From an uncultured delta proteobacterium (GTDB lineage: Bacteria; Desulfobacterota; RBG-13-43-22), in assembly GCA_963711835.1 (NCBI GenBank), contig CAVQFQ010000016.1, positions 1 through 64,000 of the forward strand: DNA of 64,000 bases, read 5' to 3'. Shown here in pieces: positions 1 to 64,000 of this stretch; within the stretch, counting starts at the first letter, position 1; each line of letters starts with the position of its first letter. Both the position numbers and the translations under genes were made by a program. The notes below the pieces were generated by a model. The model had not been told where the DNA came from and ran no database searches. It saw only the letters and a list, made by a program, of their open reading frames with translations.

Positions 1-12
1 GCCCCGTGCCAA
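1..12 (-). promoter_or_regulatory. possible sigma-54 -24 element for a gene left of the window
   Basis: Minus strand reads TTGGCACGGGGC, matching the TGGCACG -24 consensus. The -12 box would lie outside the window. Confidence 0.35.
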
Positions 13-89
13 CTTCCGGTTAGTTGGTTAACGTGGCTAAATAACAAATAATTTTACAGATGAGGCCTTTCCCGAACCTTGGCCGGATC

Positions 90-208
90 TCGACATTTAT
101 GTCGAACAAGAGGGCCTTTCTTCCCGGACCATACCCCATTACAACGTTTTATTAAAATATATTAAACGGTTATCTGTTAGGAAAGATTTGTCGATCCCTT
201 TCGACAAA
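90..208. promoter_or_regulatory. two palindromes sharing the TGTCGA/TCGACA half-site (candidate activator sites)
   Basis: tcgacat-tt-atgtcga at 90-105 and tttgtcga-tccctt-tcgacaaa at 187-208, with an AT-rich tract between them. Confidence 0.4.
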
Positions 209-277
209 GACCTGCCCCTTATTTACCTTGACAGGGGTTCCTATTGGGCCTAAGGGAGGAAGGGAGGAGATTGAAAG

Positions 278-520
278 GTGCGAGAGGAATCATTAAACGA
301 AAATCCAATCCCAAAAAAAATGTCCAAATTATCAGCCATAATCCAGCTCCTGGTCATCATCCTAATCGTAGGTTACAGCACCTATCAGCTTTTCAAGGGC
401 AACCTGGATCGGAGTCTGGCCCTTCTGCCTCTCTTGATGGTTTATTATATCTTTATCACGGCCCGGAGGAAAAAGACCCAGTCCCAGGAAAAAACTCCGG
501 GGTCAAAGACGCAGCCATAG
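278..520 (+). CDS. small membrane protein, two TM helices (start may be ATG 320)
   Basis: Two hydrophobic stretches (IIQLLVIILIVGY, LALLPLLMVYYIFI) and a basic tail; ends 12 bp before the next gene. Confidence 0.6.
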   Translation: MREESLNENPIPKKMSKLSAIIQLLVIILIVGYSTYQLFKGNLDRSLALLPLLMVYYIFITARRKKTQSQEKTPGSKTQP

Positions 521-532
521 CGGGGAAAAGCC

Positions 533-1303
533 ATGCTCCTCATGTCTCTCCAATCAGGAAGCAACGGGAATTGTATTTATCTGGAAATCGCCGGGGTTCG
601 GTTGCTTTTTGATGCCGGGATAAGCGGTCGCCAGGCGGAGGGTCGTCTGGCCGGACATGGCCTGGATATCCGCCGGGCGGATGCCCTCATTATCTCCCAT
701 GACCATGCCGACCACGCCCGCTATGCCGGGGTGTATCAGCGCAAATTCAAGCTCCCCCTTTATTTGACCCCAACGACCCTGGAAGCGGCTGCCGATAAAT
801 ATCCCCTGGGACGCCTGGAAAAGGTTTGCCCTTTTCAGGCCGGAGGGAAAATGCAATTCGGGAAGGTGACCCTGGAAACCATACCCACCCCTCACGACGG
901 AGCCGATGGGGTTGCCTTTGTCGTTTCCGTCAACCGGTGGCGACTGGGCCTTCTCACCGATTTGGGGCACCCCTTCAACGGCCTGCAGGATATCGTCTCT
1001 TCGCTGGATGGGGTTTTACTGGAGAGCAACTATGACGAGGAGATGTTGGCCGAAGGTCCTTATCCCCGCTTTCTCAAGGAGCGTATTAAGGGTCCCGGCG
1101 GGCATCTCTCCAACTGGGAAGCGGCTGAATTGCTTGGTTCAGCCGCACGAAAAAGGCTGAAATGGGCCTGTCTGGCCCATCTCTCCGAACATAATAATCA
1201 TCCGGATCTGGCCCTCAAAACGCATCGTCAAAGGCTGCCGGCCCATTTCCCCCTTTTTGTCGCCAGCCGGTATACCTCGACCGCCCTTACCCCGACTTTT
1301 TGA
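533..1303 (+). CDS. metallo-beta-lactamase fold hydrolase (YycJ/WalJ-like)
   Basis: SGSNGN start, SHDHADH metal motif, TDLG, ESNYD, GHLSN, LAHLSEHNN. Confidence 0.9.
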   Translation: MLLMSLQSGSNGNCIYLEIAGVRLLFDAGISGRQAEGRLAGHGLDIRRADALIISHDHADHARYAGVYQRKFKLPLYLTPTTLEAAADKYPLGRLEKVCPFQAGGKMQFGKVTLETIPTPHDGADGVAFVVSVNRWRLGLLTDLGHPFNGLQDIVSSLDGVLLESNYDEEMLAEGPYPRFLKERIKGPGGHLSNWEAAELLGSAARKRLKWACLAHLSEHNNHPDLALKTHRQRLPAHFPLFVASRYTSTALTPTF

Positions 1304-1339
1304 TATATTACCTGAATTTTGCACCGTTGATTATAGATA

Positions 1340-1371
1340 TTTTACGTGCAAAAAATATTTTGCACGTAAAA
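1340..1371. other. 14-bp perfect inverted repeat (bidirectional terminator or operator)
   Basis: ttttacgtgcaaaa-aata-ttttgcacgtaaaa, ~36 bp after the MBL stop codon. Confidence 0.5.
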
Positions 1372-1588
1372 AACGGATAAATGAAGAAGTAATTTGGGGG
1401 ATTCTCCAAAATCCTCATGAATAGTAGGGTTCCCAGCGTCCATATTTTATGCCCTTTTTGAGAAGTTGCTCTCACTTATTGGGTTAATTTTTTTGGCTTA
1501 AAAATCTACTTATGATCCCATTTTTATTGCATTTGAATAAAATTAAAGTTTATTGACGCAAAATTCAGGTATTAACCGTCTCAAAATA

Positions 1589-1888
1589 GGAGTTTGTCTC
1601 AACGTTACATGATTTTTAAACACTCCATTCGTGGAGGGCTTCGGGGGTCTTGATTTCAAGGTTGTCCGCCAAAACATCAGCAGCCTGATCCCGGGCAGGA
1701 AGTTTATAGGTGGATTTAGAAACAGGCCAACACCAAAGCGATTTATCGTTTTGGGTGAATGCCCGGCTCCCAACCAACTTAGAAATTCGGGCCGGGTTGG
1801 GGCTATGGATACCCTTTCGGACAATCCTTGAAATCAAGACCCCTGAAGCCCTTCGGTTTGAGAATCACGTAACGTTGGGACTATCCCC
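1589..1888. repeat. nested long-inverted-repeat element, copy 1 (structured ncRNA or MITE/REPIN-like)
   Basis: Outer arms 1596-1621/1856-1881; inner arms 1636-1668/1818-1851; flanking direct repeat AAAATA. The inner module is homologous to the reverse complement of 20662-20876. Confidence 0.8.
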
Positions 1889-1969
1889 AAAATAGTATTG
1901 ATGTTTCTTAGACCAATGGGGTTGTTTCTTCTGAAGTCATTGGTCCACCGCAGCGGACTGGCCGGGCAC

Positions 1970-2248
1970 TTATTTTATGGAAAAACGGGGAGGGGTAATG
2001 GACTCGCCCCGGCAAAGAAAGCACTTGCCGGGCGGGGTCAGACGATCCCTTTTTTTGAAGACGAAACCACAGGTCCTGCAGGTAGCGGGCTGGATGGTAA
2101 ATTTACCTCCCAGGGTGTTGGAGCGGACAATGTGGGCCAGATGATCGGTGACTTCTTTTTCCCGGATTCCGATCGCCTGAGAAAGGTCCCGGGCCGTCAT
2201 CTCCTGATCCTTAAGAAAGGTAATAATGGTTTGGCGGATGGTTCCCAT
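1970..2248 (-). CDS. small HTH + Zn-ribbon predicted transcriptional regulator
   Basis: TIRQTII...MTARDLSQAIGIREKEVTDHLAHI HTH, then CRTCGFVF and CFLC. Confidence 0.85.
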   Translation of the reverse strand: MGTIRQTIITFLKDQEMTARDLSQAIGIREKEVTDHLAHIVRSNTLGGKFTIQPATCRTCGFVFKKRDRLTPPGKCFLCRGESITPPRFSIK

Positions 2249-2577
2249 AGTTGCCCCGCGATGTAACCCCATTCTAAAAATTCTTCGGGTGGCTGTCAAG
2301 GGCAAGACCGCCTAAGGAAATAAAACGTCTTGATCTTGTCGGGTAATTTCTCAATAAGGAAAACCTCTCTGGCTGGATCCGGATGGTTGGCCATTCTGGT
2401 TATGACCGGGTAGGCGGCTCTTTTCTTTCTCATCGGCTCCTATAAAATAAAAAATTATAGCGAATAGACTACCCTCCTTTTTCCATTCGCCTTGTTTTTT
2501 CTCCCTTTGCAGGACACCAACCCCTTCCACGTGTCGGACCGAGATCAGCGGACTTCAGGGGAAACCCAAATTATGAA

Positions 2578-2606
2578 TTGACAAGGTCGGGGGAGTGCGT
2601 TACATT
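2578..2606 (+). promoter_or_regulatory. sigma-70 promoter
   Basis: TTGACA-17 bp-TACATT, 64 bp before the radical SAM start codon. Confidence 0.6.
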
Positions 2607-2670
2607 TTAAAACTTACTATTAAAAAAATGAAATATTTCGAGCACTAACCGAACTTAAGGGCAACCTTTT

Positions 2671-3594
2671 ATGAAGTACATCTTTGGGCCGGTGCCATCC
2701 CGCCGGTTAGGATTTTCTCTTGGGGTGGATATTATCCCTTTCAAGACTTGTACCTATGATTGCATTTATTGTGAATTAGGGAAAACAGGGTCCCAAACCG
2801 TCGAACCCTCTTCCATCATCCCTGTGGAGGCCGTCTTACAAGAATTGCAGGGGGTACTCTCTGCGGATTCCGTCATCATCGATCATGTGACTCTTTCCGG
2901 GTCAGGCGAACCCACCCTCCACCCGGACCTGGGGCAACTCATTAAAGGGATCAAGAAAATCTCCCCGGTGCCGGTAGCTTTGATTACCAACGGCTCTCTG
3001 CTCTATAAAGAAGAGGTTTTGGAACAGGTTTTGGAAGCCGATATCGTTCTCCCCTCTCTTGATGCAGCCGATCCGGAAACCTTTCAACGGATTAACCGTC
3101 CCCACCCTTCCCTGCGCTTCGATCAGCTTCTGGATGGGCTGGTGAACCTCGGCCGACTAAAGAAATCCGGCCTCTGGTTGGAAACATTGTTTTTGGAAGG
3201 GATGAATGACAGCCCCGATCAGGTTGTTCGCCTGGTGGAGATCATACAAAGGATAAAACCCGAAAAGGTTCAACTCAATACGGTGGTTCGGCCCCCGCTG
3301 GAAAGCAACGCCCGGCCGGTTGATTTTTCAAGACTGAAAGAGATTCAGAAAAGATTGGGACCTCAGGCGGAAATCATTTCGGGGGAAGACCGGGAAGGGT
3401 TCTTGCCCGGAGGTTCGCTGGTAGAATCCGAGATTCAGGCCATGGTCTGCCGACGGCCCTGCACCGCGGAGGATATTGCCCAGTGCCTGAATCTTTCTCT
3501 GGAAGAGACCGTTCACCTCCTGAAAGGCTTAATCCGGGCCCGCAAAGTCACCTTCGAATCGTTTAACCGGCAGGGCTTTTACAGAGGCCAGTAA
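2671..3594 (+). CDS. radical SAM Fe-S oxidoreductase
   Basis: YIFGPVPSRRLGFSLGVD, CTYDCIYC cluster motif, SGSGEPTL. Confidence 0.9.
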   Translation: MKYIFGPVPSRRLGFSLGVDIIPFKTCTYDCIYCELGKTGSQTVEPSSIIPVEAVLQELQGVLSADSVIIDHVTLSGSGEPTLHPDLGQLIKGIKKISPVPVALITNGSLLYKEEVLEQVLEADIVLPSLDAADPETFQRINRPHPSLRFDQLLDGLVNLGRLKKSGLWLETLFLEGMNDSPDQVVRLVEIIQRIKPEKVQLNTVVRPPLESNARPVDFSRLKEIQKRLGPQAEIISGEDREGFLPGGSLVESEIQAMVCRRPCTAEDIAQCLNLSLEETVHLLKGLIRARKVTFESFNRQGFYRGQ

Positions 3595-3765
3595 AATAAG
3601 GTTTCCGGAGGTTGCCTGCCCGGGCGGGTAAAGGGGATTTAATTTTAACGCGTTTTTCCAAAACGCTGACTTTTTACAAAAACCGGATTTCGGGTTAAGA
3701 CCCTAAGCACTCAGGCTAAAAAGTCGTTTGGGCGACCCCTAATCGTTTGGTGTTGGAGGAAAGGC

Positions 3766-6700
3766 ATGAAAGAGTTTCACCTGGGAATGGATATCGGTTC
3801 GGTCAGTACCAATACCGTCCTTTTAAATAGCCAAGGAGAAATCATTCAAGAGGATTATCGCCGGACCAAGGGGCAACCCTTGGAAACCGCCTTGGAAGTC
3901 TTAAGCCGCTTTATAGGGGATCTCCCGGACGGCCGGCTTCGGTCCATGGCCATGACCGGTACCGCCGGTAAAAAGGTAGCTGAACTCCTTCAGATCCCTT
4001 TTGTTAACGAGATTATCGCCCAGGCCCGGGCCATAGAAGCCTTCCACCCCGAGGTCCGATCGATTATTGAAATGGGCGGCGAGGACTCCAAATTAATCCT
4101 GCTGAGGAAAGAGGAAAGCGCGCGCCTTTTCATCCAGGATTTTGCCATGAACACCTTATGCGCGGCCGGGACCGGCTCTTTCCTGGATCAGCAGGCCCAC
4201 CGCCTGGGCCTGACCATCGAGGAATTCAGCCGGCTGGCCTTGAAATCCGAAAACCCCCCCCGCATTGCCGGCCGCTGCACCGTCTTTGCCAAGACCGATA
4301 TGATTCATCTCCAGCAGGAGGCCACGCCGGATTACGACATCATCGCCGGACTTTGTTTTGCCGTGGCCAGGAATCTGAAGAGCAATATTGCCAAGGGGAA
4401 AAATATCCTTCGGCCGGTTTCCTTCCAGGGCGGGGTAGCCGCCAATCTGGGAGTGCGCCGGGCCTTTACCGAAGTCCTGGAGTTAAAGGAAGGGGAACTG
4501 ATCATCCCGAAACATTTCTTTTCCATGGGGGCCATCGGGGCCTCCCTGATCACCCGGGAGGATCCTCAGGCCCGTTTTGAATTTGCCGGCTTGGCGCCTT
4601 TACAAGACTACATCGAAAACCATCCGGTCGAGGCCCTCCGTTTGGACCCCCTGGTTTTAAGACCGGATTACATCCAGCCCTTCTCAAAAGGTCAGGCCCC
4701 GGTAACGGCTGAAAAGGAAAAGATCGAAGCCTATCTGGGCGTGGATGTGGGCTCCATCAGCACCAATGTAGTGGTCATCGATAAAGAGATGAGGGTCCTG
4801 TCCAAACAGTACCTGATGACGGCCGGCCGGCCCCTGGAAGCCATACGCCAGGGTCTGGCGGCAGCCGGCCTGGAAGTGGAAGACCGGGTCATTATCAAAG
4901 GGGCCGGCACCACCGGATCAGGGAGATACCTGACCGGGGATTTTATCGGAGCCGATATTGTCCGCAATGAAATTACCGCTCAAGCCACGGCAGCCGCGGC
5001 TATTGATCCTGAGGTCGATACCATCTTTGAAATCGGAGGCCAGGATTCCAAGTATATCAGTCTGGAGAACGGGGCCATCGTTGATTTTATGATGAATAAG
5101 GTCTGCGCCGCCGGCACCGGGTCCTTCCTCGAAGAGCAGGCTGAGAAATTGGGCATTTCCATCAAAGGGGAATTCGGCGACCTGGCTCTGAAATCGGAAA
5201 CCCCAATCCGCCTGGGGGAACGCTGTACGGTTTTTATGGAGTCCGACCTGGTCCACCATCAGCAGCAGGGGTTGGACAATCAGGACCTGGTGGCCGGGTT
5301 GAGTTATTCCATTGTGGAAAACTATCTCAATAAGGTGGTGGAGGACCGTCGCATCGGAAAACGGATCTTCTACCAGGGGGCCACGGCCTCCAATCAGGGG
5401 ATCGTGGCCGCCTTCGAAAAAATCGTCGGAAAACCCATCACCGTCCCCGAACACAACGACGTCACCGGGGCCATCGGGGTAGCCATCCTGGCCCTGCGGG
5501 AAAGGACCTGGGAAAAGAGCCGCTTCAAGGGATTTGATCTGTCCAAGGCCCATTATCAACTTTCCTCTTTCGAGTGTAAAGGCTGTCCCAATCAATGCGA
5601 GATCAAAAAGGTCAGCATAGAAGGGGAAAAACCTTTCTTTTACGGCAGCCGCTGCGACAAATACGATCTCGACACCCAGAAGAAAACCAAACGCCTCTTC
5701 CCCGACCTTTTTGCCGAACGGGAGGCCTGGCTGGTCGGCGAGCCCAAGGATTGGAATATCGGCGGAAAGCGCGGGAAAATCGGCCTGCCCCGGACTATGT
5801 TCTTCAGGGAGCTGCTCCCTTTTTTCCGGACCTTTTTTACCAGTCTCGGCTTTGAGGTGGTCATCTCCGGCCAGACCAACAAATCCATTATCCACCAAGG
5901 AGTGGAATGTATGGCCGCCGAAACCTGCCTGCCCATTAAGGTGGCTCACGGCCACATCCTGGAATTGATGCAGCAGGGAGTGGACCGCATCTTCCTGCCC
6001 AGCGTGGTGGATATGAAAGCCAACAGCCCGGATTATCAGCAGGGGGTGGTCTGTCCTTATGCCCAGGCCCTGGCCTATACGATCCATTCCGCCATCAACT
6101 TTAAGGAAAAAGGCCTCCAGGTCATTCAACCGGTCCTCTTTTTCGGTCGGGGTGATAAGGCCTTGAAGAGAGGCCTGATGAGCCTCACCACCTCCCTGGG
6201 GATCAACCCCTTTCTGATTTCCAAGGCCCTGGCCCTGGCCCTGGCCGCCCAGGAGGACTTTTCTCAAAAGCAGCTCGGGCGAGGCCAGGAGATCATGGAT
6301 CAGTTGGGCCCCCATGAAATCGCCATGATGGTGGTCAGCCGACCTTACAATGGATTCGACCCCGGGATCAATTTGAACATACCCAAAAAATTAGGGGACC
6401 TGGGTATCCAGGCCATCCCCATGGATTTTTTTCCCCTGGATCTGCCTTCCGAGTCGGGAGAACCCAAGTATCACTATTGGCGTTTCGGCCAGAAGATTTT
6501 AAGCGCCGCTGAAATTCTGAAAAAAAATCCCAGACTCTACGGCATTTACATCACCAATTTCAGTTGCGGTCCCGATTCCTTCATCCTCCATTTTTTTCGG
6601 GATATGCTGAAAGGCAAGCCTTATCTCGAAATCGAGATCGATGAACACAGCGCCGATGCCGGTGTGGTTACCCGCCTGGAGGCCTTCCTGGACAGCTTAA

Positions 6701-7968
6701 AAAACTGCCGGCAGGCCCCGGCCACCGCCATAAGGAAAAGGCTGGAAGTCCGGGTGCCCCAGGGAAACAGCCGGACCATCTTTATTCCTCCCATGACGGA
6801 CCATTCTTATGCCATTGCAGCGGCCTTTCGAGCCTGTGGGGTGAACTCGGAGGTCCTCCCGGATTCCGACCAGGAGACCCTGATCTGGGGGAGAAAACTG
6901 ACTTCGGGCAAGGAATGCTACCCCTGTATCCTGACCACCGGGGATATGGCCAAGTGGGCCCATCGAAAGGATTTCGATCCGGATCGGGCCGCCTTTTTTA
7001 TGCCTTCCGGAAACGGTCCCTGCCGTTTCGGCCAGTATCATCGTTTCCACCGTTTAGTCCTGGATGAATTGGGCTTTAACCAAGTGCCCATTTATGCCCC
7101 GGACCAAGACCAGGATCTCTATCGGGAATTGGGTCTGGTGGGTGGAAACGACTTTACCCGCCTGGGCTGGCAGGGCCTTGTGGCGGTGGATATCCTGGAG
7201 AAGAAACTCCGGGAGACCCGCCCTTATGAGAAAAACAAGGGGGAGACCGATCAGGTTTACCAGCTTTACCTGAACCGTATCTCTGAGACTATCGCCCGTC
7301 GCGGGGAATTGATCCCGGCCATGCAGGAGGCCCGCCGGGCCTTTGAGAACATACCCGTGGAAAATCCAGGCTCCAAGCCGGTCATCGGCATGGTCGGCGA
7401 AATCTATGTCCGTTCCAACAAGTTTGCTAATGAAAATATCGTCCTTGAGGTGGAGGCCCTGGGAGGGGAGGCCTGGATGCCCACCGTCTCGGAATGGGTG
7501 CTTTATGTCAATGCCATGGCCATTAAAAGGGCTATCCGCTTCCGGGCCTATTCCAGCCTCCTGGAGCTCCTGTTGACCCAGCGGGTCCAGCACAAGCTGG
7601 AGCATTCGCTGGATCATACCTTTGAAGGGGCCCTGCGCAACTTCAGCGAACCTTCCATTCGCACCACCTTAAAAAGAGCTCAACCTTATTTGCATCCTTC
7701 CTTTGAGGGAGAAGCCATCTTAAGCCTGGGCAAGGCCAAGGATTATGTCGTCAAGGGGGCTTGCGGGCTGATTAATATCATGCCCTTTACCTGTATGCCG
7801 GGGACGATCGTGAACGCCTTGCTGAAATGTTTTCGGGAAGACCATCAAAATATTCCTTTCTTGAACCTCTCATATGACGGTCAGGAACAAACCACCACCC
7901 GAACACGATTGGAGGCCTTTATGTATCAGGTACAGCAGACCCATGCCCTGAAAGAAAAAAGGAGGTAA
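3766..7968 (+). CDS. 2-hydroxyacyl-CoA dehydratase activase-like multidomain fusion
   Basis: Two ASKHA activase domains (GMDIGSVST, GVDVGSIST; GGEDSK, GGQDSK; CAAGTGSFL twice), then dehydratase-like domains (ETCLPIKVAHGH, FSCGPDS, ECYP, PFTCMP). Confidence 0.9.
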   Translation: MKEFHLGMDIGSVSTNTVLLNSQGEIIQEDYRRTKGQPLETALEVLSRFIGDLPDGRLRSMAMTGTAGKKVAELLQIPFVNEIIAQARAIEAFHPEVRSIIEMGGEDSKLILLRKEESARLFIQDFAMNTLCAAGTGSFLDQQAHRLGLTIEEFSRLALKSENPPRIAGRCTVFAKTDMIHLQQEATPDYDIIAGLCFAVARNLKSNIAKGKNILRPVSFQGGVAANLGVRRAFTEVLELKEGELIIPKHFFSMGAIGASLITREDPQARFEFAGLAPLQDYIENHPVEALRLDPLVLRPDYIQPFSKGQAPVTAEKEKIEAYLGVDVGSISTNVVVIDKEMRVLSKQYLMTAGRPLEAIRQGLAAAGLEVEDRVIIKGAGTTGSGRYLTGDFIGADIVRNEITAQATAAAAIDPEVDTIFEIGGQDSKYISLENGAIVDFMMNKVCAAGTGSFLEEQAEKLGISIKGEFGDLALKSETPIRLGERCTVFMESDLVHHQQQGLDNQDLVAGLSYSIVENYLNKVVEDRRIGKRIFYQGATASNQGIVAAFEKIVGKPITVPEHNDVTGAIGVAILALRERTWEKSRFKGFDLSKAHYQLSSFECKGCPNQCEIKKVSIEGEKPFFYGSRCDKYDLDTQKKTKRLFPDLFAEREAWLVGEPKDWNIGGKRGKIGLPRTMFFRELLPFFRTFFTSLGFEVVISGQTNKSIIHQGVECMAAETCLPIKVAHGHILELMQQGVDRIFLPSVVDMKANSPDYQQGVVCPYAQALAYTIHSAINFKEKGLQVIQPVLFFGRGDKALKRGLMSLTTSLGINPFLISKALALALAAQEDFSQKQLGRGQEIMDQLGPHEIAMMVVSRPYNGFDPGINLNIPKKLGDLGIQAIPMDFFPLDLPSESGEPKYHYWRFGQKILSAAEILKKNPRLYGIYITNFSCGPDSFILHFFRDMLKGKPYLEIEIDEHSADAGVVTRLEAFLDSLKNCRQAPATAIRKRLEVRVPQGNSRTIFIPPMTDHSYAIAAAFRACGVNSEVLPDSDQETLIWGRKLTSGKECYPCILTTGDMAKWAHRKDFDPDRAAFFMPSGNGPCRFGQYHRFHRLVLDELGFNQVPIYAPDQDQDLYRELGLVGGNDFTRLGWQGLVAVDILEKKLRETRPYEKNKGETDQVYQLYLNRISETIARRGELIPAMQEARRAFENIPVENPGSKPVIGMVGEIYVRSNKFANENIVLEVEALGGEAWMPTVSEWVLYVNAMAIKRAIRFRAYSSLLELLLTQRVQHKLEHSLDHTFEGALRNFSEPSIRTTLKRAQPYLHPSFEGEAILSLGKAKDYVVKGACGLINIMPFTCMPGTIVNALLKCFREDHQNIPFLNLSYDGQEQTTTRTRLEAFMYQVQQTHALKEKRR

Positions 7969-7970
7969 GC

Positions 7971-9515
7971 GTGGGCACCATTAAAAAATTACTGATCAAT
8001 GCCCTGGATCCGGAAGAATACCGGGTAGCGCTGATTGAGAACGGGGTCCTGGAAGAATTTTATATCGAGACCGCCACCCGGGAACAAATTCGAGGCAACA
8101 TCTACAAAGGGGTGGTTGCCCACATAGAACCGGCCCTGCAGGCCGCTTTTATGGATTACGGGGGCGAAAAAAACGGGTTTCTTCAGGCCGACGAAATTCA
8201 CCCCGAATATTACAGTGAAGACCCCGGGGGGGCCGGGGCCCCCGAGGCCCCGAGACGGGGCCATCCCCCCATTCAGAAGATGATTCATCGCGGGCAGGAA
8301 CTTCTGGTCCAGGTCACCAAAGAGGAAACCGGGAAAAAGGGCGTGGCCCTGACCACCTATATCTCCTTGCCCGGACGGTATCTGGTCCTGACCCCCGGGC
8401 AGCCCCAGGTCGGCATCTCCCGAAAAATCGAGGCCGAAGAGGAACGAACCCGCCTCAAGGAGGTCCTGGCCCAGTGCAAGGTTCCGGAGGAACTTGGTTA
8501 CATTGTTCGAACCGCCGGAGGCGGCAAAAGCAAAAAGGAACTTGCAAATAATTTGGAGTATTTGTTGAGGCTCTGGGAGGAAATCCGAAACCGGGCCCTG
8601 ACCCAGACGGCCCCTTCTCTGGTCTATAAAGAAATGGACCTCTCCATCCGCACCATCCGGGACCATTTCACACCCGATATCCAGGAAGTCTTGATCGACA
8701 ACAAAGACATCTTCATACAGGTCAAGGATTTTTTGGGCATCATCGCACCCCGGTACCGGGATCAGGTCAAACTGTATAAGGAGACCCGGCCCATCTTTTC
8801 GAAGCATCAAATTGAAAATCAAATCGAGACCATCTTCCAGAATCGGGTCAACCTGAAGTCCGGGGGCCATATTGTAATCGACACCACCGAGGCCCTGGTC
8901 GCCGTGGATGTCAATTCGGGGCGTTCGACCCGGGAGCGGGAGATCGAGGAAACCGCCTTTAAAACCAATCTGGAAGCGGCCGAGGAAGTGGCCCGCCAAT
9001 TGCGGCTCCGGGACCTGGGCGGCCTGATCGTCATTGATTTTATTGATATGAAGGGCTCCAAACACGAAAACGAGGTGGTCAAGGCCCTTAAAAATCATCT
9101 TAAGAGAGATAAGGCCCGAACCACCGTTTCCCGTATCTCCAAATTCGGTCTCCTGGAGCTTTCCCGGCAGCGGATCAGGCCCCCGATTCAATTCGGGACC
9201 TATTATACCTGCCCTACCTGCCAAGGCAAAGGACAAGTCCGTTCAACGGAGGCCCTGGCCCTTTCCTATCTGAGAAAAATCTGGCTGGGAATTTCCAAGG
9301 GGACCGTGGCCGGCGTTCACGGGACCCTTCCACCCGAGGTGGCCCATTACCTCCTCAACCGGAAACGGGAAGACCTTTCCCGCCTGGAAGAGCGCCACAA
9401 GGTTTCCATCGTTTTGGAAGGACAACCCCATATTTTGCCTGAAGATGGAAAATTAGAGTTTATTAAAAGGGAAGCGTCGGAACCGGAAAACCGAAAACAA
9501 GAGGAACAGGAATAA
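7971..9515 (+). CDS. ribonuclease E/G family
   Basis: S1 domain GNIYKGVV...LQAAF, DVNSGR, RLRDLGGLIVIDFIDM, CPTCQGKG Zn-link. Confidence 0.95.
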   Translation: MGTIKKLLINALDPEEYRVALIENGVLEEFYIETATREQIRGNIYKGVVAHIEPALQAAFMDYGGEKNGFLQADEIHPEYYSEDPGGAGAPEAPRRGHPPIQKMIHRGQELLVQVTKEETGKKGVALTTYISLPGRYLVLTPGQPQVGISRKIEAEEERTRLKEVLAQCKVPEELGYIVRTAGGGKSKKELANNLEYLLRLWEEIRNRALTQTAPSLVYKEMDLSIRTIRDHFTPDIQEVLIDNKDIFIQVKDFLGIIAPRYRDQVKLYKETRPIFSKHQIENQIETIFQNRVNLKSGGHIVIDTTEALVAVDVNSGRSTREREIEETAFKTNLEAAEEVARQLRLRDLGGLIVIDFIDMKGSKHENEVVKALKNHLKRDKARTTVSRISKFGLLELSRQRIRPPIQFGTYYTCPTCQGKGQVRSTEALALSYLRKIWLGISKGTVAGVHGTLPPEVAHYLLNRKREDLSRLEERHKVSIVLEGQPHILPEDGKLEFIKREASEPENRKQEEQE

Positions 9516-9520
9516 GGGGG

Positions 9521-10384
9521 ATGGGTATCATTGACGTCCACACCCATATTTTCCCTCCTGAAATCTGCCTGGATCGGGAGCGTTATTATCCTCGGGAACC
9601 GGCTTTCGAACTGCTCTATCAGGATAAAAAAAAAGCCCCTCTGAGTACGGCCGAAGGCTTGATTGAGGCCATGGACCGGGACCGGATTCAGGCCTCGGTT
9701 ACCTTCGGCTTTCCCTGGAGCCAGGCGGACCTGATCCGCCGCTCCAACGATTATGTTTTGGAAGCCATGGGCCGTTACCCGGAACGGATCCTGGGCTTTG
9801 CCTGCCTGAACCCGGAACTGCCTGATACTTTGAAAGAGGGAGAACGCTGTCTGCAGGCCGGGATGAAGGGCCTGGGGGAAATCGCTCTTTACCGTCCTGA
9901 AACTCCCGGGGCCTGGAAAGAAATGATCGAGCCGCTGGCCCGGCTGGCCGCTGTTTGGAAGGTTCCTCTGCTCCTCCACGTCAATGAACCGATCGGGCAT
10001 TGGTATCCGGGCAAGGGGCGTCTTCCCTTCTGGGAATTGTATGACCTCATTAAAGCCCACCCCAAAACGCTGTTTATTTTAGCCCACTGGGGCGGGGGGC
10101 TCTGGTGGTACCAGTTATTGAAGCGAGAGGTAAAAGAGGTCCTGGCCAACACCTTTTTCGACACCGCCGCCTCCCCTTTTCTCTACCGGCCGGAAGTTTA
10201 CACCTTCGCCGTGAAGATCATAGGCGAGGGGAAAATCCTCTTTGGAAGCGATTATCCCCTGCTCACCCTGAACCGTTACCAAAGGGAATTGGACCAAGCC
10301 GGATTAACCCGGGAACAACAAGGATGGATCTTAGGGGAAAATACCCAGCGGCTTTTGGACTGGCCCTCCGGCACCCGGCACTAA
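9521..10384 (+). CDS. amidohydrolase_2 family metal-dependent hydrolase
   Basis: IDVHTH, GLGE, LAHWGGG, FDTAA, FGSDYP. Confidence 0.9.
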   Translation: MGIIDVHTHIFPPEICLDRERYYPREPAFELLYQDKKKAPLSTAEGLIEAMDRDRIQASVTFGFPWSQADLIRRSNDYVLEAMGRYPERILGFACLNPELPDTLKEGERCLQAGMKGLGEIALYRPETPGAWKEMIEPLARLAAVWKVPLLLHVNEPIGHWYPGKGRLPFWELYDLIKAHPKTLFILAHWGGGLWWYQLLKREVKEVLANTFFDTAASPFLYRPEVYTFAVKIIGEGKILFGSDYPLLTLNRYQRELDQAGLTREQQGWILGENTQRLLDWPSGTRH

Positions 10385-10402
10385 AAAGAAGAGGTTGTTA
10401 TT

Positions 10403-11836
10403 ATGGCGGAATGGGAAGCCGTGATCGGTTTGGAAATACACGCCCAGTTGCTGACCGAGAGCAAGATTTTTTGCGGCTGCTCCACCCGCTTCGGAGCCGA
10501 ACCTAATACCCACACCTGTCCGGTCTGCCTGGGCCTGCCGGGCTCTTTGCCGGTTTTAAATAAGAAGGTGGTCGACTATACCCTCCGCATGGCCTTGGCC
10601 ACCCATTGCGCCATCGCCTCTTACAGCCTTTTCGCCCGCAAAAACTATTTCTATCCCGACCTCCCCAAGGGCTATCAGATCTCCCAGTATGAACGGCCCA
10701 TTGCCGAAAAGGGCTGGATCGATATTTCAGTCAACGGAGCCATCAAGAGGATCGGCATCACCCGCATCCATATGGAGGAAGACGCCGGGAAATTAATCCA
10801 CGACGAATTCCAGCCGGTCAGTTACGTGGATTACAATCGCACCGGCGTTCCCTTGATCGAGATCGTCAGCGAACCGGATCTGCGCTCGCCGGAGGAAGCC
10901 GGAGACTATTTACGGAGACTGCGCGAGATTCTGCGCTATCTGGATATCTGCAACGGCAATATGGAGGAAGGCAGCTTTCGCTGTGATGCCAATATTTCGT
11001 TGCGACCCCCGGGCCGTTCCGGTTTTGGGACCAAGGCCGAACTAAAAAATATGAATTCCTTTAAAAATGTGGAAAAGGCCCTGGAGTTCGAAATCCGGCG
11101 CCAAGGGGCCCTTCTTGAAGACGGGGGAGAGGTCCTGCAGGAAACCCGCCTCTGGGAGGCTGCCCGGGCTGTGACCTTATCCATGAGAGGCAAGGAAGAG
11201 GCTCACGATTACCGCTACTTTCCCGATCCGGATCTTCTCCCCCTTGAAATAAGTCCGGATTGGATCGATACGGTTCGCCAGGGCCTGCCCGAATTGCCGG
11301 AGGCGAAACGGTCCCGCTTTATCAGCCAGTACGGGCTTCCGGAATACGACGCCCAGATCCTGACCTCATCCAAGTCCCTGGCCGCCTATTTTGAAAAATG
11401 TCTTGACTATCATCCCCAACCCAAGACCGTCAGCAACTGGATTATGGTCGAATTGCTTAAGGAATTAAAAAGGAACGAGTGGGAAATCGACCAGAGTCCG
11501 GTCTCGGCCTTTGACCTGGCCTCCCTCTTGGATTTGATTCAGGAGGGGCTGATCAGCGGTAAAATCGCCAAGACGGTTTTTGAAGAAATGGTCGCCACCG
11601 GTAAGGCCCCCAGGGTTATTGTGGAGGAGAAAGGCCTGGTCCAGGTGACCGATTCCGGGCAGATCCAAACCGTTGTCGATGAAGTCCTCCAGGCCAACCC
11701 GGGAAAAATCGCCGACTATAAAGCCGGGAAGACCAAACTCTTCGGTTTTTTTGTGGGCGAAGTCATGAAAAAATCTAAAGGCAAGGCCAATCCGAAGATC
11801 GTTAACGAACTGTTGAAACAAAAATTGGATTTCTAA
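10403..11836 (+). CDS. gatB: Asp/Glu-tRNA amidotransferase subunit B
   Basis: [45 protein letters not shown]. Confidence 0.98.
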
Positions 11837-11841
11837 TTCAT

Positions 11842-11915
11842 CTGGATTCCGGATTTCGTCCACCTTCCTGCCTGTCCGCGGTGCGCAGGCAAGCGGTGGA
11901 CTTCTCCGGAATGAC
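11842..11915. repeat. nested REP-like palindrome
   Basis: attccgga/tccggaat encloses gtccacc/ggtggac, which encloses tgcctg/caggca. Confidence 0.65.
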
Positions 11916-11954
11916 GTCTTGACTGGTTACGACGCAGTTTTTCTCCCTGATTCT

Positions 11955-11992
11955 CCCTCTCCCCGCCGCGGGAGAGGGTTGGGGTGAGGGGG
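11955..11992. repeat. REP-like CCCTCTCCC...GGGAGAGGG element
   Basis: ccctctccc-cgccgc-gggagaggg followed by ttggggtgagggg; related sequences at ~24476-24516 and ~29111-29146. Confidence 0.55.
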
Positions 11993-12035
11993 ACATCCTT
12001 AGGTAAAAGCCTTTTCCCCTGTTGAGGACAAGCAC

Positions 12036-13085
<1,050 letters not shown>

Positions 13086-13161
13086 GGAACCGGGACCTGA
13101 TCCTCTTTAGCCTACTGCCTCAAGAGCACTGGGGATCATCAACCGGGGGCTTCCACTTAGG

Positions 13162-13190
13162 TTGACAAGAGGGATTATCTATGCTATTTC
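13162..13190 (+). promoter_or_regulatory. sigma-70-like promoter
   Basis: TTGACA-17 bp-TATTTC with an extended -10 TG. Confidence 0.4.
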
Positions 13191-13260
13191 TTGGCTATCT
13201 ATTTAATTTCCCTTTCTTTTTTTCGTCTAAGCTTAAACCTGGGAGGATGGATGAAACCTG

Positions 13261-13299
13261 AAGGCTCTACCTCAATATCTGTGATGAGGGCCTTTTTTT
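13261..13299 (+). terminator. intrinsic terminator-like hairpin
   Basis: aaggc..cctca / tgagg-gcctt stem followed by a T7 run. Confidence 0.5.
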
Positions 13300-13362
13300 G
13301 GTTATTGAACCTGACCCCTTAGCTACCATTTTAGAACCTTAAGAAAAGAAAGGTTCTGATAT

Positions 13363-13413
13363 TTGCCCTATGCTTTCACCGAGCATGGGGTAGCTATGCT
13401 GTCCAGTCTGCTG
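13363..13413 (+). pseudogene. ORF6N-domain protein remnant
   Basis: Translates to LPYAFTEHGVAMLSSLL, the ORF6N signature; an in-frame TGA lies just upstream and there is no full ORF. Confidence 0.7.
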
Positions 13414-13506
13414 GGCGAACCTGGATTTTCTTCTAACCTTTACTGGGTAAGCCCTAATCTCTATCTCAAGCCTTAAATGGATTGGGGTTTCTTGAACCTT
13501 GATTTA

Positions 13507-13545
13507 TGTTCCCGATTTGAGTACAATCGCACCCAATATGAGTAC
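13507..13545. promoter_or_regulatory. tandem imperfect repeats over the MNT start (candidate autoregulatory operator)
   Basis: cccgatttgagtac and cccaatatgagtac; the second overlaps ATG 13538 of an HTH-containing gene. Confidence 0.45.
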
Positions 13546-14134
13546 TAAACACCTGAACGAAAATCTCTCCGGGGCGCTCTTCGGAAAGACCCGGCGCGCC
13601 GTGCTGGCCCTGTTATTTTCCAACCCGGAGGAGTCTTTTTACCTGCGCCAGATCGTGCGGATGACCGGTGCCGGGCAGGGATCGGTTCAGCGGGAGTTAA
13701 AAACACTACTTAAGGCAGGCATCATCGCTCGCTCAGAGAAGGGCCGGCAGGTTTATTTCCAGGTCAACCGGGACTGCCCTATTTTTATTGAGTTAAAGGG
13801 TCTGATCATTAAAACCGCCGGGATGGTCGAGGTACTTCGATCCGCCTTGTCACCGGCGGAGGATCGGGTCAATCTGGCCTTTATATATGGCAGTCAGGCC
13901 CGGGGGGATGCCAAGGCTGCCAGTGACATCGATTTATTTATAGTGGGGAATCTTGATGAGCTTGAATTGCACCGGTTGATCAGCCAGGCGGAGGGGCAAC
14001 TGAACCGTCCCATCAATTACACCTTTTTAACCACTCAAGAGTTTATAAGACGTCAGAAGGAAAAAGGCGGGTTCCTTTCCAGGGTCCTGGCCGGGGAAAG
14101 GATAGCAGTCATGGGGGGAAGGCATGGAGCTTAA
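13538..14134 (+). CDS. ArsR-type wHTH + minimal nucleotidyltransferase (MNT antitoxin-like)
   Basis: LFGKTRRAVLALLF...YLRQIVR...SVQREL HTH; YGSQARG...SDIDLFIVG MNT motif; overlaps the HEPN start. Confidence 0.9.
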   Translation: MSTKHLNENLSGALFGKTRRAVLALLFSNPEESFYLRQIVRMTGAGQGSVQRELKTLLKAGIIARSEKGRQVYFQVNRDCPIFIELKGLIIKTAGMVEVLRSALSPAEDRVNLAFIYGSQARGDAKAASDIDLFIVGNLDELELHRLISQAEGQLNRPINYTFLTTQEFIRRQKEKGGFLSRVLAGERIAVMGGRHGA

Positions 14135-14893
14135 TGAACTCAGAAAAGCGGGACGAGTGCATAAAGAAAAGATTTCCCCAGAAGAGATCCGCCAGGCCCT
14201 GGCCAGAGCGGACAGGGATTTAAAAACAGTCCGAAAAGTTAAATGACCCCCGGCAAAGCCGGGGGCTTATCTTTGTTAGCCCCCCAAGGGGGCCGTTTCA
14301 TGAGTCCCATGAAGGGGACATACTTCATATTCAGACTTGGGAAGGTGGAGACGCCCATCTTTCTTTGTTTGTTCAGGAGTATATTTCTTAACGATTTTTA
14401 TTCCTGACCAATGGGCATTTCCAGAATATTTAAACTCTTAAAAGATTTTTGGTTTAATCTCCGAGTGCAAAATTCAGCGATTTATATTGGTGGTTTTTAC
14501 TATTCTATTGCCTCACACGGTCAAACCTTTCGGAGTCCCCCGGCAAAGCCGGGGGTTTACCTGTTAGAAATTATGGCCGAAGATTGGGACTGGGGTTTCG
14601 CCGTAACCTATAATGCCATCCTCCAGGCCTCCAGGGCTTATATGTTTGCTCAGGGGTATCGTCCGGCTCACGGTGAAGGCCATAAAAATACCTTTACCTT
14701 TATGAAGATCGTCCTGGGCAAAGAGTATGTGGATTTGATCTCCTATTTCGACCGCATGCGGAACAAGCGCAATCAGGCCATCTATGACATGGCTGGGCTG
14801 ATAACGGAAACCGAAGCCAAAAACCTTTTTGCCAAGGCGACCGAATTTGTAAAACTTATCCGCAGCAAGTTAATGGACAAAGGGAAAAATTGA
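14124..14893 (+). pseudogene. HEPN-domain protein interrupted by a 332-bp element
   Basis: 14124-14237 (38 codons) joins in frame to 14570-14893 (IMAEDWDWGFAVTYNAILQASRA...RNKRNQAIYD), giving 145 aa once 14238-14569 is removed. Confidence 0.88.
14238..14569 (-). mobile_element. non-autonomous IS200/IS605-family element, copy 1 (332 bp)
   Basis: Hairpin CCCCCGGC-AAA-GCCGGGGG near both ends; no TIR or TSD; minus-strand tnpA-like C-terminal remnant IVKKYTPEQTKKDGRL; same sequence as 15963-16294. Confidence 0.88.
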
Positions 14894-15098
14894 ATTGTCC
14901 TGTTTATTCCAGGACCGGATCAATCTGCTCCAGGTAACCGGGGAGCCCAGGGCTAAATATGGCAGGAAATGATTCAAAGACCCGGAGTTTTTGTTGAGGC
15001 CGGTACTATTAACAAAAAGAAGCAATTCCTGCACCAACGTACCGGGTCCTAATCGCGTACTCGACCGACTCTGAACATATCAACAAAGGAGACAGGCA

Positions 15099-15967
15099 AT
15101 GGCAAAAGTCGCATTCCTTGGCCTCGGCGTCATGGGCTTTCCGATGGCCGGCTATCTGGCCAAGAACGGCCATGAGGTCACCGTGTGTAACCGCACGCGT
15201 GCCAAGGCCGACGCCTGGGTGGCCGAGCATGGCGGCAAGACGGCCGATACGCCCAAAGCCGCCGTCCAAGGGGCGTCCATCGTATTTTCTTGCGTCGGCG
15301 ACGACCCGGACCTGCGGGCAATTACCGTGGGCGCAAACGGCGCTTTCGAAGGCATGGCCGCGGGCAGTATTTACGTCGACCACACCACCGCCTCGGCCAA
15401 CATCGCGCGCGAACTGTTCACCACGGCGGCAAAAAAAGGCATCCATTTCATCGATGCGCCGGTTTCAGGCGGCCAGGCGGGGGCCGAGAACGGCACGCTG
15501 ACGGTGATGTGCGGCGGCGAAGCAGGCCCATTCGAGATAGCCAGGCCGGTGATTGCCCACTTCGCCAAGGCCGTAACGCTGCTCGGGCCCGCCGGCGCGG
15601 GCCAGCTTACCAAAATGGTCAACCAGATCTGCATCGCGGGTCTGTTGCAGGGTCTTGCCGAAGGCATCAACTTCGGCCTCAAGGCGGGCCTGGACATGAA
15701 GCAGGTGCTGGATGTGATCGGCAAGGGCGCAGCCCAGTCCTGGCAAATGGACAACCGCGGCAAGACCATGGTGGACGACCAATTCGATTTTGGCTTTGCC
15801 GTGGACTGGATGCGCAAGGACCTGCGCATCTGCCTCGAGGAGGCGAAGAAAAACGGCGCGCGCTGCCGGTCACCGAAATTATTAATGGCTACTATGGTGA
15901 AGTGCAGAAAATGGGCGGCGGGCGCAGGGATACCTCCAGCCTGATCCGGCGTCTCGGAAAAAGTTAA
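15099..15967 (+). CDS. NAD(P)-dependent oxidoreductase, 3-hydroxyisobutyrate dehydrogenase family (one frameshift near 15860)
   Basis: AFLGLGVMGFPMA, DAPVSGG, KMVNQI; the C-terminus LPVTE...DTSSLIRRL is in another frame; visibly more GC-rich than its flanks. Confidence 0.88.
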
Positions 15968-16294
15968 ATGACCCCCGGCAAAGCCGGGGGCTTATCTTTG
16001 TTAGCCCCCCAAGGGGGCCGTTTCATGAGTCCCATGAAGGGGACATACTTCATATTCAGACTTGGGAAGGTGGAGACGCCCATCTTTCTTTGTTTGTTCA
16101 GGAGTATATTTCTTAACGATTTTTATTCCTGACCAATGGGCATTTCCAGAATATTTAAACTCTTAAAAGATTTTTGGTTTAATCTCCGAGTGCAAAATTC
16201 AGCGATTTATATTGGTGGTTTTTACTATTCTATTGCCTCACACGGTCAAACCTTTCGGAGTCCCCCGGCAAAGCCGGGGGTTTACCTGTTAGAA
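15963..16294 (-). mobile_element. non-autonomous IS200/IS605-family element, copy 2 (332 bp)
   Basis: Identical by eye to 14238-14569, with the same AAAA^ATTA empty-site context. Confidence 0.88.
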
Positions 16295-16410
16295 ATTAGC
16301 AAAGCACGTAATCAGGGAACAACAGGCGCGGTATGAAATCGGTCGCGGGCGGAAGCATGGAGGGGATATGGTATGAGCAGGGAGGGATGGAATACTTTCA
16401 AAATTGGTGA

Positions 16411-16806
16411 CATTGGGGTGTAGGGGAGGCCGAATTTTTTGAGCGTTTTTGTTCCAAGTATGCCAGAAGAAAATGGTTTGGTGAGAGATTTCAGGAATTT
16501 TTGGCACTTATTAAATCAACCGCACAACTTGATCGTCTTTTTGTTTGGGGAAGTTTTGTTAGCTCCAAGGAATCTCCATATGATATTGATATGTTGCTGG
16601 TGATGAAAGAAACTTTTGATCTGGAAAAAGTATCTGCGGATAATGAAGTTATTTTCGATCATGCAGCTGCTCGAATCCGGTTTCACATGGATATTTTCTG
16701 GTCGAAGGCCAATATTGGAGAAGAGGTCCTGCGCCTTTGGTTGGAAACTTATCAAATAACCAAGGACTTTAAAAGGAGAGGAATCTTGGAGGTGATACTA
16801 ACATGA
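16411..16806 (+). pseudogene. DUF6932-like nucleotidyltransferase-fold protein, 5'-truncated
   Basis: EFFERF...RRKWFGERF...LFVWGSFVSSKESPYDIDML...RGILEV; the frame is open from 16411 after a TGA, with no convincing start. Confidence 0.6.
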
Positions 16807-17003
16807 TAAAAAACGACGAACAACTGATAATGGCCCAAAAAACAATAGAAAATTTGCAAAAAATTCTTTTGGGAACCAGAAAGGTCCATTCAAAGGCCGA
16901 ATACCGAGCCATATCCGAACCGGTTTTGTTAGAGATCCAGCAGCGGGAGCAAGATATCTTTGATTATTTAAGTAAAACGCCCAAGGAAATTTCATTAGCC
17001 TGA
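16803..17003 (+). CDS. small helical partner protein
   Basis: MIKNDEQL...Q; ATGA overlap with the upstream gene. Confidence 0.65.
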   Translation: MIKNDEQLIMAQKTIENLQKILLGTRKVHSKAEYRAISEPVLLEIQQREQDIFDYLSKTPKEISLA

Positions 17004-17166
17004 TCCTGGGTTGGTTAGGATTTTTCTTTAGAAGGGTGAAAAGGCGGTGTTTAGGGAAGTCCAGGGCGGAATGGATTGAGGGCGGCCCAGATCAATAAGG
17101 CCCATGGTCGGCGAATATAACCGAGAGCCAGGGTGGCATTACAAGTATGTAGGGGACTAATCTTGT

Positions 17167-17463
17167 ATGATGACCTTTAAGCAATTTGTTGCCATTCCGA
17201 AATCTATCCCTGCCGCTACCTCCTGGTACCTCGCCGATCTCGGAGAGGCAAAAGGCAAGCAGGAGCTTTTTGCCCGCCAGGCCGTAGATTCTTTTTCAGG
17301 ACCATTCACCCTGACCGAACTGGAACGGAAATCCCCGCAAATCAGCCGGGATATGGTCCGAAAGGTCCTTCGGGATATGCAAACAAAAGATCTCGTGGAA
17401 TGTCTAGGCCGAGGACCGGGTGCCTTGTGGCAGAGAAAAGGTATTACCCTTAAAAGAGGGTAA
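17167..17463 (+). pseudogene. Fic-family gene with in-frame internal deletion
   Basis: Fic-like N-terminus (SWYLADLGEAKGKQELFARQ) joined directly to a C-terminal wHTH (FTLTELER...SRDMVRKVL...GRGPGALW); no HPFxxGNGR motif. Confidence 0.7.
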
Positions 17464-17565
17464 AAATAAGGTAATGTTGACAAGACCTATTCAAAAAATT
17501 ACGGGGACACATTGCTTATTTTTTAGGGGAGAAGGCGGTAGGGGTAAAAACGGAAGGAGAACTTC

Positions 17566-17769
17566 ATGGATGGAAAAAACCGGGCTGATATTAAACCGGG
17601 TGCCCGGGTGCGGGTGGTACAAAAACAAGATCAGCCTTCCGGGAAACTGACGGAAGGAGTGGTTAAGGATATCCTTACCGGATCGCCTAATCATCCTCAC
17701 GGAATCAAAGTGCGCCTGGTAAGCGGTGTGGTGGGCCGGGTGAAAGACATACTTTCTGAAGGATCCTGA
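17566..17769 (+). CDS. YwbE family protein
   Basis: MDGKNRADIKPG...KQDQPSGKLTEGVVKDILT...HPHGIKVRL..G.VGRV. Confidence 0.9.
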   Translation: MDGKNRADIKPGARVRVVQKQDQPSGKLTEGVVKDILTGSPNHPHGIKVRLVSGVVGRVKDILSEGS

Positions 17770-17796
17770 ATACGAAGGTCGTGAAGCGGTTTTCCC

Positions 17797-18381
17797 ATGA
17801 ATAATGATGCCATGTTCACCGATGTGAGTCTCCATCCCAAGCTTCGGTCCGGGGTGGGGGGTTATCTGGTCGTTCCCTCCTCATTTCTAATGGGTCCCTC
17901 TCAAAACAGGGCCAGGGCCGAGGTTGCCGAACGGTTGGTGTTGCGAAGATTTGAAGGCACCTCTTCGACAGAGCTGGAAGTCCGAACCGTTTTGTGGGCC
18001 TTGGAAGAATATCAAAAAGAAAAGGGCCCCGGCCCGGGGCATTTAGCAGTCTATACCGATTCTCAGTGCCTTACCGGTCTGCTGAAGAGAAGACCCAGAC
18101 TGGAGGACACGGCTTTCATTTCTAAGAGGACCAATCGCCCGTTAAAAAACGCCCCCCTTTATTGCCGATTTTACCAATTCTATGACGAACTGGGCTTTGA
18201 AATCATCAAGGTGGCCGGGCACACCCGTTCAAGTTCCCAGAACCTGGTTCACCGCATTTTCTCATGGGTAGACAGGGAAGTACGAAAGGCCTTAACCCAT
18301 TGCCGCCACAGCGATGATGACGGGGGGAGTCCTTTACGGGTGGCCTCTATGGAAAGGGGCCGCGAGGCTGTTCCCTTTTAG
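17797..18381 (+). CDS. ribonuclease H-like protein
   Basis: FTDVS...GVGGY, STELE, VYTDSQC, KVAGH, VDREVRKAL. Confidence 0.75.
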   Translation: MNNDAMFTDVSLHPKLRSGVGGYLVVPSSFLMGPSQNRARAEVAERLVLRRFEGTSSTELEVRTVLWALEEYQKEKGPGPGHLAVYTDSQCLTGLLKRRPRLEDTAFISKRTNRPLKNAPLYCRFYQFYDELGFEIIKVAGHTRSSSQNLVHRIFSWVDREVRKALTHCRHSDDDGGSPLRVASMERGREAVPF

Positions 18382-18410
18382 GGAGGAATAAATATGGGAG
18401 GATCCAGATT

Positions 18411-19229
18411 ATGACCTATCAGGCTGAGACGAAGAACATGGCCCTTTTCTGCGACTTTGAAAATGTCGCTTTGGGGGTTCGCGACGCCAACTATGCCCAA
18501 TTCGATATTGACAAGGTGATCGAACGGCTCCTGCTCAAGGGCAATATCGTGGTCAAAAAGGCCTATTGCGACTGGGAACGCTACAAGGAATTTAAGAAGG
18601 CCATGCATGAAGCGTCCTTTGAGTTGATCGAGATCCCGCACCTGCGCCAGTCGGGCAAGAACTCCGCCGATATCCGCATGGTGGTGGACGCCCTCGACCT
18701 GTGCTATACCAAAGGACACGTGGACACCTTTGTCATCATCAGCGGCGACTCGGATTTTTCCCCGCTGGTCAGCAAGCTGCGGGAGAACAACAAGATCGTC
18801 ATCGGAGTGGGCGTCAAGAATTCCACCTCGGACTTGTTGATCGCCAACTGTGATGAGTTTATCTACTACGACGACCTGGTTCGCCGTCCGCTTCCACGCC
18901 CACAGGTGGTTGGCGGGGAGACCGGCCGCAAGGCCCGAGGCCCTGCGGCGAAAGCCGTTCAGCCCATCAAAGACAAGAAACAGGAGGCCTGGGATCTGGT
19001 GGTCAAGACCTATGAAGCCTTGCTGGAGGAGCGGGGAGAGGGGGAGAAGATCTGGGGGTCCATGATCAAGCAGACCCTGAAACGCCGGAAGCCCGGCTTC
19101 AGCGAATCCTACTACGGTTTCCGGTCTTTCGGCCAGTTGCTGGAGGAGGCGGAAGCGAAGGGGATCCTCAAACTGGAACGTGACGAAAAATCCGGCGGCT
19201 TTATCATCCAGGGTTGTCAGATGCCATAA
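18411..19229 (+). CDS. NYN (LabA/DUF88) domain protein with C-terminal LOTUS/OST-HTH
   Basis: FCDFEN, GKNSADIRMVVDA, SGDSDFSPL, PGFSESYYGFRSFGQLL. Confidence 0.92.
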   Translation: MTYQAETKNMALFCDFENVALGVRDANYAQFDIDKVIERLLLKGNIVVKKAYCDWERYKEFKKAMHEASFELIEIPHLRQSGKNSADIRMVVDALDLCYTKGHVDTFVIISGDSDFSPLVSKLRENNKIVIGVGVKNSTSDLLIANCDEFIYYDDLVRRPLPRPQVVGGETGRKARGPAAKAVQPIKDKKQEAWDLVVKTYEALLEERGEGEKIWGSMIKQTLKRRKPGFSESYYGFRSFGQLLEEAEAKGILKLERDEKSGGFIIQGCQMP

Positions 19230-19384
19230 AAGGGGACATTGGGTTTATAGTCCGGGACGTTGTAGAATTTGTTGAATTGGTATTGTATGGCCCGAAGAGA
19301 GCCCGAAAGGACCGAAACGTTAGACCACGCCACCAACGGCCAAAGAAAGGTCTTTCAATTCTTACATAAAAGGAGAAAATTTCG

Positions 19385-20608
19385 ATGAAAAGGTATGGGG
19401 ATTTTATCACCGCTGACGAAGATCTGGCCTTTTTGACATCCATTCGAAAATATATCGATAAAGAGGTGATGCCGATTCGCATGCAATTGGATGAAGACTA
19501 TGCTGCTTTTGAAAAGGCGTATGAAGGTCTGGTGAAACTTGGAGTCCAGAAGCGGGGTTTCTCTTCCGAATATGGCGGTTTGGGGATCCGGTCGGCAACC
19601 ACGGTCTGCGCCATCACGGAAGAGATATCTCGGGGAGACAGCGGGCTGTCCCTCCACGCTCTCATTATCCCCTGGTGCCTGGCTGCAGCCATGGGCGCCC
19701 GTAACAAGCCCCTCATGGATAAATTTATTCCCATGTTCTGTGGAGGATACACCTCGATGCGGATGTTTGGCCATTACCGAACCGGCCGGAGGCTGCAATA
19801 TCGAAGATGCGGCCGAGCAGGGGCTTACCATTCGGACGAGGGCGAGGCTGGATGGAGATGAATGGGTGATTAGCGGTGAAAAAATGTGGCCCAGCGGAGC
19901 CAGCGTGGCCGACCTCTATTGCGTTGTTTGCACAACGGATCCCAAACAGAGAGAACAGGGCGTGGCCCTCATCTATGTGCCCAAAGATACCCCCGGCCTT
20001 TCCTTCGGGAAACCGGAACAAAAAATGGGAATGAAGGTGACGGACTTCAATACGGCGATCCACTTTGACGACGTGAGGGTGCCCAAAGGAATATCGAGCC
20101 GGTGGACCCGGGATTGACTGGCAGCTTTTCAGAAACAATGTTTCCTGGGGCCGGCTGACGAGCGCCCCCATGACGCTGGGAAATGCGCAGGCCGTTTTAG
20201 ATATCGTCATCGAATATACCCGAACAAGGATCCTATGGAGGAAAACCCGTTCGGAATCATTCGCTGCAGGCAGCAATGATCGCGGACATGGCCATCGGCA
20301 TAGAGTCGGCGCGCGCTTTTTACCTCTCCGTTGCGGCCATGTTCAACAATCGAAAGAAATATGGAAATCCTAATGAGGATTACCTGTTGGCCCGCACCAG
20401 TGCCGCCAAAGTCTATGCCTGCGATGTCACTGAGATGGTCTGTAACCGGGCGATGGAACTCATGGGCTCTTATGGCTATGCCCGCGACTACCATGTAGAG
20501 AAGTACCTCAGGGACTCCAAGATCATCCAGATATGGTTGGGGGGCGGACAACTGGGAAGGTTGGATGTGGTTCAAAGCTATTACCCTTACGTCGGAGGCC
20601 AAAAGTAA
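19385..20608 (+). pseudogene. acyl-CoA dehydrogenase, split by several frameshifts (possibly sequencing errors)
   Basis: EEISRGDSG, CLAITEPAGG, ISGEKMW, GKPEQKMG and MGSYGYARDYHVEKYLRDSKIIQIW lie in different frames. Confidence 0.85.
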
Positions 20609-20635
20609 CGCACAAAGCCCGAGTTTAATATATTA

Positions 20636-20923
20636 GGGTCTCATAATAATAGTGACCAACAGGGACCGGGGGGTCTTCTTTTCTGGGGTTGTCCAAAGGG
20701 TAACTCATCGCCCTATCCCGGCCCGGACGGCTAAGTGGGTTAGGTGCAGGGCATTCACTCAAGTCCGTTTCGGGCATTAGTGTAGGCCTGTCTCTGAATT
20801 AGATCCCGAATTTGGCCCGGCAAAGAAGCTTTGGGCTTGAAGGTGGACAACCCAGAAAAGAAGACCCCCCGGTCCCATTTAAGGCAAGCTCCTCAATTTC
20901 ATGTCAAGACTATTATGAGACCC
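20636..20923. repeat. nested long-inverted-repeat element, copy 2
   Basis: 13-bp outer IR gggtctcataata/tattatgagaccc flanked by TTA on both sides; inner arms 20662-20695/20844-20876; inner module homologous to 1636-1851 in reverse. Confidence 0.8.
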
Positions 20924-20931
20924 TTAATAAA

Positions 20932-21144
20932 ATGAGAGAAATTGAAATTTCTGAAGAGCCCATTGAGCTCTATAAAATCTTGAAGTTCGGAAATATGGTC
21001 GCAAGCGGCGGCGAAGCGAAATATGTGATTGCCGAAGGTCAAGTGATAGTCAATGGGAAGATCGAAACCAGAAAGCGAAAAAAGATCTTTTCCGGTGATG
21101 TGGTTGAATTCGGAGAAAATAAAATTCGTGTAAAAGTCAGATGA
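20932..21144 (+). CDS. S4-domain RNA-binding protein (YaaA/YbcJ-like)
   Basis: PIELYKILK...SGGEAK..I.EGQV.VNG..ETRKRKK. Confidence 0.9.
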   Translation: MREIEISEEPIELYKILKFGNMVASGGEAKYVIAEGQVIVNGKIETRKRKKIFSGDVVEFGENKIRVKVR

Positions 21145-21254
21145 TCCTACTTTGACGGATGAGATGTGGATGGAAGGGGCCAGGGCTAACTTTGACGGCA
21201 GGATCATCGTCGGCAAAGACCTTATGGAGTTATGAAGGGGAGTTGCCTGAAAAA

Positions 21255-21332
21255 GGTGAAAAAATAAGAATTATTTCGGTAAGGCGCTCCAGAAAAGAGG
21301 AAATTAGGATCTATGAAGGCGAAGGAATTTGA
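21255..21332 (+). pseudogene. BrnT toxin C-terminal remnant
   Basis: GEKIRIISVRRSRKEEIRIYE*, overlapping the antitoxin start; the N-terminal part is absent. Confidence 0.75.
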
Positions 21333-21534
21333 TAAACGATTTGACGAAGGCAAGGATATTTCCGAATATCTGGAATTATCCAAAGCCAGGAGGAGCGGCC
21401 GGGAGCAAAAAAGAGTAACTGTGGATTTTCCCTTATGGATGGTCCATCTATTGGATAAGGAATCAAAACGTCTGGGCGTGCCCAGGTAATCCATCATCAA
21501 GGTCTGGGTGGCAGAGCGCCTCGAAAAGGGATAG
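21313..21534 (+). pseudogene. BrnA/CopG-type antitoxin with a premature stop
   Basis: MKAKEFDKRFDEGKDI...KRVTVDFPLWM...RLGVPR*SIIKVWVAERL; TAA at 21487. Confidence 0.8.
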
Positions 21535-21738
21535 TGACCAGTCATTAACTTGACTACCAAAGAACAATACCCTAAAATTAACCAATAGGCATGCCTGAAG
21601 AAATCAGGGAGATTGGGCCAGGACAAAGGGCTAAGAGACAAACTTTCCACAATGACTCAAAAATGAAGTTGGCAATTTCTGGCCAGGAACTGTACTCCAA
21701 AAAGAGTTAAATCTATAATCCAGGAAAGGAGAGAAACC

Positions 21739-22170
21739 ATGTTTAAGGATTTCAAGGAATTCATTATGCGGGGTAATGTCATGGACATGGCCGTAGGCAT
21801 CGTCATCGGGGCGGCCTTCGGCAAGATCATCTCCTCCTTTGTCAGCGATGTCCTGATGCCGCCCATCGGGCTTTTACTGGGCAAGGTGGACTTTTCCGGC
21901 CTCTTCCTCAACCTCTCGGGCAAAACCTTTGAGACCCTGGAGGCGGCCAAGAAGGCCGGGGCGCCGACCCTCAACTATGGTCTTTTCATCAACACCGTTA
22001 TTGATTTCCTGATTGTCGCTTTTGCCATCTTTATGGTCATCAAGCAGATCAATCGCCTGAAGCGGCAGCCCGAGCCGGCCCCGGTCAATACCAAGGAATG
22101 CCCGTTCTGTTTTTCGGTCGTTCCCATCAAGGCCAGCCGCTGCCCTCAGTGTACCTCGGAGCTGAAATAA
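21739..22170 (+). CDS. mscL: large-conductance mechanosensitive channel with C-terminal Zn-ribbon
   Basis: [40 protein letters not shown]; tail CPFC...CPQC. Confidence 0.95.
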
Positions 22171-22219
22171 ACCGTTACCTTCCTTATCGCAATAACTGAC
22201 CGTGGAGTCGGTGTCCTTG

Positions 22220-22241
22220 AGGGGAGGCGAAAGCCTCCCCT
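22220..22241. other. GC-rich hairpin with GAAA loop
   Basis: aggggaggc-gaaa-gcctcccct after mscL; no U-tract. Confidence 0.45.
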
Positions 22242-22290
22242 ACCCTAACTACCCTTACTATAAGTCCTGCTTTGTTTGATAAAAAATAGC

Positions 22291-23226
22291 ATGCGCATCC
22301 TTAAATCCAACCTCCTAAATGATGGAAAACTCTTCAATGACGGCCGAGCCGTTGACCTGATCCAAATTGAGGACACTCGTGACTATGATACCCTTTTAAG
22401 CAACATCATTAACTCCAACTACTACGACAGCGCCTATTTCAAAAATCATATCGAGTATCCGGAAGGGCGGGTTAAATTTGATGCCCTTTATATGGCCGCC
22501 ATCATCGCCTTTCTTAAACCCAGGTCTCTGTTGGAATTAGGCTGTGGCCGGGGGGATGTCCTCTTTCTCCTGAGCCTTTTAAATCAATTCAGGATTCAGG
22601 GGATTGACCTCAGCCGGGATATCCTTGAAAAAGCCTGGCCTCCGCTGGCCCCCAACCTGGCCTGCGGAGAACTCCTGGAGATCTTTGAGGCCTTTCATAA
22701 AAAGGGGCTGCGCTTTAATACCTTTTGCGGCTTCGATATCTGGGAACATCTTCACCCAGCGAGGCTTCATGATTGTATTTCTGCCATGACGGCCTTGTCT
22801 GAAAGAGACGCCCTGTTCTTTTTTATTATCCCGGCCATCGGAACGGATAAGGTCTTTGGCGAAATTTTCCCCCTGGAATTGGAGGAAAACCGTCTTAATT
22901 TTTCGGAGGGAAACCCTTTTAACTATCTCAATGCCGAAATAATCGACCCGCCCATACCAGCCAATGGCCATTTGATTTGGGCCCCGACCGAGTGGTGGCA
23001 GAAGCAATTTGAACGGCATGGCCTGATCCGGGCGGAAGCTATCGAGAAAAACATCCATCGCTATTTCGATGAACACCTCTTCTACGCCCAGAAATCCTTT
23101 TTTCTTTTTCATCGGGATTCAGGGGCCGGCCGACGACGAGGAATTAGACGGCTTTCAAAGAACGGTCTAACTTTATTAAAAAATGGGAATTCTTCTAAAC
23201 CAAGCCAAGTGCATCACTGCTTATGA
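22291..23226 (+). CDS. class I SAM-dependent methyltransferase (3' end possibly frameshifted)
   Basis: LLELGCGRG, GIDLS, DIWEHL. Confidence 0.75.
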   Translation: MRILKSNLLNDGKLFNDGRAVDLIQIEDTRDYDTLLSNIINSNYYDSAYFKNHIEYPEGRVKFDALYMAAIIAFLKPRSLLELGCGRGDVLFLLSLLNQFRIQGIDLSRDILEKAWPPLAPNLACGELLEIFEAFHKKGLRFNTFCGFDIWEHLHPARLHDCISAMTALSERDALFFFIIPAIGTDKVFGEIFPLELEENRLNFSEGNPFNYLNAEIIDPPIPANGHLIWAPTEWWQKQFERHGLIRAEAIEKNIHRYFDEHLFYAQKSFFLFHRDSGAGRRRGIRRLSKNGLTLLKNGNSSKPSQVHHCL

Positions 23227-23536
23227 GCAAAGACATCAAACTCGGTTATTAATGGGGAAGAACTTAACTCTACTCTTCATCATGCCGAATTTTATATGAA
23301 GAGGATCTGGAAAGGCGTATCGGGGAAATCTCTTTCCTCCCTTCCAGGAGGGTGGCCCAAAAAATTTACCGGGAATACCTGACGCTATCATAAAAAAAGG
23401 CTGAGGGACGTCATCATGAGAATTAAAGGTTGGTTTTTTTGATGGTTATAAGCCTATTCGGATTAGGCCGACCCTGGCCTATCAATTTGGCCCCCGCCTA
23501 TTTTTCCGCCAATTCGGCTACCTGTGGCTGGATCGG

Positions 23537-24440
23537 GTGGAAAGCCGGCTAATACCGGGACAACTGGAAGAGATTAGAGAAAAAACCAAGGAACTGAAGG
23601 CCAAAATCGTCTGGTCCTCCAGCCGGACGGGCAGTCACGAACTATTTATCATGACCCTGCCTGATGCCGCCATTTTTCAACTGACTCATAACAACTATGT
23701 GGATATTTTCCCCCGGTTCTCGCCCGATGGAGAAAAGATCGTATTTATCCGCAGCCAGAGGCCCTGGGTTTCCGGACGGGACCTCGATCCCTGGGATCTC
23801 TATCTGCTCTCCCTGACAACCGGGAAGGAGCGGTTGTTGGCCAAAGAAGGGAATATGCCCCAATGGGTTGATAATCACCGAATCAGCTTTGTTCGGAAAA
23901 ACAGGCTGCTGATCAAAGACCTGGATACCGGTCAAGAGACCCTGGTCCTCGATGGCAACCTTCCTCCTGTTTCGGGCCAAATAACTACACCGGAATTTTC
24001 TCCTGATCAATCGGGCAGGTTGGCTTTGACCGTTCGAGGAAAGCTGGCTGGGGTCTTTGTCATGGATCTGAAATCCAAGAATGTTCTAAAATTCGGAGAG
24101 GGGTGCCAGATCACCTGGTTTCCAAACGGCAGGGAAGTGTGTTGGGTCGAAAATGGAGGAAGAGGGGGCAACCAGATTCTGACGTCCCCGGCTAACCCGC
24201 CCACAAAAAAGTGTACTCATCGACTTGCCGGGAGAGCTTAGCCATGAATACTTTCCCCGCCTGTCGCGGGATGGGAAATGGCTTATTTGGGGCGCCAGTG
24301 CCGGCGGCCACGAGCTTGATGTCGAAGATTATGAACTATTTTTATGGCAACTGGGCCGGCCGGCTGCCGAAGCCATTCGTCTCACCCATAATAAAGCCAA
24401 TGATAGCTGGCCGGATATTTTTATTAAACCGACCCCCTAA
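23537..24440 (+). CDS. TolB-like/PD40 beta-propeller protein (frameshift near 24210; start may be upstream)
   Basis: WSSSRTGSHELF, FPRFSPDG, PEFSPD; FPRLSRDGKW and DSWPDI are in a second frame. Confidence 0.75.
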
Positions 24441-24523
24441 GCCGAACGAGTCGGAAACATTCAAAGGACACCTGACCCCTCCCTCGACCCTCACCCTCGA
24501 GGGGAGGAGGAAGGGGTATGGGT

Positions 24524-25552
24524 TTAAGAGGTGCGCTCCCCTTTTTTACGGCGGCCGCTCCTGAAAAGAATCATCAAAAAAGCCGCTGCTCCCCAGGTAT
24601 AATCCACCACCTGGGTCAAAAAGTGCATGCCGAACGAAAGCAAAACCCCCTGGGCCGGGGATAGCCCCAGGGTCGTCAAGACGGCCCCCAGAACGCCCTC
24701 GTAGAACCCGAATCCCGCCAGACCGCCGATTGGCAGACTGGCCGCGGCCTCCGAACCGATCAGGCCCAGACAGGTCACTAAAAAAGGCAGGGGGGTAGCG
24801 GAGCCGGTCAGGGCCTGAACAAAGGCCTGTAAGAGCAGGTATAGGTAACCGTACTTCAAGGCGCGGATGGCCAGAGACAGGCCTAAAATCTTCCAAAAGA
24901 TACCGGCCTCCTTCAGTTCCTTGAAGGACCGGCTTAAGCCCTCGCAGTATTCCGGCAGCCGCTGCAGTATCCTCCTTCCTTTCAGATAACCAGGGAAGCG
25001 TTGGTTCAACCCTTGCCCCAGAAAACGGAAAATAGGCCCTACCATGATTATCATCAGGATTCCAACGGCCATAATCAAAAAGGAAAAAAGCCACAGTCCC
25101 GAATAACGTTGAGCGGATGTAAGACTGTCCACGATCCCGGCCAACCCCAGCAGAGGTCCCAAGGCCAGAAAATCGAAAAGAAAGGCGTAGGCAAGGGATG
25201 TTACGCTGGGATAAACATTGACCCGGTACACCCGGTTTAAGAGAACCGGATAGGAAATTTCCCCGGTCCGGGCGGGCAGTAAGTCAACCATCATGTTTCG
25301 AACCCCGGTTACCAGGATCAGGTCTCCGAAAGGAGGCCGGACCGGGGTCCGGCTGGATTCCAGGATTATGGAATAACGCCAGGTTCTTAAGAACAGGGCC
25401 GAGGTGTAAAGAAAGAGATAGAATAGGAGATACCGGGGATCGAGATTGAAAAATATCCGGCTCCAATCGGAACCGCTGCTCCGGGAAAGCAGATAATAAA
25501 AAAGAAGGCCGGTGATAAAAAGGGAGAGGATCAGCAGGATCGTTTTTTTCAT
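24524..25552 (-). CDS. lysylphosphatidylglycerol-synthase TM (flippase-like) protein
   Basis: LRTWRY, LLPARTGE, LPIGGLAGFGFYE; multiple TM segments. Confidence 0.85.
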   Translation of the reverse strand: MKKTILLILSLFITGLLFYYLLSRSSGSDWSRIFFNLDPRYLLFYLFLYTSALFLRTWRYSIILESSRTPVRPPFGDLILVTGVRNMMVDLLPARTGEISYPVLLNRVYRVNVYPSVTSLAYAFLFDFLALGPLLGLAGIVDSLTSAQRYSGLWLFSFLIMAVGILMIIMVGPIFRFLGQGLNQRFPGYLKGRRILQRLPEYCEGLSRSFKELKEAGIFWKILGLSLAIRALKYGYLYLLLQAFVQALTGSATPLPFLVTCLGLIGSEAAASLPIGGLAGFGFYEGVLGAVLTTLGLSPAQGVLLSFGMHFLTQVVDYTWGAAAFLMILFRSGRRKKGERTS

Positions 25553-27570
25553 CAGCTTTTTTGGGCTCGGCCAGGCCCTTTGTTTATCTCGTAAACAAAA
25601 TCGGAGCCGAATCGGGCCACGGGCCTTAAGAGGTCCTGATACCTGTCTATCCGGTTAAAGACCAGCTCCCTTTCCACCGGACGATCATAATCTCCAAAAT
25701 GGATGATGACATATTTTATGTCGAGCTGCCCTAAAAAGGCCACCGAGGAATCAGAGGGAAATCCTTTCAATCCTTTCTGATAAAGGAGATCATAATCCGG
25801 AGGGAAATAGCCGCTGTAACCATTCACCAATTTTTTCCAGTGGTAGGTCGAGTAATAGACCCGGAAGGCCTCCTTCCAAACCTCGGCCGGCTCACTGGGA
25901 AGAGGAAGCTCCAGGATGGCAAAATCCCCTTTCTGATGGGCCAGCCAGCGAAAGACCTGGGGGACCTCCTTTCCCGTGGGGACAGGCACCATGAAAAGAG
26001 GAAAGGAGGCATACTCAGCAATGATAAAGGTCACGGCAGCCAGAACCAGCAAAAGCTTCTGCCAGAAGACCCTGGATCGAGCCAGGAGCCAGGCCAGGCC
26101 AAAGCCGGCGAAGACGCTGACTGAACAGGCGATCAGGATAATAAAACGGCTTGGGACCCTCAGCCCGTCAAATCCGGGGAAAAACTGGTAGAGGATGAGA
26201 TAGGGGCTGTAAAAGAATATCTCTCGACCTTTTAAATGAATAAAGGGGCCGAAACAAAAAAGAAAAGAAAGGATGAGCATCAAAAAGTAGAAACCCAGGC
26301 CCGGATAGGTGAAGGAAGGAAGATAAGCAAAGGGGCCTCCAGCCCGCCTGAAAGAGAGAAGCGATTTTAGACCGATCAGAATCAGGAAAATCCAGACCGC
26401 CCGGTTCAGGCTGGTGGCACTGATCTTGACCCCCCAGAGGTTCGTGGATAGGCCTCCGAAAAGAAGGATTATCAGGATCATAACGCCGGATAGACCTAAC
26501 AGGATATTCAGGATCCCGGACAAGGTTTTCATTTTTTTTGAGGATCTTTCCAGTTCCCCTTTAATCCTTCGATCTTTTTTTCGCCGGGTGACCAGGATTC
26601 CAACCAACCCCAGGAATAAGGGGGTCAGACCAAGAAACAATTCCCCTTCCGGCCTCCAGAAGGACTGGGTTACTCCTCCCCAGAGGCGATTCAGCGATGT
26701 GGTACTGATGAAGCTGGCCAGATCAGCGGAAAAATAGACCACCTCCCCCAGTGAGCGGACAAAACCCATTTCCTTTTTGACCTGGATATAGGGGTAATAG
26801 GTTGGTAGAATAACCAAACCCGAAAGTAGCGCAAACAGGCCCAGCTTGGCCCAGAGAGAGATCCGGAATGGCCTTCGGGTGATTAGATCCAAGAAAAGGA
26901 AAAGGCCCACAAAGATGGAGAGAAAGAGACCGTAGTACCCGCAGGACAGGAACTCCAGGACAAAAAAGAGGGTGAAAAGAAAAAGGGTCTTATAGCTTTC
27001 CTCGTTCACGAAACGGTGCAGGTAAAGGAAGGTCAGGGGAATCCACTGAGCGGCCTGTAACTGGACATGGGAAAGATGGGCAAAGCGCCAGGGGAAATAG
27101 GCGAAGATCAATCCCGAAACCAGGGCGGCCGAACGGTTTCCGGATAAGTAATAAGATAGCAGATACATGGTAAAGCCGGAAAGGGTCAGGCTGATCAGGA
27201 AAAGGACATTATAGGCCAGGACAGGATTTTGGGTGAATAGGATCACCGGTATGACAAAAGGGACATTCCCCAGCATATGCTCCGAATAGGCCAGGGTATT
27301 TTTATGAGGATAAAATATATTGGCCTGGAAGAGGGATAAAAGTTCCCCGGAGGTGATCTTATGCACATCCCAGGCCAGGATCCAGGAATTGAACAGGGAG
27401 TCCCCGTAGTCACCGATAATGGCCCGGTCACCGATCAGGACAGCCGGGTAAGTCATCACCAAAGTGATGCCGGCAAAAAGAAAAAAAACTAGGACCTGAT
27501 GGATCCAGGGGCGTTTTTTTTCCCGGCTCATGAGGGGGGTTGGGGCGCTGCTCCTTGTTGAGTTAGGCAT
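25552..27570 (-). CDS. GT-C-like polytopic membrane protein
   Basis: GDSLFNSWILAW, ANIFYPHKNTLAYSE, RVPSRF, ILELP, LVNGYSGYFP. Confidence 0.75.
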   Translation of the reverse strand: MPNSTRSSAPTPLMSREKKRPWIHQVLVFFLFAGITLVMTYPAVLIGDRAIIGDYGDSLFNSWILAWDVHKITSGELLSLFQANIFYPHKNTLAYSEHMLGNVPFVIPVILFTQNPVLAYNVLFLISLTLSGFTMYLLSYYLSGNRSAALVSGLIFAYFPWRFAHLSHVQLQAAQWIPLTFLYLHRFVNEESYKTLFLFTLFFVLEFLSCGYYGLFLSIFVGLFLFLDLITRRPFRISLWAKLGLFALLSGLVILPTYYPYIQVKKEMGFVRSLGEVVYFSADLASFISTTSLNRLWGGVTQSFWRPEGELFLGLTPLFLGLVGILVTRRKKDRRIKGELERSSKKMKTLSGILNILLGLSGVMILIILLFGGLSTNLWGVKISATSLNRAVWIFLILIGLKSLLSFRRAGGPFAYLPSFTYPGLGFYFLMLILSFLFCFGPFIHLKGREIFFYSPYLILYQFFPGFDGLRVPSRFIILIACSVSVFAGFGLAWLLARSRVFWQKLLLVLAAVTFIIAEYASFPLFMVPVPTGKEVPQVFRWLAHQKGDFAILELPLPSEPAEVWKEAFRVYYSTYHWKKLVNGYSGYFPPDYDLLYQKGLKGFPSDSSVAFLGQLDIKYVIIHFGDYDRPVERELVFNRIDRYQDLLRPVARFGSDFVYEINKGPGRAQKS

Positions 27571-27599
27571 AAAGCAATGACGGTTGATTTGTAAAGTCC

Positions 27600-27659
27600 T
27601 GGGGAACAAAACCCCCATCTCCATAATATGAGTGTGGGGAACAAGACCCCCATCTCCAT
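27600..27659. repeat. two 25-bp direct repeats, period 35
   Basis: tggggaacaaaacccccatctccat and tggggaacaagacccccatctccat (one mismatch). Confidence 0.75.
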
Positions 27660-27678
27660 GGTTTATAAGGAACTGGCA

Positions 27679-29058
27679 CTACCCCTTAGGGGAGGGTCTT
27701 TCAACCTTCCGTTTCAATAAATTGGCGGCAATCAACAAAGGGTCCCAGACCGGGCTGAAGGGAGGGGCATAGGCCAGGTCCAGGTGCGAGATCTCCTCCA
27801 GGGTCATCCCCTGGTTAAGGGCCACAGCCAGGACATTGATCCGGCGGCCTTCCCCGTCCCGGCCGATCAGGTTTCCACCCAAAATTTTTCCGGTTTTCTG
27901 ATCAGCCACAATCTTAAGAAAGGTCGGCTGGGCCCCGGGGTAAATCCCCACCCGCGAATGGCCCTCCACCGTCTGGGTAATGACCTGATAGCCCAGGGCC
28001 TTGGCCTGGGCCTCGCTGACGCCGGCCATGCCGATCTCCAGGTCAAAAACCTTCACTGAGGCGGCCCCGACGATCCCGTGAAATTGGGCGCTGCCTCCCA
28101 GGGCATTTTCACCGGCCACCCGGCCCTCCTTGTTGGCAATATCCCCCAACGGGGCCAGGACGGACTGCCCGGTGACCCGGTGAACCTTTTCACAGCAATC
28201 CCCGGCTGCCCAAATAGAGGGATCACTGGTTTGCATATGAGCGTTGACTCGGATCCCTCCGGTCCGGCCGAGGATGATCCCGGCCTCTCCGGCAATTTCA
28301 GCATTCGGCACCACCCCGGCCCCGACGAAAAAAAGGTCTCCCGGGTAGGTCCCCTTGTCGGTTACCAGCCCCCGGGCTTTAGAGCCCTCCCCTTCAAAGG
28401 CCTGAGGGTGGACTTCCCCAATATACCTGACCCCTTGGGCCTCCAATTCCTTAACGATCAGGGGACCCAACTCCGGCTCCAATCCGCTGTAGGGGAACTT
28501 GCCCCGATAGAGCAGGGTGGTGGCCACCCCTCGTTGACGCAGGGCCTCAGCCAGCTCCAGGGCGATGTACCCGGCCCCGATGATCAGGGCTTCTTTCGGT
28601 TTTTGCCGATCAATAAAGGCGCGGAGGCGGAGACCGTCGCTCATGTCTTTCAGGGAAAAAACATTCTCCGCCTCTTCTCCGGGCAGGTTCAACCTACGGG
28701 AACGGGCCCCGGTGGCGATGATCAGCCGATCATAGGGCCAGGAAATTTCCCGGCCCCGGTCGCGGTCCAGGACCCTTACCCGGCCTGTGCCCCGGTCAAT
28801 GGCCAGGGCCTCATGCCTGAGCTTGATTTCGATCTGCTGCTTTTCTTGAAATTCTTCCGGAGTCCTGGCGATTAATTCCTCAGGCTCCTTGATTACATCA
28901 CCGATGTAATAAGGCAGTTCTCAAGCCCCGTAGGAGACGAAACTCCCTTTTTCCAAGATAGTGATCTGGGCTTCAGGAGATTTTCGACGGGCGGTGCTGG
29001 CGGCGGTCGGCCCGGCTGCCGATCCTCCCAGGATCAACAAGCGAAGTTTTTCCCCCAT
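27679..29058 (-). CDS. CoA-disulfide reductase/NADH oxidase-family flavoprotein, probable selenoprotein (459 aa, Sec46)
   Basis: ATG 29058 with GAGGAG RBS; LILGGSAAG FAD motif; SYGA-TGA-ELPYY at the catalytic Cys position; the frame continues through ATGA, GAGYIALE, AAGD and YAPPFS. Confidence 0.88.
28887..28914 (-). promoter_or_regulatory. bacterial SECIS-like hairpin
   Basis: CCUU-AUUACAUC-GGU-GAUGUAAU-C-AAGG begins 6 nt after the in-frame UGA at 28921-28923. Confidence 0.72.
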
Positions 29059-29163
29059 GATTTACTCCTCTTTATTTCGACCTCATTTTTTAGGCTGACT
29101 CATCTATCTACCACCCCCACCCAGCCCCCCCATAAAAGGGGGGGAGCCGAAGGGGTTCTTCCG

Positions 29164-30240
29164 TTATCGGCTTTTACTCTTTTTCTTTTCCTTGCTTTCG
29201 CTTTTAACTTTTGCCAGCTTCCCCACCTGGTTCTCGGTCAGGGGCCGACCAAACCCGGCGTATTGAATTTTAGGAGGCGGAGGATTGAGAACCGGGCTCC
29301 ATTTGCCGTTGGAATATTTTTCAATCATCAGCTGATAGGAGCCCTTTTCCAGCACGGGAACGATTCCCTTGATCTGCTGAACCGCTCCGTTTTCAGAGCG
29401 GTTCAGGATGACTTTGCCCTCCTTGGCCTGTCCCAAAACCGCTGCCCCGTGGCACGCCTCGCATTTTCTGCCCTGCTTCATAATCGTATGGCTGTGAAAA
29501 GGCCTGAACATTAAAAAGGTCTTATCTCCAGGCAAGACAAAGGCCTGGAGCTGCGCCGTGGTCATCCTCTGATTGTAATTCATTAAAAAAATCCAATCGC
29601 TCACAACTTTGGCCACCCGTTTGCCATCCTTGGCCAGAGGTTCGAATTGAGTGCTGGTCAGGTTGGTCATCTGCCCGGTGTGGCAGGCCAGGCAATCCAC
29701 TTTCCCTTGATGTTTTCGGTGTGAGGTGCTTTGGGAAAGGCTTTCGTGGCAGTTCTCGCAGCGGGTCTCCAGGGCGCCCTCTTGCCTTAGGGAATTATAG
29801 GATTTCCCATTGCCGTGCATCTCGCCTAAGGAATGGCAATCCAGACATTGCATCCCCAGGGCAAAGTGGACATCTTCAAAGACCGTGCCTTGGTTTTGCT
29901 TCAGGATCTCCGCCAACTGGTCATGGCATTTGAAACACAGGTCCGGACTGGTTGGTCCCAGGCGCTTTTCAGGGTTCTTTTCTTTGGGATTGGCTTTGTG
30001 GCAGGCCTCACAGGACTGGGCATGACACTTTTTACAGGCCAATTTGGCATAGGGGATATCGGACAGGGTCTCCAATCCCTGATTGGCTTTATCATACCAG
30101 TAGGCCATCCCTCTCCCGGTGTGGTGCAAACTGGTTTTAAAAAGCTCTTCCTTCTTAACCTCCGGAGCGGGTGCCCCTTTGGATAGGGCGACCAGCGCCA
30201 GGCTCAGGCCCGCCAAACAGATTATCAAAATCCGTTTCAT
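29164..30240 (-). CDS. periplasmic multiheme cytochrome c (7 CXXCH)
   Basis: Signal peptide; CKKCH, CEACH, CFKCH, CLDCH, CENCH, CLACH, CEACH. Confidence 0.9.
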   Translation of the reverse strand: MKRILIICLAGLSLALVALSKGAPAPEVKKEELFKTSLHHTGRGMAYWYDKANQGLETLSDIPYAKLACKKCHAQSCEACHKANPKEKNPEKRLGPTSPDLCFKCHDQLAEILKQNQGTVFEDVHFALGMQCLDCHSLGEMHGNGKSYNSLRQEGALETRCENCHESLSQSTSHRKHQGKVDCLACHTGQMTNLTSTQFEPLAKDGKRVAKVVSDWIFLMNYNQRMTTAQLQAFVLPGDKTFLMFRPFHSHTIMKQGRKCEACHGAAVLGQAKEGKVILNRSENGAVQQIKGIVPVLEKGSYQLMIEKYSNGKWSPVLNPPPPKIQYAGFGRPLTENQVGKLAKVKSESKEKKKSKSR

Positions 30241-30252
30241 CTAAACCTCTGG

Positions 30253-31152
30253 TTACATGAGTTGGGCCAGAGTGACCAATTGGACTTCCCCCTTGAGGCG
30301 GGGCAATTGTTCCTTGAGGATCTGCAAGGTCATAGGGTAAGGATGGCCGCAGCCGACAGCGAACCCCTTGGTCCGGGCCAGTTGAACCAGGCGTTCCAAT
30401 TGCAGCCGGATAGCCTCCTTTTCCACAACATTATCCAGAAACAGGTCCCGATGGAAAACTTTTATACCCAGTTCCGACCCAACTTCCGGCGCGGCGGAAT
30501 GAGAGGTAGTCAGGCTGTCCAAAAAAAACAGCTTTCTTTTTTTCAAAATTTTAAATACCGCAGCCATCTTCTCCCGATCTTCCGTAAACCGCGACCCCAT
30601 GTGATTATTGGCCCCGGCAATATGGGGAAAGCCCTCCAGATCCTTCCCGACCTGGGTCTGGATCTCTTCATTGTCCATCCCGACCAGTAAAGCACCAGGG
30701 CCGGGGTCCACTTCCGGAAAGGTTTTGGGTTCCATGGGCAAATGAATCAGGGTTTCCTTGCCTTTCTGGTGGGCCAGAAGGGCCATTTCTTTGGCATGGG
30801 GGGCCTGGGGCAAAAAGGAAAAAGTAAGCGGGGCCTCCAGGTCGATAAAATCCTCGGCCAGTTGCTTGTGGTAGCCAATGTCGTCGATGACGATCACTAC
30901 CCGGGGTGAGACCGTGGTGCTTACAAAGGGAGGAGGGGGAATGCTTTTGAGCGGTTTCGGAGGAAGAATCTCCCGATGGAGCTTCTCCTCATAAACCGGT
31001 GACCGCACCACCCGGCGTTCCCTGGAAACCTGCCAGGACCGGTATTGATAACCGGCCCCAAAAGCCAGGGCTATGACCATGGACCAGAGGAGCCCCCTTA
31101 TCCAGAGGGCCCTTTTGGGGGACGAACGGTTAGGCGATTTGCGGCGGGCCAC
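30253..31152 (-). CDS. divergent polysaccharide deacetylase (YibQ-like)
   Basis: IVIDDIG, HLPMEP, NNHMGS, FLDSLT, RDLFLDN, GHP. Confidence 0.92.
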   Translation of the reverse strand: MARRKSPNRSSPKRALWIRGLLWSMVIALAFGAGYQYRSWQVSRERRVVRSPVYEEKLHREILPPKPLKSIPPPPFVSTTVSPRVVIVIDDIGYHKQLAEDFIDLEAPLTFSFLPQAPHAKEMALLAHQKGKETLIHLPMEPKTFPEVDPGPGALLVGMDNEEIQTQVGKDLEGFPHIAGANNHMGSRFTEDREKMAAVFKILKKRKLFFLDSLTTSHSAAPEVGSELGIKVFHRDLFLDNVVEKEAIRLQLERLVQLARTKGFAVGCGHPYPMTLQILKEQLPRLKGEVQLVTLAQLM

Positions 31153-31161
31153 CGGTATGAC

Positions 31162-32496
31162 TTAGGGAGTGGCGTTTTTAAAGACCTGGGAAAAGACCCC
31201 CCAGCTTTTCAGCAGATGCAGGGCACTGGCCAGTTGAGGATCATCTTTATCTTCCTCTCCGGGGATCTTTTTCCCTTCAGCCGGCGTTTCCGGAGCCGGC
31301 TCCTTGCCTTTACCCTCATCCTCCATATGACGATCAAGATCCTTTTCCCGGAGTACCCGGGGTTCCTTTTCCGGGGTCTCTCCTCTTTTCAAGGGCCGGC
31401 CCTTGACTAAGATGTCGGGGGTTATCCCCTTGGCCTGGATGGAGCGGCCGTTGGGGGTATAATACCGGGCGGTGGTCAACTTTATACCGGAGTTATCCTC
31501 CAGGGGAATAATGGTTTGAACCGACCCCTTCCCGAAAGTCTGGGTCCCAAGGATAATGGCCCGCTTCTGATCCTGGAGGGCCCCGGCCACAATCTCGGAA
31601 GCACTGGCGCTCCCTTCATTGACCAGGACCACCAGGGGAAAGTTATGGGGCGCTTTGTTGGGATGGGCATAAAATTTCAGATTTTGTTCCTTGATCCGGC
31701 CCTGCGTATAAACAATCAAGCCCGACTCCAGGAATTCATCGGCCACCTTGACCGCTTCATTCAATAACCCACCTGGGTCATTCCGGAGATCCAGAACCAA
31801 TCCTTTTAAGCCTCCCTTGTTGGCCTCCAGTTTTTTCAGACCCGCTTGAAATTCCTCTACGGTTTTATCCTGGAAGGTGCTGATACGGATGTAGCCATAG
31901 CCCTCTTCCAACATCCTGTACTTCACGGCTTTAATGGGGATGACTTCCCGAACAATGGCATATTTTTTAGGTTCCTTGGCCCCTTCCTGCAAAATAGTCA
32001 GGGTGACTTTGGTACCTTTCGGACCCCGTATCAATCGAACGGCATCGTTTAAGGTCATATTTTTAGTGATCTTGTCTTCTATCTGCAGGATCTTGTCCCC
32101 CGGGAGCAAACCGGCTTTGTCGGCCGGGGTTCCTTCAATGGGGGAGACCACGGTCAGCAGGCCGTCTTTAAGGGTGATCTCGATCCCTATCCCGCTGAAT
32201 ATGCCGGTGGTTTCGATCTCCAACTCTTTAAATTCTTCAGGGCTCAGAAAGACGGAATGGGGATCCAGGGTGTTCATCATGCCTTTAATCGCCCCGTAGA
32301 TCAACTCCTTGGCATCTTTTTCCTCGACATACTTTTTCTGGATTTCATTGAGGGCTTCGCTAAACACCTTGATCCGCTGAAAGGTTTTTTCATTATCGGC
32401 AGCGCCGATATCTCCCTTGCGATAATCCAGCAGGAAGAAAAGAGTTACAATCAGGATGATCAGCCCAAGATATCTTACCTTAAAAATTCTCGACAT
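31162..32496 (-). CDS. ctpA: carboxyl-terminal protease, S41 family
   Basis: LDPHS, PDZ GIGIEI, DLRNDPGG, SASASEI, TFGKGSVQ. Confidence 0.93.
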   Translation of the reverse strand: MSRIFKVRYLGLIILIVTLFFLLDYRKGDIGAADNEKTFQRIKVFSEALNEIQKKYVEEKDAKELIYGAIKGMMNTLDPHSVFLSPEEFKELEIETTGIFSGIGIEITLKDGLLTVVSPIEGTPADKAGLLPGDKILQIEDKITKNMTLNDAVRLIRGPKGTKVTLTILQEGAKEPKKYAIVREVIPIKAVKYRMLEEGYGYIRISTFQDKTVEEFQAGLKKLEANKGGLKGLVLDLRNDPGGLLNEAVKVADEFLESGLIVYTQGRIKEQNLKFYAHPNKAPHNFPLVVLVNEGSASASEIVAGALQDQKRAIILGTQTFGKGSVQTIIPLEDNSGIKLTTARYYTPNGRSIQAKGITPDILVKGRPLKRGETPEKEPRVLREKDLDRHMEDEGKGKEPAPETPAEGKKIPGEEDKDDPQLASALHLLKSWGVFSQVFKNATP

Positions 32497-32517
32497 ACCT
32501 TCCCCCGAAAATAAGCA

Positions 32518-33867
32518 TTACCAGCCCCCCGTGGCCCTGGTGAGCCGGGCTTGGGCCAGATTATAGGCATATAAGGCCTGATAAAAGTTGTTTTTGGCCT
32601 GGGTCAACAAAGTTTGAGCATCCAGGACCTCCAGGGAGGTCGCTACCTGTTCTTTATAGCGAAGCTCGCTGATCCGGTAATTTTCTTCCGCCTGTTGAAT
32701 AGCCTTTTCGGCCACAGCGATGTTCTTTTCCGACTCTTGGAGACCGATGTGGGCTTCCTTCACTTCCAGGCGGACCAGATCCTTGATCTGAGTCAGGGCC
32801 TCCTTAACCTGGTTCCATTGTTTGGTCCGTTCCTGGACCAGGTAATGGGTCCGCCCCCATTCCCAAAAATTCCAGCGCAGCCCGGCTGTAACATCCCAGT
32901 TGGTCGGCTCCGTATAAGGGCTTCCGGAAACAGCCGGGGTATCTCCCTGCATTTTATAAGTGCCCTGGAAAAAGGCCTGAGGGTAATAGTCACTCTTGGC
33001 CAGGGCGATCTGCTTGTCGGCCATCACCATTTGGGTTTCCACTTCTTTAATCTCCGGCCGTTTCCTCTGAGCCTCCTCCTGACATTCTTCCAGGGACTTG
33101 GAGAAGGGCCGGTAGGTTAAGATATCCTCCAGGTCATTCATCTGCTCCAGAGAAAAGCGAAGCAGGTTATTTAGGCCGGCCTGGGTCAGGAGGACACCAT
33201 TCTCGGCCCGGACCAAATTTTGCTTGGCGCCGGCCAGTTCCACTTCGGATTTCAATAGATCATTTAAAGGAATGATCCCGACTTGATAAAATTGTTGAGC
33301 CACCCTGACGTGGTCGGTAATCTGAACCACACTCTGCTCAGCCACCCCTTTTCTCTTTTGGGTAATCAGGATATTAAAATAGGCCTCTTTTGTCTTATAG
33401 GCCAGAGAAAGCCGTTCCTGTTCGTATTTAATTCGGGAAATATCAACACCCAGGCCGGCCAATTCATAGGCCCGAGTCAGGGCGAATCCGGTAAAGAGAG
33501 GCTGATCCAGAACCAGGGAAAACTTGTAATTATCCTGGGTTCCAACGGTAAGGGGATAAGTCTCGATCGAATTCTGGAGGGGGACCCTGATAAAAGGCTC
33601 CTTATCCAGATAGGTATAACTATATTGGCTGGATAACTTGGGGAAAAACCCGGTTTGAGCCTGTTTTTTTTTGTATTCGGCGGCCCCAATCCCCTCCTGG
33701 GCCGATTTAAGAGCGGGGCTTTCCTTGAAAGCAATCTGGATACTTTTTTCTAAACTAAGGGTCTTTACGGGGGTCTCGGCCATGAGCCATCCCGCCCAGA
33801 AAATGAAAACCACACCAAGCCCCCAGATCCAGTTCCTCTGCCGTCCGTTCCTTTTAAGCCGGTTCAT
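32518..33867 (-). CDS. TolC-family outer membrane efflux protein
   Basis: Signal peptide and two OEP repeats (FFPKLS...PLFTG; YYPQ...FWEWG; EVLDAQ). Confidence 0.9.
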   Translation of the reverse strand: MNRLKRNGRQRNWIWGLGVVFIFWAGWLMAETPVKTLSLEKSIQIAFKESPALKSAQEGIGAAEYKKKQAQTGFFPKLSSQYSYTYLDKEPFIRVPLQNSIETYPLTVGTQDNYKFSLVLDQPLFTGFALTRAYELAGLGVDISRIKYEQERLSLAYKTKEAYFNILITQKRKGVAEQSVVQITDHVRVAQQFYQVGIIPLNDLLKSEVELAGAKQNLVRAENGVLLTQAGLNNLLRFSLEQMNDLEDILTYRPFSKSLEECQEEAQRKRPEIKEVETQMVMADKQIALAKSDYYPQAFFQGTYKMQGDTPAVSGSPYTEPTNWDVTAGLRWNFWEWGRTHYLVQERTKQWNQVKEALTQIKDLVRLEVKEAHIGLQESEKNIAVAEKAIQQAEENYRISELRYKEQVATSLEVLDAQTLLTQAKNNFYQALYAYNLAQARLTRATGGW

Positions 33868-34108
33868 TTCCGTTCTTCGCCTATGATATTAGCATTATAG
33901 CCCGTTCCGAATTAAGTCAAGACAAATCTTGGAATTCCAGGATGGAAAGGGGAAATGACCCGGTAACTTTTTATTGACTTTTGTTTTTTTTTCTGTTTCT
34001 TACCCCTTAAGGGGGGTTAAAGGGCATCCCCCGGTACACGGTCACGGATAAACCTTCCCTAACCATTAACATCCCCCATCCGGGAATAATCAGAATCAGG
34101 GATTTCCT

Positions 34109-35329
34109 ATGGCTTTTTTTGGTGAAATCTTCCTCAGCGAAATACTCAACAAACCTGTTATCAACCAGAAAGGGGAAGAGTTGGGCAAGCTCCAGGATAT
34201 CCTGGTCATCCCGGGCAATCCCTTCCCTCAAGTCACCGGCCTATGGGTGGGGAAAAAAAAGGAAAGAAGGCTGATTCCCCTGGAATATTGTGATATTTTA
34301 AACAAAAAAGTGATTTCGGTCCGCGAATCGGAGACCCCTTTTTCTCCTTCTCCTCCACCGGAAGGCCAGATCCTGATCCGGGAACAACTCCTGGACCGCC
34401 AGATCGTAGATATGAATGGCGTCAAAGTGGTCCGGGTCAATGATATTAAGCTCGCTGAACTCCAAAATCAATATTGCCTGGTAGGGCTGGATGTCGGGGT
34501 CCATGGGCTTTTAAGGCGTATCGGGTTGGAGAGAAAAGGACTCGGCAGCCTGATCCCCTGGAGCTATGTTCAACCCCTGGAAGAGGGTCTGACCCAATTG
34601 ACCCTGACCTTATCCCGGCAGGGCCTGTCTCAACTGCACCCGGTGGACATTGCCGATATTATCTCCCAGATCTCCTCCAAGGAAAGGACCGTCATTCTGG
34701 ACTCCTTGGATAAGGAAACCGCCGGTGAAGCCCTCCATGAACTGGAGGCGGATATGCGGGTGGCCATTGTCGAACAGATGGATGTGGAAGAGGCGGCTGA
34801 TATCCTGGATGAAATGCAGCCCGATGAAGCGGCCGATATCCTGGGAGACCTTTCCTCCGAAAAGGCCAAGGCCATTTTAAATCGGATGGAAAAAGAGGAA
34901 GCCGCCGATGTGGAGGAACTCTTAGAACACGACGAAGATACCGCCGGGGGACTCATGACTACCGAATACCTGGCTTTCCCTCCCGAACAAACCACCGGCC
35001 AGGCCATCGACGAGATCCGGCGCCAGGCCCCGGAAACGGAGCTGATTTATTACGTGTATGTCGTCGATACCGAGGAGCATCTCCTGGGGGTCCTTTCACT
35101 CAAAGACCTGATCCTGGCCTCTCCTGAAAAATCGCTCCAGGAGATCATGCGCCCCAATCCCAAAAAAATCTCCCCGGAGGCCAACCAGAAAGACGTGGCC
35201 GAACTGGTCTCCAAATACAATCTGATCGCCGTTCCGGTGGTGGACGATGAAAACCATCTCCTCGGGGTTATCACGGTGGACGATATTTTGAATATCTTAC
35301 TTCCCTCCTCTTCCCTGAAACGGTATTAA
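34109..35329 (+). CDS. PRC-barrel + MgtE N-terminal + CBS protein without a membrane domain
   Basis: LLDRQIVDMNGVKVVRVND, LHPVDIADI, DTAGGLMTTE, GVITVDD; no TM segments. Confidence 0.88.
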   Translation: MAFFGEIFLSEILNKPVINQKGEELGKLQDILVIPGNPFPQVTGLWVGKKKERRLIPLEYCDILNKKVISVRESETPFSPSPPPEGQILIREQLLDRQIVDMNGVKVVRVNDIKLAELQNQYCLVGLDVGVHGLLRRIGLERKGLGSLIPWSYVQPLEEGLTQLTLTLSRQGLSQLHPVDIADIISQISSKERTVILDSLDKETAGEALHELEADMRVAIVEQMDVEEAADILDEMQPDEAADILGDLSSEKAKAILNRMEKEEAADVEELLEHDEDTAGGLMTTEYLAFPPEQTTGQAIDEIRRQAPETELIYYVYVVDTEEHLLGVLSLKDLILASPEKSLQEIMRPNPKKISPEANQKDVAELVSKYNLIAVPVVDDENHLLGVITVDDILNILLPSSSLKRY

Positions 35330-35333
35330 TCCC

Positions 35334-36581
35334 ATGAGCGGATCCTGGTTTTCTCTTGGCCGGAATAAATTTATTTTTTTCCTGGGGATCATCGGCCCGG
35401 GGATTATCACCGCCAATGTCGATAATGATGCCGGCGGAATCGCCACTTATTCCCTGGCCGGGGCCCACTTCGGGTACAGCCTGCTCTGGTCCCTTCTGCC
35501 CATTACCGTCCTGCTGATCATGGTTCAGGAAATGGTGGCCCGCATGGGGGTCGTGACCGGAAAGGGTCTTTCCGACCTGATTCGGGAGGAATTTGGGGTT
35601 AAGACCACCCTCCTGATGATGCTGGTCCTGTTATTCACCAACCTCGGCAACACCATAGCCGAATTTGCCGGACTGGCGGCCAGTCTGGAGATTTTCGGAA
35701 TCAGCAAGTACCTTTCCGTTCCCATTGGAGGCTTCCTGGTCTGGTGGCTGGTGGTCAAAGGCACCTATCGGACCGTGGAAAAAATTTTTCTGGCGGCCTG
35801 TGCCATCTATGTCTCCTATATCATTTCCGGATTTATGGCCCGGCCCGACTGGACCCAGGTCATTTCCGGCACCCTTAGGCCTACCATTGAGTGGGACCGT
35901 CATTATTTCCTGATGCTCATCGGCATCGTCGGGACCACTATCGCCCCCTGGATGCAATTCTATCAACAATCGGCCGTAGTCGAAAAAGGGATCCCGGTAG
36001 AGGAATACCGTCTGGCCCGCTGGGACGTCATCGTGGGCTGTCTTTTTGCCGTGCTGGTGGCCTTTTTTATCGTCATCTCCTGCGGGGCCACCCTGCATGT
36101 CAATCGGATCGAAATCCAAACCGCCGAGGATGCTGCCGTAGCCCTGGCCCCGCTGGCCGGCCGGTATGCCACTTGGCTTTTCGCCCTGGGCCTGGCCAAT
36201 GCCTCTCTCTTCGCCGCATCCATTCTGCCCCTGTCCACGGCCTTTTACATCTGCGAAGCCCTGGGCTGGGAGGCCGGGGTCAACAAGACCTTCAAAGAGG
36301 CCCCCCAATTCATGTGGCTTTACACCGGCATGATTTTTTTCGGAGGGGCGATCATCCTTATCCCCAGGATCCCGCTGATTCTGATTATGCTCCTGTCCCA
36401 GGTGCTCAACGGCATCCTTTTGCCTTTTATTCTGATTTTTATTTTGATGTTGATTAACCGCAGAAGAATTATGGGGAGCTACGTAAACGGACGCCTTTAT
36501 AATGCCATGTCTTGGATCGCCGTAGGCCTGCTGATTCTGATTACTTTTTTATTGGTCGGCGCCACCCTTCGGTTGTTCTAA
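35334..36581 (+). CDS. Nramp-family divalent metal transporter (NRMT-like)
   Basis: GPGIITANVDNDAGGI, GTTIAPW; multiple TM helices. Confidence 0.9.
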   Translation: MSGSWFSLGRNKFIFFLGIIGPGIITANVDNDAGGIATYSLAGAHFGYSLLWSLLPITVLLIMVQEMVARMGVVTGKGLSDLIREEFGVKTTLLMMLVLLFTNLGNTIAEFAGLAASLEIFGISKYLSVPIGGFLVWWLVVKGTYRTVEKIFLAACAIYVSYIISGFMARPDWTQVISGTLRPTIEWDRHYFLMLIGIVGTTIAPWMQFYQQSAVVEKGIPVEEYRLARWDVIVGCLFAVLVAFFIVISCGATLHVNRIEIQTAEDAAVALAPLAGRYATWLFALGLANASLFAASILPLSTAFYICEALGWEAGVNKTFKEAPQFMWLYTGMIFFGGAIILIPRIPLILIMLLSQVLNGILLPFILIFILMLINRRRIMGSYVNGRLYNAMSWIAVGLLILITFLLVGATLRLF

Positions 36582-36625
36582 GGATTTTTCAGGGGAGGAA
36601 AATTTCAAAACTCTCCGGTTAGCTT

Positions 36626-37114
36626 TTAAGAAATAAAAAAAGGATATTCCGCCAGGAACTTCCCATCCAGAAAGAGTTGGGCCTTCCAGCCCCCGATAAA
36701 CTTCACTTCCCCGCCCGAAACATTGAGCATCCCTTTTTTGAAGGATAGCCAGGCCCAGGTCCGGTAGGAGGTATTTCCCGGAGGAACCGAAAAGGTAAAG
36801 CGCGTTGTTTCCTGAACCTTCTTATCGGGCCGTATCCAAAGGACCTTGACCTCATGACTGCCGGTCAGGCCTGTCCAGACGGTATGGAGATAGATACGGT
36901 CGGTCCGGGAAAAACTGGTAGCGGCGGCCAACCGGGTCAAATCTTTGCTCAAGAGGGTGGTGAAGGAGGATCTCGGCGGTTCCCCGTAGGCCGGACTCAG
37001 GAGCAGGTAGAAGGCCGTCAGGACAGCCAGGCCTCTTGGAAGGTTACTCCATCTCAGGAAGCGGATATTCAAAAGCCTCTTTAATGTAATAGATCGGTTT
37101 CCCCTGCGACTCAT
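36626..37114 (-). CDS. hypothetical secreted beta-rich protein (start uncertain)
   Basis: Hydrophobic LAVLTAFYLLLSPAYG, then WIRPD...YRTW...GGWKAQLFLDG. Confidence 0.6.
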   Translation of the reverse strand: MSRRGNRSITLKRLLNIRFLRWSNLPRGLAVLTAFYLLLSPAYGEPPRSSFTTLLSKDLTRLAAATSFSRTDRIYLHTVWTGLTGSHEVKVLWIRPDKKVQETTRFTFSVPPGNTSYRTWAWLSFKKGMLNVSGGEVKFIGGWKAQLFLDGKFLAEYPFFIS

Positions 37115-38003
37115 GATAGGTCCGAACCTGCAGCTCCCCCAGCAATCCCATACTGATGAATTGAACCCCTATGAATATGAGCAGGATGGCTAAAAGAAGT
37201 ATGGGGCGGTTAGCCAGGGGGATGCCCAGGAATAAGCGCTGAAAGGTTAAATAACAGGCCAAAACGAATCCCGCCATTCCGGAGAGGATCCCCCAATATC
37301 CGAAGACATGGATCGGACGGGTGGAATAGGTTGCCAGAAATTTTACCGTAATTAAATCCAGAAGGACCCGGATGGTTCGGGATAGGCCGTACTTGGAACG
37401 CCCGAATTTACGGGGGCGGTGATGAACCGGGACCTCGGCCATGGTCACTCCCATCCAGCTGGCAATCGCCGGTATAAAACGATGCATCTCCCCATAGAGC
37501 CGGATGTTTTTGGCCACTTCTCTGGTAAAGGCCTTCAAGGTGCATCCATAATCATGAAGCTTGACGCCGGTAACCCAGGAAATCATCCTGTTGGCCACCG
37601 AAGAAGGCAGGCGCCGGGACCAAAACGGGTCCTGCCTCTTTTCCCGCCAGCCGCTGACCAGGTCGTACCCCTGCTGAATCTTGGCCACCAATTTGGGTAT
37701 ATCCTCAGGATCATTTTGGAGGTCGCCGTCCAGGGTAATAATGATCTTCCCTTCGGCCAGATCAAAGCCGGCCGAAAGGGCCGCTGTTTGACCAAAATTT
37801 CTCCGTAAGCGCACTGCTTTCCCCCGGGGAAGGCGGCTTATTTCTTTTTTCAACCCTTCGAAGGTTTGGTCCTGACTCCCATCGTCAATGCCGATCACCT
37901 CATAAGAAAGGCCGGTGCTGTTTACGACCCTCCGGAGTTCCTCGAAAAGCAAAGGGATATTTTGAGCCTCGTTATAACAGGGAATGATAATCGACAGATC
38001 CAA
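37044..38003 (-). CDS. GT2 polyprenol-phosphate glycosyltransferase (ArnC-like)
   Basis: IIPCYNE, DDGSQD, RNFGQTAA, DGDLQNDP, HDYGC; two C-terminal TM helices. Confidence 0.92.
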   Translation of the reverse strand: MDLSIIIPCYNEAQNIPLLFEELRRVVNSTGLSYEVIGIDDGSQDQTFEGLKKEISRLPRGKAVRLRRNFGQTAALSAGFDLAEGKIIITLDGDLQNDPEDIPKLVAKIQQGYDLVSGWREKRQDPFWSRRLPSSVANRMISWVTGVKLHDYGCTLKAFTREVAKNIRLYGEMHRFIPAIASWMGVTMAEVPVHHRPRKFGRSKYGLSRTIRVLLDLITVKFLATYSTRPIHVFGYWGILSGMAGFVLACYLTFQRLFLGIPLANRPILLLAILLIFIGVQFISMGLLGELQVRTYHESQGKPIYYIKEAFEYPLPEME

Positions 38004-38140
38004 GTTTTTTCCTTAGATAGATTCCATCCGGAAATCGGGGGCTTCCGATTGAAGCCTTCAGCCGTCAGCAGACGGCAGTCGGCTAACCCTTACACCCTAA
38101 CCAGAGGGCTGCCATAGCTTATGAAGTGTAGTAACAAAAA

Positions 38141-39103
38141 TCAAGGTCTATTTTTACCGAAAGAAAGGGGACGAGAACCCCGGAGATAAAAATAAGCCCC
38201 TGGAAGCCCGATGAGCAGGTTTCCTATATTCGAGGCCAGGCCGAGAGTAAAGGCCGTGGTTGTGGAAATTCCCAAAAAAGAGAAGAAGGTTATGAACAGC
38301 CCTTCCTGAATTCCAAACCCGCTCAAGGAGATGGGGATGCGGGCAAAAAATTGGGTCAAGGGGATGATCGGAACCAAATAATAAAAGGGCAGGGGCAGAC
38401 CCAGGGCCAGGATCAAAAAGTACATGGTCAGGATGGGCAGCAGTTGTTCCCCAAAGGACCAGAGAAAAAATTTCCCCAGGGCTTTAGGCTGGGTGCGGTA
38501 GAGGATAAAGGAAGAGCTGACTTGGGCGACCTTGGCCGCCCAGGGAAATCTGGCCAGGAGGTTGGTTAAGGCCGCCGGGCCGTCTCCGCGCATAAGGAGT
38601 ACCAGGGAAAGAATACCGGCGGAAAGAAAGATGCCCAAAAGCCACAAAAGGGTGCCGGGGAAATCGGGGACAAAAAAGAACAGCAATGGAATGACCATCA
38701 AAGCCATGACGGCCGAAGAAAGAAATCCGAGAAACCGTTCCATGATGATGGAAGAGATGACATCGACCCCTGCTTTGGAATTCTTTGAAAGTTCATAGGC
38801 GCGAACGGCGTCCCCCCCCAGGGAGGTAGGCAATAAATTCCCTAAGAGGGTCCCTTTAAAATAGACCCGAATGAGTTTTGCCCAGGAGCAGGGGATTTCT
38901 TTGGCCTCCAGAAGAATTTTCCATTTGGCGGCCATGATCAGACGATCCAAAAAATTAAGGGCAAAATACCCGAGCAGGTAAGGCCAGTACAGATTGCTTA
39001 GAAGATGGGTCAATTCCTTCTGGTTGACGAAACGGATAAGGAATGAAATGAGGAGAAGACTGATCAGGAGCCTTAGGCCGTATGTCTTTAATCTTGATTT
39101 CAT
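38141..39103 (-). CDS. lysylphosphatidylglycerol-synthase TM (flippase-like) protein
   Basis: LPTSLGGDAVR, ERFLG, PISLSGFGIQE. Confidence 0.87.
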   Translation of the reverse strand: MKSRLKTYGLRLLISLLLISFLIRFVNQKELTHLLSNLYWPYLLGYFALNFLDRLIMAAKWKILLEAKEIPCSWAKLIRVYFKGTLLGNLLPTSLGGDAVRAYELSKNSKAGVDVISSIIMERFLGFLSSAVMALMVIPLLFFFVPDFPGTLLWLLGIFLSAGILSLVLLMRGDGPAALTNLLARFPWAAKVAQVSSSFILYRTQPKALGKFFLWSFGEQLLPILTMYFLILALGLPLPFYYLVPIIPLTQFFARIPISLSGFGIQEGLFITFFSFLGISTTTAFTLGLASNIGNLLIGLPGAYFYLRGSRPLSFGKNRP

Positions 39104-39112
39104 GCCGGCAGG

Positions 39113-40972
39113 TCAGGCGAAGAACTTAGCGTGCCAGAGGCCCAGGTTAAACAAGGCCCAGAGGATATGATTGTGATTATGGGTTCGGGCCATATGCTCC
39201 TGAATGAGTTGCCGGATATGGGACCGATTCATATGGTCTTGAATGACCGGGGATTCGTTCAGCACCGTGGTCAAAGGTTGTTTGAGCCCTTCCCGCAACC
39301 AGTTCTTAACCGGAAGGCTATAGCCTTGTTTCCCCCGCCGAACGATTTGATCGGGCAGGAGGCCTTCCAGGGCCTTTCGAAAAATGGCCTTGGTTTGAAA
39401 GCCTTTCAACTTCCAGTTCCCCGGTAAAGAAGCGGCAAATTCTACGAAACGGTGATCCAGAAAAGGAACCCGTATTTCCAGGGCGTGGGCCATGCTCATT
39501 TTGTCCACTTTCATCAAAACCGAGTCCGGCATACTAAAACGCAAATCCAGATAGATTTCCCGATCGATCCGTTTTTCAAAGGAGAGCGGGGGCCGAAGGT
39601 CCCGCAGGGGCGCAAAAGGATCCATCAGGACCTGTTTTTTAAAACGGTCATTATATAAAAGCCGGTCCTGTTCCGGAGAAGAAAAATACTGCCATCTGAG
39701 ATGCCCCCCTTCCCCGGGCAAGTGGGATCCTTCGACAAACCTCTTAATCATGTTGACGGCCCCTTTTTTCTGAGGCCGGTCGGGCAGGCTTTCGACCAAA
39801 GGGTAAATCACTTTTTCCCGGAGGAGGCGGGGCAGCAGGCGGTAATAGGCATCGGCCTTGCTGGCTTTAAAGCGATCGTAACCGGCAAAGATCTCATCCC
39901 CCCCTTCCCCGGAGAGGCAAACCGTTACATGTTTCCTGGCCTCCCGGCAGACCAGGAAAAGGGGCAGGGCCGAGAGATCGGTCATAGGTTCATCCAGGTG
40001 CCAGACGGCTTCCTCCAGATCCTTCAGGGTAACCTCGGGGATCATCAGGACCGTATGCTTTGTTTTAAAGCGTTGAGCCACGATTTCAGCATAAGGGAGT
40101 TCGCTGAAGGAGGGATCGGGATAACCGATGGAGAAGGTCCTCAGGGGATCCACCCCCAATTCACGCATCAAGGCCACCAGGGTGCTGGAATCCAATCCCC
40201 CGGACAAAAAGACCCCCAGAGGGACATCGCTGATCAGGTGCTTCCGCACCGTTTCTTTCAAAAGGCTGCGCATTTCTTCCACGGCCTGGATCGGGCTCAG
40301 GTCGGTCCGTGGGGGCTTCAGGTCCCAATAGGGTTTTTCTTCCAATCCCCTATTGGAGTAGAGGAGGAGATGTCCTGGAGACAGCTTCCGGATCCCTTCA
40401 AACATGGTCAAAGGGCTGGGAACAAATTCATAGCCCAGATAAAAATAAAGGGCCTGCAGATTGACTTGGGGTTTTATCTCCGGGATCTGAAGCAGGGCCT
40501 TTATCTCTGAAGCAAAGGCCAGTTTCCCATCCTGATAATAATAATAAAGCGGTTTGATCCCCAAACGATCCCGGGCCAACAAAAGTTCTTTTTTTACTCC
40601 ATTCCAGAGCCCCAAGGCAAACATGCCCTGTAAATGATCCAGGCAGGCCTCTCCCCATTCCTCATAGCTGTGCAGAATGACCTCGGAATCCGATCGGCTC
40701 CGGAAGCGATGGCCCTTGGAAATTAATTCTTCTCTCAGTTCAATAAAGTTATAAATCTCCCCGTTGAATACCAGCTCCAGGGAACCGTCCTCATTGGTCA
40801 TAGGTTGACGGCCCCGTTCGGAAAGGTCGATGATGGATAAACGACGAAACCCCAGGGTAATCCCCTCGGCAGTAAAAAGGCCTTCCTGGTCCGGGCCCCG
40901 GTGTTTTAAAAGGCGGCAAAGCCTTTCGCCCAGGGTCTGATCCGACCAGTTAAATCCACAAATCCCGCACAC
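39113..40972 (-). CDS. asnB: asparagine synthase-like glutamine amidotransferase
   Basis: MCGICG, HRGPD, RRLSIIDL, FNGEIYN, LSGGLDSS, SGEGGDE, RVPFLD. Confidence 0.93.
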   Translation of the reverse strand: MCGICGFNWSDQTLGERLCRLLKHRGPDQEGLFTAEGITLGFRRLSIIDLSERGRQPMTNEDGSLELVFNGEIYNFIELREELISKGHRFRSRSDSEVILHSYEEWGEACLDHLQGMFALGLWNGVKKELLLARDRLGIKPLYYYYQDGKLAFASEIKALLQIPEIKPQVNLQALYFYLGYEFVPSPLTMFEGIRKLSPGHLLLYSNRGLEEKPYWDLKPPRTDLSPIQAVEEMRSLLKETVRKHLISDVPLGVFLSGGLDSSTLVALMRELGVDPLRTFSIGYPDPSFSELPYAEIVAQRFKTKHTVLMIPEVTLKDLEEAVWHLDEPMTDLSALPLFLVCREARKHVTVCLSGEGGDEIFAGYDRFKASKADAYYRLLPRLLREKVIYPLVESLPDRPQKKGAVNMIKRFVEGSHLPGEGGHLRWQYFSSPEQDRLLYNDRFKKQVLMDPFAPLRDLRPPLSFEKRIDREIYLDLRFSMPDSVLMKVDKMSMAHALEIRVPFLDHRFVEFAASLPGNWKLKGFQTKAIFRKALEGLLPDQIVRRGKQGYSLPVKNWLREGLKQPLTTVLNESPVIQDHMNRSHIRQLIQEHMARTHNHNHILWALFNLGLWHAKFFA

Positions 40973-41172
40973 CTAAGCTATCCTTTTCTGAAATTATTGG
41001 AAGGAAGGGGGCATCGGCAGGCACGATCCCGAGACAACGCTTCTCCTCAAACCAGTTGCAAACTTCCCTTATAAATGACATAGTAGCGATAGTTTTTTAT
41101 AGTTTTATTAGAATTTTTTGTAAAGGTTAAAATTGGATAAGCCCCGACGGTTATTTTGAGAAAACGCCGCTT

Positions 41173-42036
41173 ATGGATCCTGATTTGGAATTTCAGAAAG
41201 AGTTTGCTCCCTCGGACACCTCTCTGATCGTAGCCGATGCCCATGTCCATATCTATGATTGTTATGACCTCAGGGATTTTTTCGATCGGGCCCTCAAAAA
41301 CCTGAAAACGGCCTTTCGGAAAGGAGCGATCCGGACCGGGTTCACCGGCCTGCTTTTTTTGACCGATACCGGAAACCCCTCCTGGTTCGAAAGGCTGTCC
41401 GTAATGGCCCGGGGGGAGAAGGATTCCGGCCCGGCGGGTATGGGGAACTGGGCATTACACCCCACCCGGGAAGACGAATCCCTGTTCGTTGGTCAAAAAC
41501 CCGGGGAAGGGTTTTTTATTATTGCCGGCCGTCAAATAAGAACCGTTGAAAAGTTGGAGCTGCTGGCCCTGGCAACACGGGAAACTTTTCAAGAGGGGCT
41601 GTCCATTGAAGAATTGATCCTGACGGTCAGCCGAAGAGGGGGGATCCCGGTCATCCCCTGGGCCTTTGGGAAATGGTGGGGCCAAAGAGGGAAGACCATC
41701 CGGGCTCTCTTAAAAAAAGGGGGGTTCCCTGGCCTGTTTTTAGGTGACAACAGGAACCGGCTTATAGGCTGGCCCCGTTCCCCTCTTTTTAGAGAAGCCG
41801 AAAAGCAGGGTATCCCCACCCTGCCGGGAAGTGATCCCCTCCCCTACCCGGATGAAGTGAGCTACCCCGGCAGCTTTGGTTTTATGATCCGGGGGTCCGT
41901 CAGCCCGGATTTTCCGGCCAGGGATATTAAAAGAATCCTTGGCGATTTAAAAACGAGTCCGACTCCTTACGGGTCCTCTGACAGCCCCATTCATTTTTTT
42001 TTGAATCAGCTCCGGCTGCGCTTGGCCGCATCCTGA
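41173..42036 (+). CDS. hypothetical PHP-like metal-binding protein
   Basis: DAHVHIY at the N-terminus; GSDPLP near the C-terminus. Confidence 0.65.
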   Translation: MDPDLEFQKEFAPSDTSLIVADAHVHIYDCYDLRDFFDRALKNLKTAFRKGAIRTGFTGLLFLTDTGNPSWFERLSVMARGEKDSGPAGMGNWALHPTREDESLFVGQKPGEGFFIIAGRQIRTVEKLELLALATRETFQEGLSIEELILTVSRRGGIPVIPWAFGKWWGQRGKTIRALLKKGGFPGLFLGDNRNRLIGWPRSPLFREAEKQGIPTLPGSDPLPYPDEVSYPGSFGFMIRGSVSPDFPARDIKRILGDLKTSPTPYGSSDSPIHFFLNQLRLRLAAS

Positions 42037-42066
42037 TTGGACGGCACGCGGCAGGGAACCTCCGGC

Positions 42067-43752
42067 ATGAAAAGAAATCCGAAAAATTTGACCGACCGGG
42101 AATTTGATCTCCTGGTGGTGGGCGGTGGAATCCATGGGGCAGCTATCGCCTGGGAAGCCACCCGCCGCGGCCTGAAGACCGCCTTAATTGAAAAAGGAGA
42201 TTTTGGTCAGGCCACCTCGGCCAACAGTTTGAAAATAATTCATGGCGGCCTGCGCTACCTGCAGCAAGCCGACCTAAGGCGGATTCGCCAATCCATCAAG
42301 GCCAGAAGAAGATTTATGGAATTTGCCCCCCACCTGGTTCATCCTCAACCCTTTCTGATTCCTCTTTTCGGGCATGGCCTCAAGGGTAGAGAGATCATGG
42401 CCCTGGGCCTGGCCCTGAATGATCTGGTTAGCTGGGATCGCAACCAAGGCCTCCAGGAACATAATTTTCTTCCCCGAGGACGGGTCATCCCGCGGGAGGT
42501 CTGTCTGAGCCTCCTCCCGGGGATTACCAAAGAGGGCCTGACCGGCGGGGCCGTCTGGTATGACGGCCTGGTTCAACACACGGAACGATTGACCCTCGAA
42601 TTTATTCTCTCCGCAGCGGACCTTGGGGCAACGGCAGCCAATTATATACTGGCCACAAGCCTTTTGCTCGACCAGGAAACCGTTTGCGGAGTTAAGGCGA
42701 TAGAAGTTTTTTCTCAGACCGAATTCCCTATCCGGGCCGGTATGGTGGTAAATGCCTCCGGCCCCTGGCTGGAAGGCGTCTTTCAGCCCCGGCCCTATCC
42801 CTCTCAGGCCGCTCTCCACTGGGCCAAGGGAATCAATTTGGTCATCAATAAACCCCTTTTTACAACCTATGGGGTCGGCCTTGAAGGGTCCAGGGAAAGG
42901 GGTCTTGGAAAGGCTTTCCCGAAAAAGGGCTCTCGCTTTTTCTTTTTTGTCCCCTGGCATGGGCAGGTTATGATCGGGACCGAATATCATCCCTACCAGG
43001 GGGACCCGGGTGAATGCCGGATAGAAAAGGAAGAGTTGGAGGAATTTCTGGAAGCCGTCAATGACATCTATCCTCCTGCCGGACTGGGCCTGAAAAATAT
43101 TTCCTTTTTCCACTTTGGACTCCTGCCTCTTTCCGAGGGACAATGGGTTGATGAAGGTCATCCCGAACCGGATCGGCAATTTAAGATCTTGGATCATGAA
43201 TCTTTGGCCAAGATAAAAGGATTGATTTCCATTAAAAGCACAAAATATACAACGGCCCCTCTGGTGGCTGAAAAGGTAGTGGACCTCATTCTGGCCAAGG
43301 GGAACCGGCCGGATCGATCCCATTCCCAGCCTGAATCCATTTCTGATTATGATAAAATGAGCCTTGAGAAAGATCTGGGGGGTTTTTTTTCAGGAGCCCA
43401 GGGCCCCTCTCCCGGGGAATTGGCCCACCACCTTTGGGGAAATTACGGTCCCCGGAGTAAGGCCCTGCTCTCCTATGGCCGTCAGGATCCCCAAGCCTTT
43501 CAGGCCATCTCCCCGGACCCTCCGCTTACCAAGGCCGAGGTCATTCATGGAATCAGGGAAGAAATGGCCTTGAAATTATCCGATATAGTCTTCCGGCGAA
43601 CCAGTCTGGCCCGGGCAGGTTGTCCTAAGCGGGAACTTCTTGATCAAGTGGCCCAAATCATGGCCGCCGCCTTGGGCTGGGATGGTCATAAGCAGCATCA
43701 GGAAATCGAAGAGGTTTTAAAAAGCTATGGGCCTTTAAGAGCAGAGGCATGA
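42067..43752 (+). CDS. FAD-dependent glycerol-3-phosphate dehydrogenase-like oxidoreductase
   Basis: VVGGGIHG, ATSANSLKIIHGGLRYL, NASGPW, KYTTA, DIVFRRT. Confidence 0.88.
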   Translation: MKRNPKNLTDREFDLLVVGGGIHGAAIAWEATRRGLKTALIEKGDFGQATSANSLKIIHGGLRYLQQADLRRIRQSIKARRRFMEFAPHLVHPQPFLIPLFGHGLKGREIMALGLALNDLVSWDRNQGLQEHNFLPRGRVIPREVCLSLLPGITKEGLTGGAVWYDGLVQHTERLTLEFILSAADLGATAANYILATSLLLDQETVCGVKAIEVFSQTEFPIRAGMVVNASGPWLEGVFQPRPYPSQAALHWAKGINLVINKPLFTTYGVGLEGSRERGLGKAFPKKGSRFFFFVPWHGQVMIGTEYHPYQGDPGECRIEKEELEEFLEAVNDIYPPAGLGLKNISFFHFGLLPLSEGQWVDEGHPEPDRQFKILDHESLAKIKGLISIKSTKYTTAPLVAEKVVDLILAKGNRPDRSHSQPESISDYDKMSLEKDLGGFFSGAQGPSPGELAHHLWGNYGPRSKALLSYGRQDPQAFQAISPDPPLTKAEVIHGIREEMALKLSDIVFRRTSLARAGCPKRELLDQVAQIMAAALGWDGHKQHQEIEEVLKSYGPLRAEA

Positions 43753-44483
43753 ATAGACCTTCCAGCGCCCCCTTGCCTCCTTTTGCCGATGTTGAAACCT
43801 CCTCGGAGGGCTATGCCCGCCGTTTTTCGGGCGAGGCGGGAAAATTTTTCTTAGAGGTTCAAACCCGAATCACCCTGGAGTTGTTGAAACCTTGGCCGGG
43901 AGCCAGGGTCCTGGATGTCGGAGGCGGGCATGGGCAAATCGCCCCGCCTTTGGTGGAGGCCGGCTATCAAGTGACGGTTGCCGGGAGTACCCCGGCCTGC
44001 CAAGAACGTCTGGCCGGACAGCTTGCTCCCGGATCTTACGCCTTTCAGATTGCCGATCTCCTGGCCCTGCCTTTCGAAGATAAGGCCTTTGATATCGTTC
44101 TGTCTCTCCGGTTGTTGCCCCACGTCGAATCCTGGGGTCTTTTAATTGCCGAACTTAGCCGCCTGGCCGGCCAAGCCGTGATTGTGGATTATCCTGATAT
44201 CCGAAGTGTTAACCTCTTTTCCAGGATCTTTTTCCAGGCCAAAAAGGCCATTGAAAAAAATACCCGGCCCTTTCGCTGTTTCAGCCGCCGGGAGCTCGTC
44301 CGGGAATTTGAAAAAAATGGCTTCAGCCGGCCCCTCTTCCGGCCGGAATTTTTTCTACCCATGGCCCTTCACCGGGCCTTAAGTAAGGGGTCATGGTCAA
44401 AAAGCATGGAATCTTTTTCCCAAAGGATAGGGCTGACCTCCCGGTTGGGTTCACCGGTCATACTCAGGGTAACCCCGAGATAA
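43749..44483 (+). CDS. class I SAM-dependent methyltransferase
   Basis: VLDVGGGHG, LPFEDKAFD. Confidence 0.85.
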   Translation: MNRPSSAPLPPFADVETSSEGYARRFSGEAGKFFLEVQTRITLELLKPWPGARVLDVGGGHGQIAPPLVEAGYQVTVAGSTPACQERLAGQLAPGSYAFQIADLLALPFEDKAFDIVLSLRLLPHVESWGLLIAELSRLAGQAVIVDYPDIRSVNLFSRIFFQAKKAIEKNTRPFRCFSRRELVREFEKNGFSRPLFRPEFFLPMALHRALSKGSWSKSMESFSQRIGLTSRLGSPVILRVTPR

Positions 44484-44487
44484 TGGT

Positions 44488-45658
44488 ATGAAGATTTTAT
44501 TACTGGCCCCCTGCCCTTTCTTTCAAAATCGTGGCACCCCGATCGCCATAAAATTAGTCGTCCAGGTCCTGACCGGCGCGGGGCATTGGATCCACATCCT
44601 GACTTATCCCGAAGGGGAAGCGCTGCCTATTTCCAATAGCCTTATATCAAGAGTCCCGGCCTTACCCGGTATCCGAAACATCAAGCCCGGACCTTCCTGG
44701 AAGAAACTGGTCTATGACCTGGTCATGTTTTTTAAATTGATCGCCATCCTGAGAAAAAACCGTTTCGATGTCATTCATGCCGTGGAAGAATCCGTTTTTA
44801 TGACCCTGGTTTTAAAAAAAATTTTCCGGATCCCCTATGTCTATGATATGGATTCCTCCCTGTCTCAGCAGATTTCAGAAAAATTCAGGATACTGATACC
44901 CCTCCGGTCCGTCATGCACTTTTTTGAAAAAATGGCGGTTCGAGGGAGTGCCGGAACCATTGCCGTTTGTAAAAGTCTGGAGGAGGAAGCCTTACCAATG
45001 CGATCCCCGGCAACTGGTCTGCCGCCTGGAGGATATCACCCTCCTCCCCAGTCGGGCCGGGGTGCTGGAAACCCGGACCAAGCCGGCCTTTCAGGAACCG
45101 GTGATCATGTATGTCGGGAATCTGGAAAAGTACCAGGGGATCGATCTGCTCCTGGAAGGCTTCCAAAAGGCCCTCCCAAAAGCGGGGCAGGCCAAATTGG
45201 TCATCATCGGGGGTGGGGAAACCGAAATGAGGCACTATCAGAAGCAGGTCGTCGAATTGGGTATCGGAGATAAAGTGGCCTTCCTCGGCCCCAAGCCTAT
45301 ATTCGAGCTTAGGGATTGGCTGGCTCAAGCTCAAATCCTGGTCTCTCCCCGGATCCGGGGTAATAATACCCCCATGAAGATATACTCTTATTTGGATTCC
45401 GGGAAACCGGTCCTGGCCACCCGCCTCCCCACCCATACCCAGGTGCTGGATGATGAGATCGCCTACCTGGTACCCCCGACACCGGAGGCCCTGGCTGAGG
45501 GAATGGTGGCCTTGATGGGGGACAGCCTCTTGCGAGAGAAATTGGCTTGCGAGGCCAGGAAACGCGTTCAACAGGAATATTGTTTTGAAGCCTTTCAAAG
45601 AAAATTGGTACAATTCTATGCCCAATTGGAGAAAAAAATAAACTCTCCCGGAAAGTAA
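44488..45658 (+). CDS. GT4 glycosyltransferase (frameshift near 44990)
   Basis: N-terminal PFFQNRGTP...IHAVEE and C-terminal YVGNLEKYQG...TPMKIYSYL are in adjacent frames. Confidence 0.85.
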
Positions 45659-45684
45659 CTAAAATTTTTTGGAGGAGGAAAGAA

Positions 45685-46668
45685 ATGAGGATTTTGGTAA
45701 CCGGGGGCACCGGCTTTACGGGAAAAGCCCTGGTAAGAAGGCTTCTCGATGCCGGTCACCAGGTCGTGGCCCTGGATTTCAAAGAAGGACTTAAGACCGA
45801 GGAACTCCGGCAGTGGGGCGCCGAGGTTATCATCGGCAGTGTCACCGATAAGGAAATTGTCGAAAAATGTATGCCCGGCGTGGAAGTAGTCCACCATTTG
45901 GCGGCGGCCTTTCGAGAGATGAACGTCCCGGACAGCTATTATTATGAAGTCAATGTACAGGGAACCCGAAATGTGCTGGATGCCGCCCTTCGCTGCCGGG
46001 TTAAAAAGTTCATCTATTGCAGCACCTGCGGGGTTCATGGAAACATCGACCACCCGCCGGGCGGGGAAGACGCCCCCATCCAACCGGCCGATTATTACCA
46101 GGCCACCAAATACGAAGCCGAGCCCCTGGTTCAGGATTATTTTAATAAAGGGATGAAGACCGTCATCCTCCGGCCGGCAGCTATCTACGGGCCGGGGGAC
46201 CCGGAACGCTTTTACATGATCTTCAAGCGGGCGGCCCGGGGGACATTCCCCATGTTCGGCAGCGGCCGCACCTTTTATCATCCCCTTTATATAGACAACC
46301 TGATTGACGCCTTTATGCAATCCATGGAAGAGGGCAAAGGGGACGGCCAGGCCTACCTGATTGCCGACGAGGAATTCCTGGAGATCAGGGAACTGGTCCG
46401 CAAGGTGGGAGAAGCCCTGGGTATTAAGGTCAAAATCAAAACTTATCCAATCCTGCCTTTAATCATTGCCGGTCATGTTTGCGAAAAGCTCTGCAAGCCC
46501 TTTAAGATCACGCCTCCCATCTTCCCCAGAAGGGTAGACTGGTACCGCCAGAACCGGGCCTTTAAAATCGACAAGGCCAAAAGGGAATTGGGATACCAAC
46601 CCAAATGGGGGATAGATGAAGGACTCAGGAAAACAGCCGAATGGTATAAAAAAGAAGGGTACCTGTAA
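45685..46668 (+). CDS. NAD-dependent epimerase/dehydratase
   Basis: VTGGTGFTG, YQATK (YxxxK), IYGPGD. Confidence 0.92.
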   Translation: MRILVTGGTGFTGKALVRRLLDAGHQVVALDFKEGLKTEELRQWGAEVIIGSVTDKEIVEKCMPGVEVVHHLAAAFREMNVPDSYYYEVNVQGTRNVLDAALRCRVKKFIYCSTCGVHGNIDHPPGGEDAPIQPADYYQATKYEAEPLVQDYFNKGMKTVILRPAAIYGPGDPERFYMIFKRAARGTFPMFGSGRTFYHPLYIDNLIDAFMQSMEEGKGDGQAYLIADEEFLEIRELVRKVGEALGIKVKIKTYPILPLIIAGHVCEKLCKPFKITPPIFPRRVDWYRQNRAFKIDKAKRELGYQPKWGIDEGLRKTAEWYKKEGYL

Positions 46669-48678
46669 TTGAAGTCCTCTGGGTCGCTTTTCCTTGTTTC
46701 CCTAAGCCTCCTGGCCGTCCTGACGGCCATAGGCCTGCGCCTGGCCTTCTTTAACACCGGGCTGACCCACTTACCAACCTCGGCCGACGAGGCGCAGGTC
46801 GTACTTCAGGCCAAGAACATTTCCCGGGGAGAGGTGCCCCTATTGTTCACGGGAGCACCTTACCAGTTTCCGGTTGAATCGTATCTTTACACCCCCCTGG
46901 AAGGTCTGATGCCCCGAAATGCCTTCGGGGCCCGCTACGGCGCCGTCCTGCTGAATCTTATTTCTCTGTTCTTCTTATTGGTGATCTTCCGGCTGACTTT
47001 TTCCTTCCGCCCGGCCTGGCCGGGGGTCCTGCTGCTCCTGATCCCTTCTTCGTATTGGCTTTTACTGCAGGTGGGATACAGTTTTGTCAATTATAATTCG
47101 GCCCTGGTCCTGGCCCTCTCGTCCCTGCTTCTGGCCTTCCTGACCCGGAAGGAAACCCGGCCAAAGATAGGGGTCTCCGGATTGGCAGGCCTTCTGGGCG
47201 GCCTGGCCTTCAGCAATAATATGCTCATCCTGCCCATGGTCCTGATGGCCGGGGCCTTCCTTTTTTTTGATGAAAATCGGAAGAGGGGACTCAGGTCAAC
47301 CGGCCTCTTCGGGGTCGGGTTGATGATCGGTCTCTGGCCCTACCTGGTTGCCAAATGGCTCATTCCCGGTGCCCACCAGGCTGTCTCCGGGGCCTACTCC
47401 TGGCCGGAGATACTGCCCAGGCTGTGGTCATTGGTACCCAAAAACCTGCCGGTGGTCATGGGGATCACACCCTGTTTTTTCCCTGATTTCAAAGAAACCT
47501 TTACCCTCCTCCCCGGAGCGGCTTTCTTTCTCACGGTCGGTTATTTCCACATCCTGGTCGCCGTCACCCTGATTAGAGTCATCCATCATCTAAGGCACCT
47601 TTTGAGAGAGAAATGGATTTCCCTGGAAGCGGTCGATGTTTTTACCGGGATTTCCTGGCTGGCCCTGCTATTCTTTGCCCTGAGCAGGCGGTCTCACGGG
47701 CACACCTATCGTTACCTCCTCCCCCTGGTCTGGTCCTTCCCTTTTTTACTCGGTTACTTATACCTGAAGGTTTCCAAACGGCTTCGAATTGCGCTGGGCC
47801 TGGCCGCGGTCCTCCTGGCCCTTTTCAATCTGGCCGCAAGTATTGAACTCATGCGCACCTGGTCTAAGCCGGGTTTTGCCTCGGCCCAGGCCGACCTGCC
47901 GGATCTTCGCCCCGCCATCCAATGTTTGGATCGTCTCGGGATCAATCGCTGTTATGCCACCATGTGGCTGGCTTCACGGATGGCCTATGAAACCGATGAG
48001 AGGATCCTCTGCAGCCAGCCCTACAACACCCGCTTTTTCGGCTGGCCCATTCCTTATAAAAAAGAGGTGGATGCTTCCCGGCGAGTGGCCTACGTCTTAA
48101 CCCAAAGCGACCGTTTTACCGCCGGCCGCTTCGAAGCGGACCTGAGGGCCATGGCTGTAAATTCCCGCCGGGAATCTTGCGCTCCCTTTAGCCTGTATTA
48201 TGATTTTCATCCGCAGCAGGAACCCCTCGGCAATCCGGTCCCAAGAAATCAGCTTTCTATTCGGGCCAGCCATAACAGCCGAGAAGCCGCCCGGCTCAAG
48301 GATGGGGAGCGAACCCGGCGCTGGGGCAGCGCCGCCTCCCAGGAAAAGGGCATGTGGCTGGAGATTGCCTTGCCGTCAATCCGGCGACTCAGCGGATTAA
48401 CACTTTATTATAACAAGTACGCCCCTGACCAGGCCCCGGCTTTAAAAGTGCTGGCTCTGAGAAAGGGAGACTGGCGACCTCTCTTGCCAGGGGTACCGGC
48501 CAGACTCGACCCCTTTGTTTTTCTGAACGGCCACCCGGTCTATGGAGACAAAATGGAGACGATTCAATTTCCTCCTACCCAAACCCAGGCCCTGCGTCTT
48601 GAAATTGTCGAACCCAATCCCAGACAGGACTGGAGTATGGTGGAAATCGAACTCTTTCAAGCCCCGGTTGCTCCGTAG
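46669..48678 (+). CDS. GT-C-like membrane protein with C-terminal discoidin-like domain
   Basis: SADEA acidic loop, many TM helices, RYLLP; DGERTRRW...WLEI...WSMVEIE tail. Confidence 0.72.
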   Translation: MKSSGSLFLVSLSLLAVLTAIGLRLAFFNTGLTHLPTSADEAQVVLQAKNISRGEVPLLFTGAPYQFPVESYLYTPLEGLMPRNAFGARYGAVLLNLISLFFLLVIFRLTFSFRPAWPGVLLLLIPSSYWLLLQVGYSFVNYNSALVLALSSLLLAFLTRKETRPKIGVSGLAGLLGGLAFSNNMLILPMVLMAGAFLFFDENRKRGLRSTGLFGVGLMIGLWPYLVAKWLIPGAHQAVSGAYSWPEILPRLWSLVPKNLPVVMGITPCFFPDFKETFTLLPGAAFFLTVGYFHILVAVTLIRVIHHLRHLLREKWISLEAVDVFTGISWLALLFFALSRRSHGHTYRYLLPLVWSFPFLLGYLYLKVSKRLRIALGLAAVLLALFNLAASIELMRTWSKPGFASAQADLPDLRPAIQCLDRLGINRCYATMWLASRMAYETDERILCSQPYNTRFFGWPIPYKKEVDASRRVAYVLTQSDRFTAGRFEADLRAMAVNSRRESCAPFSLYYDFHPQQEPLGNPVPRNQLSIRASHNSREAARLKDGERTRRWGSAASQEKGMWLEIALPSIRRLSGLTLYYNKYAPDQAPALKVLALRKGDWRPLLPGVPARLDPFVFLNGHPVYGDKMETIQFPPTQTQALRLEIVEPNPRQDWSMVEIELFQAPVAP

Positions 48679-48776
48679 CCATCGACCTTTTATTAATTTG
48701 TCTTGATACCTCTCCTTGAGTTAGATATATTTCTTTCGCGAACGATCATCTGATCATAAGGTTTTTATCTGAAGGC

Positions 48777-49508
48777 ATGATGTGTGATAAATGGACAGTG
48801 CTAAGGTGGGGAAATTTACTATTTAAACATGGTTATGGGCTATACCGGCCTCTCTATTTTTTTTATAAGAAAATAAGCGACCATGGCAAAATAGGGCTTT
48901 TAAGAGAACATATTAAACCCGGGATGCGGGTTCTGGATATTGGAGCCAATATCGGTTTTTATACCCGCCTTTTATCCAACCTGGTAGGACCTCAGGGCCG
49001 CGTAGTTTCCTTTGAGCCTGATCCGTTAAATTTCAAGCATTTAAAAGCCGGGTGCGGAGGTTTAGCAAACGTCACCCTTAACCAATTGGCCTGCGGCGAA
49101 AAAACAGGAAAGATTCGTTTGTACTCTTCGGAAGAATTGAATGTGGATCATCAGACCTATGATGGGGGCGAAAGCAGAAAATCCGTTGAGATCGATTGCG
49201 TTTCCATAGACGGCTACTTTAAAAATGCCGAAGGAATCGACTTTGTAAAAATAGATATTCAGGGCTATGATTTTTTTGCCTTGAAAGGGATGCAGGAAAC
49301 CATCAAACGGTCCCGGAAGGTGATCATTTTAGGGGAGCTTTGGCCTTACGGTTTGAAGAACTCGGGGATCCACTACACTGACTATCTGACTCTCTTAAGG
49401 GACCTGGGGTTTGAATTAATCTTTTTTGATAAAAAGGATGCCCTTGATTATCAACAAAAGATCTCGGATAAATTCTTTCATACCGATTTCTGGGGAGTAA
49501 AGGCCTGA
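48777..49508 (+). CDS. FkbM-family methyltransferase
   Basis: LDIGANIGFYT, FEPDP, KIDIQG. Confidence 0.92.
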   Translation: MMCDKWTVLRWGNLLFKHGYGLYRPLYFFYKKISDHGKIGLLREHIKPGMRVLDIGANIGFYTRLLSNLVGPQGRVVSFEPDPLNFKHLKAGCGGLANVTLNQLACGEKTGKIRLYSSEELNVDHQTYDGGESRKSVEIDCVSIDGYFKNAEGIDFVKIDIQGYDFFALKGMQETIKRSRKVIILGELWPYGLKNSGIHYTDYLTLLRDLGFELIFFDKKDALDYQQKISDKFFHTDFWGVKA

Positions 49509-49539
49509 CCTTGACGAATCGGAAAAGAAAAAACTTCTT

Positions 49540-50937
49540 ATGAAAATAGTGCTGGTCTTTACCGAACTGAATCAGAAATTCGGGGCCTTGCGTTCCCAAC
49601 ACGGCCTGGCCTTCCTTTCGGCTGTATTGAAAAAAAACGGCTATCCGGAAGTCAGCCTGTCTTACTTTGCCGGGACCTTGGATCTGAACCAATGGGAAAA
49701 AGACCTTAGACGGATCCAGCCTGATCTGATCGGCTTTTACTCCACGGCCGAACAATTCCACTTCATAAAAAAATTGATCGAAGCCGTTCCAAAACCGGTC
49801 TTTACCATCTGCGGCGGCCCCCACCCCACCTGTTATCCGGTCTGCCTCGAAAGCGTGCCCCGTCTGGATGCCATCTGTGTCGGCGAGGGGGAATACCCGC
49901 TTTTGGAACTGGTCCAGGCCCTGGACCAGGGCCGGGATTACATCGGGATTAAGAATCTCTGGTTTCGCCAAAATGGGAAGATTATTAAGAATGAAACCCG
50001 TCCTTTCATCCAGGAACTGGATGAACTGCCTTTCGAGGACTGGGAACTCTTTAACACCCAGGAGGCTATTGATCGGTACGGCCTGGCCCAATTGCGTATT
50101 CTGGCCTCCCGCGGCTGCCCTTTCAGTTGTACCTTTTGTTCCAATAAACGGATCAGTCGGACTCAAACCGGCCGTTATGTGCGCTACCGAAGTGCCGATC
50201 ATATCCTGGCTGAATTGAAGCAGGTTAAAGAAAAATACCGCTTTGAAGAGATCTTTTTCGATGACGATATCTTCATTATGAACCGGGAGATTGTGGAAGA
50301 ATTCTGCCGGCGCTACCCGAAGGAAATCGGCAAACCCTTTGTCTTTGCCGGACGGGTCGAGGCCTGCCACCAGGATATCCTGGCCAAACTCAAGGCCGCC
50401 GGGGGCCGTCGGATTGATTTTGGTGTGGAATCAGGGCACGAAGAGCTCCGGCGCTCCATCCTGAAAAGAAAGATGACCAACCGGCAGATCATCGAGGCCA
50501 CCCGGACGGCCAAATCGGTCGGGCTCCAGGTCAAGACCCTCAACATGGTTGGCCTGCCTGAAGAAACGCCTGAAAAATTCAAAGAAACGGTAAGAATCAA
50601 CCGGGCCATTAAACCGGATGTGGCCAGCCTCTATGTTTTTTATCCGTACCCGGGGACGGAACTCTATGACTACTGCCTTCAAAAGGGATATCTGCATCCG
50701 GAGGATTCTCTGCCGGAAAATTATATTTCACGCCGGGACTCTATCCTGGAAATGCCCTATTTCACCAAGAGGGCGATCCAACGCTGCTACCGCTGGTTCG
50801 GCTTTAAGGTCTTCTGGAGGCAGTCCCTGATCAAGGCCATCGGTTTAACACTGATCAATTCCAGGCATGGCGAATTCTTTATGGCTGTGGCCAAGAAATT
50901 TCGGAAAATTCTTCGTAAACTCTTTAAGGGCTTTTAA
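49540..50937 (+). CDS. B12-binding radical SAM protein
   Basis: GGPHPT, GEGE, SRGCPFSCTFC, GVESG, YPGTEL. Confidence 0.92.
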   Translation: MKIVLVFTELNQKFGALRSQHGLAFLSAVLKKNGYPEVSLSYFAGTLDLNQWEKDLRRIQPDLIGFYSTAEQFHFIKKLIEAVPKPVFTICGGPHPTCYPVCLESVPRLDAICVGEGEYPLLELVQALDQGRDYIGIKNLWFRQNGKIIKNETRPFIQELDELPFEDWELFNTQEAIDRYGLAQLRILASRGCPFSCTFCSNKRISRTQTGRYVRYRSADHILAELKQVKEKYRFEEIFFDDDIFIMNREIVEEFCRRYPKEIGKPFVFAGRVEACHQDILAKLKAAGGRRIDFGVESGHEELRRSILKRKMTNRQIIEATRTAKSVGLQVKTLNMVGLPEETPEKFKETVRINRAIKPDVASLYVFYPYPGTELYDYCLQKGYLHPEDSLPENYISRRDSILEMPYFTKRAIQRCYRWFGFKVFWRQSLIKAIGLTLINSRHGEFFMAVAKKFRKILRKLFKGF

Positions 50938-51112
50938 CCCCCCTGAAGAAGTCCTAAACTTCGCTTAAGGCAAACCTCCTTTAAAACTTCAACATTGCCG
51001 TGAATCTTAGAGTTTTTCCTTGACTTTTATCCTTTAATTATTAAAGTGGTCGCCTATTGGGGTAACCCAGAGGATTCCGTTACGCCTATCAAAAAATATC
51101 TTCGGAGAGTAT

Positions 51113-51709
51113 ATGACCAAGAAAAAGCTGACCCGGTTGGGAAATTGCCTGTCACTTCTCATGCTGCTTTCGTTTGGTTGCGCCTGGCTGGACAAGGAAG
51201 AGACGAAATCCGGTTCCTCCGGCACATCGGAGCAGGAACCCGCGCACGGGCAGGTCACGGTCAGTTTATTGGAAAGAACGCCCTTCAGGGGTCAAGATCT
51301 CGACCCGGCTTTCTGGACCAAGATGGAGGCCTACTGCAAGGCCGGGCCGACACAGCTCATCATAGCGGACATGAATCTGGTCCCGAACCAGATGACCCGC
51401 GCCGGTTTCGTCGCCCGCTGGGCAGCGCAATGCTACGCCCTGGCGACCACCTACGCCGGGTACGACTGGGCCCCCGATGCCAGGGACCCGCAAAGTGTGG
51501 CCCTGTGGAACGCCAGGCCGCAGATGGAGGCTTGGTGGCACCGCTACGTCTTGGCGGTGATCAAGGTCATGCAGAATGCCCCACAGACAACCGCGCTCAT
51601 CATCATAAACGATGCCCCGGACCGGCTTGGATATAGACTCGGGGTGGCCACCTACCAAACCATGGAGCCGGTTCGGGGCCGCGTTACCATAGGCAACACC
51701 ATTCGGTGA
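51113..51709 (+). CDS. hypothetical lipoprotein
   Basis: Basic N-terminus, hydrophobic core, SFGC lipobox; GGAGAG RBS. Confidence 0.7.
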   Translation: MTKKKLTRLGNCLSLLMLLSFGCAWLDKEETKSGSSGTSEQEPAHGQVTVSLLERTPFRGQDLDPAFWTKMEAYCKAGPTQLIIADMNLVPNQMTRAGFVARWAAQCYALATTYAGYDWAPDARDPQSVALWNARPQMEAWWHRYVLAVIKVMQNAPQTTALIIINDAPDRLGYRLGVATYQTMEPVRGRVTIGNTIR

Positions 51710-51733
51710 TTTTTTAGAGGGAATAATACCAGA

Positions 51734-52509
51734 ATGAAAGAATTGATGGTCTTTGTCTTTTTAGGGGTTCTTTTAACCGGCGAGTTCGCCTCGGCAGGTT
51801 CTGGAACCCCAGCCGCTTATAGACAATCCATTGTCGAAAATGGCACCTATTATTTCTATGTTCCGCTCGTTTTAAATAATTATTGCCGGGATCCCGTCAT
51901 CCTGGCCGTGGGGGACAGCATCACCGAAGGCGTTTATACCAGTTCGCCCTCCGGAAACGGCCTATCCCCACTTACTGGAACTGAAACTGGAGGAGACCTA
52001 TCATCGTAATTTCATCTCCATCAATGCGGCAGTAGGCGGGGCATGATTCCGATATTTCTTGATCTCCGCCCGTACCATAGGCGACCTGATAGATACCTAT
52101 CAGCCGGATCTGGTGCTGCTCATGATCGGCACCAATGATTTTGGCGCCTTGCACAGGCCTTTTTGGTGGATCGAAACCAACCTCCGGGACACCATCACCA
52201 TCGCCCTGAACAAAGGCGTGCGGCTTATTTTAGCCAGCAATCCACCCCCCAACTTCGTCTTCCGACCGGACCAATTTCACAGGACTTCCGATTTTGCCCC
52301 CACCTATCTTACCTTGGCCTCGGATTATAATATCCCACTGGCCAGGGTCTTCTCCACTTTTCTTAATTACCCGGATTGGGAATATCTGTTGATTTATACC
52401 GGGCAAAACGACGGCCTCCATCCCACTGATGCTCGGTCATGCGGTAATGCGGGATGTCTTCTATGACCAGGTGGTTCCTTTACTGGATCAAATAGGCTGT
52501 TTTCGTTAA
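51734..52509 (+). pseudogene. secreted SGNH/GDSL hydrolase, paralog 1 (frameshifted)
   Basis: AVGDSIT, MIGTND and DGLHPT lie in different frames. Confidence 0.8.
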
Positions 52510-52514
52510 AAAGA

Positions 52515-53274
52515 ATGAAAAAATTTATAACCCTATTATTTTTCTTCCTTCTTTTGACCCATGGGCTGGCTTTAGCCGGCACGGAGATCCCGGCCCCTAA
52601 AAGCCAACCCTTTGTCGGGGACCCGAACTACATACTTTATCTTCCGTTAGTCATCCGCGACTGCCCGGATCCCGTTATCCTGGCCGTGGGGGACAGCATC
52701 ACCCAGGGCGTCGGGACCAGCTCCGGTGGTCCGGAGACCGCCTTTCCCCGCTTATTGGAGTTAGAACTGGAGGCAACCTATCATCGCAATTTCACCTCCA
52801 TCAATGCCGGAATGGGAGGTGCCAGAACCTTCAATATCCCCCCGGTCATGGGCACCCTGATCGATACCTATCATCCGGATCTGGTGCTGCTCATGATCGG
52901 CACCAATGATTTTGGCGACGATGCCCCAGATTGGTGGATCGACCTCAACATCCGGGACGCCATCACCATCGCCCTGAACAAAGGGGTGCGGGTCATTGTA
53001 GCCAGCAATCCGCCGGTGGACCCTATCATCCGGCAACTCCAATTCAACAACATTTATGATTTCGTCGTTAACCTTCAGCAATATTACCTCATCGCCACCT
53101 ATTTTCCCATTCCGCTGGCCGAAGTATTTTCCGCTTTTTATTATAATACCCCGGGGTGGGCAATATCTTTTTCCCGACCAACTTCATCCCAACGATGCCG
53201 GCCATGCCATAATCCGGGATACCTTTTACAATCAAATCACCCCTCTTCTGGATCAACGGGGCTGTTTTCGTTAA
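52515..53274 (+). CDS. secreted SGNH/GDSL hydrolase, paralog 2 (frameshift near 53160)
   Basis: AVGDSIT, NAGMGG, MIGTND; DQLHPNDAGH is in another frame. Confidence 0.8.
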
Positions 53275-53280
53275 GGGAGA

Positions 53281-54105
53281 TTACGATCTGGGACTCAGGC
53301 TTCCGGACAGGACCCTGAAAAGGCAGGCCATCAAGTGCAGGTTACCGCAAAGGGAACCTATCTTGGTGGGAATTTTCCCCTGGGCAGGGTAGCGCCGAAT
53401 CACCGGGATTTCCTTGACCCGATAGCCGGTCCGGGGCGCTCGAACGGAGAGATAGACCAGCAGTTCATACCCCACAAAGATATCCCGGAAAGGTCGGACT
53501 TTAGAGCTAAGCAAAAGACGCCGGCTGTAACCCCGGAAGCCGTTGGTGGTGTCGGTGTAGCGAAAACCGGCCGCCAGGGTAACCAGGGGCACGTGGATCA
53601 ACTTGACCGCCCAATGACGAAGCCAAGGCGTATTAACGGCCTGCCCGCCCGGTAGATAGCGTGATCCCTGAACCAAGTCAACCCCGGCCGCCAGTTCGCC
53701 AATGAAGCGAGGAATGGCCTCCACCCCGTCTTTATTGTTGCCGTCCATGGTCACCAGCCCTTCATAACCCTGGGCCAGGGCGTAGGCATAGCCCATGCGC
53801 AGTTGGGCGCTCAGCCGGCCCGGCCCGGTCTTGATCAACAGGGCTCGCACACCCTGGGCTTTGAGAAAGCCGGGCTCCAGAGAACCGTCGCTGCTTCCCC
53901 CGTCCAGGACCAGGATGTCGGCCGTCTCTTGAATGGCAAGGGCCTTCATTTCCTGAAGCTGCCGTTTTATCCGGTCCCCTTCGTTGATTACCGGTATGCA
54001 GACCGCCCAGAGGGTTTTACGGGGAAAAAATTCCTGCAAATCAAAGGAAGGGACTTCCCAGGAGGGATCAAAATCTTCCCGGGCTGGCCGGGAATCAACG
54101 GCCAT
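53281..54105 (-). CDS. GT2 glycosyltransferase (Dol-P-mannose synthase-like)
   Basis: CIPVINEG, DGGSSDG, MDGNNKD, GSRY, DTTNGFR. Confidence 0.88.
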   Translation of the reverse strand: MAVDSRPAREDFDPSWEVPSFDLQEFFPRKTLWAVCIPVINEGDRIKRQLQEMKALAIQETADILVLDGGSSDGSLEPGFLKAQGVRALLIKTGPGRLSAQLRMGYAYALAQGYEGLVTMDGNNKDGVEAIPRFIGELAAGVDLVQGSRYLPGGQAVNTPWLRHWAVKLIHVPLVTLAAGFRYTDTTNGFRGYSRRLLLSSKVRPFRDIFVGYELLVYLSVRAPRTGYRVKEIPVIRRYPAQGKIPTKIGSLCGNLHLMACLFRVLSGSLSPRS

Positions 54106-54910
54106 AAATTCCCTGAACAAAATCGAGGACCCTTCCCACAGTTTTGGTATTAGGGTCTTCCCAGCCGTTTCGCATTTCAATGGAAACCCAGCCCTGATAG
54201 CCGATCTTGCCCAGTTGGACGGCCAGCCGCGCATGATCAACGCCGCCGCCGCCGATGACCCCCAGATAGGGTTCGCTGACATGAAAATGAGTCAAGCGCC
54301 CCCGGCAATCTTCCAGGACCTGTTCCACCTCCTCTTCGTTGAGGTGCATAATCCCGGAATCCAAATGGAGGCCGAAGCCGGGGTGATTGACCGCCTCCAC
54401 CAGGGCCAGCCCCTCCCGGGAGGTCTGGATAAAATCACAATCATAGACTTGGGCGTTAGGTTCGATGCAAAAGACGGTCCCGTATTCCAGGGCCGTTTTT
54501 CCCAGCCGGCCGAAGAAATCAAGGGCCAGATCCCAGGCCTGTCCCGGCTCCAGATGGCCGGCCTTCCTGTTCTTGGGGGATCCGAAGACCAGGGCCTTGG
54601 CCCCCAGCCAGGAAGCCAACCGGATGATCCGCTCCAGATACCTTAAGGTCTCCTCACGGACCTGAGGGTCTTCAAAGATGGTCAGTTCCGGGCGGCCGAA
54701 AAGAAGGGCCTGGAGGGCAACGATCCGAATGCCCTGGTCTTCCCAGAAACGGCGGTAGTCCAGGGCCTGATCCTCCTGGCTTTCACTGGGGGAGGCCCAG
54801 ATCTTGGTGGGCGCGATCTCCACTCCCCGGATGTGCCGGTCTTTCATGATCTCCTGGACGGCCTTTTCCTCGGAAGGCTCCCAGGCGATATTGGAAATGG
54901 AGATTTTCAT
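54095..54910 (-). CDS. sugar phosphate isomerase/epimerase (TIM barrel)
   Basis: SNIAW, EIAPT, VFGSPKNR, CIEPN, HFHVSEP, SIEM. Confidence 0.88.
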   Translation of the reverse strand: MKISISNIAWEPSEEKAVQEIMKDRHIRGVEIAPTKIWASPSESQEDQALDYRRFWEDQGIRIVALQALLFGRPELTIFEDPQVREETLRYLERIIRLASWLGAKALVFGSPKNRKAGHLEPGQAWDLALDFFGRLGKTALEYGTVFCIEPNAQVYDCDFIQTSREGLALVEAVNHPGFGLHLDSGIMHLNEEEVEQVLEDCRGRLTHFHVSEPYLGVIGGGGVDHARLAVQLGKIGYQGWVSIEMRNGWEDPNTKTVGRVLDFVQGIYGR

Positions 54911-55704
54911 GAGGTCACACCGGTCTTTTCCTGTTCTCTATATCGGCGAATGCGGTCGAAGGTCTCTTCGGCGGAATAAAGATAATCTCCCGAGGAGCCG
55001 AAATGGCCTGCAAAACGGGTCCTCATATCGTAAAAGGCCGGGGGCTTGTCGGGGAGGTTGTCAAAAGTCATATCAAAACTGATGCGGGCCACATCAGCCG
55101 CCCGCACCGGTTCTGTGGCAAAATTTACCAGGGGCAGGCTGCCGTCCAAAACTTTTTTCAAATCCTGCCAAAGCCTTTCCAGATCATAAAACTGGAAGAC
55201 GCTGTCCCGATGGGTCCAATCCAGGGCATTGCTGTGGAGCAGGTCATAAATAAAATTCTTTTTCAACCCCTTTCCGAACAATCCGGGCAGGCGCACAATA
55301 AAGGCCCTTTCAAACTGCCGGCGGACAAAGGCCTCCAGAAAGAAACGGTGCCGACCGTAGGCATCCAGGAGTCCGGGATCGATGGGAGAATCTTCATAGA
55401 CCGGGGGGGGCATCTTATAAACATCCACGGTTGAAATGAGCAGAAAGCGGTCGGCCGTGACTTCCCTTAAATTTTCCATCAGCCCTTCCAGATTGGAACG
55501 GTCTTTTTCCGGTTCCCGATTGGCGATCCACTTGGCTGCCGGGGCCCCGGCACAGATGACCAGGTCATAGGCCCGGCCTCGCATCGCTTGGCTGTTGACG
55601 GAATGGTACAGGTCGTCAAAATGGGTCTGTCGTAGCAGACTGCCGCCCACAAAACCGGTCTGGCCGATCAGGGCCTTGACCAGTGTGTCTTCTCTCATCC
55701 GCAT
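54907..55704 (-). CDS. atypical NAD-dependent epimerase/dehydratase
   Basis: LIGQTGFVGG, ISTVDVY, YGRHR, RLPGLFG. Confidence 0.82.
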   Translation of the reverse strand: MRMREDTLVKALIGQTGFVGGSLLRQTHFDDLYHSVNSQAMRGRAYDLVICAGAPAAKWIANREPEKDRSNLEGLMENLREVTADRFLLISTVDVYKMPPPVYEDSPIDPGLLDAYGRHRFFLEAFVRRQFERAFIVRLPGLFGKGLKKNFIYDLLHSNALDWTHRDSVFQFYDLERLWQDLKKVLDGSLPLVNFATEPVRAADVARISFDMTFDNLPDKPPAFYDMRTRFAGHFGSSGDYLYSAEETFDRIRRYREQEKTGVTS

Positions 55705-56699
55705 CAGACCACGTTCAGCCGCTCGCCGGGATCCAACTCTTGTTTATAGGCCATGACCGGACTGTCCACCTCAAAATCGATGAAATACAAGGGCCGGTCT
55801 TTGGTCTCTTCCAGGATGCGGGCGATGTACTCGGTCAGGATAGTCAGGATCAGAAAGAGGATAAAAAACATGATCGTACTCATGACATTCGTGGTCAGCC
55901 AACCTTCGGCGATTTCTTTTTTTACCAGGGTGACGACAAAGATAAATCCGAAATAGGCCAGATTGATGGTGCTGGCCAGCAACCCCAGCCAGGAGGCCCA
56001 GCGCAGGGGGCGGGCTGAATTAGAGAAAATGATATCCAGGGCGCTTCCAACGGATCGAAACAGCCTCGGCCGGGCGACCCGCTCCCGGCGGCAAACCGGC
56101 TGACAGGGCATAAGGATCTGGCGAAAGCCCACCAGGGCATTGAAGTACTTCAGGTAACGGCTCTTATTTTTAATCTGGGTCAGGGAATTGACCACCCGTC
56201 TGCTGAAAACGCGGAAATAGGAGGCCTGGGGCTGCAGAGGAAAGCCCAGGGTTCTGCTGGCAAATTTATAGAAGACCTTCCGCAGGGAATTTTGGAGCCA
56301 GGAGCCGGTGCTCCGGCCGGCCTGTTCCGCAATCACGACATCATAACCGGCCATGGCCTGCTCCACCATTTTGGGAATTAAGAGCGGGGGATCGCGATTA
56401 ATGTCGATGATGACCACATAATCTCCGATGCTGTTGTCCAGGGAAGCGGCCAGGGCGATTTCTTTTTCATAGGTACGGGAGAGACGCAGAAGACGCAGGT
56501 TGGGAACCTGTTTTTGTATTTCCTGGATCCGCTGGGAACTCCCATCCTGAGACCCGTTATCCACGATCAACAGCTCATAGTAGGTGTAAGATCCGGCGAG
56601 GATCCGGGTCGTTTCAAAAATGAAATCGGCGACGATATCGCTATCGTTTTCGACAACCGCCAAGACCGAAACAAATACCTCCGAATTGGGGGTGATCAA
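55704..56699 (-). CDS. GT2 glycosyltransferase (GtrB-like, degenerate motifs)
   Basis: VDNGSQD, GDYVVIID; two C-terminal TM helices; RPLY. Confidence 0.82.
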   Translation of the reverse strand: MITPNSEVFVSVLAVVENDSDIVADFIFETTRILAGSYTYYELLIVDNGSQDGSSQRIQEIQKQVPNLRLLRLSRTYEKEIALAASLDNSIGDYVVIIDINRDPPLLIPKMVEQAMAGYDVVIAEQAGRSTGSWLQNSLRKVFYKFASRTLGFPLQPQASYFRVFSRRVVNSLTQIKNKSRYLKYFNALVGFRQILMPCQPVCRRERVARPRLFRSVGSALDIIFSNSARPLRWASWLGLLASTINLAYFGFIFVVTLVKKEIAEGWLTTNVMSTIMFFILFLILTILTEYIARILEETKDRPLYFIDFEVDSPVMAYKQELDPGERLNVV

Positions 56700-56704
56700 G
56701 GGAC

Positions 56705-57880
56705 CTAATGCCTTTCCCGGGAAGATGCCGTCCGCAGCGGGTCAACCCGACCCAGTTCCCGACTGTATTCGTTTAAGTTTCTTAAGGCCTGCAAGACGTC
56801 ATAAATATTATCGATCTTTCCGCCCATAATAGTAGTCATATTCTTCAGGTGGGGATCTTTCCGCATTAAAATAGGCCGTCCGTCGTCGATTTCATTTTCA
56901 ACTAAAACGGTCTTGATCTCATACAAGGACTCCAGATAGCGGGCCTTGGCCAGCACCGGGAGATAGCGCTGGGCATCCTTTAACATCAGGACCTGGTTGG
57001 ACCGGATCTGGAGCCCCTCCAGATAGCGGTCCGCCTCCTTGAAACCTTCTTTATCAGACCAGGCTTCATGGGGGGTATAGCGGACATGGCTCAAACTGTG
57101 CACTTTCAGGGGCGGAAATGGCATGGTGGAAAAGAAGGGGCCGTCCATAACCGTGATGCCCAGGTTTTTGAGTTCCTCCGGCACTTCGATCAGGGCTATT
57201 TCGGTCACCTCGTGCTTCAGGGGTAAGACCGAAAGGCCGGATCGTTTTAAAAGGGTATTGATATTGGCATAGGTACAGTTCAAGACATGACGGCTCACCA
57301 GGGAAGACCCATCCCCCAAGGTCAACTCAATGAGATCATCCTCCAGGGGAGAAGCCTTTTCAACGGAGGTCCCCAATCGGATCCTGACCCGGTTTTGCTG
57401 CAATCGTTGTTTCAAAATCCGGCGCAGTTTCAGGGCATCAAAGGCATATTCCTTGACCGAGAAGACCTCCTCAATCAGCCCCTCCTGGAATAAACGGCGG
57501 ATCGATTTGGGCGCCGGTTTGACCGGGGCGCCGATCCGTTCACAGAATTTTCGAAATTGAAAGGCATTGACCTTGGAAAGGTTTCGGGCAATGGCATAGA
57601 CCTTTTCAAAACGGTCCTCGATGCAATCCCGGAAGTCCAGACAGAAGCGGGGCAGATTGATCAAGGAACGCAGGGCGGTCAGAAAACTTCGCGGATAGTG
57701 GTAGCCGCCGTGCACCCGGGCCTGGTTGACATAAGAGGCCCGAGTCAACAAATCGGCCTCCTTTTCGAGGATCATCACCTCCGGATAGTACGCACTCAGG
57801 AAGATGGCCAGACAGCAGCCGTAAAAACCCCCACCGATAACCACGACGTCATAGCCCTGGTCAGATACGGTTCTCTTCAT
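56705..57880 (-). CDS. FAD-dependent oxidoreductase (DAO family)
   Basis: VIGGGFYG, ASYVNQARVHGGYHYPRS, GGKID. Confidence 0.88.
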   Translation of the reverse strand: MKRTVSDQGYDVVVIGGGFYGCCLAIFLSAYYPEVMILEKEADLLTRASYVNQARVHGGYHYPRSFLTALRSLINLPRFCLDFRDCIEDRFEKVYAIARNLSKVNAFQFRKFCERIGAPVKPAPKSIRRLFQEGLIEEVFSVKEYAFDALKLRRILKQRLQQNRVRIRLGTSVEKASPLEDDLIELTLGDGSSLVSRHVLNCTYANINTLLKRSGLSVLPLKHEVTEIALIEVPEELKNLGITVMDGPFFSTMPFPPLKVHSLSHVRYTPHEAWSDKEGFKEADRYLEGLQIRSNQVLMLKDAQRYLPVLAKARYLESLYEIKTVLVENEIDDGRPILMRKDPHLKNMTTIMGGKIDNIYDVLQALRNLNEYSRELGRVDPLRTASSRERH

Positions 57881-57967
57881 CGGATCATCTTTAAGATAAG
57901 GTTCTGGTTGGAAAGGACGCTGCCTGCTTCTATCTTTTCAGGTGTTGTGGAAAGCTCTCGATTCCGG

Positions 57968-58717
57968 TTAAAAGAAATATTTTACTCCCAGCCCTATGAC
58001 CCAGGTATTCAAGTTAAAGGTCCCCTTTTCCATAGAGGCGACCTCTTCCCCTCCCGAGTATCCCAGGGTAAAGGTAAAATTCGATTGGACCCAATGATAC
58101 CGCCAATCCAAATTAAGGGCCCAGTTCTTGGACAAAAAGAAATCCATCCCCAGTCCTAAAAAGGTCCCCCAGACATTTTCAGGGGAAATCCGTCGCCGGT
58201 ATCCGTTATTGGGATAATCCTCGGGTTTGTTTCCCTGTCCAAGCCAGCTTTCATAAGCCTCCGGACTGGGGAACCCGTAATAATACCAGCCCGGTTCGCT
58301 GAAGGAGACTAAATTGTAGCTGACCCCTCCGAGAAGATAAGGCACAAAGGATTTATGGAAGTGGGGCCAGCGAAATTGCAGTCCCAGCATGATGGGGGAC
58401 CATTCCAGATCTCCGTCGCTATGGGCCCTAAGCAGACCTCTGTTCAGGGAGGTGGCCTTGAATTTCTCATAACCAAATTCCAGGGCTAAGTATTTTAAAA
58501 GATCTGCTTGCACCATGAATTTATAGGGAAGGTAGTTCTGATCTTCCTCAAAGGAGATCAAATTCCGCAAGATCTGACCCTTGGAATGTTCCATCCGAAA
58601 ATAGGTGGAACGAAGCCCTACGGCGACGGACAAGGGTTTCTCCTCACCCCGACACCAGGCCGGCATAACCAGGACCAAAACCCAAAAGATAAGGCCGAGA
58701 ATAATAGGCCTTTTCAT
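57968..58717 (-). CDS. OmpW-like outer membrane beta-barrel
   Basis: Signal peptide, amphipathic strands, PYLLGG, C-terminal GVKYFF. Confidence 0.82.
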   Translation of the reverse strand: MKRPIILGLIFWVLVLVMPAWCRGEEKPLSVAVGLRSTYFRMEHSKGQILRNLISFEEDQNYLPYKFMVQADLLKYLALEFGYEKFKATSLNRGLLRAHSDGDLEWSPIMLGLQFRWPHFHKSFVPYLLGGVSYNLVSFSEPGWYYYGFPSPEAYESWLGQGNKPEDYPNNGYRRRISPENVWGTFLGLGMDFFLSKNWALNLDWRYHWVQSNFTFTLGYSGGEEVASMEKGTFNLNTWVIGLGVKYFF

Positions 58718-58824
58718 GACATTCTCCCTTTTAACGGCGGTTATTGGGTGTACTATAGGGTTTCCCCCTATCCTATTTCAATAAAAAAACGCCCTCCCGG
58801 TTCAACGCCTTGAAGGCCTGCCCT

Positions 58825-60624
58825 TTAAGATCCGTACAAGGTCATTCCGGCTACGGCCAGACCGAGTTCCCGCCTGTCCTGTGAATCCGGGACGATTAGA
58901 GCAGGCACCCGGGCTGGATCCACCCGCAGGACCGCCCGCAGGACCCCCCCGGAGGAGAAGAGAGGCGGCGGCAAATCGGCTTGCAGGTCGGTCCAGACAG
59001 CGGCCGGCAGGTTAAAGGCTGTCCGGGTAGAAGGCCCTTCCAAAAGCCGGTCCGAAACCCAACCCAGTTCCAGGTCTCCGGTTACTTCCTCGCCCAAGGC
59101 CCGTTCTCCGGTAAAAAGACGTATGGACAACCTGCCCGCACCGGGTCCGGCCGAAAGATAGGCTTCCGCCAAACCGCTGCTCCAGCGAATCAAACCATTT
59201 TCCCAGGACTCGATTTGGTGCCATCCCCAGCCCAGATGACGCCAGTCTTCAGATCCCATGCGCAAAAAGGTCTTTTTTTTATCCCGGAGGAGATAAATGG
59301 GATGAGGAGGAATCCAGCAGGGCGCAACCCCTTGGGGCCGTCCGGGATGGAGAAGGTCCCCTTCAATCAGTTTTAACAAGGCCTGGAGGTCCCGGCAATC
59401 TTCTCTTAGGAAACCATCCCAGCCCATTACCAGACCTAAGTCCCGGCTGTCGTTAAGGGAAAATTCATAGTCATCCTTCCCGGGGTGATCCGCCGGCCGC
59501 CAGGTCGGACAATGGAAACGGAGGGTAAAGCGTCCTTCGCAGGCCAAGCCGACAGGCAGGATGATCCTGATGGGCGTAAATTCCCGGTCCGGAGAAAGAC
59601 TTACTCGACCTATTATCTTTTCTCCCACCCCGACGGTCAGAATGACCGGATGAAGACTGATCGGGGCCAGGTAAACCAGATGCAGGAAAAAAACCTGATA
59701 CAGGGCCTGACCGGCAGGCAGGCTTAATTCAGCCGATCCCCGGGTCCAACGAAAAGGAGTGGTAAACATCCGGGCAATGCCGTCCATATCCGCACTATGC
59801 TCTTCAACCGGATAAAAGCCAGGAGCGGGTTCCGCCTCTTCGGGATGAATCAATGTGACTCTTTTGGGACGTACTGCCTCGACCAGCAGGGTCGAACGGA
59901 ATCGGGGCCAGAAACGGCCGATCAGGCCGGCCAGGACAGGCCAGCGAAAGGGCGGGTCCAAACAAGCCGAATAAAAAACCCGGGTCTTTTCAAAACGGTA
60001 GATCTCTTTATTTTGGCCCTCCAGCATATAGGTCAGTTCGGAAGCCGTATATTCCCGCAGGTGCCGGGCGGAAAGTATCGAGCTGAAGGCCTCATAAAAT
60101 CTACGGGTGATCTTTGAATGCACGGATCGCCCGGCCAGCAGATGGATCAGATTTTCCAGTCGGGCCAGGTTAGGCGTGGAGACGATGATCCGCCCTCCGG
60201 GCTTGAGGACCCGAAAGGCCTCCCGGAGCAGTCGAAAGGGATTAAAATGGAGATGTTCGATGATTTCCGAGGCCAGAACCACATCAAACGATTCATCGGG
60301 AAAGGGGAAAAATTCCGATTCGACATCGCCGACAGCCACCGGGATTTGGTGCCGTCCAAGACGCTCTATGATTTGATCGAGGCTGGGGGTGCTTTCTGCC
60401 CGGCCCGTCAGCCCTTTCACCTTAAAACCCAGATGCAGGGCCAGGAGGGTGATATGGCCGGGGAAGGCCCCCACATCCAGAAGGCTTTTCCCCTCTCCCG
60501 GACCCAGCACAGCCATGGTGTCCAGGTACCGAGCCCCATGAAAGTCCAGGTACAGTTCTTCCCAGGGGGGCATGGGCTCGGAGGCATACCGGTGTAATAG
60601 AACCTGCAGTTCCTTTTTATTCAA
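58825..60624 (-). CDS. SAM methyltransferase fused to two beta-rich C-terminal domains
   Basis: LLDVGA, SEIIEHL, LKPGG, STPN; two GF/WxxxE...RWT/S...D.R.LG units. Confidence 0.8.
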   Translation of the reverse strand: MNKKELQVLLHRYASEPMPPWEELYLDFHGARYLDTMAVLGPGEGKSLLDVGAFPGHITLLALHLGFKVKGLTGRAESTPSLDQIIERLGRHQIPVAVGDVESEFFPFPDESFDVVLASEIIEHLHFNPFRLLREAFRVLKPGGRIIVSTPNLARLENLIHLLAGRSVHSKITRRFYEAFSSILSARHLREYTASELTYMLEGQNKEIYRFEKTRVFYSACLDPPFRWPVLAGLIGRFWPRFRSTLLVEAVRPKRVTLIHPEEAEPAPGFYPVEEHSADMDGIARMFTTPFRWTRGSAELSLPAGQALYQVFFLHLVYLAPISLHPVILTVGVGEKIIGRVSLSPDREFTPIRIILPVGLACEGRFTLRFHCPTWRPADHPGKDDYEFSLNDSRDLGLVMGWDGFLREDCRDLQALLKLIEGDLLHPGRPQGVAPCWIPPHPIYLLRDKKKTFLRMGSEDWRHLGWGWHQIESWENGLIRWSSGLAEAYLSAGPGAGRLSIRLFTGERALGEEVTGDLELGWVSDRLLEGPSTRTAFNLPAAVWTDLQADLPPPLFSSGGVLRAVLRVDPARVPALIVPDSQDRRELGLAVAGMTLYGS

Positions 60625-60627
60625 AGA

Positions 60628-63600
60628 CTACTCCTGCCCTTTTTTATTATTGGTGACCGATACCCTATCCACCAATAGATCGGCCCGGCCTGAATATTTT
60701 ACCCTGAAGCCCAGTTCACACCGGAAGGGCACCTTAAAATCCAAATCAACGGCCCGGTATTCCCCGGAACCCAGATCCTGAACCCTGACCTTCCGGGTCT
60801 GGAAAAGACGCTTCCCCATATCGGCAGCCACTTCCAACAAGCCTACTTCGGCTTCCTTGGGAATGCGCGGGATGCTTTTAAGCCGCAGATAGAAGCGGGC
60901 CCGGTACCAACCCGCTTCAAAGGTCCGGTAAGGGCCATAGCACAGATAGATGGGCGGATGAAATCCGGCCTTTCCGAATACCGCCTCTTGGCCTGAAGCC
61001 AGGGGATCCGACACAACCATGCCGGTCTGACGAAGCAAGTCTTCGGCTTCCACCGAACCGGGTCCCCTGGTTTGATCGGCAAAACCGATCAGCGCCAGGT
61101 TGAAAGAAATGGGCGCCCGGCCGCTGAAATAAACCCGACAGCCGATCTCCCTGGCCTTGGTGATCTCAAATTTTAAAGACAGATCGGTCCATTGATCAGC
61201 CGCCGCAAAATCCTTTCCCAACAAAGCCCTTTGGGCCAGAATAGTTGCGCGGTCTTGCCATAGTTCAATGCGCCCCACCTCCTGAGAAGGGGCCGCCGGT
61301 CGGGCTTTTACCCGAAACCAGGCCTGATACCTTCCGGAGGGGAAGAACCGGATCGGTCCCTGGAACAAATATCCCGGCCGGTCCTGGCCGGGATCGGCTG
61401 AGACCACATTGCCCCGCAGCCCCGGTCGGAGGGCCGGCCTGCCTGCCGCTAAAGAGTCTTCATCCATAAGGAGGGTATACCCTGAAGCCTCGGGATCAAA
61501 CCGGTGTTGACCGGTGGCTGGAAGCTGATTGGGGACATACTGGACCGCCTGGACCGGGGAGGTGATCTCGGAGACAGCAGCCCCTTCAGAACCGGCCTCA
61601 CGAAATTTGAAAAGGGTGATATTCTTATCCTGGGCAAGCGGCTCCAGCCGGGCAGAAGCGGTCAGGCGTTTCAAGGTCAATCTGGGTGGAAAGGGGCTGA
61701 CTTTTTCGGTATAGAGCAGCGCATCGTCATGGAAGGTGATCAGATCCACCTTGAGCCTTTTCAACTCCCGGGATTCTGCCTCGGTCAGGTCTCCATGGTC
61801 CAGGGGATAGAGAGGCCAAAAAACCTCTTTAATATAATCCCGGAATACCACCGGAGCGTATCCGTTTACCATGGGTTTGCGGGTCCGGGTAACCGTGTAT
61901 TCATAAGCCGAAGACTGGTGGGAATCTCCCGGCCAAATCGGGAGTTCCAAGACCAGCCTTCCCTCGGGCAAGTGTTTTGGAATTTCACTATAGATGCGGT
62001 TATCGATTCGCATCAGGGAGAGCCCTAAGGGGCCGCAGGTATGGTATTCGGCCAAGACGAGAGGGATGACCAGAAGGGGCAGCCAGCGCCTCATCCGCAC
62101 CCAACCCCTTGAACCCAGCCATTCCCGCCAGCTGGCCAGGGCCATCCCGGCCAGTAAACCCAAGAAAATAAAACCCACCATGACGAACCGGCCCGGGACC
62201 CGGGGATAGTTAAAGAAGGGCAGATGATCGTAGAGGGTTTGATAAAGAGGGAAAAAAGTCAGGCTGGGGCCAGGGGTCAAAATAAGGGCCGGAAAAGCGA
62301 GACTCCCGGCCAGGACAAGCCGTTCCGGGTTTTGCGGGCGGCCCATAAAAAGACGCAGGAAGCTTAGGGCCGCCAGAATCAGCAGACCCCAGCCCAAGGT
62401 GACGAATCGTTCCTTGTTTATATCCAGCCAGAAGAAAAGGTTGCCGGCCAGGGGCGAAAAGAGCTTGACCTCGTTGAGAGACCGGCCTTTCCCGGCCAAG
62501 GAAGGCAGAAAAACCTGGGCCCGCAGATGCAGCAGATAGATGGAGGCGAAGGCCAGGCCGATCCCGACTCCAACAGCCGTTATAAAAATCGCGGATTTAT
62601 TAAAACCGGGGAATCGATCCCGGCGAAGCATCCAGGTACGCAGGAGGACGGTTAGAAATAGTCCCAGGCACAGGGCCAATAAGATCCCTCCCAGATGCGG
62701 GATGCTTTTATAGGTTTGAAAGGCATAAAACAACAAAGGGGTGAAGAGGAAAAAACCCTTTCCAACGGTCTGCCGGGCCGCCTGAAAAGAGAGGCTGGAA
62801 AACCGTGCCATCAAAGCAGCCAAATAAAACCAGATGACCACTGCGGCCGCCGTCCAAAGCAGCAAAGGCTGAATCAGGTCAGGAGGCCGGAAAGGGAGCC
62901 CGGCCTGCCGGCTTAAGGACATCCAGAAAAACAGGGCCAGAGAAATTCCTCCTGCCAGTACACCCAAAAGCCCGGTTCGGGAGCCCGGCCGTTCTTTCAG
63001 GTGGATGACCGGATAAGGCCGGAACAGGAGAACCCGGCCGGGCAGGTAGACCCCCAGGGTCAGGGCCGTCAGGAAGGTCGTATGCGGCTCCATCAGGGCC
63101 ATAAGGACCAGGCATAAGCCGGCCGCACCCCCATGAACCCAACGTCCGGATTCGAAGGTTTTCTCCACAAAATAGAGACAGAGTGGCAGCAGGAAAATTA
63201 CATAGCCGTAAAGCTGCCCGCCGGCAATGTGACTCACCCGGTAAGGAACCACGGCAAAGACCAGTCCGGCCAAAAGAGAGGCCCAGGAATCTTTGGTCCA
63301 GGTCCAGGCAAGCAAAAAAACCGCCAGCCCGCTCAAGACGAAGGAAAGAAGAATCAGACCGTTATAGGCACCGATAGGGCCCAGGGGTAAAAGAATCAGG
63401 TAGAGGATCGAAAAAGGGAAATTGGCATAGACGGCACTCATCGGGCCGGCCGGACCGTTGAACTCGTAAGGGTTGGTGAAGAGGGCCGATGAGCCCCAGA
63501 GATTATCGGACAACAACCAGAACCAGTAGTAGGTTTGGAGGTGGTCGCCCGGCATGACCGGGACTTTTTCAAACCCGGATAGGGGTCTGAGGGTATAGGG

Positions 63601-63696
63601 AATCGAGGAAAAAAAATTCTGGGCCAGGGGCCAGGTAAAAATCAAGCCGGCGATTAAACAGCAGGTCAGGCAGAGGACGATGGACCGTTTACCCAA
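60628..63696 (-). CDS. large GT-C-like membrane protein with repeated C-terminal domains
   Basis: GDHLQTYYW, RVPGRF, VLELP, VNGYAP; two GP....G.Y.A.F repeats. Confidence 0.75.
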   Translation of the reverse strand: MGKRSIVLCLTCCLIAGLIFTWPLAQNFFSSIPYTLRPLSGFEKVPVMPGDHLQTYYWFWLLSDNLWGSSALFTNPYEFNGPAGPMSAVYANFPFSILYLILLPLGPIGAYNGLILLSFVLSGLAVFLLAWTWTKDSWASLLAGLVFAVVPYRVSHIAGGQLYGYVIFLLPLCLYFVEKTFESGRWVHGGAAGLCLVLMALMEPHTTFLTALTLGVYLPGRVLLFRPYPVIHLKERPGSRTGLLGVLAGGISLALFFWMSLSRQAGLPFRPPDLIQPLLLWTAAAVVIWFYLAALMARFSSLSFQAARQTVGKGFFLFTPLLFYAFQTYKSIPHLGGILLALCLGLFLTVLLRTWMLRRDRFPGFNKSAIFITAVGVGIGLAFASIYLLHLRAQVFLPSLAGKGRSLNEVKLFSPLAGNLFFWLDINKERFVTLGWGLLILAALSFLRLFMGRPQNPERLVLAGSLAFPALILTPGPSLTFFPLYQTLYDHLPFFNYPRVPGRFVMVGFIFLGLLAGMALASWREWLGSRGWVRMRRWLPLLVIPLVLAEYHTCGPLGLSLMRIDNRIYSEIPKHLPEGRLVLELPIWPGDSHQSSAYEYTVTRTRKPMVNGYAPVVFRDYIKEVFWPLYPLDHGDLTEAESRELKRLKVDLITFHDDALLYTEKVSPFPPRLTLKRLTASARLEPLAQDKNITLFKFREAGSEGAAVSEITSPVQAVQYVPNQLPATGQHRFDPEASGYTLLMDEDSLAAGRPALRPGLRGNVVSADPGQDRPGYLFQGPIRFFPSGRYQAWFRVKARPAAPSQEVGRIELWQDRATILAQRALLGKDFAAADQWTDLSLKFEITKAREIGCRVYFSGRAPISFNLALIGFADQTRGPGSVEAEDLLRQTGMVVSDPLASGQEAVFGKAGFHPPIYLCYGPYRTFEAGWYRARFYLRLKSIPRIPKEAEVGLLEVAADMGKRLFQTRKVRVQDLGSGEYRAVDLDFKVPFRCELGFRVKYSGRADLLVDRVSVTNNKKGQE

Positions 63697-64000
63697 GTTT
63701 TATACCTGAAATGGTAAAACAGTTGAACCGCAGACCAAACAGGATCCAACCCATCTGACAAGTCCAGGCGGAAAAACCACTGGGAGCGGGGAAATTGCGA
63801 ATGGTCTCTTTTTCTTTTCGGGTCAGTTTGGCCAGCGAGGTCATGGAATCCGCCACCCGGCTCATGACCGGGAAGCCGCTGAAAGTGGTCCGAAAGGCAT
63901 AATATTCCGGCTGGGAGAAGGCATAAAAATAGTCGCGAATCCGCAGAGGGGCGAAAGATCCTTTATAGCGGACGTTGGTTTCCTTAAACCAGTTTAAAAC
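63689..64000 (-). CDS. partial CDS (3' end), possibly a methyltransferase
   Basis: Open frame from the window edge (VLNWFKETNVRYKGSF...FTISGIKLG*), overlapping the next start. Confidence 0.55.
   Translation of the reverse strand, partial: VLNWFKETNVRYKGSFAPLRIRDYFYAFSQPEYYAFRTTFSGFPVMSRVADSMTSLAKLTRKEKETIRNFPAPSGFSAWTCQMGWILFGLRFNCFTISGIKLG

Follow-up and report, generated by a model that had tools for sequence, protein, structure and literature searches.

A constrained, invertible passenger in miniature mobile elements of seven end types across one family of Desulfobacterota

Two segments of a 64,000-nucleotide stretch from an uncultured delta proteobacterium (hereafter the window), at 1636-1851 on the forward strand and 20662-20876 on the reverse strand, fold into long hairpins and resemble each other. 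What are they, where do they end, and why do the paired bases of their arms change together? A first-pass annotation, made from the letters alone, had taken them for one structured module in two diverged copies, either a multicopy non-coding RNA or a mobile single-stranded hairpin of the REPIN kind. Homology between the two segments, here called copies a and b, is borne out by 74% identity along 131 nt of interior. Each copy closes with a 33-bp terminal stem and is very stable (folding z of -9.1 for a and -9.7 for b, with none of 200 shuffles as stable), the differences between their arms are mirrored on the opposite arm just as had been claimed, and there is, again as claimed, no conserved reading frame among copies. 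A bulge in the stem had been described as lying on the same side in both; the extra base is indeed found in the 3' arm of a and b, but its side switches among other copies. The module is a real feature. It was, however, wrongly bounded: the true unit is larger, and each module lies inside a mobile element, laid out in the window as follows.

1311-1569, no strand assigned: separate element with terminal inverted repeats, outside the module; 259 bp, two copies in the genome, 99% identical
1582-1589, forward: left 8-bp target-site duplication of carrier A (CAAAATAG), matching 1888-1895 at 8 of 8 positions
1590-1887, forward: carrier A, a MITE with terminal inverted repeats that holds module a; 298 bp, with an empty allele
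1636-1668, forward: left arm of module a; 33 bp, inner end TTGTCC, strand-switch joints 1668/1817 and 1669/1818 in contigs
1669-1817, forward: invertible interior of module a; 149 bp, boxes starting near 1691, 1722, 1761 and 1789
1818-1851, forward: right arm of module a, with one extra base
1888-1895, forward: right 8-bp target-site duplication of carrier A, matching the left one at 8 of 8 positions
20636-20923, reverse: carrier B, with another inverted-repeat end, holding module b; 288 bp, TTAA-rich flanks on both sides
20844-20876, reverse: left arm of module b, from the fold and the alignment of arms
20696-20843, reverse: interior of module b; boxes starting near 20820, 20791, 20752 and 20724
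20662-20695, reverse: right arm of module b, with one extra base

At copy a the carrier bears the marks of a MITE: terminal inverted repeats, no coding content, many copies, a target duplication and an empty allele. The last of these came from a search for empty sites, which had been proposed as a check and yielded one, for copy a: in a contig of sequencing run X20, position 1310 is followed by seven letters and then by 1888, the duplication is present once, and this allele also lacks the 1311-1569 element. A loose contig end in run X1 matches the same joint. For copy b no empty allele was seen in the contigs of the sequencing runs; the inverted ends of its carrier are present in 17 copies, and loose contig ends at 20635 and 20929-20932 mark the boundaries of the carrier B family. 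Short ORFs adjoin copy b (20899-21650, reverse strand), two of them without a Pfam match, and related DNA copies show loose ends nearby. A motif found upstream of both copies had been offered as a hint of transcription. Since its instance at 1553-1569 is the right end of the 259-bp repeat and that at 20891-20907 lies inside the end of carrier B, the likeness is no evidence for a shared promoter. The 259-bp element itself holds an internal palindrome and has its second copy at C14:47077-47335; its ends presumably recall IS1380-type repeats.

Nor is this a two-copy feature. An iterated profile search of the window's genome gives 162 matches, 105 of them near full length, which add up to 26,998 bases of 3.9 Mb; a simple ORF finder places 104 of the 105 near-full copies outside ORFs. 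A covariance-model search finds the module in 18 of 20 other genomes of the same family and in none of 136 genomes belonging to other families of that phylum. Match counts from this family-wide search include both strands of one hairpin, have an upper cap and are not copy numbers; the latter span from none found to more than 100 among family genomes. Plasmid and phage collections, searched in distant mode, gave no match, and of 12 pattern matches in viral contigs none scores as the module.

Throughout these genomes the module is a passenger, carried inside miniature mobile elements of seven end types. In the window's genome a carrier end was assigned by motif to 102 of 105 copies, the other three being carrier-like by eye, and in four relatives to 90 of 93, giving 192 of 198 in all; at two loci of the relatives (L757 and L767) no carrier ends are recognisable and the boxes described below are eroded. 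Types A, B, C and D were defined by end motif in the window's genome, where two copies have F-like ends by eye, and E, F and G are contributed by relatives. Among copies with both ends found, seven or more of the eight duplication positions match for carrier A in 21 of 31 and for carrier D in 22 of 27, and carrier G likewise has 8-bp duplications. Carrier C has no terminal inverted repeat, carries TAG at both ends and exists in short forms.

One of these types can be traced to a known family. The end of carrier D is the end of three full-length elements encoding ISH6 transposases (464-486 bits against a cut-off of 240), and together with its 8-bp AT-rich duplication this marks it as an ISH6-derived MITE, the target duplication of ISH6 being an AT-rich 8-mer according to PMC3942029. 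In its terminal repeat, its duplications and its want of an ORF carrier D is like the ISH6-family MITEs (p-MULT 2, Mutator superfamily), which carriers A and G resemble in their 8-bp duplications. Autonomous ISH6 elements differ: the three full-length elements that share the carrier D end are without the module, and the module also occurs in six other end types, one of which (C) lacks terminal inverted repeats altogether. No ISH6 gene was found in the window's genome, an assembly that is 89% complete, and no ISL3, IS256 or IS1595 transposase either. Autonomous partners of carriers A, B, C, E, F and G were not found; for carrier A the search covered the window's genome, 351 genomes and viral contigs. 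The viral contigs also hold no ends of carriers A or G, and isolated carrier ends in the window's genome led solely to eroded half copies.

Interiors move between carriers, as can be seen from a tree of 63 interiors that needs 13 carrier changes where the minimum is six (support is rough) and from nine D copies with an A-type interior. Carrier forms that lack the module exist in the window's genome, and their junctions vary and lie at short repeats, as expected for deletion of a hairpin. Such deletion forms with duplications, and forms in which other palindromes have taken the place of the boxes, occur in several copies. Where the arms of the module join the carrier we find neither duplication nor homology.

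The carriers have a varied life of their own. In other families A, B and C are found with unrelated palindromes as passengers. Carrier C is a unit of about 80 bp, which other families have either almost empty or filled with various unrelated palindromic repeats (L239-L310; C26:3500-3680 in the window's genome). In a carrier-A-like element of another family (L626:1500-1845, genome G301) the passenger is a different one; its short inverted arms terminate in TTATCCACA / TTATCCAGA, a word of the DnaA-box type that resembles the inner arm end of the module. In another genome many elements combine the ISH6 end with a different common interior (L129, L134, L137, L140 and others). At C16:105776-106060 a carrier A is inserted in the end of a carrier C, with an 8-bp duplication. 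About a dozen carrier-A copies have a common 47-bp insertion after the fourth box (C22:34857-35118, C17:360819-361089 and others), and in other copies interior segments are swapped for short CCGCC...GGCGG palindromes, several copies each. One module copy (L027:1489-1707, genome G008) sits between two ORFs that by eye resemble ribosomal proteins L22 and S3, so that the module appears to be tolerated in a ribosomal-protein operon.

Why, then, do the arms change in step? Across 45 homologs, two-sided changes occur in 26 of 38 predicted pairs, all of them within the arms. This arm covariation is DNA copying, that is, homogenisation of one arm by the other. First, 19 of 61 singleton arm variants among 103 copies of the window's genome are mirrored on the other arm, keeping in mind that the B and C alignments are noisy at homopolymers. 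Second, measured against the asymmetric carrier ends, the interior occurs either way round (19:9 in A, 12:3 in B, 11:7 in C and 23:3 in D). More importantly, in two of eight orthologous pairs (L473/L486 and L738/L758) the interior is inverted between species at the same insertion site, and it is this in-place inversion that ties the covariation-like signal to the copying of DNA. Mirrored private mutations, target duplications, the empty allele and in-place inversion together uphold two suggestions of the first-pass annotation, arm homogenisation and mobility.

The inversions do not share a point of exchange. Among 28 carrier-A copies, some crossed over on one side of the bulge and some on the other, and a polymorphic base likewise has crossovers to both sides, which leaves no room for a single recombinase site; eight combinations of bulge side and polymorphic base are seen beyond the two that a fixed crossover point would allow, and these contradict a site-specific invertible switch. 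The fim and hin switches, res sites and the Mu enhancer are familiar examples of invertible switches and of multi-site recombination or enhancer sequences. Like them, the module has a segment with phased boxes that inverts between two repeats; unlike them, it has crossovers scattered over the arm and no recombinase seen next to it, and it is present in many copies within mobile elements. It may also bear some resemblance to attC sites, to half-sites of resolvases or invertases, and to oriT.

What the interior conserves is a set of short words. Four boxes, CCGGGCC, GCAGGCC, GCCCTGC and GGGCCGG, are kept in two clades of the family whose interiors are about 41% identical, a figure for which part of the alignment is off register. 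In the 78 of 82 interiors that were parsed, typical spacings are 21-23, 29-31, 39-40, 28-31 and 21-22 bp in both clades, with an interior length near 149. This layout is two-fold symmetric, each half consisting of an arm end, a box and a box at steps of about 30 bp. Several words had been called invariant on the strength of copies a and b; the four boxes hold family-wide, the other words do not.

The boxes are constrained and depleted of variants. In the three largest interior clusters of the window's genome, which comprise 62 of the 105 copies, shared derived alleles number one in 75 box columns versus 59 in 174 other G/C columns, and singletons run at 5.8 per 1000 in boxes versus 17.8 elsewhere (p = 4e-4), a test that is not wholly independent, since copies of this genome were among those aligned when the boxes were first spotted. 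Between the members of the eight orthologous pairs, differences fall at 6 of 224 box sites versus 53 of 971 others (p = 0.057). In two old orthologous pairs two boxes apiece are gone, and old retained copies have lost boxes and kept arms. With spacing fixed, spacer sequence free and no covariation, an array of proteins on DNA fits the interior better than an RNA does.

The reading we favour, with a probability of roughly 0.55, is that the module is non-coding passenger DNA in MITEs mobilised in trans, and that its boxes form a putative symmetric protein-binding array which would favour the copying of the carrier. The carriers would be moved by transposases supplied from elsewhere. Homogenisation of the arms and inversion of the interior might both come about by polymerase template switching or by recombination between the arms, and recombination at shared arms could likewise exchange interiors between carriers. 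Template switching has been reported to give both outcomes in yeast, with spacers of 2-5 bp and bacterial cases cited (PMC8604942); that it extends to a spacer of 149 bp is something we infer. The boxes may act on double-stranded DNA, each half offering three sites at intervals of about 30 bp, in the manner of a transposition enhancer that would bend or bridge the two carrier ends. Several findings count against this proposal: the module is dispensable for the spread of carriers, as the multiplied module-less and box-replaced forms indicate, six of the seven end types lack an autonomous partner in our searches, the window's genome yielded no ISH6 gene, the arm junctions give no trace of how a carrier was entered, and L757 and L767 are without recognisable carrier ends. 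Moreover, the depletion of singletons in boxes and the trend in orthologous pairs could instead reflect selection at the level of the host.

Might the module move by itself? It could be a hairpin element that works as single-stranded DNA, like a REPIN or a TIRtron: a Y1 HUH transposase would excise it and insert it in the middle of a MITE, with the boxes and arm ends serving as recognition sites. A long near-perfect hairpin with no duplication at the arm ends would be consistent with such an origin, repeated entry into new carriers is easiest explained by a self-moving module, and the palindromic passengers that carriers A, B and C hold in other families point the same way. The window's genome has 12 Y1 matches, and Y1 genes are present in all five module-bearing relatives tested. 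However, no Y1 locus that we examined carries the module, which is how the proposed check for a co-occurring HUH or RAYT transposase turned out: the module profile has no match in any of 118 Y1 loci, among them 8 of the 12 in the window's genome, the arm profile reaches E = 3.4 there at best, and the upstream flanks of 11 of those 12 have no module beside them.

Comparison with two known hairpin systems leads to the same place. Going by PMC3337134, the REPINs of Bertels and Rainey are like the module in having inverted arms around a spacer, a hairpin, intergenic positions, about 100 copies per genome and a range of one lineage; the module, too, is an inverted doublet that forms a long hairpin and is intergenic and multicopy. 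REPIN spacers vary, by the same account, whereas the interior of the module is conserved in length and boxes and the whole is nested in other elements. Independent insertion and excision are not seen either, given that 192 of 198 copies are inside carriers (at most two or three of the 198 examined are without carrier ends), no precise empty carrier was found, and the junctions of module-less forms vary. Because the module is nearly always inside a carrier with ends of its own, and in view of the Y1 loci, the earlier suggestion of a free REPIN-like unit is not borne out.

TIRtrons and their TIRYT genes (TnpA-REP subclass 2.1; PMC3733652 and PMC6006769) resemble the module in that the arms have the words GGGGTC and GGTCTTG in common with TIRYT inverted repeats and TIRYT genes occur in these genomes. 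The motif GGGGWSAS given in PMC3733652 is nevertheless missing from the arms, which read GGGGTCTT; TIRYT flanks show no match to the arm profile at any better score than the above, and no arm-gene-arm element was found. To judge by sequence, the resemblance appears to be one of words only. Long Y1 genes of the TIRYT type with GGGGTCAG terminal repeats are common (L001, L002, L311-L390), and at L352 and L354 the TIRYT repeat contains TTATCCAC, which bears on whether the DnaA-like C-terminal domain reads the ends. On balance we consider it rather unlikely, at perhaps one chance in five, that a Y1 enzyme moves the module.

A different possibility is that selection acts on the cell and not on the element, with a replication protein or an organiser of the chromosome binding the dispersed copies on behalf of the host, as at REP or BIME clusters. 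The breadth of the module across the family (18 of 20 genomes) would agree with this, as would the scarcity of singleton variants in boxes, the similar trend in orthologous pairs, and inner arm ends, TTGTCCACC and TTGTCCAAA, that are two to three mismatches from the DnaA box consensus quoted in PMC6006769. Yet positions turn over, given that of 33 parsed copies of genome G007 five have an ortholog among 28 parsed copies of genome G004 (a subset of the copies in each case). Copy number, moreover, falls to none found in some family members and exceeds 100 in others, and the two old orthologous pairs have each lost two boxes. A role as host sites is accordingly one that we regard as improbable.

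The first-pass annotation had leaned in part on two inner hairpins that seemed to covary, and the idea can be developed into a functional rod-shaped RNA in which the boxes form two pairs within the long closing stem. Boxes 1 and 4 and boxes 2 and 3 are complementary and nested inside the arms, the fold is very stable, and contigs from RNA libraries cover the module. Those contigs show neither level nor strand and pile up relative to the flanks about as DNA runs do. Both inner hairpins can be drawn in copies a and b themselves, but in 45 homologs they fail as covarying structures: 74.4% of positions are paired where shuffling gives 74.9%, and the covariation score is matched by 241 of 500 shuffles. 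Candidate interior helices have zero to two two-sided changes, the box pairs have none, and the top pairs by mutual information are arm pairs. The consensus fold of 55 dereplicated interiors comes to roughly -4 kcal/mol, and the folds obtained for the two clades differ. The module lies sense to co-directional genes 29 times and antisense 33 times, and arm mismatches of the G-U type (39) are in no excess over those of the A-C type (33). With covariation confined to the arms, neither strand favoured relative to flanking genes and G-U-type mismatches in no excess, the multicopy RNA put forward earlier finds no support, and in-place inversion of the interior speaks against it as well. The statement that the module is no known RNA family stands: Rfam gives no match at gathering score in the window, chance matches at E<=10 for both copies, and no match for five homologous loci. 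In size and long closing stem the module is similar to 6S; unlike 6S, SRP, tmRNA, RNase P and the other families of Rfam, it has neither an Rfam match nor covariation in its interior, and is mobile and invertible. The feature behind the two segments is probably not an RNA, and the rod in particular is very unlikely.

Two further candidates were rejected. A decayed coding fragment is at odds with lengths that vary in all three phases, open frames that differ between copies and the absence of any Pfam match for five open frames. As for an IS110/IS1111 bridge-RNA element, interiors fit their own flanks no better than those of other carriers (4 of the 11 interiors were over-trimmed into the arms), no bridge-RNA guides were found in the module interior, and both IS110 loci of the window's genome are without the module.

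Least probable of the readings considered is a functionless relic of the two ends of an extinct transposon, with boxes that look conserved through gene conversion and a few master copies: it would suit an arrangement with two-fold symmetry, such as two element ends joined together would have, the existence of module-less carriers, and interiors that, where correctly trimmed, are mostly more self-complementary than shuffles, though one is not, but gene conversion would not spare the boxes specifically, and boxes and spacing persist while spacers diverge to about 41% identity.

Returning to passenger DNA in trans-mobilised MITEs as the preferred reading, what does it mean for these genomes? The carriers are ordinary; a constrained, invertible passenger that occupies seven end types across a family is not. 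MITE interiors are usually regarded as inert filler, and here one interior is common to seven end types, is repeatedly exchanged between them and shows selection on a phased array of boxes family-wide. In the literature searched, which was a partial collection, we found no report of a MITE passenger shared among end types and, with similarly partial coverage, none of non-autonomous ISH6 MITEs. There is a warning here for RNA discovery, in that strong, multi-state 'covariation' in a long stem can stem from homogenisation of arms at the level of DNA. We would venture further only tentatively, and with less than even confidence, to see in the module a second-order genetic parasite that lacks ends of its own, hops from one transposon chassis to the next by recombination at its self-correcting arms and is kept across the family as a portable enhancer of transposition, its phased boxes recruiting a protein to the benefit of the carrier it happens to occupy. 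If the boxes do raise transposition, the module would be a portable cis-enhancer serving different transposases, and, if that is true, why some MITE families reach hundreds of copies would become a testable question.
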